Below are positions 1 to 64,000 of a stretch of DNA of 64,000 nt, in pieces; the stretch's first letter is position 1; each line of letters opens with the position of its first letter. The translations under genes were made by a program, and so were the position numbers. This stretch comes from Vulcanimicrobiota bacterium (GTDB taxonomy: Bacteria > Vulcanimicrobiota > Vulcanimicrobiia > Vulcanimicrobiales > Vulcanimicrobiaceae): assembly GCA_963795855.1 (NCBI GenBank), contig CAWCIZ010000001.1, positions 1-64,000 of the forward strand. Direction: 5' to 3'. The notes beneath the pieces were generated by a model. The model was not told the origin of the DNA, made no database searches, and was given only the letters and a program-made list of their open reading frames with translations.

Positions 1-1
1 C

Positions 2-145
2 GAACAGTTGGAAACGCAGATCGCGAACTATCTGAAATCAAAGCAAGAGTGGGAGAACCCCAACTGCCACCCCCTCACAAGCGGCATTTTTGCAGAAGAA
101 GCCCGAGCGGCGCTGTTTGATCCCGGCACGCGGCGACCATTGAGC
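2..145 (+). CDS. 3' end of an unidentified gene (partial)
   Basis: Open frame EQLETQIANYLKSKQEWENPNCHP... at the window edge; no motif recognised. Confidence 0.3.
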
Positions 146-1015
146 GTTCCGGACTCATTTCGATCGGCATGAACTCCACGCGCGTGCTGGCTGCGGATTT
201 AGCCAACGGCCGCCTGTGGCCGTGTTGCAGCGATCGATCGGCACGCGGATCGGTGAGGGACTTCGCGAGCGCGGCCATTTGGAAGAAGCAGCGATGCAAC
301 GCACGCTGACGCGATTGGCGAGCACGCGGCAGCACTGCGCGAACATACCGCCGACGTTCGCGTCATCGCGACGAGCGCGCTTCGCCGCGCCGATAACGAA
401 CGCGACTTCTCCGAGCGGGTTCGAGCGCTGACCGGCTACTCGATAAATCATCCGGTGAGGAAGAAGCGGCGTGTTCTTTTGCCGGCGCGTTGAATGGTGT
501 GGAGGACGAGGAGCACGCCGGACTCGGCGTTCTCGACGTCGGCGGCGGCAGTTCCGAATATGCGGTCGGAACGAAAAAATGCGTTGAGCGCGTCGTTTCG
601 TGCAGATCGGCGGCGTGCGTTTGACCGAAGCGTTCCCAGTTGGCTGGGCGCGATGGGAATGACCGCCAGACGTGATCAAGACGCGGCGGCGGCGGCACGG
701 CAAGCGCCTGAGCCTGCTGCGAACCTTTCGCCTGTTCAGCGTCTCATGCTCGTGGGCGGAAGCGCGACGACGACCGTATCGCTGAAGCGAGGACGCCGCG
801 ACCAGTTTACGTACGCGGAGCTGTCGAGCAAAGATATCCGCGGTTGGATCGCGCGTTTAGCAAAGACTTCGCTCGACCAGCGGCGAGCGTTGGACAGCAT
901 GAATCCGCAGCGCGCGGACATTTTACTCGGCGGCCTAGTGATCGTCGAGTCTTTCATGCGTTTGAGCAAGCACACGACAGCATTAGTTTCCGGCGGCGAC
1001 GTGCTGCTCGGCTAG
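140..1015 (+). CDS. Ppx/GppA family exopolyphosphatase (several frameshifts)
   Basis: Across frames: ISIGMNSTRVL, TRIGEGL, VIATSALRRADN, GEEEA, LDVGGGSSE, VGGSATT, RADILLGG. Confidence 0.85.
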
Positions 1016-1296
1016 CTGCTGCGCCATGCGAGCAACGCTTAGGACGTTCCGCCTTTTCACATTAGTCAATCTGCAAACAATACCGGTTGATTGCGCCGGC
1101 ACCGGGTATCATGAGGATGCGCAGCTGCGGAAATCGATCAAAAAAGGCGAGCATCGATTTGCACGATTGCGCGTAACGTAAACCCTAAATGCGATGCCGC
1201 GCCCAATAACCTCCCCGTTGTGCGTGCGGCATCGCATGTTTGCTTCCTTCGGGGCTTCGCGAGTAGTGCGGAAGCCGCCCGTAGAAGAACCGCGCA

Positions 1297-1813
1297 TGGC
1301 TGAAGACGTCTACCGCGCGGTTCTGGATGCGCGCCGCGCTTGGAACGATTATCTGGACGCGACGGACGAGGACGAGGATGAAGTCTACGAAGCGTATTTG
1401 AAGCCGCTTCAGATGCCGTTCCCCTGGTCGGTGGGCTCCTGGAATTGTGCGTCGAGGCCAACCTGGTTGCCATTTCGGCCCGCGACCGCGAGGACCGCTA
1501 CGTGGATCTCGCGGCCACGAACGCGCGCGTGCATGCGGACGCCATCATCGAGATCGTCGGAGACATCGTCTTGGGGCATTCCGAGGAACTGCCGTCGTTC
1601 GAACGCCGCATACCGCAAGACGACGACGAAACGCGCTTCAACCGAGCTCGTGAAGTGTTCCGGGAGATGAACCGGCCGAACGTAAGCCGCGCCGTCGACG
1701 AACTGCGCCAAATGCGCGACGAGTTGTTACGCAGCGGCCAAGAAAGCTACGCGACGCGCCTCTCGCATGTCCTCGGGCTGCTGCAGATCTCGCCGCCGCG
1801 GTTAAGCGACTGA
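1297..1813 (+). CDS. hypothetical acidic protein (frameshift near 1445)
   Basis: MAEDVYRAVLDARRAW... joins CVEANLVAISARD... in the next frame. Confidence 0.55.
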
Positions 1814-2309
1814 CTTTTTAATCCGCGCAAAGGCGCTTTTCGCTTGCATGCGTCCGCGAACTCGCACGTCGTTTCCACGTTGAACCGAGTAGGCCGTCAA
1901 GAAATGTTCCAACTGAGCGAGCAGCGCCTTCGGTAAGTCGCTCAGCGTTTCGTACCCGTCGGTGCTTAGCGATATTTCGCGGCTCGGCAGCAGGCAGGCG
2001 ACGTAACGGTCGTTCGTCGTGCCGTTCTTTTCGACCGCGAATGCGCCGATGATGCGCACGTGCACGACGCAGCCCGGAAACGCGGCTCGTCCATTAGCAC
2101 GAGAACATCGAGCGGATCGCCGTCACCGCCCTTCGTTCGCGGAATAAAGCCGTAATCGTACGGCCAAACCAGGCCGCTTCCCAGCGTTGCCTTATGCTCG
2201 AACGCGCGGAGTTCTTCGTTCCAGGCGTACTTGTGGCGGCTGCCGCGCGGCGTTCCACGACGACGCGGAGCGTACCGTCCTTTTGTAATTCGGGATCGAT
2301 GTCGTGCAT
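1802..2309 (-). CDS. ppa: inorganic pyrophosphatase, family I (frameshifted)
   Basis: VVVETPRGSRHKY, WPYDYGFIPRTKGGDGDPLDVLVL, NDRYVA motifs over three frames. Confidence 0.9.
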
Positions 2310-2315
2310 GCGGCG

Positions 2316-2686
2316 CTATCCGCGCGGAATGCCCGTTCCCTCGTGGCCGGGCCCGGCTGCTCTTGCGTAATTTCTTCGGTCGGCAAGCCCGCCTGACGAT
2401 ACGAATCGAAACCGCCCTCGAGAACCGCGGCTTGCGTATAGCCTTGCTCGCGCAGGCGCGCGGCGACTTGCTGCGCTTCGTCTTCGGTATCGGCATACAC
2501 GACGATAGTGCCGTCGTGGGGAAGCGGCAACGTCAGGCGCTCTTCGTCGAGCAGTGCCTTTTCGTCGTAGCGCAACGCACCGCGGATCTGTTCCTTGCCT
2601 GGGTGTCTGCGCGCGTCGACTATCGGCATCGTCGCGCTGTCGAGTTCGTTCGCCCTGACCCGCCGCACGCCGCCTGCTTCGTTCAT
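2316..2686 (-). CDS. rhodanese-like domain protein
   Basis: IVDAR, IRGAL, IVVYA, AARLREQGY, VLEGGFDSYRQAGLP; no catalytic Cys seen. Confidence 0.8.
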
Positions 2687-2726
2687 ACGTTCCCTCTCGT
2701 AACCGCTGACTTTCGTTGTTGCTCAT

Positions 2727-2741
2727 TACCCACAGTGGGTA
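2727..2741. promoter_or_regulatory. palindrome TACCCACAGTGGGTA carrying GGGTA -10-like boxes on both strands between divergent genes
   Basis: Perfect 7-bp inverted repeat; resembles SigB/SigF-type -10 elements. Confidence 0.5.
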
Positions 2742-2765
2742 GATGCAAAATTCGGAGGTACTACC

Positions 2766-3214
2766 GTGGACGCACTCAATCTGCTCAAGAAGCAGCACCG
2801 TGAGGTTGAAGCGCTCTTCAAAAAAGTGTTGGAGGCAAAAGAACCAACCGAGCGCATGAATCTGTTCAAACAGATCGATCGCGACCTTCGGCTGCACGCG
2901 ATAATCGAAGAAGAAATTTTCTATCCGGAAATACGGCGGCGCGCGGAAAACGGCGATCAACGTCTCGAGGTCGCCGAAGCGTATGAAGAGCACGGACTCG
3001 TCAAGATCACCATCGAGAGTTTGGAAAAACTCACCCCGGAACCGAGCAGTATCGTGCCAAGCTCGTCGTTCTGCGCGACCTGGTCCAGCATCACGTGGAC
3101 GAAGAAGAAAGCACGATGTTCAAGATCGCGCATCATCTCTTCGACAAACCCGAGTTGGAAGAAATAGGCACGAAACTGGAGGAGGCGGCCGCTCAGGCAA
3201 CCGTTCCGGTGTAA
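2766..3214 (+). CDS. hemerythrin (HHE cation-binding) domain protein (frameshift near 3040)
   Basis: LLKKQHREVEALF, HAIIEEEIFYP, EAYEEH, HHVDEEE; GGAGG RBS. Confidence 0.9.
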
Positions 3215-3218
3215 AGAG

Positions 3219-3246
3219 AAAGCCCGATTCACGATCGGGCTTTTTC
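3219..3246. terminator. intrinsic terminator between convergent genes
   Basis: AAAGCCCGAT-TCACG-ATCGGGCTTTTTT. Confidence 0.75.
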
Positions 3247-4024
3247 TGAACTGCGTTTGCGCCGCGAAGACTTTCGCCGGTTGGGGTTCGGCGGTACTTT
3301 TCCGCCGCTGCGACGCGCCTCGGAAAGCCCGATCGCGATCGCTTGTTTGCGGCTCTTCACTTTCTTTCCGCTTCGGCCCGACTTGAGTCGCCGCTTTTCA
3401 TCTCGTGCATTGCGCGCTCGACTTTACGCCCGCCTTCTTCCCGTACTTGCGCCGGTTCTCTTCTCGACCGCCGGTGCTCTTCTTGCGTCCGCCGGTGCTC
3501 TTCTTGCGACCGCCGGTGCTCTTCTTGCGACCACCGGTGCTCTTTTTGCGACCGCGCTGCTCTTCTTGCGACCGCCGGTGCTCTTCTTGCGACCGCCGGT
3601 GCTCTTCTTACGTACCGCCGGTGCTCTTCTTGCGACCGCCGGTGCTCTTCTTACGGCCGCCGGTGCTCTTCTTGCGGCCGCCGGTGCTCTTCTTGCGAGC
3701 GCCGGTGCTCTTTTTGCGACCGTTGCTGCTCTTTTTGCGACCGTTACTGGTCTTTTTGCGTCTGCCGTTGCGCGAGGCCGCCGCCTGCGAGTCCTGGACG
3801 AACTTGACCATGTGGCCTTCCGGATCGTACAAGAACGCGACGTTGCTGCAATCGAAAATATCGAAGAATCGATCCCACGCTACTTGTTCCAGGCTCGCGT
3901 CGGGTTCGCCGAAGTCGATGCGCAAGACGCCGCCGGTTCCCTCAATAACTGCCGGACGGCCGCCGCGGCTTTCGACCCAACGCCGAATCTCGTTGTGATC
4001 GGTTGTGCGCTGTGCTGTTGCCAC
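3229..4024 (-). CDS. basic repeat protein: N-terminal TTDHNEIRRWVESRGGRPA domain + ~15 RKKSTGG repeats + DUF6496-like C-terminus (indels present)
   Basis: AGGAGG RBS and GTG at 4024; C-terminal KVERAMHEMK...KSGRSGKKVKSRKQAIAIGLSEARRSGGKVP read by hand from the minus strand. Confidence 0.75.
3451..3763. repeat. 21-bp coding tandem repeat (GCCGGTGCTCTTCTTGCGACC), about 15 units
   Basis: Directly visible; most variation is synonymous on the minus strand. Confidence 0.95.
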
Positions 4025-4053
4025 TTCGTGACCTCCTATCTCTGCACTCACGG

Positions 4054-4080
4054 TTACCCGCAGTGCGAGCGGGAAAAACC
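4054..4080 (-). promoter_or_regulatory. SigB/SigF-like promoter GGTTT-N16-GGGTAA
   Basis: Minus strand GGTTTTTCCCGCTCGCACTGCGGGTAA, about 30 nt upstream of the GTG at 4024. Confidence 0.65.
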
Positions 4081-4083
4081 CTG

Positions 4084-4302
4084 CTATCCGCCGCTGCTCG
4101 GCGCGCTGTCCGTGTCGCCGGAGGATTTCGTTACGAGCCCAGCACGTAGTGATTCACGCAGTCGCGCGAGGGCGGGGTCGAGACCGCCTTGCTGATCGAG
4201 TCGTTCCAAAGCGAGCAGTAGTCGATTGGCATCGCCGCCATGGAGTTTGATCGCAATACTTCCGCCGGCGCCCTCGAAGCGTTCGACGCCAAACGTGCTC
4301 AT
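4084..4302 (-). CDS. small hypothetical protein
   Basis: 72-aa ORF, ATGA-coupled to the upstream ORF. Confidence 0.5.
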   Translation of the reverse strand: MSTFGVERFEGAGGSIAIKLHGGDANRLLLALERLDQQGGLDPALARLRESLRAGLVTKSSGDTDSAPSSGG

Positions 4303-4505
4303 GCGCGCCGCCGCTTCGTGACGCCGGTCTTCGGCGCTTTTTTGGGTTGCGCGCTTTGCGTCGTTTTCGTTTTCGACTCGGGAACGCTTGGAATCGCTTC
4401 ACCCATGCGGCGCCGTTCCGAAAGCAAGACGCCGAATACTTCCTCGTTGTTTTCATCGATCGCCGGCGAACCTTGCGACTTGCCGCGGCGGCCGGGCAGC
4501 ACCAT
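4299..4505 (-). CDS. small hypothetical protein with basic C-terminus
   Basis: 68-aa ORF in the same orientation as the cluster, coupled to the next ORF. Confidence 0.45.
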   Translation of the reverse strand: MVLPGRRGKSQGSPAIDENNEEVFGVLLSERRRMGEAIPSVPESKTKTTQSAQPKKAPKTGVTKRRRA

Positions 4506-4579
4506 ATCCGGTTTGCCGGCGCGTTGCGCGCGAGTGCGGTTCGATGATTTACGGTTTTACGTACTGGCATGAACGCAGT

Positions 4580-5540
4580 TTACCCGGCGCGCGCGAGGTG
4601 CAACAACTCGCGCAACGCTGCGAGCACTTCCTCGACTGTGATCGACGCGAGCCCCGGATCGACGTACGGAGCATGCGGATCTCCGAGCATTCCGCGCCAG
4701 ATAACGCGATGAAACGGACGATCGGCCGGAGGTCCCCAATACCGCGGCGACGTCGGTCCGAATAAGACGACGGACGGCGTGCGTAAGGCCGTTGCGACGT
4801 GCGCGATTCCCGTGTCCCCGCATACGATCGCTCGCGCCGAAGCGATGATGCAAGCGAGGTCTTCGAGATCGGTTTGCCGGCGAGTACCGCCTCGATCGGC
4901 AGATGCGCCGCCTTTGCAATAAAGCGGCAACGCCGGAATTCGCGCGCAGATCCGGTCATCACGATGCGATGGCCCTCGTCGAGCAGGCGCCGGCACAGAT
5001 CGATCCATCGATCGGCGGGCCAACGGCGGGATTCGCTGGCCGCACCGGGATGCAGGACGATCGCTCCGCGCGATGCGTGCATCGTCCCTCGGCGCCGGCA
5101 ATTCCAAATCGTGACGTCCGCCGGAATGCCGCTATTCGCGCAATAAGCGGCACCAGCGGTCGATCTCGTGTTCGTCGGGACGCCAGTGCGGCGAATCCGC
5201 GCTTTCCGGAATGTCGGCGTTTGCAAAGCGAAATCAGCCGGCGCGGCGACGCTCCAGCAAAATGCGATGGCTTTGCGGTCCGCGGCCGTGCAGGTTCACG
5301 GCGACGTCGACGTCACGAAGCGATCCGTCTAGGGGCGCAAGCGGCGCGCGCGTGGATGACTTCATCGATGCCGCCGCATAATCGCACGAGCGGCACGAGA
5401 TACTCCGGCGCCGCCAGGACGCGATAGTGATGTCGGAAATGCACGCGCGATTGCGCGCAACGCCGGCACCGCGGTCAGAAAATCGCCCAAACCCAGCGCG
5501 CGCAAAATGACGAAGCGTCGCGCGTGACGTGGTTCTCATG
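4580..5540 (-). CDS. glycosyltransferase family 9 (heptosyltransferase-like), frameshifted
   Basis: [63 protein letters not shown]. Confidence 0.85.
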
Positions 5541-6757
5541 ATGCCCGTTGCGCGAAAATCGCGTTCGATGATGGACGTCGTTGTAGACGGCGAGCGTATC
5601 GCTTGCGATGCGCGCCCAGCCATAGCGGCGGTTCGCGCGTCGCGTTCCGCCCAATGCCGAGCCGCACGCAGCGTTTCTGATCCCCGAGCAGTTCGCGAAG
5701 CGCCTGGGCAAGCGCGAGCGGCGAACGAGGCGGAACGTGAACGCCGGTGACGCCGTCGACGACGCTGTCGACCAAGCCGCCGACCTGCGCAACGACGACC
5801 GGCACGCCGCACGCCATCGCTTCGAGCGGCACGATGCCGAAGGGTTCGTACCACGGATAGCACACAACTGCGTCCGCGGAGCGAAGAAGCGGCGGCACTT
5901 GCCGCGCGTTCTACGCGCCCGCGAAAGATGACGCGATCCGCGACGCCCAAGTCTTGCGCGAGCGTTTTAAGCCGGCACGCCTCGGCGATCGCTGTCGAGT
6001 TGCGACGAATCCGGTCCACCCGCGACGACGAGTTCCACGTCCGGAAGACTGCGAGCGCGTTCGATGACGTCGGCGATGCCTTTGCGTTCCACGAGGCGGC
6101 CGAGACAGACGAGGAACGTTTGCGATGCGGATCGCGCTGCTCAGCGGGGCCCAGCGGCTGAAAGAGCCGCAAGATCGACACCGCACGGAACGACGCCGAT
6201 CTTCGCTGTGTCCGCGCCCATGCGCGCAAGTTCGAACGCTTCCGCGGTAGCGGTAGCGACGATGCGGTGTGACTCGCGCGCGATTCGGCACTCTTCGTCC
6301 AAGCGCGAACGGGGGCTGGTATCTTTCGCGCCCTGGTACCGGCGTTTTTCGATGCCAAGCGCATGAAACGTTTGAACGATCGGAATGCCGAGCGGTACGC
6401 CCGCATCGAGCGACGCCTTTCCCGACATCCAAAAGTGTGCGTGAACGACGTCCGGGCGGTCTTCTTTCCAGCTCCGCGAAGGTACTCTGCAAACGCGCCC
6501 ATGTACGGCAGGAGGCGATCTTTTTCGATCGCCTTCGGCGGTCCGGCATGGACATGTTCGACCGTCACGCCCGACGCGAACTGTACGCGCGTGGGCAGCG
6601 CGGCATCGTCTCGACGGGTGTACACCGTCACCTCCGCGCCCTGATGCGCCATCGCTTCCGCGAGCGCGGCAACGTGCACGTTTTGGCCGCCGGCATCGAC
6701 GCCGCCGAGCACGGCGAGCGGGCTCGCATGCTCCGAAACCATCGCAACTTTCAACAT
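5536..6757 (-). CDS. glycosyltransferase family 4 (MshA-like), frameshifted
   Basis: [47 protein letters not shown]. Confidence 0.9.
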
Positions 6758-7684
6758 AAGACTTCCTCGAAAAGGCAATCCCAATCTGCGAGGAAGCGTT
6801 CGAGTCCGTAGCGCTCGCGCGCGTACGCGCGTGCGCTTTTGGCCGAGCGCAGTGCACCGGTCGGGATTTGCGAGCAGCTGCTCGAGCGAGTCGATCAGCG
6901 TGCGCACGTTGGTTGAGATGACGCCCGTTCCGTTCGGAACGGCTTCAGGCACCTCCGTCGTGGCGAACGCGACGACGGGCATGCCTAGGTGCATCGCTTC
7001 AATCAGCGATAGCCCAAGCGAAGTCCAGCGGATTGGATGTAAGTAAACGCGGCGCCGCGCCAGTTCGGCGTGCAATTGCGACTGCGGCAAGTTTTCAAAG
7101 CCGCCGCGCGCGCCGGCACCCATGCCGAAGAGTTCGATGGGAACGCGCGATTCGAAGCGCGCCAGCAAATCCGTTCCCGTAACGCGAGCGCGCCGCTGCG
7201 GTTCGTTGATGACGACGGCGCAGGAAGCAAATTCGCCGGTGTATCGGTAGCCCGGATCGACGATGCCGTGCTCGATGACGTGCGTGTTGCGATCGCCGCA
7301 ATCCCAGAAAAGGTCGTTGAAGTGCGTCACGTGCACGACGTGCACGCCGGGCCAAGCCGCGCTCGGATGCTGCATCGCATCGATCCGGCCTTGCGGTGCA
7401 TTGTGTTCGACGTAGATCGCGGGCACGTCGATGCCTGGTGTTAGACCGAACCATTCGCGAACGAGGTCGTATTCGTGCGGCCGCTGCAGGATGACGACGT
7501 CGGGCGTCAGCGTAGAAAACTCCGATGGCGTCAGTTCGCGTACGCTTTGCGGCCAATGCCACGTTTGCGCGCGTCCGCGGCCGTCGGCGCTGCGATCCGG
7601 AAGAACGGGAACGAAGTACTCATGCGAACCTTGCACGAACGCGGTCATCCACGATCCGTGCACGTGCCAGCCGAAGATCCGCAT
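6754..7684 (-). CDS. glycosyltransferase (GT4-like)
   Basis: MRIFGWHVHGSW, HVTHFN, RWTSLGLSLIEAMHLGMPVV. Confidence 0.85.
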
Positions 7685-8703
7685 CAGGCGTAGGCCTCCA
7701 CGGCACTTCCGGCAAACCGCCGCACCGCGGCGAGCACATCCTCGACGCTTACGTCGCGCACGCATGGCTGGGCTTCGAATGGGCATGTCCGTGCGCGGCA
7801 GCCCTTGCACGCGATATCCTGATTGCCGAGCAACGCGTACGGCACCATCCAGGGATGAAAGCGAGCCGCAGGTACCGTCGGCGCGAAAGATCTCACGACC
7901 GGCGTCTGCATCGCCGACGCAACGTGCGCAGCGGCCGTATTCCCACAGACAATCGCTGAAGCGCCGCGAACGATTGCCGCGAATTCTGCGAACGACGTCA
8001 TGCCGCCGACATCCGCCACCCGGGTGTTACCGCCGGCAACGAACGCGGTAAGTTCGCGCTCCTCGTGCGAACCCGTGACTATCACGTTGTAGCCGTCCGC
8101 GCACAATCGCGCGACGAGCTGCGCGTTGCGCTCGGGAAACCATGCGCGCGCGGCGACCGTCGCTCCCGGATGCACGATTACGTATGAAGAAAACGGCGTG
8201 CGGTACTGCGGGACGCCTTCCATACGCAAACACGCGTCGTCGTTCGGCGGCAGCGCGTACCCCATAGCGCTGGTCAGCGAAAGCGCTCGCTCCACCTCGT
8301 GAATGTCGTCGGAGACCTGGTGACGCACGTCGAGCAGCGACCCGGGATAGTCGACGCTGATTGCGCCGATGCGGCCAATCCCGGCCAATCGCAGAAGAAG
8401 CGCGAGCGGCAACGGGCTTTGGTGAAACGACGTAACGATAACCGCTTCGTCGAAGGCTCGCGCTGCAATCTCCCGGATGAATTGCATCGTTGCATCGGCT
8501 TGGATCGCGTGCGGGTGCGCGTCGATCCACTCCGCTTCCCGAACCAGCACATCTTGCACTCCGGGCAGCATGTTTGCGGCAGCGGCGCCGCGTGGGCCGC
8601 ACAGCAGCGTCACGCTCGCACGCGCCGCAATTGCGCGTACCGCCGGACCGATGAGCAGCACGTCGCCGTTGTTGTCCTGGCGAGCGACCAGGACGTGCTT
8701 CAT
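7684..8703 (-). CDS. glycosyltransferase family 9
   Basis: ARQDNNGDVLL, HEVERAL, VHPGATVAARAW, GNTAAAHVA, C-terminal CKGCRARTCP. Confidence 0.9.
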   Translation of the reverse strand: MKHVLVARQDNNGDVLLIGPAVRAIAARASVTLLCGPRGAAAANMLPGVQDVLVREAEWIDAHPHAIQADATMQFIREIAARAFDEAVIVTSFHQSPLPLALLLRLAGIGRIGAISVDYPGSLLDVRHQVSDDIHEVERALSLTSAMGYALPPNDDACLRMEGVPQYRTPFSSYVIVHPGATVAARAWFPERNAQLVARLCADGYNVIVTGSHEERELTAFVAGGNTRVADVGGMTSFAEFAAIVRGASAIVCGNTAAAHVASAMQTPVVRSFAPTVPAARFHPWMVPYALLGNQDIACKGCRARTCPFEAQPCVRDVSVEDVLAAVRRFAGSAVEAYA

Positions 8704-9205
8704 GCGCACTGCCCTCGCGAGTACGACGATCCACAGCTTCGATGAGCGTACGGCAGACTACGGGTGCGCGTGCGATTTCATCCGGCAGCGTGACCGGGGT
8801 CGGTACGAGGATCGCGTGGGCTCCCGCGGCGATCGCCGCATCGACGTCGCCGGCGATGTCGCCGATCACAACGCACTCGTGCGGCGCAATCTTGAACGAC
8901 GCAAGCGCCTCTTCTATCAGTCCCGGCTGCGGTTTTCGGCATCTGCAGCCGTCGGCGCCGGCGTGCGTGCAGACGAACCATCCGTCGAGCGGCCCGACGC
9001 GGGCTTCGATGCGCGCATGCACTGCGTGCATCTCGCGCATTGCGGCCGCATCGGCTCCTGCGCGCGGTTGATTCGTCACGACGCCGATTAGCATGCCGTG
9101 CTCGCGGAGGCGCGAAATTGCCGCAACTGCTCCCGGCATCAGAGCGAACGGGTTGCCGTTCGCGACCAGCGTTCCGTCACGATCGAACAAGACGGCGCGG
9201 ATCAT
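8700..9205 (-). CDS. HAD-IIIA hydrolase, GmhB-like heptose bisphosphate phosphatase
   Basis: FDRDGTLV, VVTNQ, CTH..DGCRCRKPQPG, VIGDI..DV. Confidence 0.88.
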
Positions 9206-10142
9206 TGGCCCGCTCCGCGCAGGCGGGAACGAAGCGTGAGCAGCGCACGCGCGCGGTGATAGACTGCGGCAAACGGAATGACTGCGCTCGTCACGACGAC
9301 CGTGCCGATCTCCTCGGGTGTTCGCGGGCCGGGCTTGATCCGCCGCCACGCAAATTCGGCGGTGAGCGCAGCCCACGCCGTAAAGCACGCGACGGTAGCA
9401 AGATGGATACGGCCAGCGCCCGCGCGGCGCGCTTGCGCGCTGCTGCCAATCGGGCCATGGAGCGCGCGCATCAACACGTCGTCGGCATTGCCGCGCCTGC
9501 AGCCGGACGCTGATCCAAGGGTCTGCGGGCCGCACGGGATGATCGATGCGATCGCGTTCCGCGCGCGATGCGCATAGCCGGCGCGAAAGACGCGCAGCGC
9601 GAAGTCGGCATCCTCGCGATACGCGCGTTTGAAGCGTTCGTCGAAGCCGCCCAGCCGGTCGAGTACGCTGCGCCGGTAGATCATGTCGGCGGTAATCCAC
9701 GCGGATGATTGCAGACCGGCGACGTTGCGCTCCCAATCGGTCGGCGGGCGATCCTCCGGAAGCGGTACGTAGACACGGCCCTGCGAGCCGGCATCGTCGT
9801 TCGCCAATGCGGCCGACATCGCTGCACGAGCCGCTCGAGCCAATCGGTCGTGCACGAGCACGTCGTCGTCGAGAAAGGCAATCCACTCCGCGTTCGATGC
9901 GCGCCATCCGGTATTGCGCGCGGCAGCCGGACCGCGGCTTTGCCGCGCAGAACCGTAATGCGATCGCGAACGGCTGAAGGAACCGATTCCAACGCGAGCG
10001 GCGGTGCGGATCGCGGCGGTCGTCGACGACGCAAAACGCGATCGGGCAGCGGCCCCACCGCACGCGCGAGCGATCGAAGCAGAGCCTGCAGCGACGGTCT
10101 GCCGATTGTCGGGACGACGAGATCGATACGTGCACTGCGCAC
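9202..10142 (-). CDS. glycosyltransferase family 2 (frameshifted)
   Basis: VVPTIGRPSL, GPAAARNTGW, AFLDDDV, GGFDERFKRAYREDADFALR. Confidence 0.85.
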
Positions 10143-10144
10143 CT

Positions 10145-11801
10145 CTACCGGTGCAGAGCGGCCAAATACGCCCGCTCGTCGCAAGAAGAAACGGACCAAT
10201 CGCCAGCGCATCGACCGGAGCGGAGCCGAAGCACTCGAGCGCGTCGCGCGGCTCGTCGACCATCGGCCGTCCGGCGGTATTGAAGCTCGTGTTGATGACG
10301 ACGGGCGTTCCCGTCAAGCCGGTCGAATTCGCGCAGCATGCGCGCGACGAGCGGTTCGTCATGCGCGATCACGGTCTGAACGCGCGCCGTTCCGTCGACG
10401 TGCACCGCCGCGGCAGATCCGTCGTGCCATCCGGCACGAACGCGATGCGTGAAGAGCATGTACGGGCTGGGCAGATGACCTTCAAAAATCTCCGCCGCGC
10501 GTTCCTCGAGCACCATCGGCGCGACGGGGCGGAACTGTTCGCGGCCTTTGATGTCGTTCAGCCGCTCCAAGATTCTGCGCGATATTCGGATTCGCGAGGA
10601 GACTGCGATGCCCGAGTGCGCGCGGACCGAATTCGCTGCGTCCTTGAAACCAGGCGACGACGCCGTCGTCGCGCAGAATTCCGCGACCTCTGCGCGATGT
10701 CGTGCGGGCGTTCGTACGCGAACGTGCGCGCGTCGCAGCCGACGCTGCGATTTCGTCGTCGCTGAACTCGCGGCCCAGAGCGGCGGTGCGTCATCGGCCG
10801 AATCGGATCGCCGTGTTTGCGCGCCGCGAAAAGCGCTGCACCGAGCGACGTGCCGGCATCGCCGGCAGCCGGCTGCACCCAAACGCGCTCGAACGGGCCT
10901 TCCGCGCCAAGCGCGCATTCGCAACGCAATTCAGCGCGACGCCGCCGGCCATCGTCAGAGAAGCGTTCCCCGGTCTTCGCATGGAGCCACCGCGCCAATT
11001 CGAGCAGCACTTCCTCCAAGCGCGTCTGCACGCTCGCCGCCAGGTCGGCATGTCGCGCGTTCGAATTCCCCATCGTCGGCGCGGCGCGGCGCAAAGCGCG
11101 AGAAGTCGACCGGCGTCGATTGAGAAACCGCCGTCGTCGACGCCGGCATCGCTCGCCGGAAATCGTCGATGAAACGCGGCTTGCCGTACGCCGCAAGACC
11201 CATCACTTTGTACTCGTCGGAAGAGCGGTGGAAGCCGAGGTGCACGGTCAGCTCTTCGTAGAGCAAGCCGAGCGAATGCGGCAGCGGCTGCGTTGCGAGA
11301 ATTTGCAGTTGTCCGTCGCGCACGTGGCCGGCCAGATACGATGAGCGCTCGCCGCGTCCGTCGGCGACGAGAACGGCGCAATCACTCCAAGGCGCGGCGA
11401 GGTATGCAGACGCCGCGTGTGCGACGTGGTGCGGCACGAACTCGAGACGCGCGCTGCTCGATGCCCGGCAATTCCGTCTTTAGGAAATGCGGAAGCCGCG
11501 ACACGTACAGCGTGCGCAGCGCTTCCCATTCTTGTGCGGTGATGTCCTCGTCTGCTTGACAGGCGAGCGACGGATCGTACGAGCATGCCACGACGTCGAC
11601 GTCGCTCGGCCGCACTCCGGCAAAGTCGAGGCACCACTTAGCACTTAGCAGCGGTAATTCCCAAGTGCTAAATGGCACGCACGATTTACCATGCTTGCGT
11701 CTGTTGAAGCGCTCCTCTTCGGCGGCCGCGACAACTGTTCCATCGAGCACGAGTGCTGCAGAAGTGTCGTGAAATACGCTGTTAATGCCTAGTACAATCA
11801 T
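10145..11801 (-). CDS. carbamoyltransferase, NodU/CmcH family (several frameshifts)
   Basis: [81 protein letters not shown]. Confidence 0.93.
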
Positions 11802-11898
11802 TGAAAAATCAGAATCGCCGAGTGCGCGTATCTTTTCCGCGAAGAGAAAACTTAAACGCTTAGGTTAAAAGGGGGCTCTTCTTGGTAAGAAGCGGTGC

Positions 11899-13229
11899 AT
11901 GTACAACGTTGCCGTGTTCGGGTGCGGGTATGTTGGTTTAGTAACCGCCGCCTGTCTGGCGCACTTGGGCAACAGCGTGCGTTGCTATGACAGCGACCTT
12001 ACAAAGATACGCGGTCTTCAACGCAACGAAGTTCCTTTTTACGAGCCGGGGCTTGCGCGGCTGGTGCGCGCACAGCAAGCCGAGAAGCGGTTAAGCTTCA
12101 CCGACAACGCAGCACGCGCACTCGAAGGCGCGGACGTCGTCTTCATCGCCGTCGGTACGCCGACAGGTCCCACCGGAGAAGCCGACCTTACGTATCGTGC
12201 GTCAGGCGGCTCGCGACATCGCCGCGTGCGCGTCGCGGCCCGTCGATCGTCGTGAACAAATCGACGGTGCCGGTCGAAACTGCGGATCTGGTGGAACGGA
12301 TCGTGAACGCCGAAAACGCGCATGCATTTTCCGTTGCGTCGAACCCGGAATTTTTGCGCGAAGGCAATGCCATCGGCGATTTTCTGCATCCCGATCGCGT
12401 GGTCATCGGGTCCGAGGACGGGCATGCGATCGCCATCCTTCAAGATCTGTACGCGCCGCTTGGCGCGCCGATTCTGACTGTCGACGTGCATACCGCAGAG
12501 ATGATCAAATATGCGGCAAATGCGTTTCTCGCGACGAAAATCTCATTCATCAACGAGATTGCCAATCTGTGCGCAGCCGCAAGAGCCGACATCGACGGCG
12601 TGATTGCCGGAATCGGCGCCGACGCGCGCATCGGACGAACGTATCTCGAACCGGGGCTTGGTTTCGGCGGCTCTTGTTTGCCCAAAGACGTCACCGCGCT
12701 CGCGCACGTCGCCCGGCGCCATGCGATCGAGCCGACGATGCTCGAAGCGGCGCTGGCGGTCAACCGGCGTCAAGTGACGCACGCTCTGCATTTAGTAGAA
12801 GAAGCGGTCGGCGATCTGGTCGACAGGCGCGTGAGCGTTGCCGGACTGGCATTCAAAGGCGGAACGGACGATTTGCGTGAATCGCCCGCGCTCGTGCTGG
12901 TGGAAGCACTGCTTACCGCCGGATGCTCGGTTGCGGTACACGATGCGCACGCTTTGCCTCGAGCCAAAGCGGTACTGCGCGATCGCGTTCGTTACTGTAC
13001 CTCGGTTTACGATGCGTGTTCGGACGCGCACGCGTTCGTCGTTGCCAATGACGATCGGTCCTATCGCAAAATCGAGTGGGCGCGCGTCGCGCGTAAGCTC
13101 GCGGCGCCGTACGTCATCGACCTCCGTAATCGGCTGGACCCCGAGGCCGTGCGCGCCGCCGATTTACACTATGCCGGCATTGGCCGGCGCGCGCAACACC
13201 GCGTTGCACAAAAGGAGAGCAGCAAATGA
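11899..13229 (+). CDS. ugd: UDP-glucose/GDP-mannose dehydrogenase (frameshift near 12200)
   Basis: GCGYVGL, IAVGTP, KSTVPV, SNPEFLREG, GFGGSCLPKD. Confidence 0.92.
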
Positions 13230-13954
13230 TGATGACAACCGGCGAAATCCAAACGGGCTCGGCGCGCCCTGTGCTGCACGGAGCGTTTATCGTCACCGGT
13301 GCCGCGTCCGGGCTTGGCCTGGCGATTGCGAAAGCCATAGGCGGCGCAGGCGGCAATCCGATCGGTTTCGACGTGAACGAGCCGCGCGAAGCGCTCGATC
13401 ACGAAAGCGTGGACGTTTCGGACCGCGCGGCGGTCGATCGCGCCGTTGCCTCCGTTGCCGAAAAACACGGCGGTCTCTCGGGCGTCATCGCCAATGCGGG
13501 AATCGACGCGTGCGGGCGTTTTCTCGACGTCCCTGCAGAGGCGTGGGAGCGCGTGATTCGCGTGAACCTCATCGGCACGGCGAATGTCGTGCGCGCGGCG
13601 CTGCCGTACCTGGTTCGAAGCCGGGGACGTGTCGTAACGGTTGCGTCGACTCTTGGATTGCGCGCGGTCAGCGACGCAACCGCGTATTGCGCGAGCAAAT
13701 TCGGCGTGGTTGGGTTCACGCGTGCTTTGGCGACGGAACTCGCCGGTGAAGTACCGGTGACGCTGCTGATCCCCGGCGGGATGAGCACGCACTTTTTCGA
13801 TGGCCGCGATGAGAAGTACAAACCCGGAGCGGACGCAAAACTCAACCGGCCGGAAGACGTCGCGCAAAGCGTCGTGTTCGCGCTCTCGCAGCCGCCCGGC
13901 TGCGAAATTCGGGAGATGCTGGTCTGCCCGTCAACGGAGAGTTCCTGGCCGTAA
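13226..13954 (+). CDS. SDR family oxidoreductase
   Basis: TGAASGLG, NAG, YCASK. Confidence 0.9.
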   Translation: MMMTTGEIQTGSARPVLHGAFIVTGAASGLGLAIAKAIGGAGGNPIGFDVNEPREALDHESVDVSDRAAVDRAVASVAEKHGGLSGVIANAGIDACGRFLDVPAEAWERVIRVNLIGTANVVRAALPYLVRSRGRVVTVASTLGLRAVSDATAYCASKFGVVGFTRALATELAGEVPVTLLIPGGMSTHFFDGRDEKYKPGADAKLNRPEDVAQSVVFALSQPPGCEIREMLVCPSTESSWP

Positions 13955-14938
13955 CATCTGCTCCATCGTGCATTGCCGCGGCTTCTTGTCCGGACGCCAC
14001 CGCAAGAATCGCGCACCGTGCCGAAAGCGCTTGCCCGTTACGCGATCGTACTGAACTTCGACGACGATCTGCGCTTTGACCGGATGCCACTGCGTGTCGC
14101 GCGATCCCCAGCGGCTAACGCCGCCAGGTCGCGCTCCGGTGAATCCCGGCTCGGCGACGATCGGCGTGAGCAGCTCGGCTGCGCGCAGCCGTTCGGCGGT
14201 GGTCATGCTGCCGACGAAACCGACCAAATGCAGCAGACCCGCTTCATCATATAATCCCAGGAGCAGCGAGCCGACCGACTTTCCGTCCTTCGCCAGACGA
14301 AAGCCGCCGACGACGCAGTCAGCGGTATACGATCGCTTGATCTTGACCATCGCATCGCGCTCGCCGAAACGATACGGCATGTCCAGACGCTTGGCCATCA
14401 CGCCGTCGAAATGCGCCGTGCCGCCCTCGAGCCATTCCGTCGCTATCGAAACGTCTTGCGTCGCGGGCGATAGCCCGATTGTGGCGCCGCGCGTAAACTG
14501 CTTTGCCGCGAACGCCTCAAGCGCGCCGCGCCGCTCGTGCAGCGGCGCTGCCGTGAACTCGCGTCTGCCGTCTGCAAGAATGTCGAAGACGGCGAACGAC
14601 GCCGGCGTCTCGAGCGAGAGCCGGCGGATGCGCGAGGCGGCCGGATGAATGCGCTGCAGCAGCGCGTCGAAATCGAGCGCGTCGTCCAGTTCGATGAAAA
14701 TTTCGCCGTCGATCACGAAGCGTGTCGCCGGCACGTTGCGTAACGCATCGACGAGCTCCGGAAAGTACCGTTCGAGTGTTTGGCCGGATTTCGATTGCAT
14801 CGCAACGTCGTTTCCGTCGCGAAAAGCGACGCACCGGAATCCGTCCCACTTCGGTTCGTACAGCCACTCGGCACCGCGCGGAATCTTCGCGACGGTTTTC
14901 GCTTCCATCGGCTCGATCGGCGGCTTAAGCACGCGCAC
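13931..14938 (-). CDS. ligC: ATP-dependent DNA ligase, LigC type
   Basis: YEPKWDGFR, DGEI, DGVMAK, VGSLLLGLY, RFRHGARFLRWRPDK. Confidence 0.9.
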   Translation of the reverse strand: MRVLKPPIEPMEAKTVAKIPRGAEWLYEPKWDGFRCVAFRDGNDVAMQSKSGQTLERYFPELVDALRNVPATRFVIDGEIFIELDDALDFDALLQRIHPAASRIRRLSLETPASFAVFDILADGRREFTAAPLHERRGALEAFAAKQFTRGATIGLSPATQDVSIATEWLEGGTAHFDGVMAKRLDMPYRFGERDAMVKIKRSYTADCVVGGFRLAKDGKSVGSLLLGLYDEAGLLHLVGFVGSMTTAERLRAAELLTPIVAEPGFTGARPGGVSRWGSRDTQWHPVKAQIVVEVQYDRVTGKRFRHGARFLRWRPDKKPRQCTMEQMLRPGTLR

Positions 14939-15857
14939 CAGATAACAGTCGTTCGAGATCGTAGCGGCCGCGCGACTTCGTGAGCGGCGCCCAGAGATCG
15001 CCGATTTTCGCCACGCGCTGACGAACGTTGCGCAGCGTGAAATGGGCTGGTTCTACGTCCGGCACTTCCTCCCAAGTGAGCGGCGTCGACACGCTGGCTT
15101 CGGGCGTCGGACGCACGGAATAGATCGAGGCGAGCGTTGCGCCTAGGCGGTTTTGATTGTAGTCGACCAGCACGCGGTTTCGCGGACGCTTTTCCACCTT
15201 GTATTCCGCGGTCAGGATATCGCGGTGGGCTTTGGCCAGTTCGAACGCGACTTGTTTGGCGAACGCCCAAACGTCGTGCTGTTTGGGCCCGTGCTTGATG
15301 GCGACGTACAGGTGCATACCGTGGCCGCCGGACGTTTTCGGAAAAACCGTCATACCAAGGGTTCGCAGCGCGTCGTGGACGATGAGCGACGCCTCGCGCA
15401 CCGCTTCAAACGGCGCGTGAAACGGATCGAGGTCGAAATGCAGATACTCCGGCTGGTCAGACGTTTCGCAGCGGCCATACCAGGGATTCAAGTCGATGCA
15501 GCCGAGGTTTATGAGCCACAACAGCGTCGCAGTGTCTTGCGTCAACGGAAAGTTTATAACGTTTCCGGAACCGTGCACGATGGCGCACGTTTTGATCCAC
15601 TCCGGCCGCGACGCCGGCGCGCGTTTCATGAAAAAGAAATCGCCGTCGATGCCGTTCGGGTAGCGTTTCATCACCATTGCTTTGTCGCGAATATGCGGAA
15701 GCAAGACCGGAGCGATATCGGCGTAGTACTGAAGCAGGTCGCGTTTTGTGATCCCGAGTTTCGGCCAGAAGACTTTGTTCAGATTCGTCAGCCCAAGTTT
15801 GCGGCCGTCCACCTCGATAGTTGCCGCGTCGGCGCCGGCGGGGATCGTTACGCTCAT
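14925..15857 (-). CDS. LigD-type primase-polymerase domain protein (stand-alone, Prim-PolC-like)
   Basis: LTNLNKVFWP, KRYPNGI, FDLDP, PKTSGGHGMH, VDYNQN, YSVRP, VSTPLTWEE. Confidence 0.9.
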   Translation of the reverse strand: MSVTIPAGADAATIEVDGRKLGLTNLNKVFWPKLGITKRDLLQYYADIAPVLLPHIRDKAMVMKRYPNGIDGDFFFMKRAPASRPEWIKTCAIVHGSGNVINFPLTQDTATLLWLINLGCIDLNPWYGRCETSDQPEYLHFDLDPFHAPFEAVREASLIVHDALRTLGMTVFPKTSGGHGMHLYVAIKHGPKQHDVWAFAKQVAFELAKAHRDILTAEYKVEKRPRNRVLVDYNQNRLGATLASIYSVRPTPEASVSTPLTWEEVPDVEPAHFTLRNVRQRVAKIGDLWAPLTKSRGRYDLERLLSGARA

Positions 15858-16507
15858 GCTGGCGTCGGGGCCAGATAGCGCACGAACCAGTTTTGCGCGA
15901 GCGAGGCAACTTGTTCGAGCGTCCCGGATTCCTCAAACAGATGGCTCGCGCCCGGCACTACGGCGATTTCGCAATGCGCGCCGATTTGCGAGGCGGCTCG
16001 CCGGTTCACGTCCATGACCTGCGGATCGCGTTCACCCACGATGAGCAGCGTCGGCGTTTGCACATCGCGCAGCGCCTCACCGGCGAGATCCGGCCGTCCC
16101 CCGCGTGAAACGACGGCGTCGACGTCGTCCCGTGTGGATGCGGCAAGCAGCGCGGCGCCGGCGCCCGTGCTCGCACCGAAGTAACCGAGCCGAAACGTCT
16201 TTAGGTCATCTTGCGTTCGCGCCCAAGCGGTCGCGAGATCTACGCGTCGCGCGAGGAGCGCGACGTCGAAGCGCAGCGCAGCAGTCCGCCGATCGAGTTC
16301 GTCCTCGGCTTGGCTGAGCAAGTCGAGTAAAAGCGTTGCAAGCCCGCGTGCGTTCAGCGACTCCGCTACGAAATGATTGCGCGGACTATGGCGGCTGCTT
16401 CCGCTACCGTGCGCGAAGAGCACGAGACCGTGCGCGCCGGGCGGAACGTTCAACGTCGCTCCTAAGTGCTTGCCGTCCAAATCGAGGCCGATGGAGCGAT
16501 CGCTCAT
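15854..16507 (-). CDS. dienelactone-hydrolase-like alpha/beta hydrolase
   Basis: FAHGSGSSRHSPRN, GASTG, VSRGGRPDL, ASHLFEE. Confidence 0.88.
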   Translation of the reverse strand: MSDRSIGLDLDGKHLGATLNVPPGAHGLVLFAHGSGSSRHSPRNHFVAESLNARGLATLLLDLLSQAEDELDRRTAALRFDVALLARRVDLATAWARTQDDLKTFRLGYFGASTGAGAALLAASTRDDVDAVVSRGGRPDLAGEALRDVQTPTLLIVGERDPQVMDVNRRAASQIGAHCEIAVVPGASHLFEESGTLEQVASLAQNWFVRYLAPTPA

Positions 16508-17156
16508 GACGCTCCCGCTGCATGCCACGCCTCACGCAGCAGCGCCCGTACTTCATCGTCGTCGACTTGCGCGAAATCGGCATACCACGCTCCAACGCCT
16601 CGAAACGGAAGCGGCATCGCCAGAACGACGAGATCGTCGACGTACCGCTGAAGAATCGAGCACGTATCCGGCGGAGCGACGGGCACCGCAACCGCGATGC
16701 ATTGCGGTTCCAGACGACGTAAAGCGAGGATTGCCGCGTGCATGCTCGCACCCGTCGCCAGCCCGTCATCTACCAAAATCACCGTTCGATCGCCCACGTC
16801 GGGCGAAGTGAGTTCGCCCCGATACGCTTTTTCGCGGCGCTGCAATTCTAGAAGTTCGAGTCTGCGTAATTCGCTCGACGATTTGCGCCGGAACGCCGAG
16901 CGAAGCAATCGTGTCGTCGTTGAGCACGCGAATGCCGCCGGAGGCGATTGCGCCGAGCGCGAGTTCTTCGCGCCCGGGTGCGCCCAGTTTGCGCACGACG
17001 AAAACATCGAGCGGCGCATGAAGTGCCAGCGCGACTTCATAACCTACGGGAACTCCGCCGCGAGGAAGCGCCAGCACGCACGTATCGCCGTCCGCATAAG
17101 CAGCCAATCTAGCAGCCAGTCTGCCGTCCCGCGTCGGTGCGATTTTCGAAGATCAT
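16504..17156 (-). CDS. phosphoribosyltransferase family protein (frameshifted)
   Basis: FENRTDAGR, LALPRGGVPVG, VILVDDGLATG. Confidence 0.88.
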
Positions 17157-17168
17157 CCGGTCAGGATC

Positions 17169-17196
17169 GTTTCCCCAGCGGGCAACGCTGGGAAAC
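17169..17196. promoter_or_regulatory. inverted repeat giving GTTT-N17-GGGAAA on both strands between divergent genes
   Basis: GTTTCCCCAGCG-GGCAA-CGCTGGGAAAC. Confidence 0.45.
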
Positions 17197-17205
17197 TAGA
17201 CGCCT

Positions 17206-17289
17206 ATGGACGAGCAGAAAAAGCCTCCGCACCCCGACGACGATTCAAAGCAGCACCGCGGCGGCCCGCTTCCCGATCAGAAAAAATGA
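17206..17289 (+). CDS. 27-aa hydrophilic small ORF
   Basis: MDEQKKPPHPDDDSKQHRGGPLPDQKK, ATGA overlap with the next gene. Confidence 0.45.
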   Translation: MDEQKKPPHPDDDSKQHRGGPLPDQKK

Positions 17290-17639
17290 GCGTTCTGGAA
17301 GCCTTTGAGGAACATCTGGATGCGATGGCCGAGCGCGACATCGACCGCTTCGCGGCAACGCTCGCGAAAGAAGACGTACGGTTCGTCGGCGCCGATGGCC
17401 TCGTGATTGAAGGACGCGAAAACGTCGTGGCGGCGCACCGTGAATGGTTCATGGACGACCGATGGACGTTTCAACCGGAGATCCTGTGGACGCGCGAAGA
17501 ACCGGGCGCCGCTTGGGTGCTTACGCGCGTAACCTACCGCGAGCCCGATACGACGCGTCAATTCTTGCTGATGTTCCTGTTCGTTCAAGAGCATGGCGAG
17601 TGGCGGCTTGTTTACGATCAAAACACGCCGATTCCCTAA
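17286..17639 (+). CDS. NTF2/SnoaL-like (DUF4440-type) protein
   Basis: EHLDAMAERDIDRF...GRENV...GEWRLVYDQ pattern. Confidence 0.8.
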   Translation: MSVLEAFEEHLDAMAERDIDRFAATLAKEDVRFVGADGLVIEGRENVVAAHREWFMDDRWTFQPEILWTREEPGAAWVLTRVTYREPDTTRQFLLMFLFVQEHGEWRLVYDQNTPIP

Positions 17640-17703
17640 CCGCCTGCAGTTTGGGTATGAACTCTCGAGCACAGTTTATCACGTTAAAAACGAAGGGATT
17701 GAA

Positions 17704-18164
17704 ATGGCGGTAAGCTTTGACACCGGGGAGATCGTTCGCCGCTCACAAGGCATGATCAATCAGGCCGTCGATCGCGGGACCGGCATGCTGGCGGACCGCG
17801 TCGAGCACTACACGAACGTCGCGCGCGAAATCGGCGGAATCTTGCGCGATCGCGGCGAGCCGCAGGCAGCAGATTTAGTGGAAAACGTTGCGGAGCGCGG
17901 TCTCGGCGCCGCGCGGTATTTGCGCAACAACGACACCGCAGCGATTTGGCAAGATGCGCAGGAACTCGCACGCGGCCGCACGTGGCTGCTCGCGGGCGCA
18001 GGTTTCTTGGGCGGCTTGGCGCTTGCGCGCGCAGTGCGCACCGCGGCGGCGGGTAATGAAGAGCGCGACGGAAGCGGGAGGATCTGCCGGCGTACCGCGA
18101 CTCGTATGCGCAGCCGCCGAGTATGACGCAGCAGACCCGCTCGACAACGGGATACGACGTATGA
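17704..18164 (+). CDS. hypothetical protein with C-terminal hydrophobic anchor (ElaB/YqjD-like), 3' end frameshifted
   Basis: ARGRTWLLAGAGFLGGLALAR; first gene of a holin-X/DUF3618-type triad. Confidence 0.6.
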
Positions 18165-18553
18165 ACGAACGCGAATCGTTGGGCGATTCGCTGCGTCATC
18201 TCGGTGCGGATCTCGGCGATCTGTTTCGGGCGGAGCTCGCGCAATTCAAACGTGAGGCGACCACCGAAGCACGCAAGTTCGCAATCGTCGGCATCTGGCT
18301 TGCCGGCGCTGCGGTCATGGGACTCGCATTTTTGGGCGCGTTCACCGCATTTGCGATCATCGTGCTCACGCTGGTATTTCAGCCATGGCTTGCCGCGCTG
18401 ATCATCACGATCGCCTGGGGATTTGCGGCCGTTTCCATGCTTGCCGCAGCGAAAATCAAACTCGACTCGGCGATGCCGATACAACTCGAAACGCCGCGTA
18501 GCGTGAAGGAGGACATAGAATGGATCAAGACCGGAATCAAGTCCCCGAGGTAG
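18161..18553 (+). CDS. phage holin family (holin-X-like) membrane protein
   Basis: SLGDSLRHL..DL..LFRAELAQFKRE, two TM segments, ETPRSVKEDIEWIK. Confidence 0.8.
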   Translation: MNERESLGDSLRHLGADLGDLFRAELAQFKREATTEARKFAIVGIWLAGAAVMGLAFLGAFTAFAIIVLTLVFQPWLAALIITIAWGFAAVSMLAAAKIKLDSAMPIQLETPRSVKEDIEWIKTGIKSPR

Positions 18554-19032
18554 AAGACGCGCGCCGGCGCGTCGCGGAAGATGTACGCAACGTCGCGGAA
18601 AACGCGAACGTCGTGGAGCGCGCAAAAGAAACCGCGCAAAACAAGATGGACGATGTGAAGAGCTCGGTCGGCGACCGGGTGCAGCAGGCGCGCGACAAAT
18701 TGTTGAGTGCGCGCGACCAAGTGCAGGACATGGCCAGCAGCACCACGCGAAACATACGGTTGAATCCGAGCGACAACCCAATCGGTATGCTGATCGCCGG
18801 CGTCGCGGTGGGATTCCTCATCGGGCTCGCGCTGCCGGTGACTCGTTTTGAATCGGAGCGCATCGGTCCGATCGCAAACGACATGAAGGACAAAGCGCGC
18901 CAAGCCGGCAGCGAAGTGGTTCGGCGCGGCGGAGAAGTGATTAAAGAAACGATATCCGCCAGCCGCGATGCCGCAACCAATTCGATTAAGGAACAAACCC
19001 GAGAGATGGGAATGGGCGGCAGTACGGATTAG
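18520..19032 (+). CDS. DUF3618-like protein
   Basis: Helical N-terminus, NPIGMLIAGVAVGFLIGLALPVTRFE. Confidence 0.7.
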   Translation: MDQDRNQVPEVEDARRRVAEDVRNVAENANVVERAKETAQNKMDDVKSSVGDRVQQARDKLLSARDQVQDMASSTTRNIRLNPSDNPIGMLIAGVAVGFLIGLALPVTRFESERIGPIANDMKDKARQAGSEVVRRGGEVIKETISASRDAATNSIKEQTREMGMGGSTD

Positions 19033-19051
19033 CGAAAGAGCAGCGGCGCCG

Positions 19052-19823
19052 TTAGGCGCCGCTCTCATTTTTGAATACGCCGTCGGCGTTTTTGCGAATC
19101 ATCCAGTAGCAGCAGCAGACGAGATGTTCGAGGCGCTCGCGTTCGAGTATCCGAAGGCGTCCGTGCTGCGAACGCACCAGACCTTCGCGCTGGAATTGGG
19201 ATAATGCGAGGGACACTGAGGGACGGCGAATGGCGGCAATCTCGGCGATCTGCTGATGCGTGATTGCGAACTCGGGGCGTCCGCATTCGTCCGCTACCCA
19301 AAGCAGCCACCGCGCCAAGCGCTGATCGATGTTATGCTCCGCATTGCATGCCAGGCGGCACGCCGCGTTCAGCACCGATGCGTTCGCGAAGCGCAGTAGC
19401 AGACGACGCAGCGGCGAATGAATACTCGGTTGGTGATGCTCGAAGGTCTCGACCGGCAGCCGCCATGCCGCCCCAGGTGAAATCACTGTGGCACAGGTGT
19501 TGCCGAGGTCAATACCGAGTACAACGTTCCATTCGAGCACACCGCGGTTTCCGACGGTCAGAACCGACGTCGGACGTTCGGTATCAGTCGTTTCCGTCCA
19601 CGACCATGCGAACAGGTCGATAGGGAAATGAAAGAAGGCAATGGGTTCGCCCGGACGTCCCACGACTTGTTCGCGCTGCAAGAACACACGCCGCATGGAC
19701 GGCGCCAGCCGCTCTACGTCCGCGCTCGGGCAGCGAGTCGAGAATGCGATTCCCGAAGAGCATGCGGTGCTGCTCGGGGGACCGGCGTTCTGCTCGTTCG
19801 TGCGGCATTTGCGGTTCAAGCAT
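19052..19823 (-). CDS. Crp/Fnr family transcriptional regulator (frameshift near the 5' end)
   Basis: NRILDSLP, HNIDQRLARWLL, ITHQQIAEIAAIRRPSVS. Confidence 0.88.
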
Positions 19824-19899
19824 GCCCCACAGGTATACCCCGGTCCAGCCTACGGCAGTAATTCAGCGCTTCCCGGCTAAGTCTGAGCGGTTCGCGCTC

Positions 19900-19983
19900 G
19901 GGATGATGGTGGAATAGGTAGACACAGCAGACTTAAAATTTGCTGCTCGAAAGAGCGTCCGGGTTCGAGTCCCGGTCATCCCA
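19900..19983 (+). tRNA. tRNA-Leu(TAA)
   Basis: GGGATGA/TCATCCC acceptor stem, anticodon arm GCAGA-CTTAAAA-TTTGC, long variable arm, GGTTCGAGTCCC T-arm. Confidence 0.95.
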
Positions 19984-20211
19984 TTACGAATCAGGGCTTT
20001 ATAGCGTTTCGCTCGCGCTAGACGGTGGAACGCCGTAAACCTAACACGTTGGGTTTCCCTAACTGATCAACCGGTCGAAGCGGCGATGACCACTGGACGA
20101 GCCGCGTTTTAGGAAAATCGCAACCATAAGCCAGACATTTATACGCTGAAAGGACCAGCCGGGTATATTTTCCTTAGCAGACTCGCGCGAGAAAGATCGA
20201 GAAAGATCTGA

Positions 20212-21465
20212 ATGCTGCCGCACGTAGTCGCGACCACCGCACTATGCTTTGCGCCAAATAAGGAGGCGCAGGTTGATCGGATCGTGCCGATCCTTGCAGT
20301 TCGCGGTGCACGATCTGCCTTTGCAGATAAAGTGGAAGTCAGAGTTACAGTGGACGCGCGCGGCCAGATGATTCGGGAAGTACTCGCTCATTCGGCCGGC
20401 GACGCGGCCGTGGACCAGGCGGCGATGGCCTGGGCGCGCACCGCCACGTACATGCCAAAAATGATGAACTGCCGCCCTGTTAGCGGCACGTATGACCTGC
20501 AAGCGAACTACGATCCTAAAACGCGTACCTTGCAACGCATTTTTGCCTTTGCATCGCCATCGCCGACATCGTCTGCGCCACCGGCCGAGGAACCACAACA
20601 GTCATTGGGATATGCTCGCTTTTGCAGCCCCTATCAGGGTATGTCAGAAGCGCAATTCGACGCAGCGAAGGCAGCGCTGTTGGCGCGCAATAAAGAGTCG
20701 CTGGAACGCGTAAACGCGCAAGGTTTGGCTCTACCGACGCCGCTGACCGACGCCGAGGTCATCGCGGCCGTCCGTGCCAGCGACACGAACGCGCAAACTG
20801 TCCGCATATTGATTAAAAAATACCAAATGTTCGGTCCCGTCGTCGGAGTGCCGGCCGGCGACGAAAAGTCGGACGCGGTGCAGATTCAGGACGCCAATGG
20901 TTCCACTCGACTTGTGCTCGCGGTATTTTCGAAAAACGAACAATTTCTGCGCTTGCAAACCATTGGCCAAACGGCCCTGGAGCGCCCCTATCAGTTCGCG
21001 CGTTTCATCGCCGCTTACATGCTGCTCAACGACGTACTGGCGAGCGACACGCCTATCCCCCGCCGGGGATGTGCTCGCGCATTTTCAATTCAGCTCGATA
21101 TGCCTGGAATATTACCGGAGATCGACGCGGCGGTGCTCAGCACGCCCGTTAACGATCCACATTCACAAGCCATTGCGTTGCAGGCTTACCGCGACTTCGC
21201 GGACTCCAGACGGGGCCAAACAAACGACCTGACACGGCAGACTCTCAACCGTCTGGGAAGATCACCTCAGATAACCTTCATATACCGGGATCACGACACG
21301 ACGCCATCACATGACCCCGAAGTGGACGTCGTCCGGTTGCAAAACGGAAATGTACGCACATATGCGTCAATGACGATCGACGCAGCCGGAAAAGGTTCCA
21401 TCGGCTGGCCCGCGCTGTGCGTCGTAGGAGACCAACGCTGTGCCGCTTATTACGCATGGCCCTAG
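20212..21465 (+). CDS. TonB C-terminal-like domain fused to an unknown domain
   Basis: VEVRVTVDARG...SAGDAAVDQAAMAWARTATYMP...CRPVSGTY. Confidence 0.65.
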   Translation: MLPHVVATTALCFAPNKEAQVDRIVPILAVRGARSAFADKVEVRVTVDARGQMIREVLAHSAGDAAVDQAAMAWARTATYMPKMMNCRPVSGTYDLQANYDPKTRTLQRIFAFASPSPTSSAPPAEEPQQSLGYARFCSPYQGMSEAQFDAAKAALLARNKESLERVNAQGLALPTPLTDAEVIAAVRASDTNAQTVRILIKKYQMFGPVVGVPAGDEKSDAVQIQDANGSTRLVLAVFSKNEQFLRLQTIGQTALERPYQFARFIAAYMLLNDVLASDTPIPRRGCARAFSIQLDMPGILPEIDAAVLSTPVNDPHSQAIALQAYRDFADSRRGQTNDLTRQTLNRLGRSPQITFIYRDHDTTPSHDPEVDVVRLQNGNVRTYASMTIDAAGKGSIGWPALCVVGDQRCAAYYAWP

Positions 21466-21579
21466 GGTCAATGCAATGACGGTGCCAACGCGCTGACGCA
21501 AGCCGCCCCCTATATTACATACCGGTGACTCCAGGACACTCCACGATGGAAGCGGCTGCGTCCACTTTGGAGTGCGTTT

Positions 21580-21692
21580 GTTTTGAAGGGTTCGGCACGA
21601 GCGAGATCCGCGAGATGAACCAGCTGCGCGATGAAGTCACGCGTCTCAAACGCTTGCATGCCGGTCTCTCGCTGGACAAAGCCATGTTGCAC
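21580..21692 (+). mobile_element. IS3-family transposase OrfA remnant
   Basis: GFGTSEIREMNQLRDEVTRLKRLHAGLSLDKAML matches the IS3 OrfA C-terminal pattern. Confidence 0.7.
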
Positions 21693-21815
21693 GGCGGCGG
21701 CTTGGTCCGTATTGGTTCGACGACGGTCCCTGGCCCTGGCATGCGTAGTCGCACGAAACGATGATGACGGGGCGTCTTTTCCCAGCGCTGTAGCGATGCG
21801 CGCCTCTAGGCGCCG
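21693..21815 (-). pseudogene. possible PemK/MazF toxin remnant
   Basis: AGKRRPVIIVS, then TVVEPIRTK in another frame. Confidence 0.4.
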
Positions 21816-22156
21816 CAATTTTAAATGTCGTCGCGCTCGAGCAGACTATACGACTTTCCAAGTGCTCTGAAAGGTCAGAGATCAGTTGGACACCCGTCTC
21901 GACCGTGAGCGTTTCTTGCGTATTGTCACCGGCTGGAGCGAAGTCGCATTTGCTCAAGAACCGGAAAGTATGCGAAGGTCATTTTGCTATTGTCCTTGCT
22001 GTGCCCGGGCTTGCGCTGGGCTTCCAGGATCTCCAGAGTGGCGGTCGCTTATGCGCGTCTCCCTAATCCATAACTCTACAACGCGCCAAAGCCGTGTCAC
22101 TCGTGCCTTTTTGTAGACACGGGGCAAACGAGCGCCAGAGTCGTACGTAACGCTCT

Positions 22157-24125
22157 ATGATTCGCAGCCTTTTCGCCGCGCTGCTCGCGGTGTCCGTCGC
22201 TCAAACCGGCGGAAGCATTCGCGGATTCGCGCCATCGCAACTTGCCGCCGAACGCGGCTACGAAACGATCGTGAATTCCTCTCCCAATGCCGCGCAAGCA
22301 ATGCGCGACGAACTGGGCATGGCTTCCTACGTTCATCGCATGGGGCAAACCGGCGATAAACGCTCGGCGATCTATTTCCGCGATCAGCTGGCGAAGGCCG
22401 GTTGGGACGCGCGTTTGGTCGAATACGACGTCGCCATCGCCTACCCGACGACTGAAACGCTGACGGTTACCGCGCCTAAGGCTCAAAGCATCGACCTGTA
22501 TGAGCCCGCCGTTCCCGGCGATCCGTATTCACGGAATCACGCCGCAATCGGCGCGCCGTACTCCGCGTATGCAGTGGACGGCGACGTCACCGGCCCCGTG
22601 GTATATGCGAACTACGGAAGGCCGGAAGATTACGCCCAGACTCGCGGCGATGGGTGTTTCGGTTCGCGGAGCCATCATCGTTGCGCGCGTCGGGGGCGGC
22701 GGAAGCCTGACGGGCAAGGCGTACGAAGCTGCAAAGCACGGCGCAAAGGCGGTGTTGTTGTTTTCGGATCCGATGACCGGCGGCTATTGGGACGGCGACG
22801 TCTATCCGAAGGGTCCCTATCGCCCGCTTGGCGGCGCAATGCGCAATACGCTCACGCTTCTGGACGATCCCGGCGATCCGACCGCAATCGGAATTCCGCT
22901 TCCGGGCGCGAAACACAAACCGTTCTCGGCGATCGATCTTCCGTCGATTCCCGAAACGCCGATCACCGCGCTTGTCGCGCGGCAATTGCTTGCAGCGATG
23001 AACGGCCCGAGCGTTCCTCCGGAATGGCACCCGGGCTTTGCCATGACCGTTCACACCGGCGGAAGTGCACGCGCCCATTTCGTCATCAAATCCCGGCGCT
23101 TCATCGGACCGATTTGGGATGTGATTGCAACGATGCGCGGCAAAGATCCGAAGCAAATGGTGATCGTCGGCGGTCATCGCGATGCATGGACGTACGGTGC
23201 AGTCGATCCGATCAGCGGAAGCGTCGACATGCTGCAGCTGGGGCGCGCACTCGGCAAACTAAAGGCGCAGGGCTGGCAGCCGCAACGCACGATCGTCATC
23301 GGATCGTGGGACGGAGAAGAGACGAATCTCTTCGGCAGCGCGGAATGGGTTTATCAGCACGAAGCGCCTTTGCGCAGCGGGCTGGTCGCGTACATCAATA
23401 CGGACGAAGTCGCATTCGGACCGCATTTCGGTGCATACGGAACTCCCGATTTGGCGGGCTTTCTGCGGGATGCTGCCGACGCAGCGGTCGCGCCGGATGG
23501 CAAGCGTCTGAGCGCGTATTGGCGCGCGCAAGATCCGAAACTCGACGTACGTCCGGCCGGCGCGGGCAGCGATCACGAGGCATTCGTCTATCACGAAGGC
23601 TTGCCGGCTGCCGGCGGCGGTTACGGCGGACCGTTCGGCACGTATCATTCCGCATACGACGATCCCGCTTCGCTTCGCATCTTCGATCCGGGCATGCGTG
23701 AAGCGGATGCAGCGGCGCGCTATACCGGGTTGCTCGTCTTGCGCCTTGCCGACGCGATGTATCCGGACATCCGGCTCGCCGATCTTGCAAGTGCGGTACA
23801 GCAACGCATTGTGAAAGCGAAGGCGAGTGCTCTAGCATCGGATGCGCAGGCGTTCGCCTCGGCCGCGGCCGCGCTGGATAGCGATGCGCAAACTGCGGTC
23901 GCACGCGGTGACGTCGTGCGTGCAAACGCCGACCAAGCGCGTTTGCGCAGCGCCGAAGCGGCGTTCTTTGACGCTAATGCTAAAACGTGGAACCGTTCGT
24001 TGCTCTACAGTACGGAGCGGCGTGGCGCGGATATCTTGCCGTCGCTTGAAAAGGATCCGCAGCGCATCGACGCGGCTCTGCGCGCAGCGACCGCCGCGGC
24101 AGCGCTCGAAGCGGCGCCGGCGTAG
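22157..24125 (+). CDS. M28 peptidase, glutamate carboxypeptidase II-like with PA domain (frameshift near 22640)
   Basis: Signal peptide, VVYANYG, GGHRDAW, GAVDP, WDGEE, GSDH, YHSAYD. Confidence 0.92.
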
Positions 24126-24181
24126 ATACGGCGAAAAAACTGCGGCAGAAGACCGGTACAGGCGCGTCGAACGCGTACCCC

Positions 24182-24601
24182 ATGGAAGCACTGGACCTCT
24201 CGCAAAGCCCGCCTCGCAGTCCGTACGTGGAACTCGGTGGGGTACTCTTGCTCGCGCGAACGATAGACAAGATTCGCGCGACCTTACCGGGTGGAAACCT
24301 CGGCGCATACCGCATTGCGGGATTCAGTTCGCAGTTGCTCGATAAACTCGGCATAAACGAAGACGACCTTCGGGCGGTTGTCGCGCTCGCGAACACCGAG
24401 GCGGACGTGCTTGCGTGGGTTCAAAAGCACAGCGATCCCTCGACATACAGGCGGATCAACGAACACTTCGAGGCGCAGACGGTGGGGCAGCGCGGAGCAG
24501 ATTATTTTGAAAGATATCCGCTGGCCAGGTCGCTGCCTGGGGAGACAACGTTGCTGCGCGTCCTCGAACTCGACGACGCCCGCAGTTTCGACGGCATCTA
24601 A
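24182..24601 (+). CDS. DUF5069-like protein
   Basis: DLSQSPPRSP..LGG..LARTIDKIRA..G.LG.Y. Confidence 0.8.
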   Translation: MEALDLSQSPPRSPYVELGGVLLLARTIDKIRATLPGGNLGAYRIAGFSSQLLDKLGINEDDLRAVVALANTEADVLAWVQKHSDPSTYRRINEHFEAQTVGQRGADYFERYPLARSLPGETTLLRVLELDDARSFDGI

Positions 24602-24630
24602 TCCATTGGCGAAGCTCTTAAGAGTTTGCG

Positions 24631-25080
24631 ATGGCTTCTAAGCAATTCGCCGCAGGTCGGATTGCTTGGTTCGGCAATCGACTTGCCGCGGCAGTAGTTG
24701 GCGCAGCGTTACTAGGCGCTTTTATTTCCACTGCAGCGAACGTGTATCTCGACCTTACGACACGGCCGGGACCAGGCGCGAACCTGATAGGAGGGTACAT
24801 TTATTGGGCGGTTTATTTCGCGATTGCGGCAGTCGTTCTCGGAACGATTCCAGGAACGCTCGTGTTATGTCTAACTCGCGCACGCTATCGTCCCTGGCGC
24901 TCGTTACCGATATTGCTCGCGGGTGCGGCTATGGGATTCGCACTCGTAGCGGTCGCCTTCTGGAATCAACCCGGTACTGCTGCAAATCAAATTCCCACGG
25001 CTGTTGCCACCTTCGCCGGGCCTAGCATAGGCGGACTGGTTGCGTCCCTTTTTATCCGTGGCCCATCCGCTTTGACGTAG
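24631..25080 (+). CDS. hypothetical membrane protein (about 4 TM)
   Basis: Hydrophobic 149-aa ORF. Confidence 0.6.
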   Translation: MASKQFAAGRIAWFGNRLAAAVVGAALLGAFISTAANVYLDLTTRPGPGANLIGGYIYWAVYFAIAAVVLGTIPGTLVLCLTRARYRPWRSLPILLAGAAMGFALVAVAFWNQPGTAANQIPTAVATFAGPSIGGLVASLFIRGPSALT

Positions 25081-25116
25081 CGGGTACTGCTACGGCGCGT
25101 TTGCCAAGCGCCGATT

Positions 25117-25515
25117 CTAGCACGCGGCCAGTGACATCCCACTGCAGTCCGACAGCAATCCGGCGAGTGCGTCGAGTGCCCGTTCCAGGTCGATGACATT
25201 CAACAAAATCGTCGATGAGCTGCGCGAGTTTGGTTGCACTTTCGATCTCGTTGGCGTAACGCATGATTCGCATCGCGCCGACGCAGCGGGCACCCTCTCG
25301 CAGCTGTCGCAGAGGTAAAACACCGACTTCAAATCTTCGCCGGCGGCCGCCGTCATAATGCGCTGCGCGGTTTCCCACGCGTCCGGAAGCCAGACTTTTC
25401 GGGCGAAATGAAACGCGGCATCGACGTCGGAGTCGAAGAATTCCGCAACGCGCGCAAGGTCCTGCGGGTTCAAGCACAACGCAGCCAAATCGACGTCCGG
25501 AATCGACACGTCCAC
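25117..25515 (-). CDS. hypothetical protein with Cys pairs (3' end uncertain)
   Basis: GGAGGG RBS; LCDSCE and RCESC motifs. Confidence 0.5.
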   Translation of the reverse strand: MDVSIPDVDLAALCLNPQDLARVAEFFDSDVDAAFHFARKVWLPDAWETAQRIMTAAAGEDLKSVFYLCDSCERVPAASARCESCVTPTRSKVQPNSRSSSTILLNVIDLERALDALAGLLSDCSGMSLAAC

Positions 25516-25752
25516 CCCTCCATGACGACGGAAAGCGGCCAGTATAAGAACCGCCGCCGGCGCATCATGCGCCTCCTTGCTTTATAGGCCTATCGGCTCA
25601 TTTGGTGATTCGACAAAACTCGCAGCGCCGTGTCAAGAACTTGCTAAGACGCGTAACGGCAATAAGTATTTTGGCCTATGGTCCGATGATTGTCTTTGGG
25701 TGGCCGGGTGTGCGGTTTTAGAGCTTCCGCAAAAGGTCCGACTACTATTCGC

Positions 25753-25787
25753 AAAAGGCCCCGGCTTCGTTACACCGGGGCCTTTCG
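25753..25787 (+). terminator. hairpin/terminator upstream of a secreted-protein gene
   Basis: AAAGGCCCCGG...CCGGGGCCTTT. Confidence 0.6.
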
Positions 25788-25837
25788 ATTTGCTCGGAAC
25801 TTCGATTCGGCGCATTTCGTTATGTAAACGAAAAGCT

Positions 25838-26245
25838 ATGATTACCACACGTTTTCTTCGGCCGGCGGCCTTCGCGCTCGCGGCCGCAACGCTCGGCGCT
25901 CCTGCAATTTCGCAAGCCGCCACGCAGCCCAGTACTGCACCCGTAAAGTCGACGTTCGAGACCAGCATGCAGCCCATCACCGGTCTTGGCGCGCCGTGGA
26001 CCGGAACGCTGCAGTTGACGATGAACCCGGACGGGATCATTCAGGGCTATTACAGATCAGGCGACAATTTTGGTGCACTCATTCCAGTGACCGGCGGCCG
26101 TACCGGAGACTCGGTATGGATGGATATCGGCACGATGGGCCGCTTGCGCGTGAGCGGCACGCTTCGCGATGGCGTCATCACCGGAACCGCGATTGACGCA
26201 AGGACGAACGAACCTTACGGATTCACCGCCCGAATTTCGGGCTAG
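25838..26245 (+). CDS. secreted beta-rich hypothetical protein
   Basis: Signal peptide MITTRFLRPAAFALAAATLG...SQA; WTGTLQL..GIIQGYY. Confidence 0.7.
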   Translation: MITTRFLRPAAFALAAATLGAPAISQAATQPSTAPVKSTFETSMQPITGLGAPWTGTLQLTMNPDGIIQGYYRSGDNFGALIPVTGGRTGDSVWMDIGTMGRLRVSGTLRDGVITGTAIDARTNEPYGFTARISG

Positions 26246-26272
26246 TCCGGCACGCCTCAACGCCCGCAAATC

Positions 26273-26304
26273 AAAAAGAGAACCGGCGAACCGGTTCTCT
26301 TTTT
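26273..26304. terminator. bidirectional intrinsic terminator
   Basis: AAAAAGAGAACCGG-CGAA-CCGGTTCTCTTTTT. Confidence 0.9.
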
Positions 26305-26321
26305 CATAAGAGTGGCTGCAG

Positions 26322-26585
26322 TTAAGTGGCGGTCCGTCTGCCGCTTATCAAGCGGATGATGAAGAGTAAAATGACCGCCCCGACGATCGCGCAGATCAGA
26401 CTGCCGATGTTGAAGCCGGTAATGCCGACGTGGCCGAATCGCGAGTAGACCCATCCGCCGATGAAGGCGCCGATGATGCCCACGATGATGTCGCCCAGAA
26501 TCCCGCCGGGGCCTTCCCCGGGAACGATCCACTTGGCAATGAGCCCGGCAATCAAGCCGAGGACGATCCATGCAATGATTCCCAT
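26322..26585 (-). CDS. GlsB/YeaQ/YmgE family stress membrane protein
   Basis: MGIIAWIVLGLIAGLIAKWIVPG...IIVGIIGAFIGG. Confidence 0.92.
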   Translation of the reverse strand: MGIIAWIVLGLIAGLIAKWIVPGEGPGGILGDIIVGIIGAFIGGWVYSRFGHVGITGFNIGSLICAIVGAVILLFIIRLISGRRTAT

Positions 26586-26642
26586 ATGTAAGCGCGCTCC
26601 TACAGCGGGAGGTGATGGCCCGCTAGCGCTTTCTTACCCCGA

Positions 26643-28556
26643 TTAATGCGCCGCCACGATTTTGGCCAACATATCGGCTTTGCCCGGGATTCGAACCAGG
26701 TGAGGATAGCGCAGCCCGTCATGATACGCGACCGTGTAGGTTGAAACGCTCCCGCTCTGCGCGCCGATGATCGTGATGTTGCCCCCGTGTTCTGCCGTCT
26801 TTACGGCGTACTCCAGCACGCTCGGATCCCATTCTTGCCCATCGACGGCGAGAATCTTGACCCCTGGCCCGAGACCCGCTTTCCACGCGGCCGAATTTTC
26901 CCGGACGTCGCGGACCTCGCCCTTGGCGTTGATGGTAAATCCGAGCGAATACCAATCATTTACGGCGTGCGAGAGCGAACTGCGCGCTTGCACGAATTTG
27001 TTCGGCTTGTCGTTGTAAACGAGTTTCCAGCCCGCGCGCGCCAAATCGTCACTCGGCGGATGCGGGGAAACTTCATAGACGTAGCGCTGGAAGAACCCGT
27101 GCCAGTCGTAGGGTACGACCGATGAAAGCGTTCGCTCCACGTCGTCGCGCGTGTACGTCTTGGTAATCGGCCCGGTTACGCTGGGTTCGGTGAAAGCGTG
27201 CAAGAACGTGTCGAGCGATTTCGCGCCGCCCGTTTGCTGACGGATGATCGTGTCCACGTCGAGCCAGATCAGTTCGCCTTCCGTATAAAAGTCGTTCGCG
27301 GTGCGGCGAATCGAGTCGTATTCGCCACCGGCCTCGTACAGATACGGCGCGGCCGTGGTCGTGTCGATGAGCGGTTCCGTGCTGCGTCCCGGCTCGCTAT
27401 CCATTTCGGCCCAAATGCCGGCGAGGTATTCGGGATAATCCTTCGGATTGATGATGCCGCTGCGGTATGCCAGCATGTCGCCCAAATACTGGTTCATGCC
27501 TTCATAGACCCAGAGCAAATCGGTGCGCTGCGGAATCTGAAAATTGAGCGTCGTGAGGTCGTACGGGCGGCGGTATTTGCCGTTCCACGAGTGCGAAAGC
27601 TCGTGGGTCACCAAATCGCCCCCGGTCAATTGCTCTTGCGGATTCGTGAGAAAATCATCGGGCGCGCGATCGTCGCTGCTCTGATGATGTTCGATGCCTT
27701 GGAACCCGATTGCATCGCTAAGCGCGAGCAGCGAGTGATACCACGTCCAGTGACGCGATCCGTAAAGCGCGAAGGCTTGTTTCGGCATGCGCTTATAGGC
27801 CGCCATCACATCGGGCGCAACGTCCAAATCCTGCGGTTTGTCCGCGAAGATGTCGAACCACTGCGTCGCATTTCCGTTTTGCCAGAGAAGCACGTGTTTG
27901 TAATAGCGCGCCATGTCGAGCGGCGAGTCGATGAGCCTGTTGAGCGGCGTCACGTCGAAATCGATCCGGTCGCCGCTCTGACGAGCGCCGTAAAGTGCCG
28001 TCGCGTAACCCCACGAATGCGGAAGCACGATGCTCGGTTTTACGTAATAGTCGTGCGAGTTGACGTCGTTCTGGTAGAACAGGTCGCGGTTCCAGTTGAT
28101 GATGGCGACGTTCTTGCTCGACATCGTGTCGGGGGCATTCGTCAGCACCGTGAAATCGACGTCGATGCGCGATACGCCGCTCGGCACGTCTACGTGAAAC
28201 GCGTACATGTCCACGACGTCGCGCTGCCACGTCAGCGCATGCCCGTTTGCGCTCACGCGCACTTCGGAAATGTTGGCGAGCGGCCCGGTCGGTCCGTGCT
28301 CGCCCGGAATCCATTTCGGATAGACGAACGTGAACGCACCCGGCTTGACCGGGATGCTCATGTGGGAGTACATCAATCCTCGCGACGCTTCACGCGCGTC
28401 GAGAACGAGGGTCATCGGATTGCTTTGCGTTGCATACGAGGTCGCGGCGGGAACTTCCGGCGTGAATGCATTCGTGTCCGTGGTCTGCGCCGGTGCGGCG
28501 GCACTGCCGGCAGCGAGCATCGCAATAAGCAAGGCGGGCATAAGTGCGTGCTTCAT
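26643..28556 (-). CDS. M61 glycyl aminopeptidase with PDZ domain
   Basis: PKWIPGEH, IDSP, GIEH, HELSHSWNGK, LWVYEG, C-terminal PDZ. Confidence 0.92.
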   Translation of the reverse strand: MKHALMPALLIAMLAAGSAAAPAQTTDTNAFTPEVPAATSYATQSNPMTLVLDAREASRGLMYSHMSIPVKPGAFTFVYPKWIPGEHGPTGPLANISEVRVSANGHALTWQRDVVDMYAFHVDVPSGVSRIDVDFTVLTNAPDTMSSKNVAIINWNRDLFYQNDVNSHDYYVKPSIVLPHSWGYATALYGARQSGDRIDFDVTPLNRLIDSPLDMARYYKHVLLWQNGNATQWFDIFADKPQDLDVAPDVMAAYKRMPKQAFALYGSRHWTWYHSLLALSDAIGFQGIEHHQSSDDRAPDDFLTNPQEQLTGGDLVTHELSHSWNGKYRRPYDLTTLNFQIPQRTDLLWVYEGMNQYLGDMLAYRSGIINPKDYPEYLAGIWAEMDSEPGRSTEPLIDTTTAAPYLYEAGGEYDSIRRTANDFYTEGELIWLDVDTIIRQQTGGAKSLDTFLHAFTEPSVTGPITKTYTRDDVERTLSSVVPYDWHGFFQRYVYEVSPHPPSDDLARAGWKLVYNDKPNKFVQARSSLSHAVNDWYSLGFTINAKGEVRDVRENSAAWKAGLGPGVKILAVDGQEWDPSVLEYAVKTAEHGGNITIIGAQSGSVSTYTVAYHDGLRYPHLVRIPGKADMLAKIVAAH

Positions 28557-28615
28557 GGCCGGAATGTTTGTCGCAAAGCGGCCCATTTCCCTGAAAAGCC
28601 GGGTACAACTGCGCC

Positions 28616-28816
28616 ATGGACAAACTCGAGCGCGACCGGCGCGGCGAAATCTTCCAGGACGAGCTGACCGAGAACCAAAGCAAGCCTCGCGGCACTTCGC
28701 GCGAGGACAGCGAGCAGCAGGCGAAATACGACCCCGGCGTCGACTCTCAAGAAGCGGACGAGACGATGGCGCAAGACCGCTTCGGACGCAACGAGCAAAA
28801 GCGCGACGACGGCTAG
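28616..28816 (+). CDS. small acidic hydrophilic protein
   Basis: 66 aa, D/E/Q/R-rich, adjacent to the HAD gene. Confidence 0.6.
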   Translation: MDKLERDRRGEIFQDELTENQSKPRGTSREDSEQQAKYDPGVDSQEADETMAQDRFGRNEQKRDDG

Positions 28817-28817
28817 C

Positions 28818-29519
28818 GTGGCGCGTTTCATCCTCGATCTGGACGGCACGCTCGTCGATAGCGTCTACCAGCATGTCTATGCGTGGCATATCGCGCTGCA
28901 GTCGTCCGGGTACGATTTGCCGATGTGGCAGATTCACCGGAAGATCGGAATGAGCGGCGGATTGCTGATCCGCGGCCTTGCGAACGAACTCGGCACGCCT
29001 ATCGACGAGAGTGCGCGCAAAGCGCTCGAATCGCGTCACTCGCAAGAATTTGCGCGAATGCGCTCCACCATCGCGCCGTTTCCGGGTGCGCGCGAACTGC
29101 TCAAAACGTTGAAGCGTGCGAACGTGCCCTTCGCAATCGCCACGAGCGGTGACAAGTCCGACGTGGAACCGCTGCTTCGTTTGGTCGACCTCGAAGAAAG
29201 CGTGCCGGTAATTTTCAAATCCGACGCGCCTCTGCCCAAGCCGGATCCCGGCCTATTGCTCGCCGCCGCGGCAAAACTTCCGAACTCATCCGAAGATACG
29301 CTGGTCGTGGGCGACAGCGTCTGGGACATGCTTGCATCTCGGCGCGCGCACTTTTTGGGTATTGGTCTGCTCACCGGCGGGTATGCTGAAAGCGAATTGA
29401 CGGCCGCCGGAGCCTACCGCGTCTACGCGGACCCCGCGCACATGCTCGCGCATTTGCATGAAATCGGCGTCGTTACGGAGGCAACATGGAACGGCAACGT
29501 TACAGCGACGAAGACTTAG
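28818..29519 (+). CDS. HAD family hydrolase
   Basis: DLDGTLVDS, ATSG, KPDP, VGDSVWD. Confidence 0.92.
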   Translation: MARFILDLDGTLVDSVYQHVYAWHIALQSSGYDLPMWQIHRKIGMSGGLLIRGLANELGTPIDESARKALESRHSQEFARMRSTIAPFPGARELLKTLKRANVPFAIATSGDKSDVEPLLRLVDLEESVPVIFKSDAPLPKPDPGLLLAAAAKLPNSSEDTLVVGDSVWDMLASRRAHFLGIGLLTGGYAESELTAAGAYRVYADPAHMLAHLHEIGVVTEATWNGNVTATKT

Positions 29520-29728
29520 TCGAACGCGAAATCGAGAACGAGACCGTCTCTCCCGAATCGCCGGAGGATACGGAAGTCGAACGCCGCTCGGGACCCGACG
29601 CGGTTCGCGAGGTCGAACCGCAGCGTCCGCGCGAGCGCGCCGAAGCTATCTACGGCGAAACCGACTTGGATCCGAATCGCCAGGACCAGCGCTCGGCGCA
29701 TCACGCCGAGAGCGAAGAGCACATCTAG
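29486..29728 (+). CDS. small acidic hydrophilic protein
   Basis: GGAGG RBS, E/R-rich, 80 aa. Confidence 0.6.
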   Translation: MERQRYSDEDLVEREIENETVSPESPEDTEVERRSGPDAVREVEPQRPRERAEAIYGETDLDPNRQDQRSAHHAESEEHI

Positions 29729-29735
29729 CCGTTTC

Positions 29736-30542
29736 CTAAAATCGCGCGCCGATTCCGAATCCGACGTAATGCGCGCGGCTCAGATCGGTCGTCGTGCGGC
29801 CGGCTTCCACGTCGACTTCGAACGCCGGAGTGAGTAAGTATTGAAAGGCGGCGTCCAAACCGAATTGTGCGACGCCGCTGGGACGACTGCGCGTCAGGCC
29901 GAACGCCTCGACGAAGGCTTGGGCGCGCGGACTCCACTGATCGCTGAGCACGACCGATGGCGCGAGAGCGAAAAACCGCCCTGCGGAGCCGTTGGTATCT
30001 GCGGCATACGCGCTTTGGAATCCCAGCGTGGAACTGAAGCTGAAACGCGACGATAGCGAGGTCGTGTAATCGGCATTGACCGTTACGAACGGCGAGCCCG
30101 CGGTAAACTGCGCGCCGCCGGTCGGCGCCGTGTACAGAAAATCGGTGCCGAAGGCGCTGCTGCCGTCATGCCAAAATTCATATTTCGCGCCCACCCCGCT
30201 GTCGTAAAACCCAGCACTGCGCATGCCCGAATTCGATTGCACGGCGTATGCCGGACCGATGAAGTCGACCTCGAGGTTCGGCGCCGCGCCGAAGCGGAGA
30301 AAGCCGGCCGGATATGCGGCGAGCAGCGAGTCGCCGCGAAAATTCGCGTACCCCAATTCCGCCAGGCTCTCGTGCGGTTTGACCGCGCACGGACTATATC
30401 CGATGCTCGGACGGTCGAGCGTCGCCAGCAAGCCCGTATGCGCACCGCCGCAGACGTCGGAAGGCGTCGGAGAGGCCGCCGGCACGGGTGACGGTGCGGT
30501 CGCTAGGCTCGCGAAAATAAGAATCATTCCGAAATTCATCAT
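29736..30542 (-). CDS. putative outer-membrane transporter/beta-barrel (MetA-pathway-like)
   Basis: DRPS..SPC.V, alternating strands, terminal GFGIGARF. Confidence 0.7.
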   Translation of the reverse strand: MMNFGMILIFASLATAPSPVPAASPTPSDVCGGAHTGLLATLDRPSIGYSPCAVKPHESLAELGYANFRGDSLLAAYPAGFLRFGAAPNLEVDFIGPAYAVQSNSGMRSAGFYDSGVGAKYEFWHDGSSAFGTDFLYTAPTGGAQFTAGSPFVTVNADYTTSLSSRFSFSSTLGFQSAYAADTNGSAGRFFALAPSVVLSDQWSPRAQAFVEAFGLTRSRPSGVAQFGLDAAFQYLLTPAFEVDVEAGRTTTDLSRAHYVGFGIGARF

Positions 30543-30663
30543 CCACAAATTGCCTCGCGCGGCAGGGGCGCACCTGCGGCTCCCACAATCAAGCCGGGTT
30601 ATCCCGCGCCCACAAGTGCTTGCATTTGTGGACGCGTCATGTTTACCGGAGGTTTTTCCCCAC

Positions 30664-31455
30664 GTGAAGATCGTGGTGACCGTAAAATTGGTCCCGGACA
30701 CGAACGCCGTCAAGCGGATCGATCCGGCGACTAAGCGGCTCGTGCGCACCGGTTTGGAGACCGTGCTTAATCCCTTCGACGAGTACGCAATCGAGGCAGC
30801 GCTTCAGCTCAAAGAAAAACTCGGCGGCGACACGACCGTCACGATCTTCACGATGGCGCCCGAGACCGGAAAAGAAACCATTCGCAAAGCGCTCGCGATG
30901 GGCGCCGACGACGCGGTCATTCTTAGCGATGCGGGCCTCGAAGGCAGCGACGTATGGGGCACGGCGTACGCAATGGCGCAAGCGCTCAAAAAGGTCGGCT
31001 TCGATCTGCTCATTGCGGGCGGCTTGGCGGACGACGGCAACACCGGCGGCGTGCCGGGTGCGCTCGCAGAGTATCTCGGCGTTCCAGGGCTGACGAACGT
31101 GCGCAAAATCGAAGAAGCGGGCGACGGCAAGATCAAAGCGCAGCGTGAAACGGACAGCGGCTATCAAGTCGTGACGGGCCCGCTTCCCGCGCTCATCACC
31201 GTAACGATGGCAGTCGGCGAACCGCGTTACGCATCGCTTAAGGGCATCATGGGCGCGAAGAAAAAAACGATCGCGGCGATGGCGCTTGCCGATCTCGGTT
31301 TGGACCGCGCAGTCGGTACCGACGGTGCGAAGACGGAAGTGCTGAACGTTTCTGCGCCAAAATTGCGCGAAAAAGCGCGCGTCGTCGAAGCGCCGGACGG
31401 CGCGACCGGGGCCCGAGCGATCTTCGACTTCCTGCGCGAGAGAAAACTCATCTGA
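30664..31455 (+). CDS. etfB: electron transfer flavoprotein beta subunit
   Basis: KIVVTVKLVPDT, NPFDEYAIEAA, EPRYASLKGIM. Confidence 0.95.
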   Translation: MKIVVTVKLVPDTNAVKRIDPATKRLVRTGLETVLNPFDEYAIEAALQLKEKLGGDTTVTIFTMAPETGKETIRKALAMGADDAVILSDAGLEGSDVWGTAYAMAQALKKVGFDLLIAGGLADDGNTGGVPGALAEYLGVPGLTNVRKIEEAGDGKIKAQRETDSGYQVVTGPLPALITVTMAVGEPRYASLKGIMGAKKKTIAAMALADLGLDRAVGTDGAKTEVLNVSAPKLREKARVVEAPDGATGARAIFDFLRERKLI

Positions 31456-32438
31456 TGCAGCACGTCATCGTTTTCGTCGAACAAAAATCCGGACAGACGC
31501 GCAAAGTGACGTACGAACTTGCGACGCAAGCGCGCGTCATTGCGGATGGCCTGGGCGGCAAAGCGCACGCAGTCGTTGCCGGTCCGGGCGCCTCGTCCGT
31601 CGTCGAACAGCTGAAGAAGTATCCGCTCGACACGATTTACGCCACCGACGACGCCGACGTCGATAAATTTTTCCTGGATCCGATCGTCGACTATGTGGAA
31701 GCCGTTGCTAAGAGCACCGGGCCGGCATTGATTCTGTTTCCGAATACCATGCTCGGGCGTGACGTCGCCGGACGCATCTGCGCTCGTTTGAACGCCGGTA
31801 TGAATTCCGACGTAACCGAGATTCACGTGGATGGCGGCAAGGCCATCGCATCGGGCCCGAAACTGCAAGGCTCCACGGTCGTCGCAAGCAGTTTCAAGAA
31901 CGCGGAGTACGGCGTGGTCACCGTTCGACCGAACGCGTTCGACGCGCAAGCCGCCGGCGGATCCGCGCAAGTGATCGATCTCGAAAAACCGGCCGGTAAG
32001 TCGTATGCCATGGTCATCGAGCGCGACGTAGAAGAAGCCTCCGGCGAAATGGGACTCGAAGAAGCGCCGGTCGTCGTCAGCGGCGGCCGCGGGCTCGGCG
32101 GTCCTGACCCGTTCACGTCGCTGCTCAAACCGCTTGCCGACGCTCTCGGCGGCGCCGTCGGCGCTTCCCGGGCGGCAGCGGACGCCGGGTGGGTGCCTTA
32201 CAGTCTCCAAATCGGGCAGACGGGGAAGGTCGTCAGCCCGCAGCTGTACGTCGCGGTCGGCATCTCGGGAGCAATCCAGCACAAGGTCGGCATGCAAACT
32301 GCCGGCACCATCGTGGCCGTCAACCGAGACGCAGCCGTGCCGATCGGCGAGTTTTCCGACCTCCTGGTCGTCGGCGATCTTTTTCAAATCATCCCGGAGC
32401 TGACGGCCATGGTCGAAGGCGCCAAAGCCCACGCGTAA
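31455..32438 (+). CDS. etfA: electron transfer flavoprotein alpha subunit
   Basis: VVSGGRG, GASRAA, QIGQTGK, GISGAIQH. Confidence 0.95.
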   Translation: MQHVIVFVEQKSGQTRKVTYELATQARVIADGLGGKAHAVVAGPGASSVVEQLKKYPLDTIYATDDADVDKFFLDPIVDYVEAVAKSTGPALILFPNTMLGRDVAGRICARLNAGMNSDVTEIHVDGGKAIASGPKLQGSTVVASSFKNAEYGVVTVRPNAFDAQAAGGSAQVIDLEKPAGKSYAMVIERDVEEASGEMGLEEAPVVVSGGRGLGGPDPFTSLLKPLADALGGAVGASRAAADAGWVPYSLQIGQTGKVVSPQLYVAVGISGAIQHKVGMQTAGTIVAVNRDAAVPIGEFSDLLVVGDLFQIIPELTAMVEGAKAHA

Positions 32439-32495
32439 TGATCGCTCCCCTCCGAGCGTTATTTGCGTAGCAACTTCAAGTAAGGACGAACGATT

Positions 32496-34040
32496 TTGAA
32501 ACGTATCCTCGTGGCCGCGTCATTCGTCGCGGCATTCTGCGGTGCACTCGCGCTTTCTGCCGCGCCGGCGCACGCCGGCATCTTCGGCGGCGCCGCCAAG
32601 CCGACGCCCAAAGCGAGCGCGTCGCCGACGCCGCTGCCCATGCCTACCGCCACGCCCGAGCCGCCGAACATCGCCATACCGCGGCTGGAGCAGCGCCTGC
32701 GAACCAATCCAAACGATCGCGAAGCGATGGCCGACCTTGCGACGGAATTCCTCGGAATCAACCAACCGCAAGCGGCGCTTACACTCACGCAGCGTTTGCT
32801 CCAACTCGGTACGAAGACCGGACAGACGCTCTTCTTGGACGGTTCCGCCCAAGAAGCGGTCGGAAATTTGCAAGCGGCGCTCGCCGATTTCGAGCAAGCG
32901 TCGAATCTCGAGCCCACGAATCTCGCGGTCTTGGGCGCGCTCGCAAACTTGTACGTCAAAGCGAATCGTCCCGCGGACGCAGAGCGCGTTGCGCTGCGCG
33001 GCGTGACGTTCAATAAAGATCAGCCCCGCGCGTACGTAACGCTCGGCATCGTGTACGCTTCGGAGCAGAAATGGGACGACGCGCGAAAGCAATTCGAAAC
33101 CGCGTACGGCCTTGACGCCAAAGACGTCACGCCGCTCATGCAAGAAGCGCAGACGTGGGTGATGCAAAATACGATTCCGAACGCGCTCGCAGTCGTCGAT
33201 CGCGCGATTGCGGCGGATCCGAAGAACGTCCAGGTGCTCGTCTACCGCGCGGATCTCTACGCGAAGCAGAACGACATACCGAAGTCGGCTTCCGCCTATG
33301 ACGACGCGACCGCCGCGGCGACGACGGATGCGGAAAAAGCGTCCGTCATGGTTCGAAAAGCGCTCATGTTTGCATCAGCGCATCGGCAGTCGGACGCGCA
33401 AGCGACGTTCAATGCGGCCATCAAGCAATACCCGGCGATCGGGTCGCTGCACACGGCCTACGGGGAGTATTTCCTCAGCCAGCGCGATCAGCGCCGTGCC
33501 GAACAAGAACTGACGACCGCCCTGCGCGTCGACAGGACCGATGTGAACGCGATCGTCGACCTCGCGCAAATCAAGGAATCGCAAGGGCGTATGACCGACG
33601 CCATCGGCTACTTGAAGCAGCTCACGAACGTCGCGCCCAGCGCGCAGTCGTTTGCTCTGCTCGGCCAGGCGTACGTCTCGACGCACGACTACAAGAACGC
33701 GAAAGACGCGTGCTCGAAGTCGTTCCAAATCGATCGCACGCCGGATACGCTGGGTTGCATCGCCGGCTCGGATTACAGTTTGAAGAACTACAAGGAAGCC
33801 GCGCAGATCTTCGACGTCCTCGACAAGGACATCAAACCGTACATGGACCGCAACCCTCAGCTGCTGTACATGGCCGGCGTGTCGTACTCGCAGACCAATC
33901 AAAAGCCGAAAGCGGTCGGCGCGTACAAGCGTCTGTTGAAGATGCTCAAACCCGGAAGCAAAGAGTACAAGCAGATTCAAACGCAGATCGCCGGTCTCTC
34001 GAAATCCTCGCCGGCGCCCAAGAAGGGCAAACACGCCTAA
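32496..34040 (+). CDS. secreted tetratricopeptide repeat protein
   Basis: Signal peptide, P/T linker, repeated TPR helices. Confidence 0.88.
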   Translation: MKRILVAASFVAAFCGALALSAAPAHAGIFGGAAKPTPKASASPTPLPMPTATPEPPNIAIPRLEQRLRTNPNDREAMADLATEFLGINQPQAALTLTQRLLQLGTKTGQTLFLDGSAQEAVGNLQAALADFEQASNLEPTNLAVLGALANLYVKANRPADAERVALRGVTFNKDQPRAYVTLGIVYASEQKWDDARKQFETAYGLDAKDVTPLMQEAQTWVMQNTIPNALAVVDRAIAADPKNVQVLVYRADLYAKQNDIPKSASAYDDATAAATTDAEKASVMVRKALMFASAHRQSDAQATFNAAIKQYPAIGSLHTAYGEYFLSQRDQRRAEQELTTALRVDRTDVNAIVDLAQIKESQGRMTDAIGYLKQLTNVAPSAQSFALLGQAYVSTHDYKNAKDACSKSFQIDRTPDTLGCIAGSDYSLKNYKEAAQIFDVLDKDIKPYMDRNPQLLYMAGVSYSQTNQKPKAVGAYKRLLKMLKPGSKEYKQIQTQIAGLSKSSPAPKKGKHA

Positions 34041-34066
34041 CGGGCTAGTGTGACTCTGGACACTAC

Positions 34067-35092
34067 ATGCTCGTCGTTTATGACGAACTCTACGGCGACC
34101 ACCTGCGCGGGATTCCCCATCCGGAGTCTCCCGATCGCGTCGAGGTGGTCGCCGCTGCTTTATCCCAAGGTGATGCAACCCGCGCACCCGTTCGGTTTTT
34201 GAAACCGCGCGATGCGAGCGACGAAGAGATCGAGCGCGTTCATTCGCCAGGCTACGTGGAAACGGTTCGCCGCGAAGTCGCTGCAATGCGCGGACACGCG
34301 GGCTATCTTTCCACCGGCGATACGGTGATTGACGAACATTCGCTGCAGGTAGCGCGCCGCGCCGCCGGGGGCGCAATCACTGCGGCGGAAACGGCATTCG
34401 ACGGCCGCGCAGCGGCGTTCGCACTGGTTCGGCCGCCCGGACATCATGCGGAAGCTGCAGGCGGCATGGGGTTCTGCGTGTTCAACAACGCCGCTATTGC
34501 GGCGCGCGCGCTTCAGTCGCGCAGCGGTGCGCGCGTCCTGGTGGTCGACTTCGACTACCATCACGGAAACGGCACGCAAGCGGTAAGCGGTAACGGCCTT
34601 TCGTACGTGTCGACGCACGCGTACCCGGCGTATCCCGGAACGGGCGGTTTCGGCGAAAATTACGCGCTGACGAATGCCGACGCGATCGTGAACGTTCCGC
34701 TGCCGCCGCATAACTTGGGAACCGAGGCGTTCGTCGCGCTGTGGGACGTGCTGCTCCCACGCGTTGCGGCGCACGTGCGTCCGGATATGCTGATCGTGAG
34801 CGCCGGATTCGATTACGTCGCGGGCGATCCGGTGGGTGACTTGGGCGTCGCCGTGACGGCTGCCGCGCATCTGGCTGCGGGCATCGAGCGCGTGGCTCGC
34901 ACGTATTGCGGCGGGCGGGTAGCGTACGTCTTGGAGGGCGGATACGATACGCGCGCGCTCGCGGCATCGGTGGCGCACGTCATCGATGCGCACGATGCGA
35001 AACCGGCTCGAGAGTCGAATGCGGATGCCGCCGCGATTCCGGAGCGACAGCGCGCGCTCGTCGATTCGCTAAAAACGCTGTTGCAGCGCTAA
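34067..35092 (+). CDS. histone deacetylase family protein
   Basis: [41 protein letters not shown]. Confidence 0.95.
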
Positions 35093-36126
35093 GCGACGGA
35101 AGAAGCGATCCGCACCAGTTCCGCCCGCGAGATTTCGCCGACGAGTGCGAAGCGATGCGTGCCGGACGCCCACGTGAGCAGCGTCGTCGGCCCATCCTCG
35201 ACGTATTGCGCGTTGCCGGCGCGAACTTTCGTTTGGTGCACCGTGTACTTGCTCAGGTCGACCGGTGCGCCACCGGCGTTCTCGAAGAGCGAAACGGTGC
35301 GCAGGCCGTCCGAATACAGCACGTGCAGCGTGCGGATGCCTTTGATGTCGCTCACGTCGCCGGCGACGGGCAGAAAACCGTCGGGCAGATACTTCGGGCC
35401 GACGGCGCGGAAGCCCGCGGTGCGAATAACGGCGGCGAGATCGTTCGACGGCGCGCCGTGGCTCGGGCCGTCCAGCCGCGTGTAGCCGGCGTTCGGGAGA
35501 TCGAAGAGCTGCGCCGGAATAGCATTGGTGTAACTGATCTGCTCGAAACGCATCTGATGCGCGACCGAGCCGCTCGCAGCGTATTTTTCTTTGAGCAGCA
35601 CGAGTTTGGTCTTCGCGTCCACCGCGATGCGCATCACGGTTTCACCCGTGAATTTGTTGACCAGGAGCACGTCGACCGCGCGCCGTCCGGCGACGTTGTC
35701 ATCCGAACCGATCACCGCGCGATAGTTATGCAGCAGCAAACCGAAGTTGTCGTCCATCGCGACCTGATCGTCCAGCGCGTCGTCGTGCGAGACGATGATG
35801 CGATGGGTATGCGTATCGAGGTCGTAGCTCATGTCGCCGCGGCTGATAATCGAGTCGCCGTACAGCGATTCGGGCGCCAGGTACCAGCGCCGCGTCTTAT
35901 CCGGAGCGCGGTGCTCGATGCGAAATAGCACGGCATCCGCCCGCTGCGTCCCGTAATCCGTATTCTGCACTTGGCCGACGTACGAGTATTTCGAATAGGC
36001 GAGAACGGCGTCGCGCAGAAGCTGCGTTCCGTCGCCGCGCTGCGCGTTAGCAAATCCGGTGAAGGGCACGCAAAATACGGCGCTCAGCGCGGCGGCGAGA
36101 ATCGCTGCGCGCTTAGGGATTTGCAT
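35089..36126 (-). CDS. MucB/RseB-like sigma-E regulatory protein
   Basis: Signal peptide, [21 protein letters not shown]; follows sigma and anti-sigma. Confidence 0.82.
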
Positions 36127-36643
36127 CCGCCGTGTACGAGGCGGCTTGGGCGTCCACGTTGACGGCAATTTGGTGCGTATCGACCGTTGCGGCATTTTCG
36201 AGGTCGACCGGATTGGCGGAAGTGTGATCGCTGAACGGCACGGTGCTGTTCATGTCGGCGTGATCTTGCAGGTAATACGATGCTTCGATCGCGGGGGCGC
36301 CGTGCGGTCCAAGATACGTCGTGCCGAAATACGCGGCGACGGCGATTGCCGCGGCAAGCGGCACCGCAACGGCCGGCCTTAGCCAGGAAAGGCCGCGCGT
36401 CCAAATGGCGGCTTTACCGGCGCGCACGCGCTGCCAAATTTCGGCTTTTACGGATGAGGGCAGGTCGCGTTCGTCCCGCGCGGCTTGCGCGCGCAGCATC
36501 TCGCCGAGCGCGATTTCCGCTTCATACTCCAGGCGGCACGGCTCGCAGCTTTCGATGTGCGTATACACCGAAGCATCGTCCGCCGGCGAAAGTTCGCCGT
36601 GAACGTAATCGAGAAGAATGTCGTTGGTCGGATGCTGCATCAT
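36113..36643 (-). CDS. zf-HC2 anti-sigma factor
   Basis: DYVHGEL...HIESCEPC plus one TM segment. Confidence 0.88.
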   Translation of the reverse strand: MMQHPTNDILLDYVHGELSPADDASVYTHIESCEPCRLEYEAEIALGEMLRAQAARDERDLPSSVKAEIWQRVRAGKAAIWTRGLSWLRPAVAVPLAAAIAVAAYFGTTYLGPHGAPAIEASYYLQDHADMNSTVPFSDHTSANPVDLENAATVDTHQIAVNVDAQAASYTADANP

Positions 36644-37209
36644 GATTGTTTCTGTTGTTGTCTCTGTACTAAACGGCGTAGCAACGCTCGCGCACGGTGG
36701 AGTCTGGATCGAACCGTACCTATCGAGCAGCCCATGATTTCCGCAATTTCCTGGTAGCTGTACTCCTCGATATCCGCCAAGACGACTACTTGGCGCTGGT
36801 CCGGTGAAAGCTGCTCCAGCGAACGCGCGAGCGGTTCGCTCAGCTGGCCTTCAACGTAATCCTCGATGGGGCTGACGGCCAAAGGCCGCTCGCCTCCGAA
36901 CGCCTGCGGGGCGTTATCGTCGGGGATCTCCTCCTGGTAACGTCCTTTCTTGCGCCGAAGTTCATCCCGGTACAGATTCGTTACTATTCGATAGATCCAG
37001 GATAGGAACGAGGTCCCGGGCTTAAAGCTGCGCCAGGCGCGGTAAACGCGGATGAACGCTTCCTGGGTGAGGTCCCGAGCGTCGGCTTCGTTGTGCGTGA
37101 GGCGGAACGCGAAGTTATAGGTTGCCTTGCCGTACTCTTCGATCGCCCCTTCGAGAAACGCAGCCTGCTGCGGCGAAGGCGGCTCCACGGGCTTGCGCGG
37201 TACTCCCAT
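36640..37209 (-). CDS. ECF RNA polymerase sigma-70 factor
   Basis: ARDLTQEAFIR, SWIYRIVTN, YQEIAEIMGCSIGTVRSRLHRAR. Confidence 0.95.
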   Translation of the reverse strand: MGVPRKPVEPPSPQQAAFLEGAIEEYGKATYNFAFRLTHNEADARDLTQEAFIRVYRAWRSFKPGTSFLSWIYRIVTNLYRDELRRKKGRYQEEIPDDNAPQAFGGERPLAVSPIEDYVEGQLSEPLARSLEQLSPDQRQVVVLADIEEYSYQEIAEIMGCSIGTVRSRLHRARALLRRLVQRQQQKQS

Positions 37210-37329
37210 CCAACCTCGGATTTTCCCGTACCGGGGTCAGAATGCCCGCCATTCGATGCCCCGAGGGGTCCCGGCGCAGGGGCTGGTATGCCGTCGCGTG
37301 GGCGAGGCGTACCTCGCTACCATAGGGAT

Positions 37330-38247
37330 ATGGCAACGGCCGTTATGGCGTCGGACACCGGTGGCCGCAGTCCACTCGTACCGCCGTGCGTGCATCTCGG
37401 TTTTCGGCTGGGCGAAACCGTGCTCGACTTCGAGGTTGCCGATGATGCGGCGCAGCGGCTCGTCGCGGACGCGTACGCCCCGTTGCTTTGCCCGGCTTCG
37501 GGAGCGCGCGCCCGGGCGTCGCTGCGCCGGCTTTCCGACGGACGGACCCACGTGCGTTACGGGCGCCACGTGCTCTCTCCCGCACATGCCGCCGACCCGG
37601 TCCCGCTGCGCTCCGCGTACTACGCTGCGCGCGAGATCTTTGCCCGGTTCGCATGCGAACAGCCCGAAACGATCGCAGTGTACGGCGCGCTTTGCGCGAT
37701 CGGGCACGGCGCCGTGCTCGTTCTCGGACCGACGACGATCGGCAAAACGCTTCTAACGCTGCAACTGGCACACGACGGCGCGCGCTTTTTGGGCGACGAA
37801 ACGGCGCTCCTGAGCTATGCGAGCGGCGAGGTTCGCGCTTTGCCGCGGCGTCCCAGCCTTCGTGAAAGCGCCCTGCCGCTGCTCCCGCACGCGCGGATGC
37901 GCGGCGCGATTCTCCGGTCTCAAAGCTATTTCCAAACGGATCGCGGCCGGTTCTGGTACGCGCTCGATTCGGGTGCGCTGGGCGGTGTGGAGCCCAGCGA
38001 ACGGTTACACTATCTTCGCGCGGTTTGCATCCTGCGCGATCGTTCCGAAACTGCCGCCGTCCGGCGCATCGATGCGGCGGAGGGCGTGAAATCGCTCGCG
38101 CAGCGCGCCTACATGCGTCCGGCGAGTTTGGCGCAACTTGCGGTGCTGCGCCGCGGCACGAAGCGGGCGGCGTTTTTCGACGTTACGCTCGGCACGCCGG
38201 CCGAAACCAGCGAACTGCTGCTGCAAAAGGTGCGCGCATGCGAGTGA
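37330..38247 (+). CDS. HPr-kinase-like P-loop protein
   Basis: AVLVLGPTTIGKT, FLGDE, ALPRRPSL. Confidence 0.7.
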   Translation: MATAVMASDTGGRSPLVPPCVHLGFRLGETVLDFEVADDAAQRLVADAYAPLLCPASGARARASLRRLSDGRTHVRYGRHVLSPAHAADPVPLRSAYYAAREIFARFACEQPETIAVYGALCAIGHGAVLVLGPTTIGKTLLTLQLAHDGARFLGDETALLSYASGEVRALPRRPSLRESALPLLPHARMRGAILRSQSYFQTDRGRFWYALDSGALGGVEPSERLHYLRAVCILRDRSETAAVRRIDAAEGVKSLAQRAYMRPASLAQLAVLRRGTKRAAFFDVTLGTPAETSELLLQKVRACE

Positions 38248-39146
38248 TACGCGCCGAGCAGCTCACGCGATCCGGCGCCAGTTCGAACGCGGCGCTCGAA
38301 CAGCACTGCACGTTCACCGCGAATTGCGAGATCGCCGGCGTGACGATGCAACTCTGCACCGACGTTCCGGAGGTCGCGCGCCTGTTCGGTTTGCGCTACG
38401 CCGATCATCCGGCATCGAAACACCCGGATTTCCGCTATTACGTTGCGACGGTGCGCGGCGGATACGCGTTCTGGTGCGCGCATGCTGCCACGTGGCGCTG
38501 GACTCAAGGGCCGCTGCCCTCCGACGCCGTCGCGTTTCTGGCGGACTGCGTTGCGCTCGCCGCGATCGTGCGCTTCGATCCGGCGCTCGTGAGCATGCAG
38601 GCGGCGTGCCTGGAATTAAACGATATCGCAGCCGGACTGGCCGGTCACTCCCCAACCGGCAAAACGACCACGCTGCTCGCATGCGCTCGCCGCGGCATGC
38701 GGATCTATTCCGACGAGCGCACCGTTCTGCGTAACGCCGTCGCACATCCGTATCTGCGCCGCAATAGCGTGCGCGCGGCCGGCGCGCGCCTGCTGCTTAC
38801 CGAGCCAGACGTCGTCGATCGCCGATTCGACATGCTGCATACGGAGCCGCAGCTTTCGCTCAAGACCTGCTTCGGCGCGGAATGTATAGCGGCACCGCGG
38901 CCGCTGCGCGTGCTGTTCGTCATCGCGGGAAGCGGATATTGCGCCGCGCTGGAAGCAATCGATACGGCCACTGCGATGCCGTCGATCATGCGCTGGTTCG
39001 ACGCGCACGGCGACATGGTTGACCGGGCAACGCGTGCGATTTCTATTTTGAACGGCGTGCAGTGTTACCGGCTTACGCTCGGGACGCCGGACGAAAGCGC
39101 GGCGGCGATGGCGTATGCGATGATGCGGATATCGCAGCGGCCATGA
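38238..39146 (+). CDS. second HPr-kinase-like P-loop protein
   Basis: GHSPTGKTT, IYSDE, PLRVLFVI, CYRLTLGTPDE. Confidence 0.7.
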   Translation: MRVIRAEQLTRSGASSNAALEQHCTFTANCEIAGVTMQLCTDVPEVARLFGLRYADHPASKHPDFRYYVATVRGGYAFWCAHAATWRWTQGPLPSDAVAFLADCVALAAIVRFDPALVSMQAACLELNDIAAGLAGHSPTGKTTTLLACARRGMRIYSDERTVLRNAVAHPYLRRNSVRAAGARLLLTEPDVVDRRFDMLHTEPQLSLKTCFGAECIAAPRPLRVLFVIAGSGYCAALEAIDTATAMPSIMRWFDAHGDMVDRATRAISILNGVQCYRLTLGTPDESAAAMAYAMMRISQRP

Positions 39147-39445
39147 AGCGAACCGCGGGCGCATTCCTGTGCGCGCTTGCATGCGACGCCGTCCTGCTCG
39201 CGGCGGTTTTTCCGCTCGCGCGCTATAGTTTAGCTGCGGCGCATGCCAGTCAGCCGAATCCCGCGCTGATCGCGACGCTGCTTTGTGCGAATCTCGTGCT
39301 CTTGTTGCTGTGCTTGTGCGCGTGCGGCGCGTGGATTTACGCGTTCTTCCAGAGCTTGCGCGCCACCCACGCGAGGGTCGTGAACGAAGCGACGGCGATC
39401 AGCAGAAATACGGTCGTTTCCAGAAGGACGACGCCCGCAAACTGA
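39143..39445 (+). CDS. small hydrophobic protein
   Basis: ATGA-coupled to the kinase-like gene, two hydrophobic segments; overlaps the 3' end of the SCO gene. Confidence 0.4.
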   Translation: MKRTAGAFLCALACDAVLLAAVFPLARYSLAAAHASQPNPALIATLLCANLVLLLLCLCACGAWIYAFFQSLRATHARVVNEATAISRNTVVSRRTTPAN

Positions 39446-40287
39446 CTGCCGCCGCAAAGTGCGACGGCGCCTGCGACAAGCGCGAGTTGAAGCCGCCCGA
39501 AGGGGTTGGACGCCATTCCCGCCATGTGCCGTGCCTGCGCGACCAACGCGCCCGGTGCAAAACTCACCGTCTGGACGATCTGCGCGACCTTTCCGTTTTG
39601 CGCGATGACGAATACTTTGTCGTTGTGGATGAAGTTCGCGTCGCTCACGCGCAGCGACGAGATGCCGAAACGATCGAGCAGCCGCGCGATCTCGTGCGGT
39701 TGGCCGGTGAGGATGGACCACGATTTCGCGTCGGCGCCGTATAGGCGTGCGTAATCGTTCAGCACGCGCGGCGAGTCGTAGACCGGATCGAGCGTAATTT
39801 CCAAGAGATGAAAGCGCGAAGCGTCCAGATGCTGCTGCATGTACGCGAATTTGGCGCTCACGGCGGGACATTCGTCTTTGTCGGGGCAGCGCGTGAAAAC
39901 GAAACTGATGAGCGCCACTTTACCATTGAAGTCCGAGGCGAGATCCACGAGCCGCCCATTCTGATCGACCAGTTTGGTGTGCGGCAGTGCAGAACCTAAG
40001 TCGATTGGAAAACCGCCGCCCGCATCGGGCAATCCGGGCACGAATTTTGCGGCGACGCCGGCGTCGAACAGCCGCCATGGCCGGGCCGAGGTATCGAGAA
40101 ATGCGTCGATGCCCGTTCCGCTCGGAAGCCGCATCGCCGGCGAAATCGTAAAGGGGCGCGTCTGAGCTGGAACCATTCGGGTAACGGCATCCGTGCGTAC
40201 GATCGTCGTGCGATCCGCGCCGGGGCCGAGCACCACGCCGTGAACCGGCACGAGCAGTGCGAGCAGCGAAAAAACCAGATGCAGCAT
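39337..40287 (-). CDS. SCO family protein with N-terminal extra domain and C-terminal TM
   Basis: LVDQNG, FVFTRCPDKDECP, ITLDP.YDSP, FIHN. Confidence 0.88.
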   Translation of the reverse strand: MLHLVFSLLALLVPVHGVVLGPGADRTTIVRTDAVTRMVPAQTRPFTISPAMRLPSGTGIDAFLDTSARPWRLFDAGVAAKFVPGLPDAGGGFPIDLGSALPHTKLVDQNGRLVDLASDFNGKVALISFVFTRCPDKDECPAVSAKFAYMQQHLDASRFHLLEITLDPVYDSPRVLNDYARLYGADAKSWSILTGQPHEIARLLDRFGISSLRVSDANFIHNDKVFVIAQNGKVAQIVQTVSFAPGALVAQARHMAGMASNPFGRLQLALVAGAVALCGGSQFAGVVLLETTVFLLIAVASFTTLAWVARKLWKNA

Positions 40288-40294
40288 CCCGGAC

Positions 40295-40852
40295 TTAGTC
40301 TACGACGGTGCGAAGATCCGCCGCAACGTCTTTGAGCGAACTCTCCGGAACGAGCGTTTCGACCATGCGGCCATCGCGATCGATGATGAAGATGGTGTCC
40401 GTGTGCGCGATGTCGTTGCGTTGCGGCTCGACGCCGACCCCATAGGCGTTGTAGACCCGCTTCAAAGCGACCTGGGAACCGGTTAATCCGGTCGCTTGCA
40501 CGCCGACGCGCTGAAAGAATCGGCGCAACGCGGCGGGGGTATCGCGCTTGGCATCGACCGTTATCATCACGATACGAACCAGAGCCGGCGTAAGTCCGGC
40601 TTGCGCTCTGGCTTTACCTAACAATGCGAGCGTTTGCGGGCAGACGTCTTTGCAGTGCGTGAAGCCGAAATACAGCGCGACCGCCCGGCCGCGCGTTTGC
40701 GCGAGTGAGAACGGTTTGCCGGCCTGATCGATCAGCGTGAATGCAGGCGCAGTGCGCGCGGGTGCGAGCTGCATGCCGTGCAGCGGCGCGGACTTCGCGC
40801 ATGCGGCCAACACGACGAGCGCCGCAATTGCCGCGCGAACTCGCGAGCTCAT
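40295..40852 (-). CDS. SCO family lipoprotein
   Basis: LAAC lipobox, FGFTHCKDVCP, DIAHT. Confidence 0.92.
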   Translation of the reverse strand: MSSRVRAAIAALVVLAACAKSAPLHGMQLAPARTAPAFTLIDQAGKPFSLAQTRGRAVALYFGFTHCKDVCPQTLALLGKARAQAGLTPALVRIVMITVDAKRDTPAALRRFFQRVGVQATGLTGSQVALKRVYNAYGVGVEPQRNDIAHTDTIFIIDRDGRMVETLVPESSLKDVAADLRTVVD

Positions 40853-40974
40853 AGCATCCTCCGAAAGCGGCCAGTTAGGCTGGCCTAATTTGCCGCTTCA
40901 GAATACCAAACTGCCGACGACGGGCGTACGCCACAAGTCGGGGGGAATGTTCCGCGAAAGCAGTAGATAGGCGC

Positions 40975-41415
40975 ATGGCAGCGCTGACGCTTATCGTCCG
41001 AGTGCTTCTCGGCGCCCTATTGGTTGTAGCCGGGGGCTTGAAGGTCGGGCACTTCGACGATTTGGCAGCCGCCATTGCGGGCTTTCGAATCCTGCCCGAG
41101 GCGACCATCGGCCCGCTTGCCGTGGTACTGCCGTTTTTCGAAATCGGCCTCGGCGCTTATTTGATTCTGGGTCTTTTTACGCGCGTTGCGGCCATTATCG
41201 CCGCCGTGCAATTCACGATCTACAGCGCGGCAATAGCCTCTGCGGTGATACGGAACATCCCGGCGAATTGCGGATGCTTCGGACCGGGGGATTCGGCGAA
41301 GGCGGACTGGCCGCACGTATTCGTCGATCTTGCGCTCGCCGTTATCTGTGCGTTGCTTGCGTTTAGCGCGCCGGGTCTTTTCGCACTCGACAATCGCATC
41401 AGGAGCACTTCATGA
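40975..41415 (+). CDS. MauE/DoxX family membrane protein
   Basis: 4 TM segments, NCGCFG. Confidence 0.88.
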   Translation: MAALTLIVRVLLGALLVVAGGLKVGHFDDLAAAIAGFRILPEATIGPLAVVLPFFEIGLGAYLILGLFTRVAAIIAAVQFTIYSAAIASAVIRNIPANCGCFGPGDSAKADWPHVFVDLALAVICALLAFSAPGLFALDNRIRSTS

Positions 41416-41981
41416 AGAATTCCCGACTGCTGCTTTGGACCACGATCGTCATCATCATCGTGGGCGTCCTCGTCGCGATTCGCTACGCGAACAAAGGCGG
41501 CGTGAAGAGAAGTTCGACGCAAGCGCCCGTCCTTGGGACCGCTCGACTAAACCAAAAAGCGCCCGAATTTCAAACGGCGACCACGCAAGGCGTCTTCAAT
41601 CTCGCGGACGTGCACGAACCGGTATTCTTGGAAATTTTCGCTACGTGGTGCCCGCACTGCCAGCGTGAGACGGCCGTCATCGACCAACTCTATGCGAAAT
41701 ACAAAGGAAAGGTTCGTTTTATCGCCGTGACCGGAAGCCACGTTGGGATGGATCACAATTCACCGGAGAGCGAACGAGATACGATTAATTTCGTGCAGCT
41801 TTTTCACGTGCAGTACCCGGTCGCATTCGACGGCTCGCTCGAGATCGCGAAGAAGTATCTGCAGAGCGGCTACCCGACGCTCGTGGTAATCAATCGCAAG
41901 AAGATCATCACGTATCTTACGAGCGGCGAAACGCGCTTCCCCGAACTAGACGCCGCCGTAAAGCACGCGCTGTCTTCCTAA
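41412..41981 (+). CDS. TlpA-like thiol-disulfide reductase
   Basis: N-terminal TM, FATWCPHC, GYPT. Confidence 0.9.
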   Translation: MKNSRLLLWTTIVIIIVGVLVAIRYANKGGVKRSSTQAPVLGTARLNQKAPEFQTATTQGVFNLADVHEPVFLEIFATWCPHCQRETAVIDQLYAKYKGKVRFIAVTGSHVGMDHNSPESERDTINFVQLFHVQYPVAFDGSLEIAKKYLQSGYPTLVVINRKKIITYLTSGETRFPELDAAVKHALSS

Positions 41982-42529
41982 GAACTTTCCCAGTCCGCGC
42001 GTTTGCGGTACAAGACGTGCGGCTTGATCGGTGAATCGTCCGGAACGCGCGGATGCGCGAAGTCGGCAGCCGAGTCCCGCTGCATGCCAAGACGTTCCAT
42101 GACGCGCCGGGAGCGCACGTTGATCGCGGCGGTCATTGCGACGACCTCGGGCCAGCGCAGTTCGTCGAACGCATACCGAAGCAATGCGCCTGCGCCCTCG
42201 GTCGCGTATCCGCGGTGCCACGCCGCAACCGGCAGACGCCAACCGATTTCGCGAAGCGGCCGGAACGGCAAGTCGTACCGGATGTCATCCAGCGCCAGAA
42301 CGCCGGCGAAGCCCGGCGCATCTTTGCGCTCCATGACGAACCATCCGTAGCCGTTGCGTTCCAAGTCTTCGCGCATGCGTGCCGCCGCCTCGCGAGAATG
42401 CTCTCGCCGGGCCGGCGCGGGAAAGAATTCCATGACGCGCGGATCTTCATTCATATCCGCCCACGCCTCCACGTCCGACGGCAACCACTGCCGCAAACGC
42501 AGCCGCGCCGTTTCGATCGTTCGCACCAC
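41978..42529 (-). CDS. GNAT N-acetyltransferase (RimJ/RimL type)
   Basis: IETARLRLR, EIGWRL..WHRGYATEGA, N.RSRRVMERLGM. Confidence 0.92.
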   Translation of the reverse strand: MVRTIETARLRLRQWLPSDVEAWADMNEDPRVMEFFPAPARREHSREAAARMREDLERNGYGWFVMERKDAPGFAGVLALDDIRYDLPFRPLREIGWRLPVAAWHRGYATEGAGALLRYAFDELRWPEVVAMTAAINVRSRRVMERLGMQRDSAADFAHPRVPDDSPIKPHVLYRKRADWESS

Positions 42530-42537
42530 GTTCGGCG

Positions 42538-43300
42538 TCAGTCGCCGACGGGCAGCACGTAATTCGGCGGTGGAACGACCGGTTGTCCGACTTCGAGCGT
42601 GATGATTTGATGCGAGCGCAGCGGAATCTCGCGCAAATCGCCGTCGTACGGGCGCCCGTTGACGAACGCCGTGACGGTGCCGGCGAACGGCACCGACGCG
42701 ATCGCGGCTCAGTTGCTCGCCCCAGATGTCGAAAAACATTCCGAGCGTAAACGGGCCGCCTTGCGGAGCCGTCACGCTGCCCGACTCGACGTGAATGACG
42801 CCGCTCGGATCGTGGGTGTGAATCCAGTACAGGCATCCGCCCTGCGCGTTCGGGCTCATGCCGATGAACGCGGGAACTTGCACTTGCGTGCCGTGGTCGA
42901 AAATTGCAAGATGCGAGTGAATGTGCAGCACGACGCCTTCACTGGTTTGACAAGGAATGCCATCGACGTCTTGTCCGCGCCCGCCTTGCGCCGTATCTTC
43001 CGGGTTGCCGTGCGCCAGATCCGATTTGGGGAATCCGATAGCTTTGCCTACAGCTTGCAGATTCGCCAGTTGGACCGGCTTGCTCGTCGGCGACGGTCCG
43101 GGGCTCGGCGTGCTGACCGCAAACGCGAACGCATCGGCGCGCGCCTTATTTTGAACGTAGTTCGTGATGCCGAAGATGATAAACACCAAAACGACGACGG
43201 CCGCAAGGCCGATATAGATCGGCACCATCGGGTCGCGTTTGGGCGGCGGCGCGTTTCCTCCGCGAGTGCTTCTGCGTCGTTCTGCGCGCGAGTGACTCAT
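42538..43300 (-). CDS. membrane-anchored HxH/HTHD-motif protein (paralog 1; frameshift near 42690 falsely fuses it to the GNAT in the ORF track)
   Basis: HIHSHL...CLYWIHTHDPSGVIHVE...FTLGMFFDIWG. Confidence 0.75.
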
Positions 43301-43304
43301 CGAA

Positions 43305-44321
43305 TTACTGTACTCCTGCGGGCGTCTGCGCCGGATCGAGCCGGCGGCCGGGCACTAAGTAATTGCGGACGTAATCATGCACCGCGTCCGCGAGCGGCGT
43401 TATGGGCGCGTCGTAACCGGCCGCGCGCAGTCTGTTGATTGCCGCGCACGTGCAATACTGGTATTTGTCACGCAGGGTCTCGGGCATCTCCACGAACTCT
43501 ATGCGTTCGGGTACGTTCATCGCGCCGAAAATCGGGCGCACCAAGTCGAGCCAGGTGTGCGGCGCCCCGGAGCCGACGTTGAACAGCCCGTTCGCTTCGT
43601 GCTCCGCCAGATGCAGCGTCATCGCCGCTGCATCCTTGACGTAGATGAAGTCGCGCTGCTGCTCGCCGTCGCGGAATTCCGGGCGATAGCTCTTGAAGAG
43701 CCGAATGGAACCGGTCTCACGAATTTGATGGAACGCTTTGTCCACCAAACTGCGCATCTCGCCTTTGTGATGCTCGTTGGGTCCGAAGACGTTGAAGTAT
43801 TTCACGCCCGCCATGCGTGCCAGGAGTCCGTGATCGCGCGCGTACAGATCGAAGCGGTGCTTCGAATACGCGTACATGTTGAGCGGACGGAGGGCATCCA
43901 GATCTCCGTCGTCGCGCAAGTCTCGCTCGAGAGCACCGTAGGTCGCGGCCGACGAGGCATAAACGAAGCGCACGCCGCGATCGACGGCCCAATGGGCGAG
44001 ATGTTTGGTGTACTCGTAGTTGTTTCGCATCAAGTACGCCGCGTCCGTCTCGGTCGTCGAGGAACACGCGCCCATATGAAAGAGCGTAGTGACGTTCGCG
44101 AAAACGGCTCCGCGCTGCGCCAGGCGTTCTTCGAAGTCGCCGGCATCGATGTAATCGCGATACCGAAGGGGGACGAGATTCTTCCACTTTTCGGACGTGT
44201 CCAGACGATCGACGACGAGAATGTCGTCGATGCCGCGAAGGTTTAGCGCCCAAATCAGGGCGCTTCCAATCAGGCCGGCGCCGCCGGTAACGACGACGTG
44301 GCCGCGAGCAAGATCGTGCAT
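43305..44321 (-). CDS. hldD: ADP-L-glycero-D-manno-heptose 6-epimerase
   Basis: TGGAGLIGS, HMGACSSTTE, ASSAATYG, PLNMYAYSK, FNVFGPNEHHKG. Confidence 0.93.
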   Translation of the reverse strand: MHDLARGHVVVTGGAGLIGSALIWALNLRGIDDILVVDRLDTSEKWKNLVPLRYRDYIDAGDFEERLAQRGAVFANVTTLFHMGACSSTTETDAAYLMRNNYEYTKHLAHWAVDRGVRFVYASSAATYGALERDLRDDGDLDALRPLNMYAYSKHRFDLYARDHGLLARMAGVKYFNVFGPNEHHKGEMRSLVDKAFHQIRETGSIRLFKSYRPEFRDGEQQRDFIYVKDAAAMTLHLAEHEANGLFNVGSGAPHTWLDLVRPIFGAMNVPERIEFVEMPETLRDKYQYCTCAAINRLRAAGYDAPITPLADAVHDYVRNYLVPGRRLDPAQTPAGVQ

Positions 44322-44387
44322 GACCTAGTCGCCTACGTTGCGGGGCCCGCGGCGCGCGGTCCTGCCCCGCGGTGGGTAAAGGAAAAC

Positions 44388-46263
44388 ATGCGAGCGGCCG
44401 TTCTTGCATGCCTTTTGGCCGGCGCGACACCGTGCATGTGTCGAGCAGTACCCTCGCCGCAGCCGTCTGCTAACCCCGTGCAGATACATGCGGGCGGCGC
44501 CGTGACCGTTGTCGACCAGTCCGCGTCGGGCCCGGGGACGGTCGTGCCTTTCTTCAACGACTCGCCGGATAATCCGCAAACGCCATATGAGTTTTTTTCG
44601 CAAACGCCCGGCTTTACCGGCAGCGGCGCCCAAGCGCAATTCCACACAAACGTCGACTACACGCACAAGAAACTGCGGTTCGTGCTGAATGCGGGCGCGG
44701 AATCGTATGCGGGCAGCGGTCCAAACATCCTGTTCCTTGGCGAGCCGATACTTCCGACGGCGAACCCGTTCGTGACCTCGCGCACGCAATTCTTTCATTC
44801 ATACCTCGGGATCTTGGACGAGGTCGGCGCCAGTCGCGCATCACTGATAAATGGCTCCGTCGGAGCGTCCGACGGCTCGTGGAACGTGACCGGCGGCTGG
44901 TTTTTACCGTCGAAGACGCTGCCTTTCGTTTTTACGCCGCCGCCGCTTCCCGATTCGCCGCCGGCGATTGCGCCGCAGCTGCCGGAGAATCCGAACTCCG
45001 TAGTAGCTTCCCTGGAAAACTGGAATGAAAATTGGCCCGCTTTACCACTGCAGGGCGTCGACGTTTCCATGCAGCGCGCGGCGTACTCGGCCGGGTTTTT
45101 CGACGGCGCGCTTCCGAACGTCTACGTCGATCCGGTCTTCGGAAATTCGGCGCGCGCCGAGTCGCTTTTCTTCGGCGTCCACGGCGGTCACGGCCACGAA
45201 TACGCGGTACAGGCCGTGCGCCTCAATCAAAATGTCCGCGGCGGCGTGTTTCCCATTTCGGCCGGCGTGATGTGGGGAGGCAGTCTGGAAACGGGCGTCG
45301 GACCGGAAGGTCCTTTGCCGGAAAGCGATGTGTTTGGCCAGCGCAGCACGATCGTCGGCATCTCGGCAAATGTGCCGCTGTCGCCTCGAACGACGGCATT
45401 AGCCGAATTCGCGCGCTCGTGGTTTTCCGCGCAACATTTCAGTGCGCCCGGGAGATGCAACGCCGGGAGGCTACTACCATCTGCGTATCGTCCGCGCGTG
45501 GAGTGGGCATACGCTTGCGTTTGACGCGTATCGCATGGACCCGACGTATGCGCCGAACGTGCTGCCATACGGCAACGCGGTCGATGTATGGCCGGTTGCA
45601 TGGGCATGGCCGGCTACATGGTTGAAATCGAGCTATCAGATCGTTGAGAACGACCAAGTATCCGTGAATAGGCAAGGGCTTCGCTTGACGTACGATTCGG
45701 CGTCGGGGCGCCTGCGTTATCGTCTCGGCTACGCACAGTTCGCGCAAGTGACGCCCTATGATGCGGTCACTGCAAGGCAGCCCGGCTTCACCGATCCGTA
45801 CTTCACGTCCGAGGACACCGCGACGCTCAGTTACCGCGGCACGCAACACGAAGTCTTGGGGTCGTTGCAGTGGAACGGACCCTGGTTGCAAGCATCGCTG
45901 GACCTCGTCGATGATTTTCTACGCCGAGCCGCTCCGCAAACAAACCCCGAAGAAGGCGTGCACATGGATTATCCGCAAGCGCTGGTGACGCTTTCGCATG
46001 CCGGCAAGAATGCGGTGTACGCGGCGGGTGAAGGCCGTTTCGCTCTCAGCGGCTGTTACGCGCTTTGCGAAACCGCTGCGGTTCAACTAGAGCAACGCGT
46101 CTACTTTGCGGGCCTTACTTTCGCGGTGGCACCGCGCAGTTCGTGGCTGTTGGAATGGCGCAGATACGTCACGGACGGCGTGCCGTTCGTGGATTTTTCG
46201 TCGCCGCCGGCATATACCGGAACGAGGGTAATTTTGGAAGAGCGCTTCACGCTGTCGCCGTGA
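44388..46263 (+). CDS. putative outer-membrane beta-barrel protein (frameshift near 45445)
   Basis: Signal peptide, aromatic alternating strands, C-terminal ILEERFTL. Confidence 0.6.
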
Positions 46264-46282
46264 TGGCGTGAAGCGCTCTTCC
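46236..46282. repeat. 17-bp perfect inverted repeat between convergent genes
   Basis: GGAAGAGCGCTTCACGC...GCGTGAAGCGCTCTTCC. Confidence 0.85.
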
Positions 46283-46287
46283 GGCGT

Positions 46288-48638
46288 TTAGAACGGCGCG
46301 GTGAGCCGCAGAAGCACGTTTCGCCCCTGCGCGATCTGCGTCGTGTTGAAGCCGTTCGCGATCTTGATCACGTACTGGTGATTCAGCAGATTTTGGACGT
46401 CGAGGTTGAAGCCGATCGAATGATCGCTGCCGCGGCCCGCGTCCTTGCCGAAGCCGAGATCGAACGTCATGTGCGCCGGGAGACGGTCGACGCCCGCTTC
46501 AAAACTCACCGGATAGCCCGTGCCGTACTCGCTCTGCAGCGTCGCGTACCATGCGCGATTCTGCCCGAAGCGGTGCGTATACGCGCCGTTCGCCTCGTAC
46601 GTCTGGTCGTGATCCTCCGGCGCGAGATCCGCCGCGGTGAACGGCATTCCGCTGTTGACTCCGCAGTTGGGTATCGTCGTCGTGCCCGGCGGGCAGAAGA
46701 GGAACAGTCCGCCGGAGATGTCGCCGGCTTCGGAATGCGAGATGGTGCTCGATACGAACCACGAATCGCCGTTCGCGCGATTACCCTGCAGGCGAATGTC
46801 CAAGCCTTCATCGCGTCCGATTGCATTGTTGAAGACGGCGAACAGCGGCGTGTTGAGCAGCTGCGTCGTGTCCAAGATGTTCACGGCAGTACGCCGGAAA
46901 TAGTTGACGTAGCCGGTCACCCCCGGACGGAACGTGTGCGCCACGCCCATTTCGAAATACGAGTCGCGCTCGGGCTGCAAATCGTACGGAATGTTCGTGA
47001 GGTCGCAGCCGAGCGAAACGACGCACGCGCCGCGCACGTCTTCGAGTGCGGCGCCGCATACATTCGCCCGTAGTAGAAGTGCACGACGTTCTTGTCGTCC
47101 GGCGCGATGTTGACGCCGATTCTTGGGCTGATCTGCGATCCGCTGGTGAATCCGGTCGAGTGGTCGTAGCGCACGCCGTAGCTGACGCTGAGCGCGCGCG
47201 ATGGCGACCATTTGTCTTCCGCGTAGATACCGGTTTGCGTGCCCGGTTGCGCGACGGTCGTTTGCGACGTGGTGTACGCAAGCGGATTCGGCGAGCCGGG
47301 CGCCGCGATGAGGCTGCTCGCAGCGTAGTTCTCGCGGCTGAAGTCCACGCCTACTTTGACCGCGTGGTGCGCAGTCGCGCGGAAATCCGAGAGGCGCACG
47401 CCGGTATACGCCGCGCGCTGATCCTGGCTCAGGCCCGCTAAATACTGCGGATTCCCGTTGCCGTCCGGGACGTATGCTTGCACGTCGTTCTGCAAGTCGC
47501 CCTCGTACGCGACGCGCGTGTAGCGGACCCACGGAATGAACTGGAATATGCCGTTTCCGTCTTTGGAAACGTGCGTGAAGTTGAAGTTTGCGTACCGGTC
47601 GTACTCACGCTGCACGTCATCCGTGCCGGGCAGGCTGACCTGCGGATCGACCGGGTTATTCGGGTCCGTGTTTATCGGAATCTGAAACTGCGCCAATTGG
47701 TTCGAAAAATCGAACGCGAGCGAATTCTGCGTGCCGAACGAGGCGATGTAACGCAGAAACTGATCCGACTGCGACGAATTGTCGTGGATGGGCGCGTAGG
47801 TCGGCGTATCAAGACCGCGATTGGTCGTCTGCGCGTTGGCGTTGAAGAAAAGTTCCGAGCTCGGCGTGAGTTTGAGGGCTTCGTCGAAGCTCGTCATGCC
47901 TTGCCCGTAGTTTCCGCCGCCGATCGTGAACGCGCCTTGCTCCGGACGCTGCAGATCCGCCAGGCGATTCGTTTGAATGTTGACTACCGCGCCCATGCGG
48001 CTTCCGCCGTATTCCGCCGGGAACGCTCCGGTGAACACTTCGAGTGAATCGATGTTTTTCGGATCGATCATTTCGGCGAAATTCGACGTGGTCGCCTGCG
48101 GAATCGGCGCGCCGTCGATTTCGTACGTCAAGCCGTGGAAGCCGTTCGCGACCGGCTCGTTGTAGGAAAACTTGACGATGCCGGGCACCGTCTGTACGAG
48201 ATTGTTCAGACTGTTGTTCGTGGGAAGCGCCGCCAACTGCTGGCGTGTAAGGACGTTTTGCGAAATCGGCGTACCCGACGCGCCCGCGCGCGAGAGAACG
48301 TTGGCGCTCGCAATCGTCTTGAGTTCGCCGAGCGCGAAATTGATCGTGAGCACCTGATCCGAGGCAACCGTGATGTCCACTTTCTTTTCGGCGACGCCTG
48401 GATACGACGCGGAAAGCGTGTAGCTGCCGAATGGAACCTCCGAGAAAACGTAGGCGCCTGCGGAGTCCGTCTTCGATCGGAGCAGCGAGCCTTCACCGCT
48501 GAGCGACAAGGCGACGCCGGCTTCGGGTTTGTTATTGACGAGAATCGTACCGCGAACTAAGCCGGTCGTGGCCGCCACGGCCGGAAGCGCGGATAAACAG
48601 AGAAGAGCGGCAAACGCCGCCGCGATGATTCGGTACAT
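46288..48638 (-). CDS. TonB-dependent receptor with carboxypeptidase-regulatory-like N domain (frameshift near 47050)
   Basis: Signal peptide, YEIDGAPI, IDSLEVFTGAFPAEYG, GVRYD, SPRIG, VQNLLN, terminal F. Confidence 0.9.
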
Positions 48639-48642
48639 GGGA

Positions 48643-48686
48643 CCTTCCTAAAAGCGTGAAGTGGGAGATGTCGCGTTTAGGAAAGG
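48643..48686 (-). promoter_or_regulatory. hairpin pairing the upstream stop-codon region with the receptor Shine-Dalgarno
   Basis: Minus strand TTCCTAAA (contains the TAA) pairs with TTTAGGAA, which contains AGGAA of the AGGAAGG SD. Confidence 0.65.
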
Positions 48687-49183
48687 GCCGGCGGCGGCCG
48701 GGAAAACAGCGCGAAGCGCACGATCGTGCGCCGCACCGCGGGACGGCGTGAAATGAAATCCGCAAAAAACGCTGACGGCGAGCGTCTCACCGGCGACGAG
48801 AGCAGCGATGCGACGGTCGATACGGTCAGCGCAAATGCGCGCAGCACGACGGTAACGACGGAAGCCGCAACGGCGACGGTTACCAGGCAAAGCAGCAGCG
48901 GGATCGCATGCGGCGATTCGAGCGCTTCGAGCGCGGCCAACCAAGCGGCGGCGCTAAACGCAAGCGGCACGAAACGGGGCAAACAGTGCAGCCGGCGCAC
49001 CGCCCCGACCGCGGCCCATAGCGAGCCAGCGAAAGCAAAGCCGAAGGCCAACCCAAGCGAGGCCGAATGCAGCGAGCCGCCGACGGTGTGTTCCGCGCCG
49101 AAGACCAGCGTGTGCGCAAGCAGCGCTGCCGGCAGTCCCAGCAGCAGCGAAACGCCGGCATTTCGTGCGGCGCTCAGTCTCAC
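48677..49183 (-). CDS. His-containing membrane protein ending in a RAPP-like motif (FSRPPPALS)
   Basis: GTGA-coupled to the MCO stop; about 4 hydrophobic segments; LAH...EH...H...ESPH. Confidence 0.7.
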   Translation of the reverse strand: MRLSAARNAGVSLLLGLPAALLAHTLVFGAEHTVGGSLHSASLGLAFGFAFAGSLWAAVGAVRRLHCLPRFVPLAFSAAAWLAALEALESPHAIPLLLCLVTVAVAASVVTVVLRAFALTVSTVASLLSSPVRRSPSAFFADFISRRPAVRRTIVRFALFSRPPPALS

Positions 49184-50607
49184 GGCCGGTACACGACCTC
49201 CGTCATCATGCCGTCCATCATATGGATTTCGTTGTGGCAGTGCAACAGCCAACGTCCGGGCGGAGAATCCGCGCGGAATTGCCACGTGGCCGTACCCCCG
49301 TTCGCGCGTACGAGCGAGGTATCTTTGGGCAGGGGGCGGGCAAGCTGCGTGCCGTCGACCTCAGTAAGATGAAAGACGTGACCGTGCAAGTGCATGGGGT
49401 GATCCATGTCGGTCTTGTTGTGGAAGCGCACGGTTATGGTATCGTCGCGCTGCACGAAAATCTTTGCGGTATTCGGATAGGTTTTACCGTTAATCGTCCA
49501 CTTGTTGCCGGCGTATTCGCCGCCGCCGAGCGTGAAGGCGTAATGCTGCCGTCCCGCAATCGGAGCAACGGTACCGGTTCGAAGTCCGCCGGCTTTTTCG
49601 TACGTGAAATAATCGACGCCCTCGAGCGATTGACTCGCAGCCTGAGGCGATGCGTGCTCCATCCCTTCCGTATACATCACCGCAGCCTGCTGGTACGCGA
49701 GCGGATCGCTCGATACGCCCTGCAGCAAGAATGCGCCGGGCTTGCGAATATCGACGTACGCGTCGTAACGTTCGGCTACTCCGACGCGCAGTGCGTCGAC
49801 CTCCAACGGCTTCTCGAGGCGATTGCCGTCCGCATGCGTGACCGTGAGGCGATGACCGGCTAGGCGAACGTACCGGGTTTGCGTCGGATTTGCGTTGAGA
49901 ACGCGAAGACGAACGCGGTCGCCGGCCTTCACCGCGAGCTTGCGCGTGTTCGGATACGACGCACCGTTGATGCAGTGCGCGACGTAGGCAACTTCGTCGC
50001 CCATTTTGTCGTTCGGCTGCATCTGCGTCATTTCGGGCGACCCGATCGGGTCGACCATCGGCGCGTTGCTGGTGCCCATCATTGCCGCTTGTATCGTGTT
50101 CAACTTCGGAACGTCGTGAAAGACGAGCGCGAACTCCTTATCGGCGGGCTCGTCGTTCGGATCGTCGACGATAATCAAACCGAACAAACCGCGGGCGATG
50201 CCGTCGCTTACGTGATCGTGATACCAGCGCGTGCCGCTGGGACCCGGCGTGAACTCGTACAAAAACGATTCGCGGTCCGGCACGGCGGCTTGCGTCACGC
50301 CTTCGACGCCGTCCATCTTGTTCGGCAGAATCATGCCGTGCCAATGAATCGTGGCCGGTTCGCCGCTGTTGTTGACGAATTTTGCGCGCAGCCGCTGGCC
50401 GCACGCGATCCGCAGAACCGGACCGGGTATCGAGCCGTTGTACGCGAGGCCGGCAAAATCCACGCCCGGAACCGGCGAGAAACTGAGCGGCGCCGCCGTG
50501 AGCGCGTAATCAACGCTGTCGCTCGCGAGTGCGCGACGTGAAAGCGGCGGCAAAGCCGCCGCCAGCATCGCGCCGCCGCCCGCGAAGAGAAAGCCGGATC
50601 GGCGCAT
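49180..50607 (-). CDS. multicopper oxidase, Tat-type signal
   Basis: MRRSGFL; HWHG, WYHDH, HPMHLHGH, HCHNEIHM. Confidence 0.95.
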   Translation of the reverse strand: MRRSGFLFAGGGAMLAAALPPLSRRALASDSVDYALTAAPLSFSPVPGVDFAGLAYNGSIPGPVLRIACGQRLRAKFVNNSGEPATIHWHGMILPNKMDGVEGVTQAAVPDRESFLYEFTPGPSGTRWYHDHVSDGIARGLFGLIIVDDPNDEPADKEFALVFHDVPKLNTIQAAMMGTSNAPMVDPIGSPEMTQMQPNDKMGDEVAYVAHCINGASYPNTRKLAVKAGDRVRLRVLNANPTQTRYVRLAGHRLTVTHADGNRLEKPLEVDALRVGVAERYDAYVDIRKPGAFLLQGVSSDPLAYQQAAVMYTEGMEHASPQAASQSLEGVDYFTYEKAGGLRTGTVAPIAGRQHYAFTLGGGEYAGNKWTINGKTYPNTAKIFVQRDDTITVRFHNKTDMDHPMHLHGHVFHLTEVDGTQLARPLPKDTSLVRANGGTATWQFRADSPPGRWLLHCHNEIHMMDGMMTEVVYRP

Positions 50608-51277
50608 CAACTTCCGACCGTGAGCGGTACGTCCAGCGTCTTTCCGTCGTAGTTTACGCGCACGGTCCACGGACCACCCATCGAGAAGACGATCCGCCCG
50701 GTAAACACGTGCGGATCCGCCGCGCTGGGGCGAAGTTTCACCTCCCGCGTCTGCATGCTGCCGGTTCCCATGCGCATGATCGGAAGAACGCTTACGCTCT
50801 TGGGAGGAGTTCCGGGAAAGCGAATCGTGATTGCTGCGACGTCCGTCGGCGTCGCGGGATCGATGGAGACCACCGGCTGCGCGTTGTTCGCTCCGCCGTC
50901 TAGAGCGGACAGGTACGCCACGATGTCGCTGACTTGCGCGGGAGCGAATCCGAAGTTCGGCATCGGCGCGCGTGGATGCACGATGAAGTCTGCAATCCGA
51001 TCGGCAGTGAGGCGGTGCTCGATTCCGTAGAGTTTCGGTCCGACGGAGCCGCCCATCAAACGCACGCCATGACATCCCGCGCATCCGCTCGCCTGAACGA
51101 GCTTCGCGCCCGCGTTCGCATCACCGGCGTTCGAGTCGGCCGGCGTCGCATCCGCCGCAATGCTACGGTACGGCGTCATGCCGGGGAACGTGGCGTGACG
51201 CGTTTTCGCGGAGATCGCCAAAACCGCGACTGCGACGGCGCACGCTGCGCGCGCGCCCGTAAGAAGCCTTGCTTCAA
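50607..51277 (-). CDS. cytochrome c fused to a YtkA-like domain (5' frameshift)
   Basis: CAGCHG, MPNF; C-terminal PIMRMGTGSM...FSMGGPWTVRV; GGAGG RBS before the TTG at 51277. Confidence 0.8.
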
Positions 51278-51363
51278 AAAGGACCTCCGATTGGATTAAA
51301 CGCCGGCTGGCATGAGGCAGAAGCGGCTATCCAATCGGAAGACGCTCGCGACCTGCCGGCCCT

Positions 51364-52242
51364 TCACTGGCGCAGCGCGAAATACACACCGGGCAAATGC
51401 GCCGAATTCGGGTTGCCCGTACCGATCTCGATCCAAATCGCTTCATGGGAGTAGAGCGGCATGGTGTGCGGATCGGACGTCCACAGTTTGTACTGGCTGG
51501 CGCCGATCTCGCACGAGACGACGGTGGAGCACGGCACCGTGGCCGAGTTTCCGGACGTATACACCGTCACCGTTCCGTGGTACGGGCCGAATTGCGTCGA
51601 ATTCACCTTCACGCCCCAAATATCGAAAAGGTTTCCCAGCGTGAAAAGCGATTTCGTAATCGGCGCGTGCGTGGGATTCGGATCCTCCATGTGAACCAGA
51701 CCGCTGGCATCGTGCACGTGGACGTGGTAGAAGCATTCGCCGTAAATCTCTTCGTTCGACCAGCCGGAGTATTTGTCGTACTGATCGCCTGCCGCGCGGA
51801 CGATACCGACTGCGTCGGGGAGCGCGAGTTCCTTGCCGGTGGCATAAATGCCGACGAACGCGTGAATGTGATAGTTGTTCGACATCGTGGGATCGCACGA
51901 AATGTTGTCGACCTTATTTCCGGTCGGGCCTTGGCCGCCGCCGCCCGGTTTCGCTCCCGGATCGGCCGGCATCAAATCGCCGTCGTACTGTCCGGAAGCC
52001 GGCTTGTTATCGGCGTCGTTGTTGCTCGTTCGGAACGAGTTGTCCAGGCCGTTGATCTTGCCTTGACCCGCGGTTCGCCACGTGTACGCGAACGGTGTCG
52101 GTGCGGGCGAGGCGGCCGTCGACATCGCGTTGCGTGTTTGCGGGACGACCGATGGAACCGGTTGCGTCTGGCGCCCGGAACATGCCGCGAACACTCCGAG
52201 CGTCAGCGCGCCGAGCGGAATAAGAGCGGATTTGCGCAGCAT
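51364..52242 (-). CDS. lipoprotein with HxH/HxHD motifs (paralog 2)
   Basis: FAAC lipobox; NYHIHAFVG...CFYHVHVHDASGLVHME...FTLGNLFDIWG...LYSHE. Confidence 0.8.
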   Translation of the reverse strand: MLRKSALIPLGALTLGVFAACSGRQTQPVPSVVPQTRNAMSTAASPAPTPFAYTWRTAGQGKINGLDNSFRTSNNDADNKPASGQYDGDLMPADPGAKPGGGGQGPTGNKVDNISCDPTMSNNYHIHAFVGIYATGKELALPDAVGIVRAAGDQYDKYSGWSNEEIYGECFYHVHVHDASGLVHMEDPNPTHAPITKSLFTLGNLFDIWGVKVNSTQFGPYHGTVTVYTSGNSATVPCSTVVSCEIGASQYKLWTSDPHTMPLYSHEAIWIEIGTGNPNSAHLPGVYFALRQ

Positions 52243-52268
52243 AGCATCCTCCACGTGCGAAGCGATGC

Positions 52269-52281
52269 TCCATGGTAGCGG
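52269..52281 (-). promoter_or_regulatory. CCGCTACCATGGA motif (TACCAT -10-like), also upstream of paralog 3 at 53454-53466
   Basis: Identical 13-mer ending 27 nt before each paralog's ATG. Confidence 0.55.
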
Positions 52282-52407
52282 CTTTGGGATTATCCGGTAG
52301 AGGCCCAGGCAGGGACTGCGCGTAGGGCCAAACAGGCTTGCCTGCCTTCTGGTGCATGGAGAGGCGCAGTGCCAAGCAGCCCTGCGCCTCTTCCTATATG
52401 CTCGGCG

Positions 52408-53427
52408 TTACCACTGCTCGATAGAAGGCGACGTTCGGCAACGACGACCCGGTCGAGATTCCCGGCGCCCACGTCGACGAAAATCACCTCGTGCGAGTAC
52501 AGCGGTATCGCGTTGGGATCGCCGGTATACAGCGAGTAGTGGTTGGAGCCCACCTCCGAGTTACTGCCTGGACCGCCCCTCGCGACCGGTCCGGACGTGT
52601 ATATCTGCACGAGCCCCGTCATGATCGGCGCGCCGTTCGAATAAATGCCGGTCGGCATGATCTGCACGCCCCATTCGGTGAGAAAATCGCCGAGCGTGAA
52701 GATCGACATATTGCACGGCGTGGCGTTCTTTGTGAATCCGCCGCAGTCCGGACCCGTGGATTCGACGTGGATGACGCCGCTTGCATCGTGTGTGTGCATC
52801 TCGTAGAAGCACTGCGTTGCATAGTTGGTCCAATTGTGGATCGTGATGCCGTTGATCGGCAGGTCGCCGTCGCCCTCAGGCTCCGCCATGCCGATACCGT
52901 CCGAAAGCGCGACCGCGGAACCGTTGTTGTAAAAGCCGAGAAACGCGTGCACATGATAGTTATCTGGCATGCTCGCAAGACACGGTACCATGTCGCCCTG
53001 CGGTCCGGTCACTGAAGTATTTACGGGGCCGTGTCCGCCGCTGGGATAATTGCCGTCATTCTTATCTTGCGCCTTCGGGCTGCCGGCGAATACGGTGTCG
53101 TCGCCGTTGAATCTGTCCCGAGCCGACGCTGTACACCAGTTTCTGGTTCGCGGTAGGCGTCGCGTTCGGGGTCGGAGTCGTGACCGGCGTCGCCGTAGGC
53201 TTCGGCGTCTGCGTTTGCACCGGAGTCGGCGACATAGTCGGACTCAGAGTCGGCGCGGGCGTCGTGCTCGTTGTCGCTGTGGGTCCGGGCGAACCCGTGG
53301 GATGGCTGCTCGGCCCCGGATTCGTCGTCGGGACCGGTGGTGCGCTGCCGCCTCCGCCTCCGCAGGCGGCGAGAATGGTGAGTGCGGTAAAACAGGCAAA
53401 AGCCGTTAGAGTCCCAACGCGACGCAT
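52408..53427 (-). CDS. lipoprotein with P/T linker and HxH/HTHD motifs (paralog 3; frameshifted)
   Basis: LAAC lipobox; NYHVHAFLG...CFYEMHTHDASGVIHVE...FTLGDFLTEWG...LYSHE. Confidence 0.78.
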
Positions 53428-53688
53428 CTGTCTCTCCAGTTGGACGTGTTGCGTCCATGGTAGCGGGAGTCAGGCGCAGGCTGGAGGTCCACCGGGGGTC
53501 GCGGCACAGGGTCGAAGCGCGGCGGTCTAGGGACCTTCGGGCCGGAACCGCACCCCTGGAGACGGGGTTGTTAAGTCGTGAAAGCACAAGGGGTGGCCTT
53601 GAGGCGGCGTCTAATAGACGGGACCCCCCGCCCGTAAAACGGGGATATGCCTAGTGCCAAAGTTGGCCGGAAAGAGACGGTTAGCGTC

Positions 53689-54237
53689 ATGAGTGCCCGG
53701 TTGCCGGTAGAAAACAGCGATACCGTGAGTCTGGTTTGCGCATTGCTCGTGCGCTATCCGGAGATCGCGTCCATTCGCAGCATGCCCGGCGACGGCACCG
53801 TCCGCTTCAGTTACGCCGTCGCTTCGCGCATCGACCGCGCGACGCAGCGCGGCATCGGCGAGGAGATCGAAGCGCACGTCGACGGCTTCCTCTCGCTGGT
53901 CGGCGACCGCGGCGAGATCAAAGTCGAATGCGAGTCCGATCGCGCGCTCAGTTTCGTGCACGTCACGCGCGACTTGGAGACGTTCACCAAAGACGAACTC
54001 GCGATGCTTACCAGCTTCCTCGCCGACCGCTTCGGCAACGCGCTCGTGCGCAATCCCGTTCCCGACGAACAGGCCGACGAGGATCCCGCTTTTCAAGATG
54101 AATTGGCCGAGTCGGCGATTGAAGCGCTGCGCGATCCGGCTCAATCGAAGAGTTTGGTCGGATTCCGCGAGGAGAAGCGCGTTCTGGTATACTTTTTGAA
54201 ATCGCAGAAGAAAGCAAAGGCGTCGGCCCGCAGATAG
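53689..54237 (+). CDS. hypothetical protein
   Basis: VSLVCALLVRYPEI...LVGFREEKRVLVY; coupled to ymdB. Confidence 0.7.
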   Translation: MSARLPVENSDTVSLVCALLVRYPEIASIRSMPGDGTVRFSYAVASRIDRATQRGIGEEIEAHVDGFLSLVGDRGEIKVECESDRALSFVHVTRDLETFTKDELAMLTSFLADRFGNALVRNPVPDEQADEDPAFQDELAESAIEALRDPAQSKSLVGFREEKRVLVYFLKSQKKAKASARR

Positions 54238-55032
54238 TGCAGCACAGTCACCCTGCTCCTGATAGGAGACGTCGTCGGTTCGCCCGGCCGCGACACCCTC
54301 AAACGATGCGTTCCGCTCGCGCGCGATCAGTATAACGTCGACATCTGCATCGCGAACGGCGAAAACGCCGCCGGCGGCTTCGGTTTGACCGCTCAGACCG
54401 CGGACGAGATGTTTGCGACGGGCGTCGACTTCATCACCAGCGGCAATCACATTTTCGACAAGCGCGACTTCAAGCCGTATCTGGACTCGAGCGATCGCGT
54501 GATCCGCCCGGCGAACTATCCGCCGGGGGTTCCGGGCCGCGGCGTCGGCTATATCTCCGCCAACGGCTACACCGTCGGGGTGCTCAACGTGATGGGGCGA
54601 ACGTTCATGCCGCCCGTCGACGACCCGTTCCGGACGGCCGAAGTAGCCCTGGACGAGCTCGCGGACCGCACGAAGATCATCGTGGTCGACGTCCACGCCG
54701 AGGCAACCAGCGAAAAAATTGCCCTGGGCCGGTATCTTGACGGACGCGTCTCGGCAATCTACGGTACTCACACGCACGTTCAAACGGCGGACGAGCAGAT
54801 TTTGCCGGGGGGAACGGCTTACCTCACGGACGTTGGGATGACGGGCCCGACGGACGGCGTCATCGGCATGGAGACCGGACCCGTCCTGGATAGATTCACA
54901 ACCGGCTTCTCGGAACGTTTCTCGGTGCAGAAGTCGGGAACCAAACAGTTCTGTGCCGTCGTCGTAGCAATCGATGTGGAGACCGGACGCGCGACGCAAA
55001 TCAAGCGCATCTTCCAGCGAGGCATAGCATGA
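54237..55032 (+). CDS. ymdB: YmdB/TIGR00282 metallophosphoesterase (start uncertain)
   Basis: IGDVVGSPGR, ANGENAAGG, TSGNH, DVHAEATSEK, GTHTHVQTAD, TDVGMTG. Confidence 0.93.
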
Positions 55033-55325
55033 TAGACGATCCGGCAAAACACATCGGTACGAGCGTTCTCAAAGTCTCCGCGAAGAGCAATCCGAATTCC
55101 GTTGCGGGCGCCCTGGCCGCGGTATTGCGCGAGCGCGAAACGGCGGAACTGCAGGCAGTCGGAGCGGGCGCGATCAATCAGGCGGTGAAGGCCATCGCCA
55201 TCGCGCGCAGCTACTTGAAGACGAGCCAAATCGATCTCGCGTGCGCGCCTTCCTTTATAGATGTGGAAATCAACGGGAACGAACGCACGGGGATATCGCT
55301 CGCCGTCGAACGGCGCACCCTCTAG
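55029..55325 (+). CDS. spoVS: stage V sporulation protein S family
   Basis: VLKVSAKSNPNSVAGALA...QAVGAGAINQAVKAIAIAR. Confidence 0.95.
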   Translation: MIDDPAKHIGTSVLKVSAKSNPNSVAGALAAVLRERETAELQAVGAGAINQAVKAIAIARSYLKTSQIDLACAPSFIDVEINGNERTGISLAVERRTL

Positions 55326-55331
55326 CCGCAG

Positions 55332-56138
55332 TTGCTCGTAGACTTCCACTCGCACACCTTCGAGAGCGACGGCACCCTCGCGCCTTCGGCGCTCTGCGAA
55401 CTGATGCAGAAGCGCGGCGTGCGCATTTTTTCCATTACGGATCACGACACGATCGAGGCGTATGGACGGTTTGACGTGCCCAAGCATATGCGTGCGGTCG
55501 TCGGCATCGAGATCAACACGACGTATCGAGACGGCGAGGTTCACATCCTCGGCTATCGACTGCCGACCGGCGAATCGCCGCTCACCAACGTGCTCGAACA
55601 AAACCGTGCCGCCCGGCGTGTGCGCGTGGGGCGAATCGTCGACCAATTGCGCGCGGCCGGTCACGAGATAACGATGGACGACATCCGTGCAGAGGCTCGA
55701 GAAGGTGCCTCGCTCGGTCGTCCGCACGTGGGCAAAGCGCTGATTCGCCTCGGTATTGCGCCCGACATCGAAACGGCGTTCCGCTCCTTTCTGCGGCGTG
55801 GTACGCCTGGGTACGTTCCGTCGACGCACATCACGCCGCACGAGGCGATCGACGTGATTCTCGCGTCCGGCGGCGTGCCGGTGCTCGCGCACCCCGGGCG
55901 CTTAAAAGACTATTCGATGATCGACGAACTTGCCGAACGCGGGCTGCAGGGGCTGGAAGTTTTCTATCCCACGCACGAATCGGCGCAGATTCAGCATTTC
56001 CGCGATCGCGCGCGCCGGTTGAATCTCGTTATGACCGCCGGCTCGGACTTTCACGATATCCGCTACCACAAACGCGGCGTTGGGGTCGAGGTAGACCAGG
56101 CGGACATCACGCCGTTCTTGAACCTGATTCTAAACTGA
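55332..56138 (+). CDS. PHP domain protein
   Basis: DFHSHT..SDG, ITDHDT, GRPH, LAHP, GSDFH. Confidence 0.93.
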   Translation: MLVDFHSHTFESDGTLAPSALCELMQKRGVRIFSITDHDTIEAYGRFDVPKHMRAVVGIEINTTYRDGEVHILGYRLPTGESPLTNVLEQNRAARRVRVGRIVDQLRAAGHEITMDDIRAEAREGASLGRPHVGKALIRLGIAPDIETAFRSFLRRGTPGYVPSTHITPHEAIDVILASGGVPVLAHPGRLKDYSMIDELAERGLQGLEVFYPTHESAQIQHFRDRARRLNLVMTAGSDFHDIRYHKRGVGVEVDQADITPFLNLILN

Positions 56139-56155
56139 TTTTCGGAGGGTTACGG

Positions 56156-58834
56156 GTGGTGAAGCTCTTCATTCCGCTGCTTTGCGCGTGCGCTGTTGCC
56201 GCATTTGCGCAGGCGCCCGCCGCGGCGCAGCCTGCGTCGCAAGCGGACGTCACGCTTGCGAACGGATTACGGGTCGTCGTTATTCGCGATCCACTCGCGC
56301 CGGTCGTTACGACCGTGATGACGTACGGCGTCGGATCGAACGACGACACCGTTCCGGGCGTCGCGCATGCAACGGAACACATGCTCTTCCGCGGATTCGA
56401 CGGCTTGACGTCGGGCCAATTCGCCGACGTCGCCACGCGAATGGGCGGCGCCTACGACGCGCAGACGACCAACGAGTACACGCAGTACTACTTTACGGTG
56501 CCCTCGCAATACGCCGGGCTGGTTTTGCGGCTCGAAGCGATGCGCATGACCGGTGCATGGATGGCGGACGCGGAATGGGCGAACGAGCGCGGCGCGATAG
56601 AACAAGAGCTGCAAGCGCAAGAAAGCAACCCCGGTTATGCCGTGGGCATGCGCTTACGCGCGCGCATGTTCGGCGACACGCCGCTTGCGAAGGACGCGGG
56701 CGGAACGCTGCATGGCATACGTACGCTGACGGCCGCGCAAATCCGCGCGTTCTATCGCGCCTGGTACCATCCCAACAATGCGATCCTCGTCGTCGCGGGA
56801 GACGTCGTTCCCAGCGACATCGTCGCACGGGCGCAAGCGGCCTTCGGAGCGATTCCCGCTGCGCGGCTTCCCGCTCACGCGAAAATTGCGCCGAGCGCTC
56901 CCGAATCCGCTACGGTAAACGAACGAGCCGACGTTCCGCTTTCGACCGTCGCCTTCGTCTACCGTTATCCGTCGCTGGACTCGGCCGACTATGCTGCGAG
57001 TTTGGTGCTGCAGACGGCGTTGGACGATCCGCGCGGCGCCCTGACGAATTTGGCAGCGGCGGGGAAAGCGCACGGTGCGGCAATGATCGCGGGCGCGTAT
57101 CCCGAGGTCGGCTACGCCTTCGTTTCCGCCGGCGTGCCGACCGGAGCCGCCGTCGACGAGACGCAATCGCTGTTGAACGATACCGTGCAATCGTATCTGC
57201 GCGGCGGCGTACCGCCGGAATTGATCGCCGACGCGAAACGGCGTCTGAGCGCATCCCACGCCTTCGAACTCGCGTCGATTGAAGGACTTGCGTTCGCATG
57301 GGCTGACGCGATGCAGACGGGCCAGAAGTCACCTCTCGCGATCTACAATCAAATCGCGTCGGTGACCGCTGCCGACGTCGACCGCGTGCTGCATACGTAT
57401 CTAGCGCCGGAGCGGCGCATCGTCGTCGTGCTTCAGCCGAACGGTACCGTACAGCAGAGTGCGTCGACTGCCGCGCCCGTGACCGAAAACGTGGCGTACA
57501 CGGGCGGATCGCCGGAGCGCCCGCCCGGGTGGGCAATGGCGTACTTCAAAGACGCGCTGCACGCGCCTGCGCCCGTCGAGCACGCGCAGTTTTACGTTTT
57601 GCCGAACGGCATACATCTCTCCGTGCTGCCAGAACGCGCCGCGCCGGTCGTCATGCTGGCCGGCTCGATCAAGATGAATCAAACGCTGCATGCAGCCGTT
57701 TCAAAACAAGGCGTGCTCGAGATGACCTCCGCGCTTCAGGGATGGGGCGGCGGCGGATACGACCGGCGCGGATTCGCGGCAGCCGCGTCGGCGATCCCGG
57801 CGGCGGTCGTTCCAGGGAGCGCGTTTGCGTTGCGAACGGAATCGAAAAACTTCGATCGCGCGCTCGCGCTGCTTGCCGCCGTGCAACTGCATCCGGCGTT
57901 TCCGCAAGAAGGGCTGGACGTGCTGCGCAACTCGTTCGCGCAAAACCTCGCCGCCGAACAAAGCCGGCCGGACTGGACCGCGCGCCTTGCGATGGAAGCG
58001 GCGCTTTATCCGCCGGCCGATCCGGTGCGCAAACATCCGACGCCGGCGTCCGTGCGCGGACTCACGCTTGGCGACGTGCGGGCGTGGTATGCGAGTGCAT
58101 ACCGGCCGGATCTCACGACGATCGCCGTCGTCGGCGACGTTTCTCCGCAATACGTGCGGAGCGAGATTCAAAAATACTTCGGCTCGTGGCGCGCGCACGG
58201 ACCAAAACCCGACTTCCACTATCCGAACATCTCGCTGAACAAAACGGCGAACGTCGACGTGCCGTCGTCCGATGCGCGCCAAACGACCGTGCAGCTCACC
58301 GAACTGCTGCCGGTCTATCAAAAAGACAAAGACGCTTTAGCGCTCGAGCTTGCCGACACGCTGCTCACGGGCGAGGGCAGCGGTTCGCAGCTTTTCGTCG
58401 ACTTGCGCAAGAACACCGGGTACGTGTACGACGTCTTCTCGACGCTGGACATCGGCAAGGTGCGCTCGACGTACCAGTTCACCTTTGCTTCGGATCCGAA
58501 AAACGCGCAAGCGGCGACTGCGCGGCTCTTGGCGGACCTGCACCACTTGCAGACGAGTTTGATCGGTGAAGACGAACTGACGCGCGCCAAAGAAACGATT
58601 CTTGCGGACAGCGTTCTGCCGCTCGCGTCGTACTCGAGTATCGTGGAACAGCTGCTCAGTGCGGCGTCGGGGACGCGAACCGCTGCAACCGGCAGCTACG
58701 CCAAGACGTCCGCATGGCAAGCGCTGCTCTCGCTCACACCGCAGCAGACTTCGAGCGGCCGCCGCAAAGTGGATTCGCGCAAACGGCTTCGTTCGCGTGA
58801 CGATCTCTCCGGCCGGAAGGACGGCGATTCTTAA
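56156..58834 (+). CDS. secreted M16 (pitrilysin) family peptidase
   Basis: HATEHMLF (HXXEH), two M16 halves. Confidence 0.92.
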   Translation: MVKLFIPLLCACAVAAFAQAPAAAQPASQADVTLANGLRVVVIRDPLAPVVTTVMTYGVGSNDDTVPGVAHATEHMLFRGFDGLTSGQFADVATRMGGAYDAQTTNEYTQYYFTVPSQYAGLVLRLEAMRMTGAWMADAEWANERGAIEQELQAQESNPGYAVGMRLRARMFGDTPLAKDAGGTLHGIRTLTAAQIRAFYRAWYHPNNAILVVAGDVVPSDIVARAQAAFGAIPAARLPAHAKIAPSAPESATVNERADVPLSTVAFVYRYPSLDSADYAASLVLQTALDDPRGALTNLAAAGKAHGAAMIAGAYPEVGYAFVSAGVPTGAAVDETQSLLNDTVQSYLRGGVPPELIADAKRRLSASHAFELASIEGLAFAWADAMQTGQKSPLAIYNQIASVTAADVDRVLHTYLAPERRIVVVLQPNGTVQQSASTAAPVTENVAYTGGSPERPPGWAMAYFKDALHAPAPVEHAQFYVLPNGIHLSVLPERAAPVVMLAGSIKMNQTLHAAVSKQGVLEMTSALQGWGGGGYDRRGFAAAASAIPAAVVPGSAFALRTESKNFDRALALLAAVQLHPAFPQEGLDVLRNSFAQNLAAEQSRPDWTARLAMEAALYPPADPVRKHPTPASVRGLTLGDVRAWYASAYRPDLTTIAVVGDVSPQYVRSEIQKYFGSWRAHGPKPDFHYPNISLNKTANVDVPSSDARQTTVQLTELLPVYQKDKDALALELADTLLTGEGSGSQLFVDLRKNTGYVYDVFSTLDIGKVRSTYQFTFASDPKNAQAATARLLADLHHLQTSLIGEDELTRAKETILADSVLPLASYSSIVEQLLSAASGTRTAATGSYAKTSAWQALLSLTPQQTSSGRRKVDSRKRLRSRDDLSGRKDGDS

Positions 58835-58882
58835 CCGAAGACCCTAGGCCGCCTGCTGGGCAGGCAGGAATATCTTCGGGTT

Positions 58883-61800
58883 GTGAATCGGACCATCGAG
58901 CGCAAACGGGTCCGCAGCCGTATCTGGGACGCATTAACGTACCGGGTGACTGTCCTGCGCGCGCCCGCAGGCTTCGGTAAGTCGACGGCGCTGCAGGATG
59001 CGATCGACCATTTCGACCGCGCGCCGGTGGTTCGCTACACGCTCGGCGCCAACGTCGATTCCGCATGGACGTTCGTGCGCGGTCTTGCGAGCGCACTTCA
59101 GAACGTCAGCCCGTCGGTGCGACTCTCGCTCGCGGGCGCGTGGGAGCGCGCCGCCGACTCGCCGGTGCCGGAAGAGCATCTCGCGCGCTGGCTCTACGCG
59201 CACGTCGGCGCGGCGCCGCTGACGATCGTCGTCGATCAGCTTCATCACGCCGCGGCGAACGCGTTCATGGAACGGCTGCTTGCGCGCCTCGTCGATTTAT
59301 GTCCGCCGGAGGTTCGGTGGGTGTACAGCTTGCGCACGGACGCGGATCTGCCCATTCCGCGGTGGCTCGCGGACGGCACGATGGCGCTGCCGATCGATTC
59401 CGAAGTGTTGCGGTTCAACGATGCGGAGATCGCGCTCGCCGCCTCGCAATGCGGACGATCGTTCTCCGACGCGCAAGTCGCCGAAATCGCGCGACGGACG
59501 GCGGGGTGGCCGATGGGCGTGATGTTCGCGCTGCGCGACACCACGGGCGCTCGTGCGCTGATGGGCTCGGGCACCGGCTCGTACGCCGTGCTCGCCGAAT
59601 CGATTTTCCACGATCGCACGGAACGCGAACGCGAATTTCTGCTCGTCACCAGTCTGCTGCCGCAGCTCGACGTCGCGTTGTGCCGTGCCGCCGGATTCGG
59701 CGACGCACCGCAATTGCTTAAAGCGATGGAACGGGATGCGGGGTTTATCTTCGCTGCCAACGCGGATGCGCCGCAATATCACGACAGCCTGGCCGGCTAT
59801 CTTCAAGGCATTCTGCGATCGCGTGGAGCGATGCACTTCGATGCGGTTCTGGCGATCGCGGCGTCCGCTCTGGAAGAGCTGGGACGCTTGGACGAAGCGC
59901 TGAATCTGGTCACGAAATATGAATTGCGTTCGGAGATCGCGCGCCTGCTGGACCGGTACGGCCTGCGCATGATGCAGAACGGCGACGGGCAAACGCTTCA
60001 AACCGCGCTGGCTTTGCTCGGCGAACCGGCGGATGGCTGGAGCGGTCAAACGCTCGCGCTCAAATCCATCGTGGAATCGCGCGCCGGAAAATTCGACACG
60101 TCGGATGCGTGGATGCGATCCGCGCTCGAGCAAACAGAAAATCCGCTGCGCGCGGAGATCGCCTACCGCTGCGCATCCGAAATGCTGCAGCGCCGCAGGG
60201 CTACCGCAATAGAACTGCTCGAACCGTATTCTGCCGACGCGCAAGCACCGCTCAAAACGCGCGTTTCGATTCTCTCGGCTCTGGGCTCTGCCTACATGCA
60301 AGCCGGAGATTCTGCGCGCGCACGGGCGTGCATCAAAGATGCGCTCGCGTTGGGCGAAAAGGTCGACGATCCGAGCGTACTCGTGCCGCTCGACGTGCGC
60401 GGTGCCTACGTGCTGCTGTATTCGGGCGATCGCGACGCAGCCAAAGATCTCGCGCTGCGCGGCGCGCAGCTCGCTACGCAGTCCGCGCAATTTCAAATGG
60501 CGTGCGCGGCATACAGCACGCTCTACGCCGCCGCGGCCGACGAAGACGAACCGCTGCAGTGCCTGCAGTACCTTTCGCAGACTGGCCGATAACGCCGCAA
60601 AGTCCGGCAACCCGCGCATGCAGCTCTACGCGTTGATGACGCGCTTCGAACTGGAGACTGAATCGGGCGACCTGGAAGCGATCGCCGAAGTGCGCAAAGG
60701 GTTGCAATTCTTCGACGTGCATTACGAAGAACTCGACACGAGCGAAACGGTTTTGCCCTCGCACGCGCTGGAGCTGGCCTGGGAACGCCGCTTCGACGAA
60801 GCATACCGGCTGCTGCTCGCGAGCGCAGAGCACCAGATCGAACCGGATCGCGCGGCGCTCCGCTGGGCGGAAGTCGCGCTCTACGCTTCGGCGTGCGGCG
60901 CTCGAGCCGATGCGCGCAAAGCGCTTTCCGCCGTGCGGCGCGCGCTGGCCAATCAATCCGGCAAATCGGTGCGCGCGTATCGCGCACAGGTGCTCGCGGC
61001 GGTTGCGCTGGCAGTGCTCGGCAGGCGCAGGATTTCCCGCGCGCTGTTGGAGTCGCTCGAATCGACCGCGCCGTCTTCGCGATTGCGCGCGTTGCTCGGA
61101 GCCGCGCGGGAACTGGAACGCGCGCTCGCCGGCGGCCGCAATGCGCGGGTGTTGGATGACGCGATGAACGCGCTGCGAAGCCACGAATCCGGCGGCATCG
61201 CGCGAGCATTGCTTGCTTTGCCGAGAACGCAGCGGCGCAACGCCGTTGCCGCGGCCGGTGCTCTCCAAAACGATATCGACGAGTTCAGCGAGGTGCTGCT
61301 GCAAAAAGCGACGCTCGAAGAAGACCGCAGCGTGGAGGTGGACACGGGCGTTCGCGTCCTCGCCGAACGGCTCTGCGAATTTCTCGACGAAGCGAATGCG
61401 CGGTCGCTGCGAACCTGGATGGATGCGTTCGTGGAGCGATACCGCAACGCCGAATCGATTCGCACCGTCGTATCGCTTGCGCCCAGCGCACTGCAAGAGT
61501 TTCTCGCGGTGCGGCGCGTCGAGCCGGCGCAGGCCGACGTGCTCGCGGCGATGGACGGCGTCGTTCAGGCGACGATGCAGCGCTACCAACGCTTAGCCGC
61601 TCCGGCCAGGGTCGAACTGGTGGATGAGATCGACGCAGCGATCAACGCGCTCATCGCTCGGCTGGACGCTGCCGACCCGTTGACCGGCGAACATTCGCGC
61701 GCGGTTGCGTCGTGGTGTTCGCGCCTCGCGCGCAAATTGGGCCTCGGACACGACGAGATCGTGCTCGCGTCTCGGAGCGGCCTGATTCACGACGTCGGCA

Positions 61801-62180
61801 AGACGTTCACGCCGATCGAAGTGCTGTGCGCGCCGCGGTCTCTGACGGCCGAGGAGTGGGAAGTGATGCGAGCGCATGCGGCGGTGGGCGAAGAGATCGT
61901 GCTCGCGAACGCCACGCTCGCGCATCTGGCGCCGGCGGTTCGCAGTCACCACGAGCGCCTCGATGGCCGCGGCTACCCCGACGGAACCGCCGGGTCCAAG
62001 ATCCCCTTCATGGCGCGCCTGGTGGCGGTAGCGGACTGCTTCAATGCCATGATCGGCCGGCGCCCCTATCGCCGGCCGATGCCGCCGTCCATTGCCCTAA
62101 TGGAGATCGAGCGTCATCGCGGCACCCAATTCGATCCCGAGATAGCGGACGCACTCATCCAGGTCGTGCGCGGAGCCTAG
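58883..62180 (+). CDS. MalT-like P-loop NTPase/TPR protein with C-terminal HD-GYP domain (frameshift near 60580)
   Basis: APAGFGKST, LRF, TAGWP, YHD; EHSRAV, HDVGK, HHERLDGRGYP, RPYR. Confidence 0.8.
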
Positions 62181-62281
62181 CCGCCAAAAAGGCGCCTAAT
62201 GGCCCATGCCTTAGGCAGGCAGGTGCACTATAGTGTTAAGGGATAGCCTGCTTTCCGTAAGCAGGCATTGGGGGAGCCTTA

Positions 62282-63563
62282 ATGAGACGTGTTTATATGC
62301 GCCCGCTTGCAGGCATTGCGCTGCTTGCTTTGCTGTGCGCCTGCGGATCGCCGAGCGGAACCTTACCCTCGACGCGCGACATTTCGCCGCAGACCGCGCA
62401 CGCGATTCCGATCGGAACGCCGACGCCTTCGCCCGCGCCGCTGCTGGGCGGATTGCTGAGCCCGGTGCTGACGCTGGCGACGAGTTTGCTGCCGGTGTGC
62501 TCGATCGTGAACTTCTCGCAAGCGGAGTGCGGTGCGGTGCGCAACTTGCAGGTGACGGGCATCCTGGACGGGCTGCTGGGCCTGCTGGGCGTGATCCAAG
62601 GCTACCATCCAGCCGACATTCAGAGAGCCTACGGCTTCCCGTCGAGCAGCGCCGGACACGGCCAGACCATCGGCCTCGTGGTCGCGTACGACGATCCGAA
62701 AGCCGAGTCGGACCTTGCCGTGTACCGCTCCCGCTTCAAGCTGGCACGTGTTCGACGTCGAACGGATGCTTCCGGAAAATTGCGGAACAGGGCGCGTCCT
62801 CACTGCCCGCCGGCGACCAGTCGTGGGCGCAAGAGACGTCTATCGACCTCGACATGGCGTCTGCCGTTTGCCCGCATTGCAACCTGCTGCTGGTGGAAGC
62901 GAGTCCGCAGACGTGAGCGATTTGATGGCCGCAATTCAAACGGCGATTGCAAACGGCGCGACGGTCGTGAGCAATAGCTACGCAGCCGTCGAGCAGCCCT
63001 CGCTCATCGCCTACGACTCGCAATTGAATCATCCGGGCATTCCGATCGTTGCAGGCGCCGGCGACAGCGGCTTCGGCGTCGGCTGGCCCGCGTCGTCGTC
63101 ATACGTGACGGCGGTCGGCGGAACGTCGCTCAAACGCGCGTGGAATTCGCGCGGTTTCAACGACACCGTGTGGGATGCGACGGGCAGCGGATGCAGCGCG
63201 TACATCGCCAAGCCCGCATGGCAGAAGGACGCGCAATGCGGAATGCGTACGGTGGCCGACGTCGCGGCGGTCGCGGATCCGTACACGGGCGTCTCGGTCT
63301 ACGATACGTACTTGAACGGCGGCGGTTGGCTCGAGTTCGGCGGAACGAGCGTTGCCGCGCCGATTATCGCCGGAGCATACGCACTAGCGGGGAACGGCCG
63401 AAGCATCGCCGGAGCTTCGTACATCTACGCGCATGCGTCTTCGCTCACCGACGTAACGAGCGGTTCGAATGGTTCGTGCGACGTTACCTATCTCTGCAAT
63501 GCGGGCAGCGGGTACGACGGGCCTTCCGGGCTCGGCGTTCCGAAGGGCGTAGGCGCGTTCTAA
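62282..63563 (+). CDS. S53 (sedolisin) family peptidase lipoprotein (frameshifted)
   Basis: ETSIDLDMA, SNSY, AGDSG, AVGGT, GGTSVAAP, GYDGPSGLG. Confidence 0.9.
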
Positions 63564-64000
63564 CGCGCCAGTTCACCTAGCGAGGACCGAACGCGATCGA
63601 GCAGCTCGCCGGCTTCACGCCGCAGCTGTTCGATCGCTGTACGCTGCGCGGAAACCGTTGCCGCGTCGTCCATGTACTTGTGATTGATGCGCACGTTGTA
63701 AGTGCAAGCGCAAAGCGCAGCGTGTGCGAACTCCGCCGCACATCCGAGATCGCTGATCAGGTTCGCGTTGTTCAGTTCGAGCGCGTCCACCGTCAACGCC
63801 AGCACGTCGAGCGAAGCACGAGCGCCTTCCAGCGGCACCGCGGCGGCATCGTGCAGCGCGCGCTGCATCGCGTCCATGTCGCCCTTGGCCGCTACGACCG
63901 CGTCGAAGGCCCGTTCGTCCCGTTCTTTACGACTTAAGAACTCTTTGCGCATGCGGTCCGCTTGGTTTACGATGCGGTCGGTGAGCGCGCGTTTGGGCTC
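63560..64000 (-). CDS. formiminotransferase-cyclodeaminase C-terminal (cyclodeaminase/cyclohydrolase) family, partial
   Basis: DERAFDAV, AAAVPL, NANLISDLGCA, YNVRIN. Confidence 0.85.
   Translation of the reverse strand, partial: EPKRALTDRIVNQADRMRKEFLSRKERDERAFDAVVAAKGDMDAMQRALHDAAAVPLEGARASLDVLALTVDALELNNANLISDLGCAAEFAHAALCACTYNVRINHKYMDDAATVSAQRTAIEQLRREAGELLDRVRSSLGELAR

What the first reader, a model, noticed from the sequence alone, without database searches (positions are those of the whole stretch)
48636..49183. Candidate ribosome-arrest membrane sensor (RPPP) gating translation of a TonB-dependent receptor inside a copper-oxidase operon
Seen: a 168-aa membrane ORF is translationally coupled (GTGA) to the multicopper oxidase. 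It carries several His residues near its TM segments and ends ...FALFSRPPPALS* (RPPP codons at 48689-48700). Its stop codon lies in the 5' arm of a hairpin (TTCCTAAA/TTTAGGAA plus 3 more bp) whose 3' arm holds the AGGAAGG Shine-Dalgarno of the receptor that starts 38 nt downstream. Known: RAPP/RGPP-type C-terminal motifs cause nascent-chain arrest (ApdA/ApdP), and DUF2946 leaders (CruR before a TonB receptor, CutF before a multicopper oxidase) control the downstream gene in this way. Inference: a ribosome stalled at RPPP would open the hairpin and switch on the receptor. This protein differs from those leaders in being polytopic, His-based with no CxxC, and placed mid-operon, so it may be a new class of metal- or insertion-sensing arrest peptide.
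Basis: partly seen in the sequence, partly recalled or inferred. Interest (0 to 1): 0.85.

Follow-up and report, generated by a model that had tools for sequence, protein, structure and literature searches.

The report
Proline-stall membrane leader gating a TonB receptor
A small four-helix membrane protein that always ends in a strong ribosome-pausing motif (Arg-Pro-Pro-Pro) sits just before an outer-membrane receptor gene whose ribosome-binding site is locked in a hairpin, so it most likely works as a built-in translational switch of a kind already known from copper-sensing leader peptides.

Summary
The ORF 49183..48677 (-), 168 aa, overlaps the oxidase stop (GTGA) and ends FSRPPPALS. Its stop lies in a hairpin whose 3' arm holds the receptor's Shine-Dalgarno, 38 nt before the ATG.

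- 185 of 188 family proteins carry RPPP (178) or RAPP (7) within 0-17 residues of the C-terminus.
- The spacing from helix 3 to the motif is fixed at 75-82 residues, although the tail sequence varies.
- A TonB receptor follows in 37 of 42 distinct loci.
- The mRNA from the Arg codon to just past the stop is the best anti-SD partner in 20 of 36 loci.
- Cognate arms pair better than non-cognate ones (0 of 10,000 permutations).

The family has no Pfam or NCBIfam model. It was found only in one family of Eremiobacterota/Vulcanimicrobiota (Baltobacteraceae).

The mid-operon position holds only for a subclade. Polytopic, His-based RAPP/RGPP arrest peptides before metal genes were described in 2025. 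Copper is inferred from neighbours only.

Stalling itself is untested. Verdict: a new variant of a known kind. In this assembly the receptor gene carries a frameshift.

The parts
48677..49183 (-). 168-aa ORF (P0001). It has four predicted transmembrane helices (res 2-31, 36-62, 71-87, 96-129) and a disordered, Arg-rich tail (130-168) ending RFALFSRPPPALS. Its GTG start overlaps the oxidase stop.
   Evidence: sequence. (AlphaFold2 with 134-row alignment, pLDDT 88.3). (hydropathy and charge). (homologs).
48689..48712 (-). Conserved C-terminal motif. The family consensus is R-[LR]-F-[SA]-R-[PA]-P-P; here it reads ALFSRPPP. The RPPP codons are 48700-48689. This is the presumed ribosome pause or arrest site.
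   Evidence: n=180: R, P and P invariant; P or A at the second position; low entropy at -4 to -1; high entropy after the motif..
48908..49114 (-). Conserved His/Glu residues: H24, H32, H39, E86, E89 and H92. They lie at the ends of helices 1, 2 and 3 and in the 88-95 loop. All are on the face opposite the Arg-rich loops, which is inferred to be periplasmic. This is a candidate metal site and includes an ExxE.
   Evidence: H32 and E86 134/134; H24 132; E89 133; H92 119; H39 112 of 134. (helix boundaries and charge distribution). The topology is inferred.
48643..48685 (-). Stop-spanning hairpin. The 5' arm is 48685-48672 (it contains the TAA at 48679-48677). The 3' arm is 48656-48643 (it contains the SD AGGAAGG at 48649-48643).
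   Evidence: fold. (best of 63 control windows). (co-variation across loci). (covariance-model hits in 19 loci).
46288..48638 (-). TonB-dependent receptor gene (CarboxypepD_reg + Plug + barrel). In this assembly one frameshift near 47046 interrupts it. Homolog residues 1-557 and 558-808 align in two different frames.
   Evidence: domains; the barrel profile is only half matched. (tblastn with the intact 808-aa relative). (relatives are 770-810 aa and intact).
49180..50607 (-). Multicopper oxidase, 475 aa counted from MRRSGFLF (a Tat-like N-terminus). Its stop overlaps the start of the leader ORF.
50607..51221 (-). Cytochrome c-domain protein (204 aa), directly upstream of the oxidase.

Best explanation
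The ORF encodes a four-helix inner-membrane protein that doubles as a cis-acting translational leader for the gene behind it, here the TonB-dependent receptor.

Proposed mechanism:
1. In free mRNA the receptor's Shine-Dalgarno is paired with the last codons and stop codon of the leader.
2. A ribosome decoding the conserved R-[LR]-F-[SA]-R-P-P-P end pauses or arrests on the prolines.
3. With its P site on the motif, its mRNA channel covers most of the 5' arm. The hairpin cannot form and the receptor's SD is free.
4. The length of the pause is set from outside the ribosome. The motif lies a fixed ~33 residues after helix 4, about one exit-tunnel length. Insertion and packing of helix 4 onto helices 1-3 can therefore pull on the nascent chain and release the pause.
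5. The invariant His/Glu cluster on the outer face could make that packing depend on a bound metal.

The most likely logic is that metal present gives fast release and keeps the receptor off, while metal scarce gives a long pause and turns the receptor on. The direction, the identity of the metal, and the pause itself are inferred.

What is shown: the motif, the spacing, the gene linkage and the RNA pairing, each with its conservation.
For: 1. Motif. Of 188 family proteins, 178 have RPPP and 7 have RAPP within 0-17 residues of the C-terminus (mode 3). The 3 without it are partial matches, one of them an 87-aa fragment. R162, P164 and P165 are invariant in 134 diverse rows at 30% mean column identity. 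Conservation reaches four residues upstream and stops at the last Pro.

2. Interchange. RPPP alternates with RAPP, the experimentally proven arrest motif, inside one family (L008).

3. Known stall strength. RPPP was the strongest XPPP stall in E. coli (PMC4176338, passages). RPPP is listed among RAPP-like sequences, and an LPPP leader arrests with the P site on its third codon (PMC10987492, passages).

4. Ruler. The distance from E86 to the motif Arg is 75-82 residues in 134 of 134 rows. The H32-E86 distance varies from 47 to 72 and the tail sequence is not conserved. AlphaFold puts the end of helix 4 at residue 129 and the tail as disordered.

5. Linkage. The same receptor type follows in 37 of 42 distinct loci. 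The other 5 have a cytochrome c-domain protein (2), an unknown secreted protein (2) or a redoxin (1). One contig carries two copies in one gene row, one before cyt c-oxidase and one before the receptor.

6. RNA pairing.
- The window from the Arg codon to stop+12 gives the best duplex with the SD region among ~65 control windows in 20 of 36 loci, and falls in the top 10% in 26 of 36. Means are -14.7 against -9.0 kcal/mol.
- Cognate arms average -15.6 against -11.2 for non-cognate arms, with 0 of 10,000 permutations as low. The same holds for 25 dissimilar representatives.
- In the model-fitted alignment 87.7% of cells are paired and 6 of 11 pairs show changes on both sides. The covariation score is 0.326 against 0.238 in shuffles, reached by 0 of 500.
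- At least half of the 5' arm lies within 21 nt of the Arg codon in 29 of 35 loci.
- The segment used as anti-SD differs between clades: it is stop-spanning, or the PPP codons themselves, or the codons just after them.

7. Precedent. CutF uses a stall-dependent opening of an SD hairpin before cutO (PMC9973294, abstract and passages). CruR uses a RAPP leader before a TonB transporter (PMC9426467, abstract).
Against: - No experiment shows a pause, and none is possible with these tools.
- The genome has EF-P (259.9 bits), and EF-P normally relieves RPPP stalls. A long arrest therefore needs tunnel contacts that are only inferred. CutF's own proline motif did not stall in an E. coli test (PMC9973294, passages).
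- The thermodynamic model gives only a modest effect. Median P(SD unpaired) is 0.135 free, 0.305 with a stalled-ribosome constraint and 0.285 in shuffles. For this window the values are 0.13, 0.27 and 0.18, with 7 of 30 shuffles as low.
- The whole-region fold has z = -1.67.
- With a fixed register on the MAFFT alignment, pairing was 67.3%, against 60.9% when slid by one column. RNAalifold predicted no consensus structure on that alignment.
- The pairing is weak or differently built in 10 of 36 loci: L017, L027-29, L058, L062, L065 and some others.
- Loci are related, so counts overstate independence. The A5 alignment was fitted to the structure.
- The high-confidence helical bundle (pLDDT about 95) could have a job of its own.
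- The receptor here is frameshifted, so the switch may be idle in this genome or the assembly may be wrong.
Confidence: 0.62

Rival explanations
1. Plain translational coupling with no sensing. The hairpin makes receptor translation depend on passage of any ribosome through the end of the leader ORF. RPPP is a short, EF-P-relieved pause that only lengthens the open time by a fixed amount.
For: - The stop codon itself lies in the 5' arm, so a terminating ribosome also melts the stem.
- EF-P is present.
- RPPP stalls are EF-P-relieved in E. coli.
- CutF's proline motif gave no stalled product in E. coli.
- The oxidase and leader are themselves coupled by a 4-nt overlap, here and in L022, L024, L026 and L029.
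Against: - It does not explain why a 130-residue four-helix bundle with invariant His/Glu is kept in front of the motif.
- It does not explain why the helix-to-motif spacing is fixed.
- It does not explain why four residues upstream of RPPP are conserved.
- It does not explain why RPPP alternates only with RAPP.
Confidence: 0.17
2. CruR-type transcriptional control. The ribosome paused at RPPP mainly protects the nascent transcript from Rho, or from a terminator in the spacer. Release of the pause ends transcription before the receptor. SD masking is secondary.
For: - CruR works this way before a TonB transporter (PMC9426467, abstract).
- Spacers longer than 50 nt almost all hold an inner GC-rich hairpin, and 5 of 24 scored hairpins are followed by a U-rich tail.
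- The spacers look C-rich and G-poor by eye.
Against: - The window's spacer is only 38 nt, with no inner hairpin and no terminator-like site between stop and ATG.
- 19 of 24 inner hairpins lack a U-tail, and they sit nested inside the outer SD helix, as a loop clamp would.
- The co-varying feature is the SD pairing.
Confidence: 0.1
3. The protein is simply a working inner-membrane partner of the receptor, for example a metal-handling or transport subunit. Its C-terminal RPPP would be a docking motif in the finished protein, and the RNA pairing would be incidental.
For: - The bundle model is confident and conserved.
- The protein is co-duplicated with receptor paralogs, with three pairs in G258.
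- The best structural look-alikes are four-TM domains of FtsX/MacB-type transporters, but only at Z up to 8.5, which is inconclusive for helical bundles.
Against: - Homologs also precede non-receptor genes.
- Residues after the motif are free to vary in sequence and number, from 0 to 17.
- A docking motif does not predict an anti-SD segment placed within a paused ribosome's footprint in 29 of 35 loci, nor cognate-arm co-variation.
Confidence: 0.06

Closest known systems
CutF of Rhodobacter capsulatus (cutFOG; PMC9973294, abstract and passages read)
   Same: It is an exported leader with a C-terminal proline-rich stalling-like motif. A stem-loop between leader and next gene shields that gene's SD and is opened by the delayed ribosome. 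A metal-binding motif faces the periplasm, and the system has a copper-oxidase context.
   Different: CutF is a DUF2946-like protein with one cleavable Sec signal and a CxxxC. The protein here has four helices, no CxxC, His/Glu residues and no Pfam match (0 of 134 members hit DUF2946 at E up to 1). Here the gated gene is usually a TonB receptor, and the oxidase lies upstream of the leader.
CruR of Bordetella pertussis (bp2923-bfrG/crtA; PMC9426467, abstract read)
   Same: It is a leader ORF directly before a TonB-dependent transporter. A C-terminal R-x-P-P motif is needed for regulation, and the nascent chain senses a metal.
   Different: CruR is DUF2946 with CXXC and RAPP. It acts through Rho-dependent termination in a 162-nt spacer (the spacer length as quoted in PMC9973294). 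Here the motif is RPPP, the spacer is 38 nt and the conserved feature is SD pairing.
RAPP/RGPP arrest peptides before metal genes, e.g. SLIV_18480 of Streptomyces lividans (PMC12992588, passages read)
   Same: [quoted passage not shown] The paper also reports such uORFs before TonB receptors.
   Different: That survey searched for RAPP and RGPP, not RPPP (0 occurrences of RPPP in the main text). Its TonB-linked uORFs were almost all signal-peptide proteins. Homology to SLIV_18480 was not tested here, because no sequence was in hand. The supplements were not read, so they may list some of the 7 RAPP members.
uA_LPPP leaders of Planctomycetota (PMC10987492, passages read)
   Same: It has an X-P-P-P arrest motif within the last 15 residues, and the toeprint places the P site on the third codon of the motif.
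   Different: Those leaders lie upstream of secA, have an N-terminal signal sequence and monitor secretion. Arrest was species-dependent.
EF-P-dependent polyproline pauses such as CadC (PMC4176338, passages read)
   Same: RPPP is the strongest XPPP pause, and EF-P is encoded in this genome.
   Different: Those pauses tune the amount of the protein that carries them. Here the pause sits at the very end of an ORF and is tied to the SD of the next gene.

Membership tests
RAPP-like C-terminal arrest peptides (Sakiyama 2021; Fujiwara 2024, 2025) | R-[A/G/P]-P-P-type motif within about 15-20 residues of the C-terminus, conserved among homologs | tested here: met
   178 RPPP plus 7 RAPP of 188 proteins, 0-17 residues from the end. 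The motif is invariant in 134 rows. RPPP is listed among RAPP-like sequences in PMC10987492.
RAPP-like C-terminal arrest peptides (Sakiyama 2021; Fujiwara 2024, 2025) | N-terminal localisation signal (signal peptide or TM segments) | tested here: met
   Four hydrophobic helices are predicted at pLDDT above 90. Hydropathy and positive-inside charge agree. No dedicated topology predictor was available.
RAPP-like C-terminal arrest peptides (Sakiyama 2021; Fujiwara 2024, 2025) | Encoded directly upstream of the regulated gene, whose SD is masked by mRNA structure that a stalled ribosome would open | tested here: met
   The pairing is weak in about 10 of 36 loci.
RAPP-like C-terminal arrest peptides (Sakiyama 2021; Fujiwara 2024, 2025) | Demonstrated elongation arrest (peptidyl-tRNA, toeprint), refractory to EF-P | not testable with these tools
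   This needs in vitro translation. EF-P is present in the genome.
DUF2946 / CutF-CruR family | Match to Pfam DUF2946 | tested here: not met
   P0001 has no Pfam family at E up to 0.01. DUF2946 is not among the 25 commonest of the 63 families hit by the 134 members at E up to 1; the commonest family was hit by only 5 members.
DUF2946 / CutF-CruR family | CxxC or CxxxC metal motif and a single Sec signal peptide | tested here: not met
   The only Cys residues are C66 and C98, and neither is conserved as a pair. Four helices are predicted.
Sec/YidC monitoring substrates (SecM, MifM, VemP) | Downstream gene encodes a Sec or YidC component | tested here: not met
   The downstream gene is a TonB receptor in 37 of 42 loci. 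The others are a cyt c protein, a redoxin and an unknown secreted protein.
FtsX/MacB-type four-TM domain | Shared fold with significant structural score | tested here: inconclusive
   VIA-align gave Z 8.5 to 6.4, rmsd 3.6-5.9 over 122-132 residues, for YbbP, FtsX, BceB, MacB and HrtB. This is below the level that is meaningful for helical bundles. Foldseek found nothing at E up to 0.001.

The most novel reading that the evidence does not exclude
A polytopic membrane protein is used as a co-translational folding sensor. Whether helix 4 can pack against a periplasm-facing His/Glu (ExxE) metal site in helices 1-3 would be read out, one tunnel length later, by an RPPP arrest that is tuned to resist EF-P.

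The whole unit would be a portable cassette of sensor, ruler tail, arrest motif and anti-SD codons. Baltobacteraceae would have placed it before receptors, cytochrome c-oxidase pairs and redoxins, sometimes twice in one operon.

The sensed metal could be iron rather than copper. The ExxE resemblance to iron-binding motifs is recalled from memory and was not tested.
Probability: 0.3. Interest if true: 0.8.

Novelty: new variant of a known kind. Interest (0 to 1): 0.62.

Why it matters
Arrest-peptide leaders that sense the cell envelope have been worked out in a few cultured bacteria, mostly as short signal-peptide proteins with RAPP or RGPP.

This family differs in four ways.
- It comes from a phylum for which every named genome record met here is a metagenome-assembled genome.
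- It uses RPPP, the classic EF-P substrate, interchangeably with RAPP.
- It attaches the motif to a complete four-helix bundle through a length-conserved tail.
- It re-uses the unit before different genes.

If the pause is real, the family would serve two purposes.
- It would test how EF-P-sensitive and EF-P-refractory stalls relate.
- It would test whether membrane-protein folding force can report metal binding.

It would also show how Eremiobacterota regulate metal uptake without a recognisable transcription factor at the locus.

For annotation, it gives a name and a role to a 'hypothetical protein' found in 184 of 296 sampled Baltobacteraceae genomes.

Tried and rejected
- RNAalifold on the MAFFT alignment A3 predicted no consensus pairs, because subgroups differ in register. 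A fixed-register count on A3 gave only 67.3% pairing, against 60.9% when slid by -1. It was replaced by a covariance-model alignment and by alignment-free duplex tests.
- The partition-function model of SD accessibility with a stalled-ribosome constraint gave a modest, noisy effect.
- A six-frame census of R[APG]PP near frame ends in the whole genome was uninformative at 62% GC. There were 71 hits, mostly in non-coding frames. One hydrophobic candidate proved to be an antisense frame.
- Foldseek against the PDB found no match at E up to 0.001. VIA-align wide gave only middling Z.
- The ESM Atlas returned only unnamed clusters. DUF6412 at 0.82 is a lead below threshold and was not followed.
- Rfam at E up to 1 over 44000-56000 found nothing. 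No sigma-70-like promoter was found in 46000-54000.
- The look-up of sequencing runs listed no run, so there is no read-level check of the frameshift and no RNA holder listed.
- The search of earlier findings had nothing to show.
- The search for related loci gave only 9 loci from genomes and 6 from metagenomes. Most loci therefore came from the genome search.
- Sequence search of the intact receptor against solved structures gave only distant TonB receptors (best E 2.1e-7), so no substrate could be inferred.
Full report
**What is in the window**

On the minus strand there is a row of four genes.
- A 204-aa cytochrome c-domain protein, 51221..50607.
- A 475-aa multicopper oxidase with a Tat-like start, 50607..49180.
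- The 168-aa ORF of the finding, 49183..48677.
- A TonB-dependent receptor starting at 48638.

The ORF's GTG overlaps the oxidase TGA. The ORF ends ...RFALFSRPPPALS, with the RPPP codons at 48700-48689. RNAfold pairs 48685-48672, which contains the TAA, with 48656-48643, which contains AGGAAGG. The receptor ATG follows 38 nt after the stop. All elements of the observation are therefore confirmed.

The receptor reading frame breaks near 47046. An intact 808-aa relative aligns with residues 1-557 in one frame and 558-808 in another. A neighbouring gene shows a similar break, and the genome scores 86% complete in 6 contigs. An assembly error is possible but could not be checked, because no run was listed.

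**The protein family**

P0001 has no Pfam or NCBIfam match. None of 134 members gives a recurrent Pfam hit at E up to 1.

Searches found the following.
- 46 relatives in the 5.8-billion-protein search.
- 182 cluster representatives at E up to 0.001 in the exhaustive profile search.
- Record titles that name the carriers as Eremiobacteraeota/Vulcanimicrobiota, Baltobacteraceae.
- In a sample of 400 genomes of the phylum, a match in 184 of 296 genomes of the window's own family and in 0 of 104 genomes from 20 other families. This means not found in those searched. Five of the sampled genomes are flagged unpublished: G034, G209, G237, G266 and G290.

AlphaFold2 with a 134-row alignment gives a confident model (pLDDT 88.3). 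It has four helices (2-31, 36-62, 71-87, 96-129) and a disordered tail (130-168). Arg residues concentrate at the N-terminus, in the 63-71 loop and in the tail. The conserved H24, H32, H39, E86, E89 and H92 sit at the opposite helix ends and loops. An N-in/C-in topology with a periplasm-facing His/Glu cluster follows by inference. No significant structural relative was found.

**The C-terminal motif**

- Of 188 family proteins, 178 carry RPPP and 7 carry RAPP, 0-17 residues from the end (mode 3). The three without it are partial matches, one of them an 87-aa fragment.
- In 180 distinct full-length sequences the consensus is R-[LR]-F-[SA]-R-[P/A]-P-P. Entropy drops from position -4 and rises again right after the last Pro.
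- The tail between helix 4 and the motif is poorly conserved in sequence but fixed in length. The distance from E86 to the motif Arg is 75-82 residues in 134 of 134 rows, while H32 to E86 varies from 47 to 72.
- The roughly 33 residues from the end of helix 4 to the motif are about one exit-tunnel length. That comparison rests on established knowledge and was not tested here.

The literature I read adds four points.
- RAPP and RGPP are proven arrest motifs (PMC10951233, search listing only; PMC12992588, passages).
- RPPP is counted among RAPP-like sequences, and an LPPP leader arrests with the P site on its third codon (PMC10987492, passages).
- RPPP is the strongest XPPP stall in E. coli, is under-represented there, and is relieved by EF-P (PMC4176338, passages; 10.1101/2024.08.03.606492, passages).
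- The genome encodes EF-P.

**Gene linkage**

Among 42 distinct homolog ORFs with their DNA in hand, the same receptor type (signal peptide, CarboxypepD_reg, Plug, barrel) follows in 37. The oxidase precedes in only 17. L008 was dropped from this set because its profile match stopped before the C-terminus. It is treated separately below.

In at least 13 non-oxidase loci the upstream neighbour is a divergently oriented YmdB-like gene, so the ORF is the first gene of its unit.

The five exceptions have other genes downstream: a cytochrome c-domain protein (L006, L053), an unknown secreted protein (L010, L050) or a redoxin (L013).

One contig reads unknown - leader - cyt c - oxidase - leader - receptor. 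One genome has three leader-receptor pairs.

Longer loci show a conserved neighbourhood with SCO1/SenC, MauE/DoxX and redoxin genes.

The invariant unit is therefore leader plus next gene. The 'mid-operon' position in the window is a subclade state.

**The RNA**

Alignment-free tests:
- The stretch from the Arg codon to 12 nt past the stop gives the best duplex with the 18 nt before the start codon among ~65 equal windows tiled along the same ORF in 20 of 36 loci. It is in the top tenth in 26 of 36. Means are -14.7 against -9.0 kcal/mol.
- Swapping arms between loci weakens the duplex, -15.6 against -11.2, and 0 of 10,000 permutations reach the observed mean. The same holds with 25 representatives whose 3' arms differ at more than 5 of 22 positions.
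- The anti-SD segment is not the same sequence everywhere. It spans the stop in most loci, is the CCU/CCC proline codons themselves in others (L012, L060, L061, L064), and is the codons just after the motif in L059 and in the RAPP variant L008.
- For L008 the duplex is -14.4, the best of 56 controls.
- At least half of the 5' arm lies within 21 nt of the first base of the Arg codon in 29 of 35 loci. That is roughly what a ribosome with its P site on the third motif codon covers. The footprint size comes from general knowledge.

Alignment-based tests:
- A covariance model built from ten short-spacer loci finds the hairpin in 19 of 50 loci searched.
- On that alignment 87.7% of cells pair, 6 of 11 pairs show changes on both sides, and the covariation score is 0.326 against 0.238 in shuffles (0 of 500). 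Slid registers give 61-64%. The alignment was fitted to the structure, so it leans towards it.

Results against this reading:
- RNAalifold found nothing on the MAFFT alignment.
- The fixed-register count was only marginally above a one-column slide.
- The accessibility model gives a modest opening.
- The window's 101-nt fold has z = -1.67.
- About ten loci pair weakly or use a different local hairpin.

**Mechanism**

The best-supported reading is the CutF type of switch. A ribosome held at the proline motif keeps the 5' arm single-stranded, so the next gene's SD is free (PMC9973294, abstract and passages).

The fixed tail length, the complete helical bundle and the outward-facing His/Glu cluster suggest how the hold time is set. 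It would depend on how readily helix 4 inserts and packs, and a bound metal could change that.

The motif, spacing, linkage and pairing are shown. Pausing, its release by force, metal binding, and the sign of regulation are inferred.

Copper is suggested by the neighbours (oxidase, SCO1). An invariant ExxE with histidines would also suit iron or other divalent metals. That resemblance is recalled, not tested. The receptor is not close to any solved transporter.

**Comparison and novelty**

The system works like CutF and CruR but is not a member of their family. It has no DUF2946 match and no CxxC, and it has four helices.

It fits the broader class of RAPP-like C-terminal arrest peptides on every feature that can be tested in silico. 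Fujiwara et al. 2025 (passages read, supplements not read) already report RAPP/RGPP uORFs before TonB receptors and copper genes. They also report a four-TM, His-site arrest peptide in Streptomyces. The concept is therefore known.

What is new here:
- A protein family without any model.
- The use of RPPP, which that survey did not search for (0 occurrences in its main text).
- The length-conserved tail.
- The re-use of the unit before different genes.
- The phylum.

Literature searches for Eremiobacter* with TonB or multicopper oxidase found no paper that holds the Eremiobacter term. Searches for translation arrest with TonB-dependent, upstream ORF and histidine returned only the papers cited above as relevant.

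I rate it a new variant of a known kind.

Noticed in passing
window 47040-47055 (-), within the receptor gene 48638..46288: There is a single frameshift in the TonB receptor. The intact relative's residues 1-557 and 558-808 align in different frames. The local sequence is not a homopolymer. The break is either real gene decay or an assembly indel.
   Followed up: partly
window 42541-43291 (-): The conserved ~259-aa unknown gene that follows the epimerase in related loci also aligns in two frames here, switching near 42690. This is a second frameshift within 5 kb. Together with 86% completeness in only 6 contigs, it hints at indel errors in the assembly.
   Followed up: no
L003, L009, L011, L012, L014, L021, L024-L026, L033-L035, L039, L045, L059, L060, L064 (spacer between leader stop and receptor start): Spacers longer than about 50 nt nearly all carry an extra GC-rich hairpin nested inside the SD-sequestering helix. 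5 of 24 scored hairpins have a U-rich tail and look like intrinsic terminators. The window's 38-nt spacer has none. The hairpin may be a loop clamp or an attenuator.
   Followed up: partly
window 48657-48661 and the same place in many loci: A short pyrimidine-rich word, (T)TTCAC or TCTCAC, recurs 8-15 nt upstream of the receptor SD. It appears across subclades whose hairpin arms differ. Its role is unknown.
   Followed up: no
L066 (G338 contig C66) 1-6808: Two copies of the leader lie in one gene row: unknown - leader - cytochrome c protein - multicopper oxidase - leader - TonB receptor. The cytochrome c-oxidase pair and the receptor would each have their own gate.
   Followed up: yes
L058, L062, L065 (end of leader ORF): A subclade with RPPP plus 7 residues has a different local hairpin that encloses the stop codon. 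GTGATGC/GCATCAC changes to GTGAAGC/GCTTCAC with a compensatory pair, and a CUUCUC loop could pair with the GAGGAG SD. This may be an alternative-structure version of the switch.
   Followed up: no
L010:529-1440:- and L050:593-1453:-: In two loci the leader precedes a ~290-300-aa secreted protein (mature start ...HVVCGDRVFPTTLTMDDPG...) that has no Pfam match.
   Followed up: partly
window 51379-53114 (-): Two tandem paralogous stretches (52458-53114 and 51379-52158) match the ~400-aa unknown protein that heads the conserved cluster in relatives. They also match, more weakly, the ~259-aa unknown downstream gene, so these unknowns share a domain.
   Followed up: no
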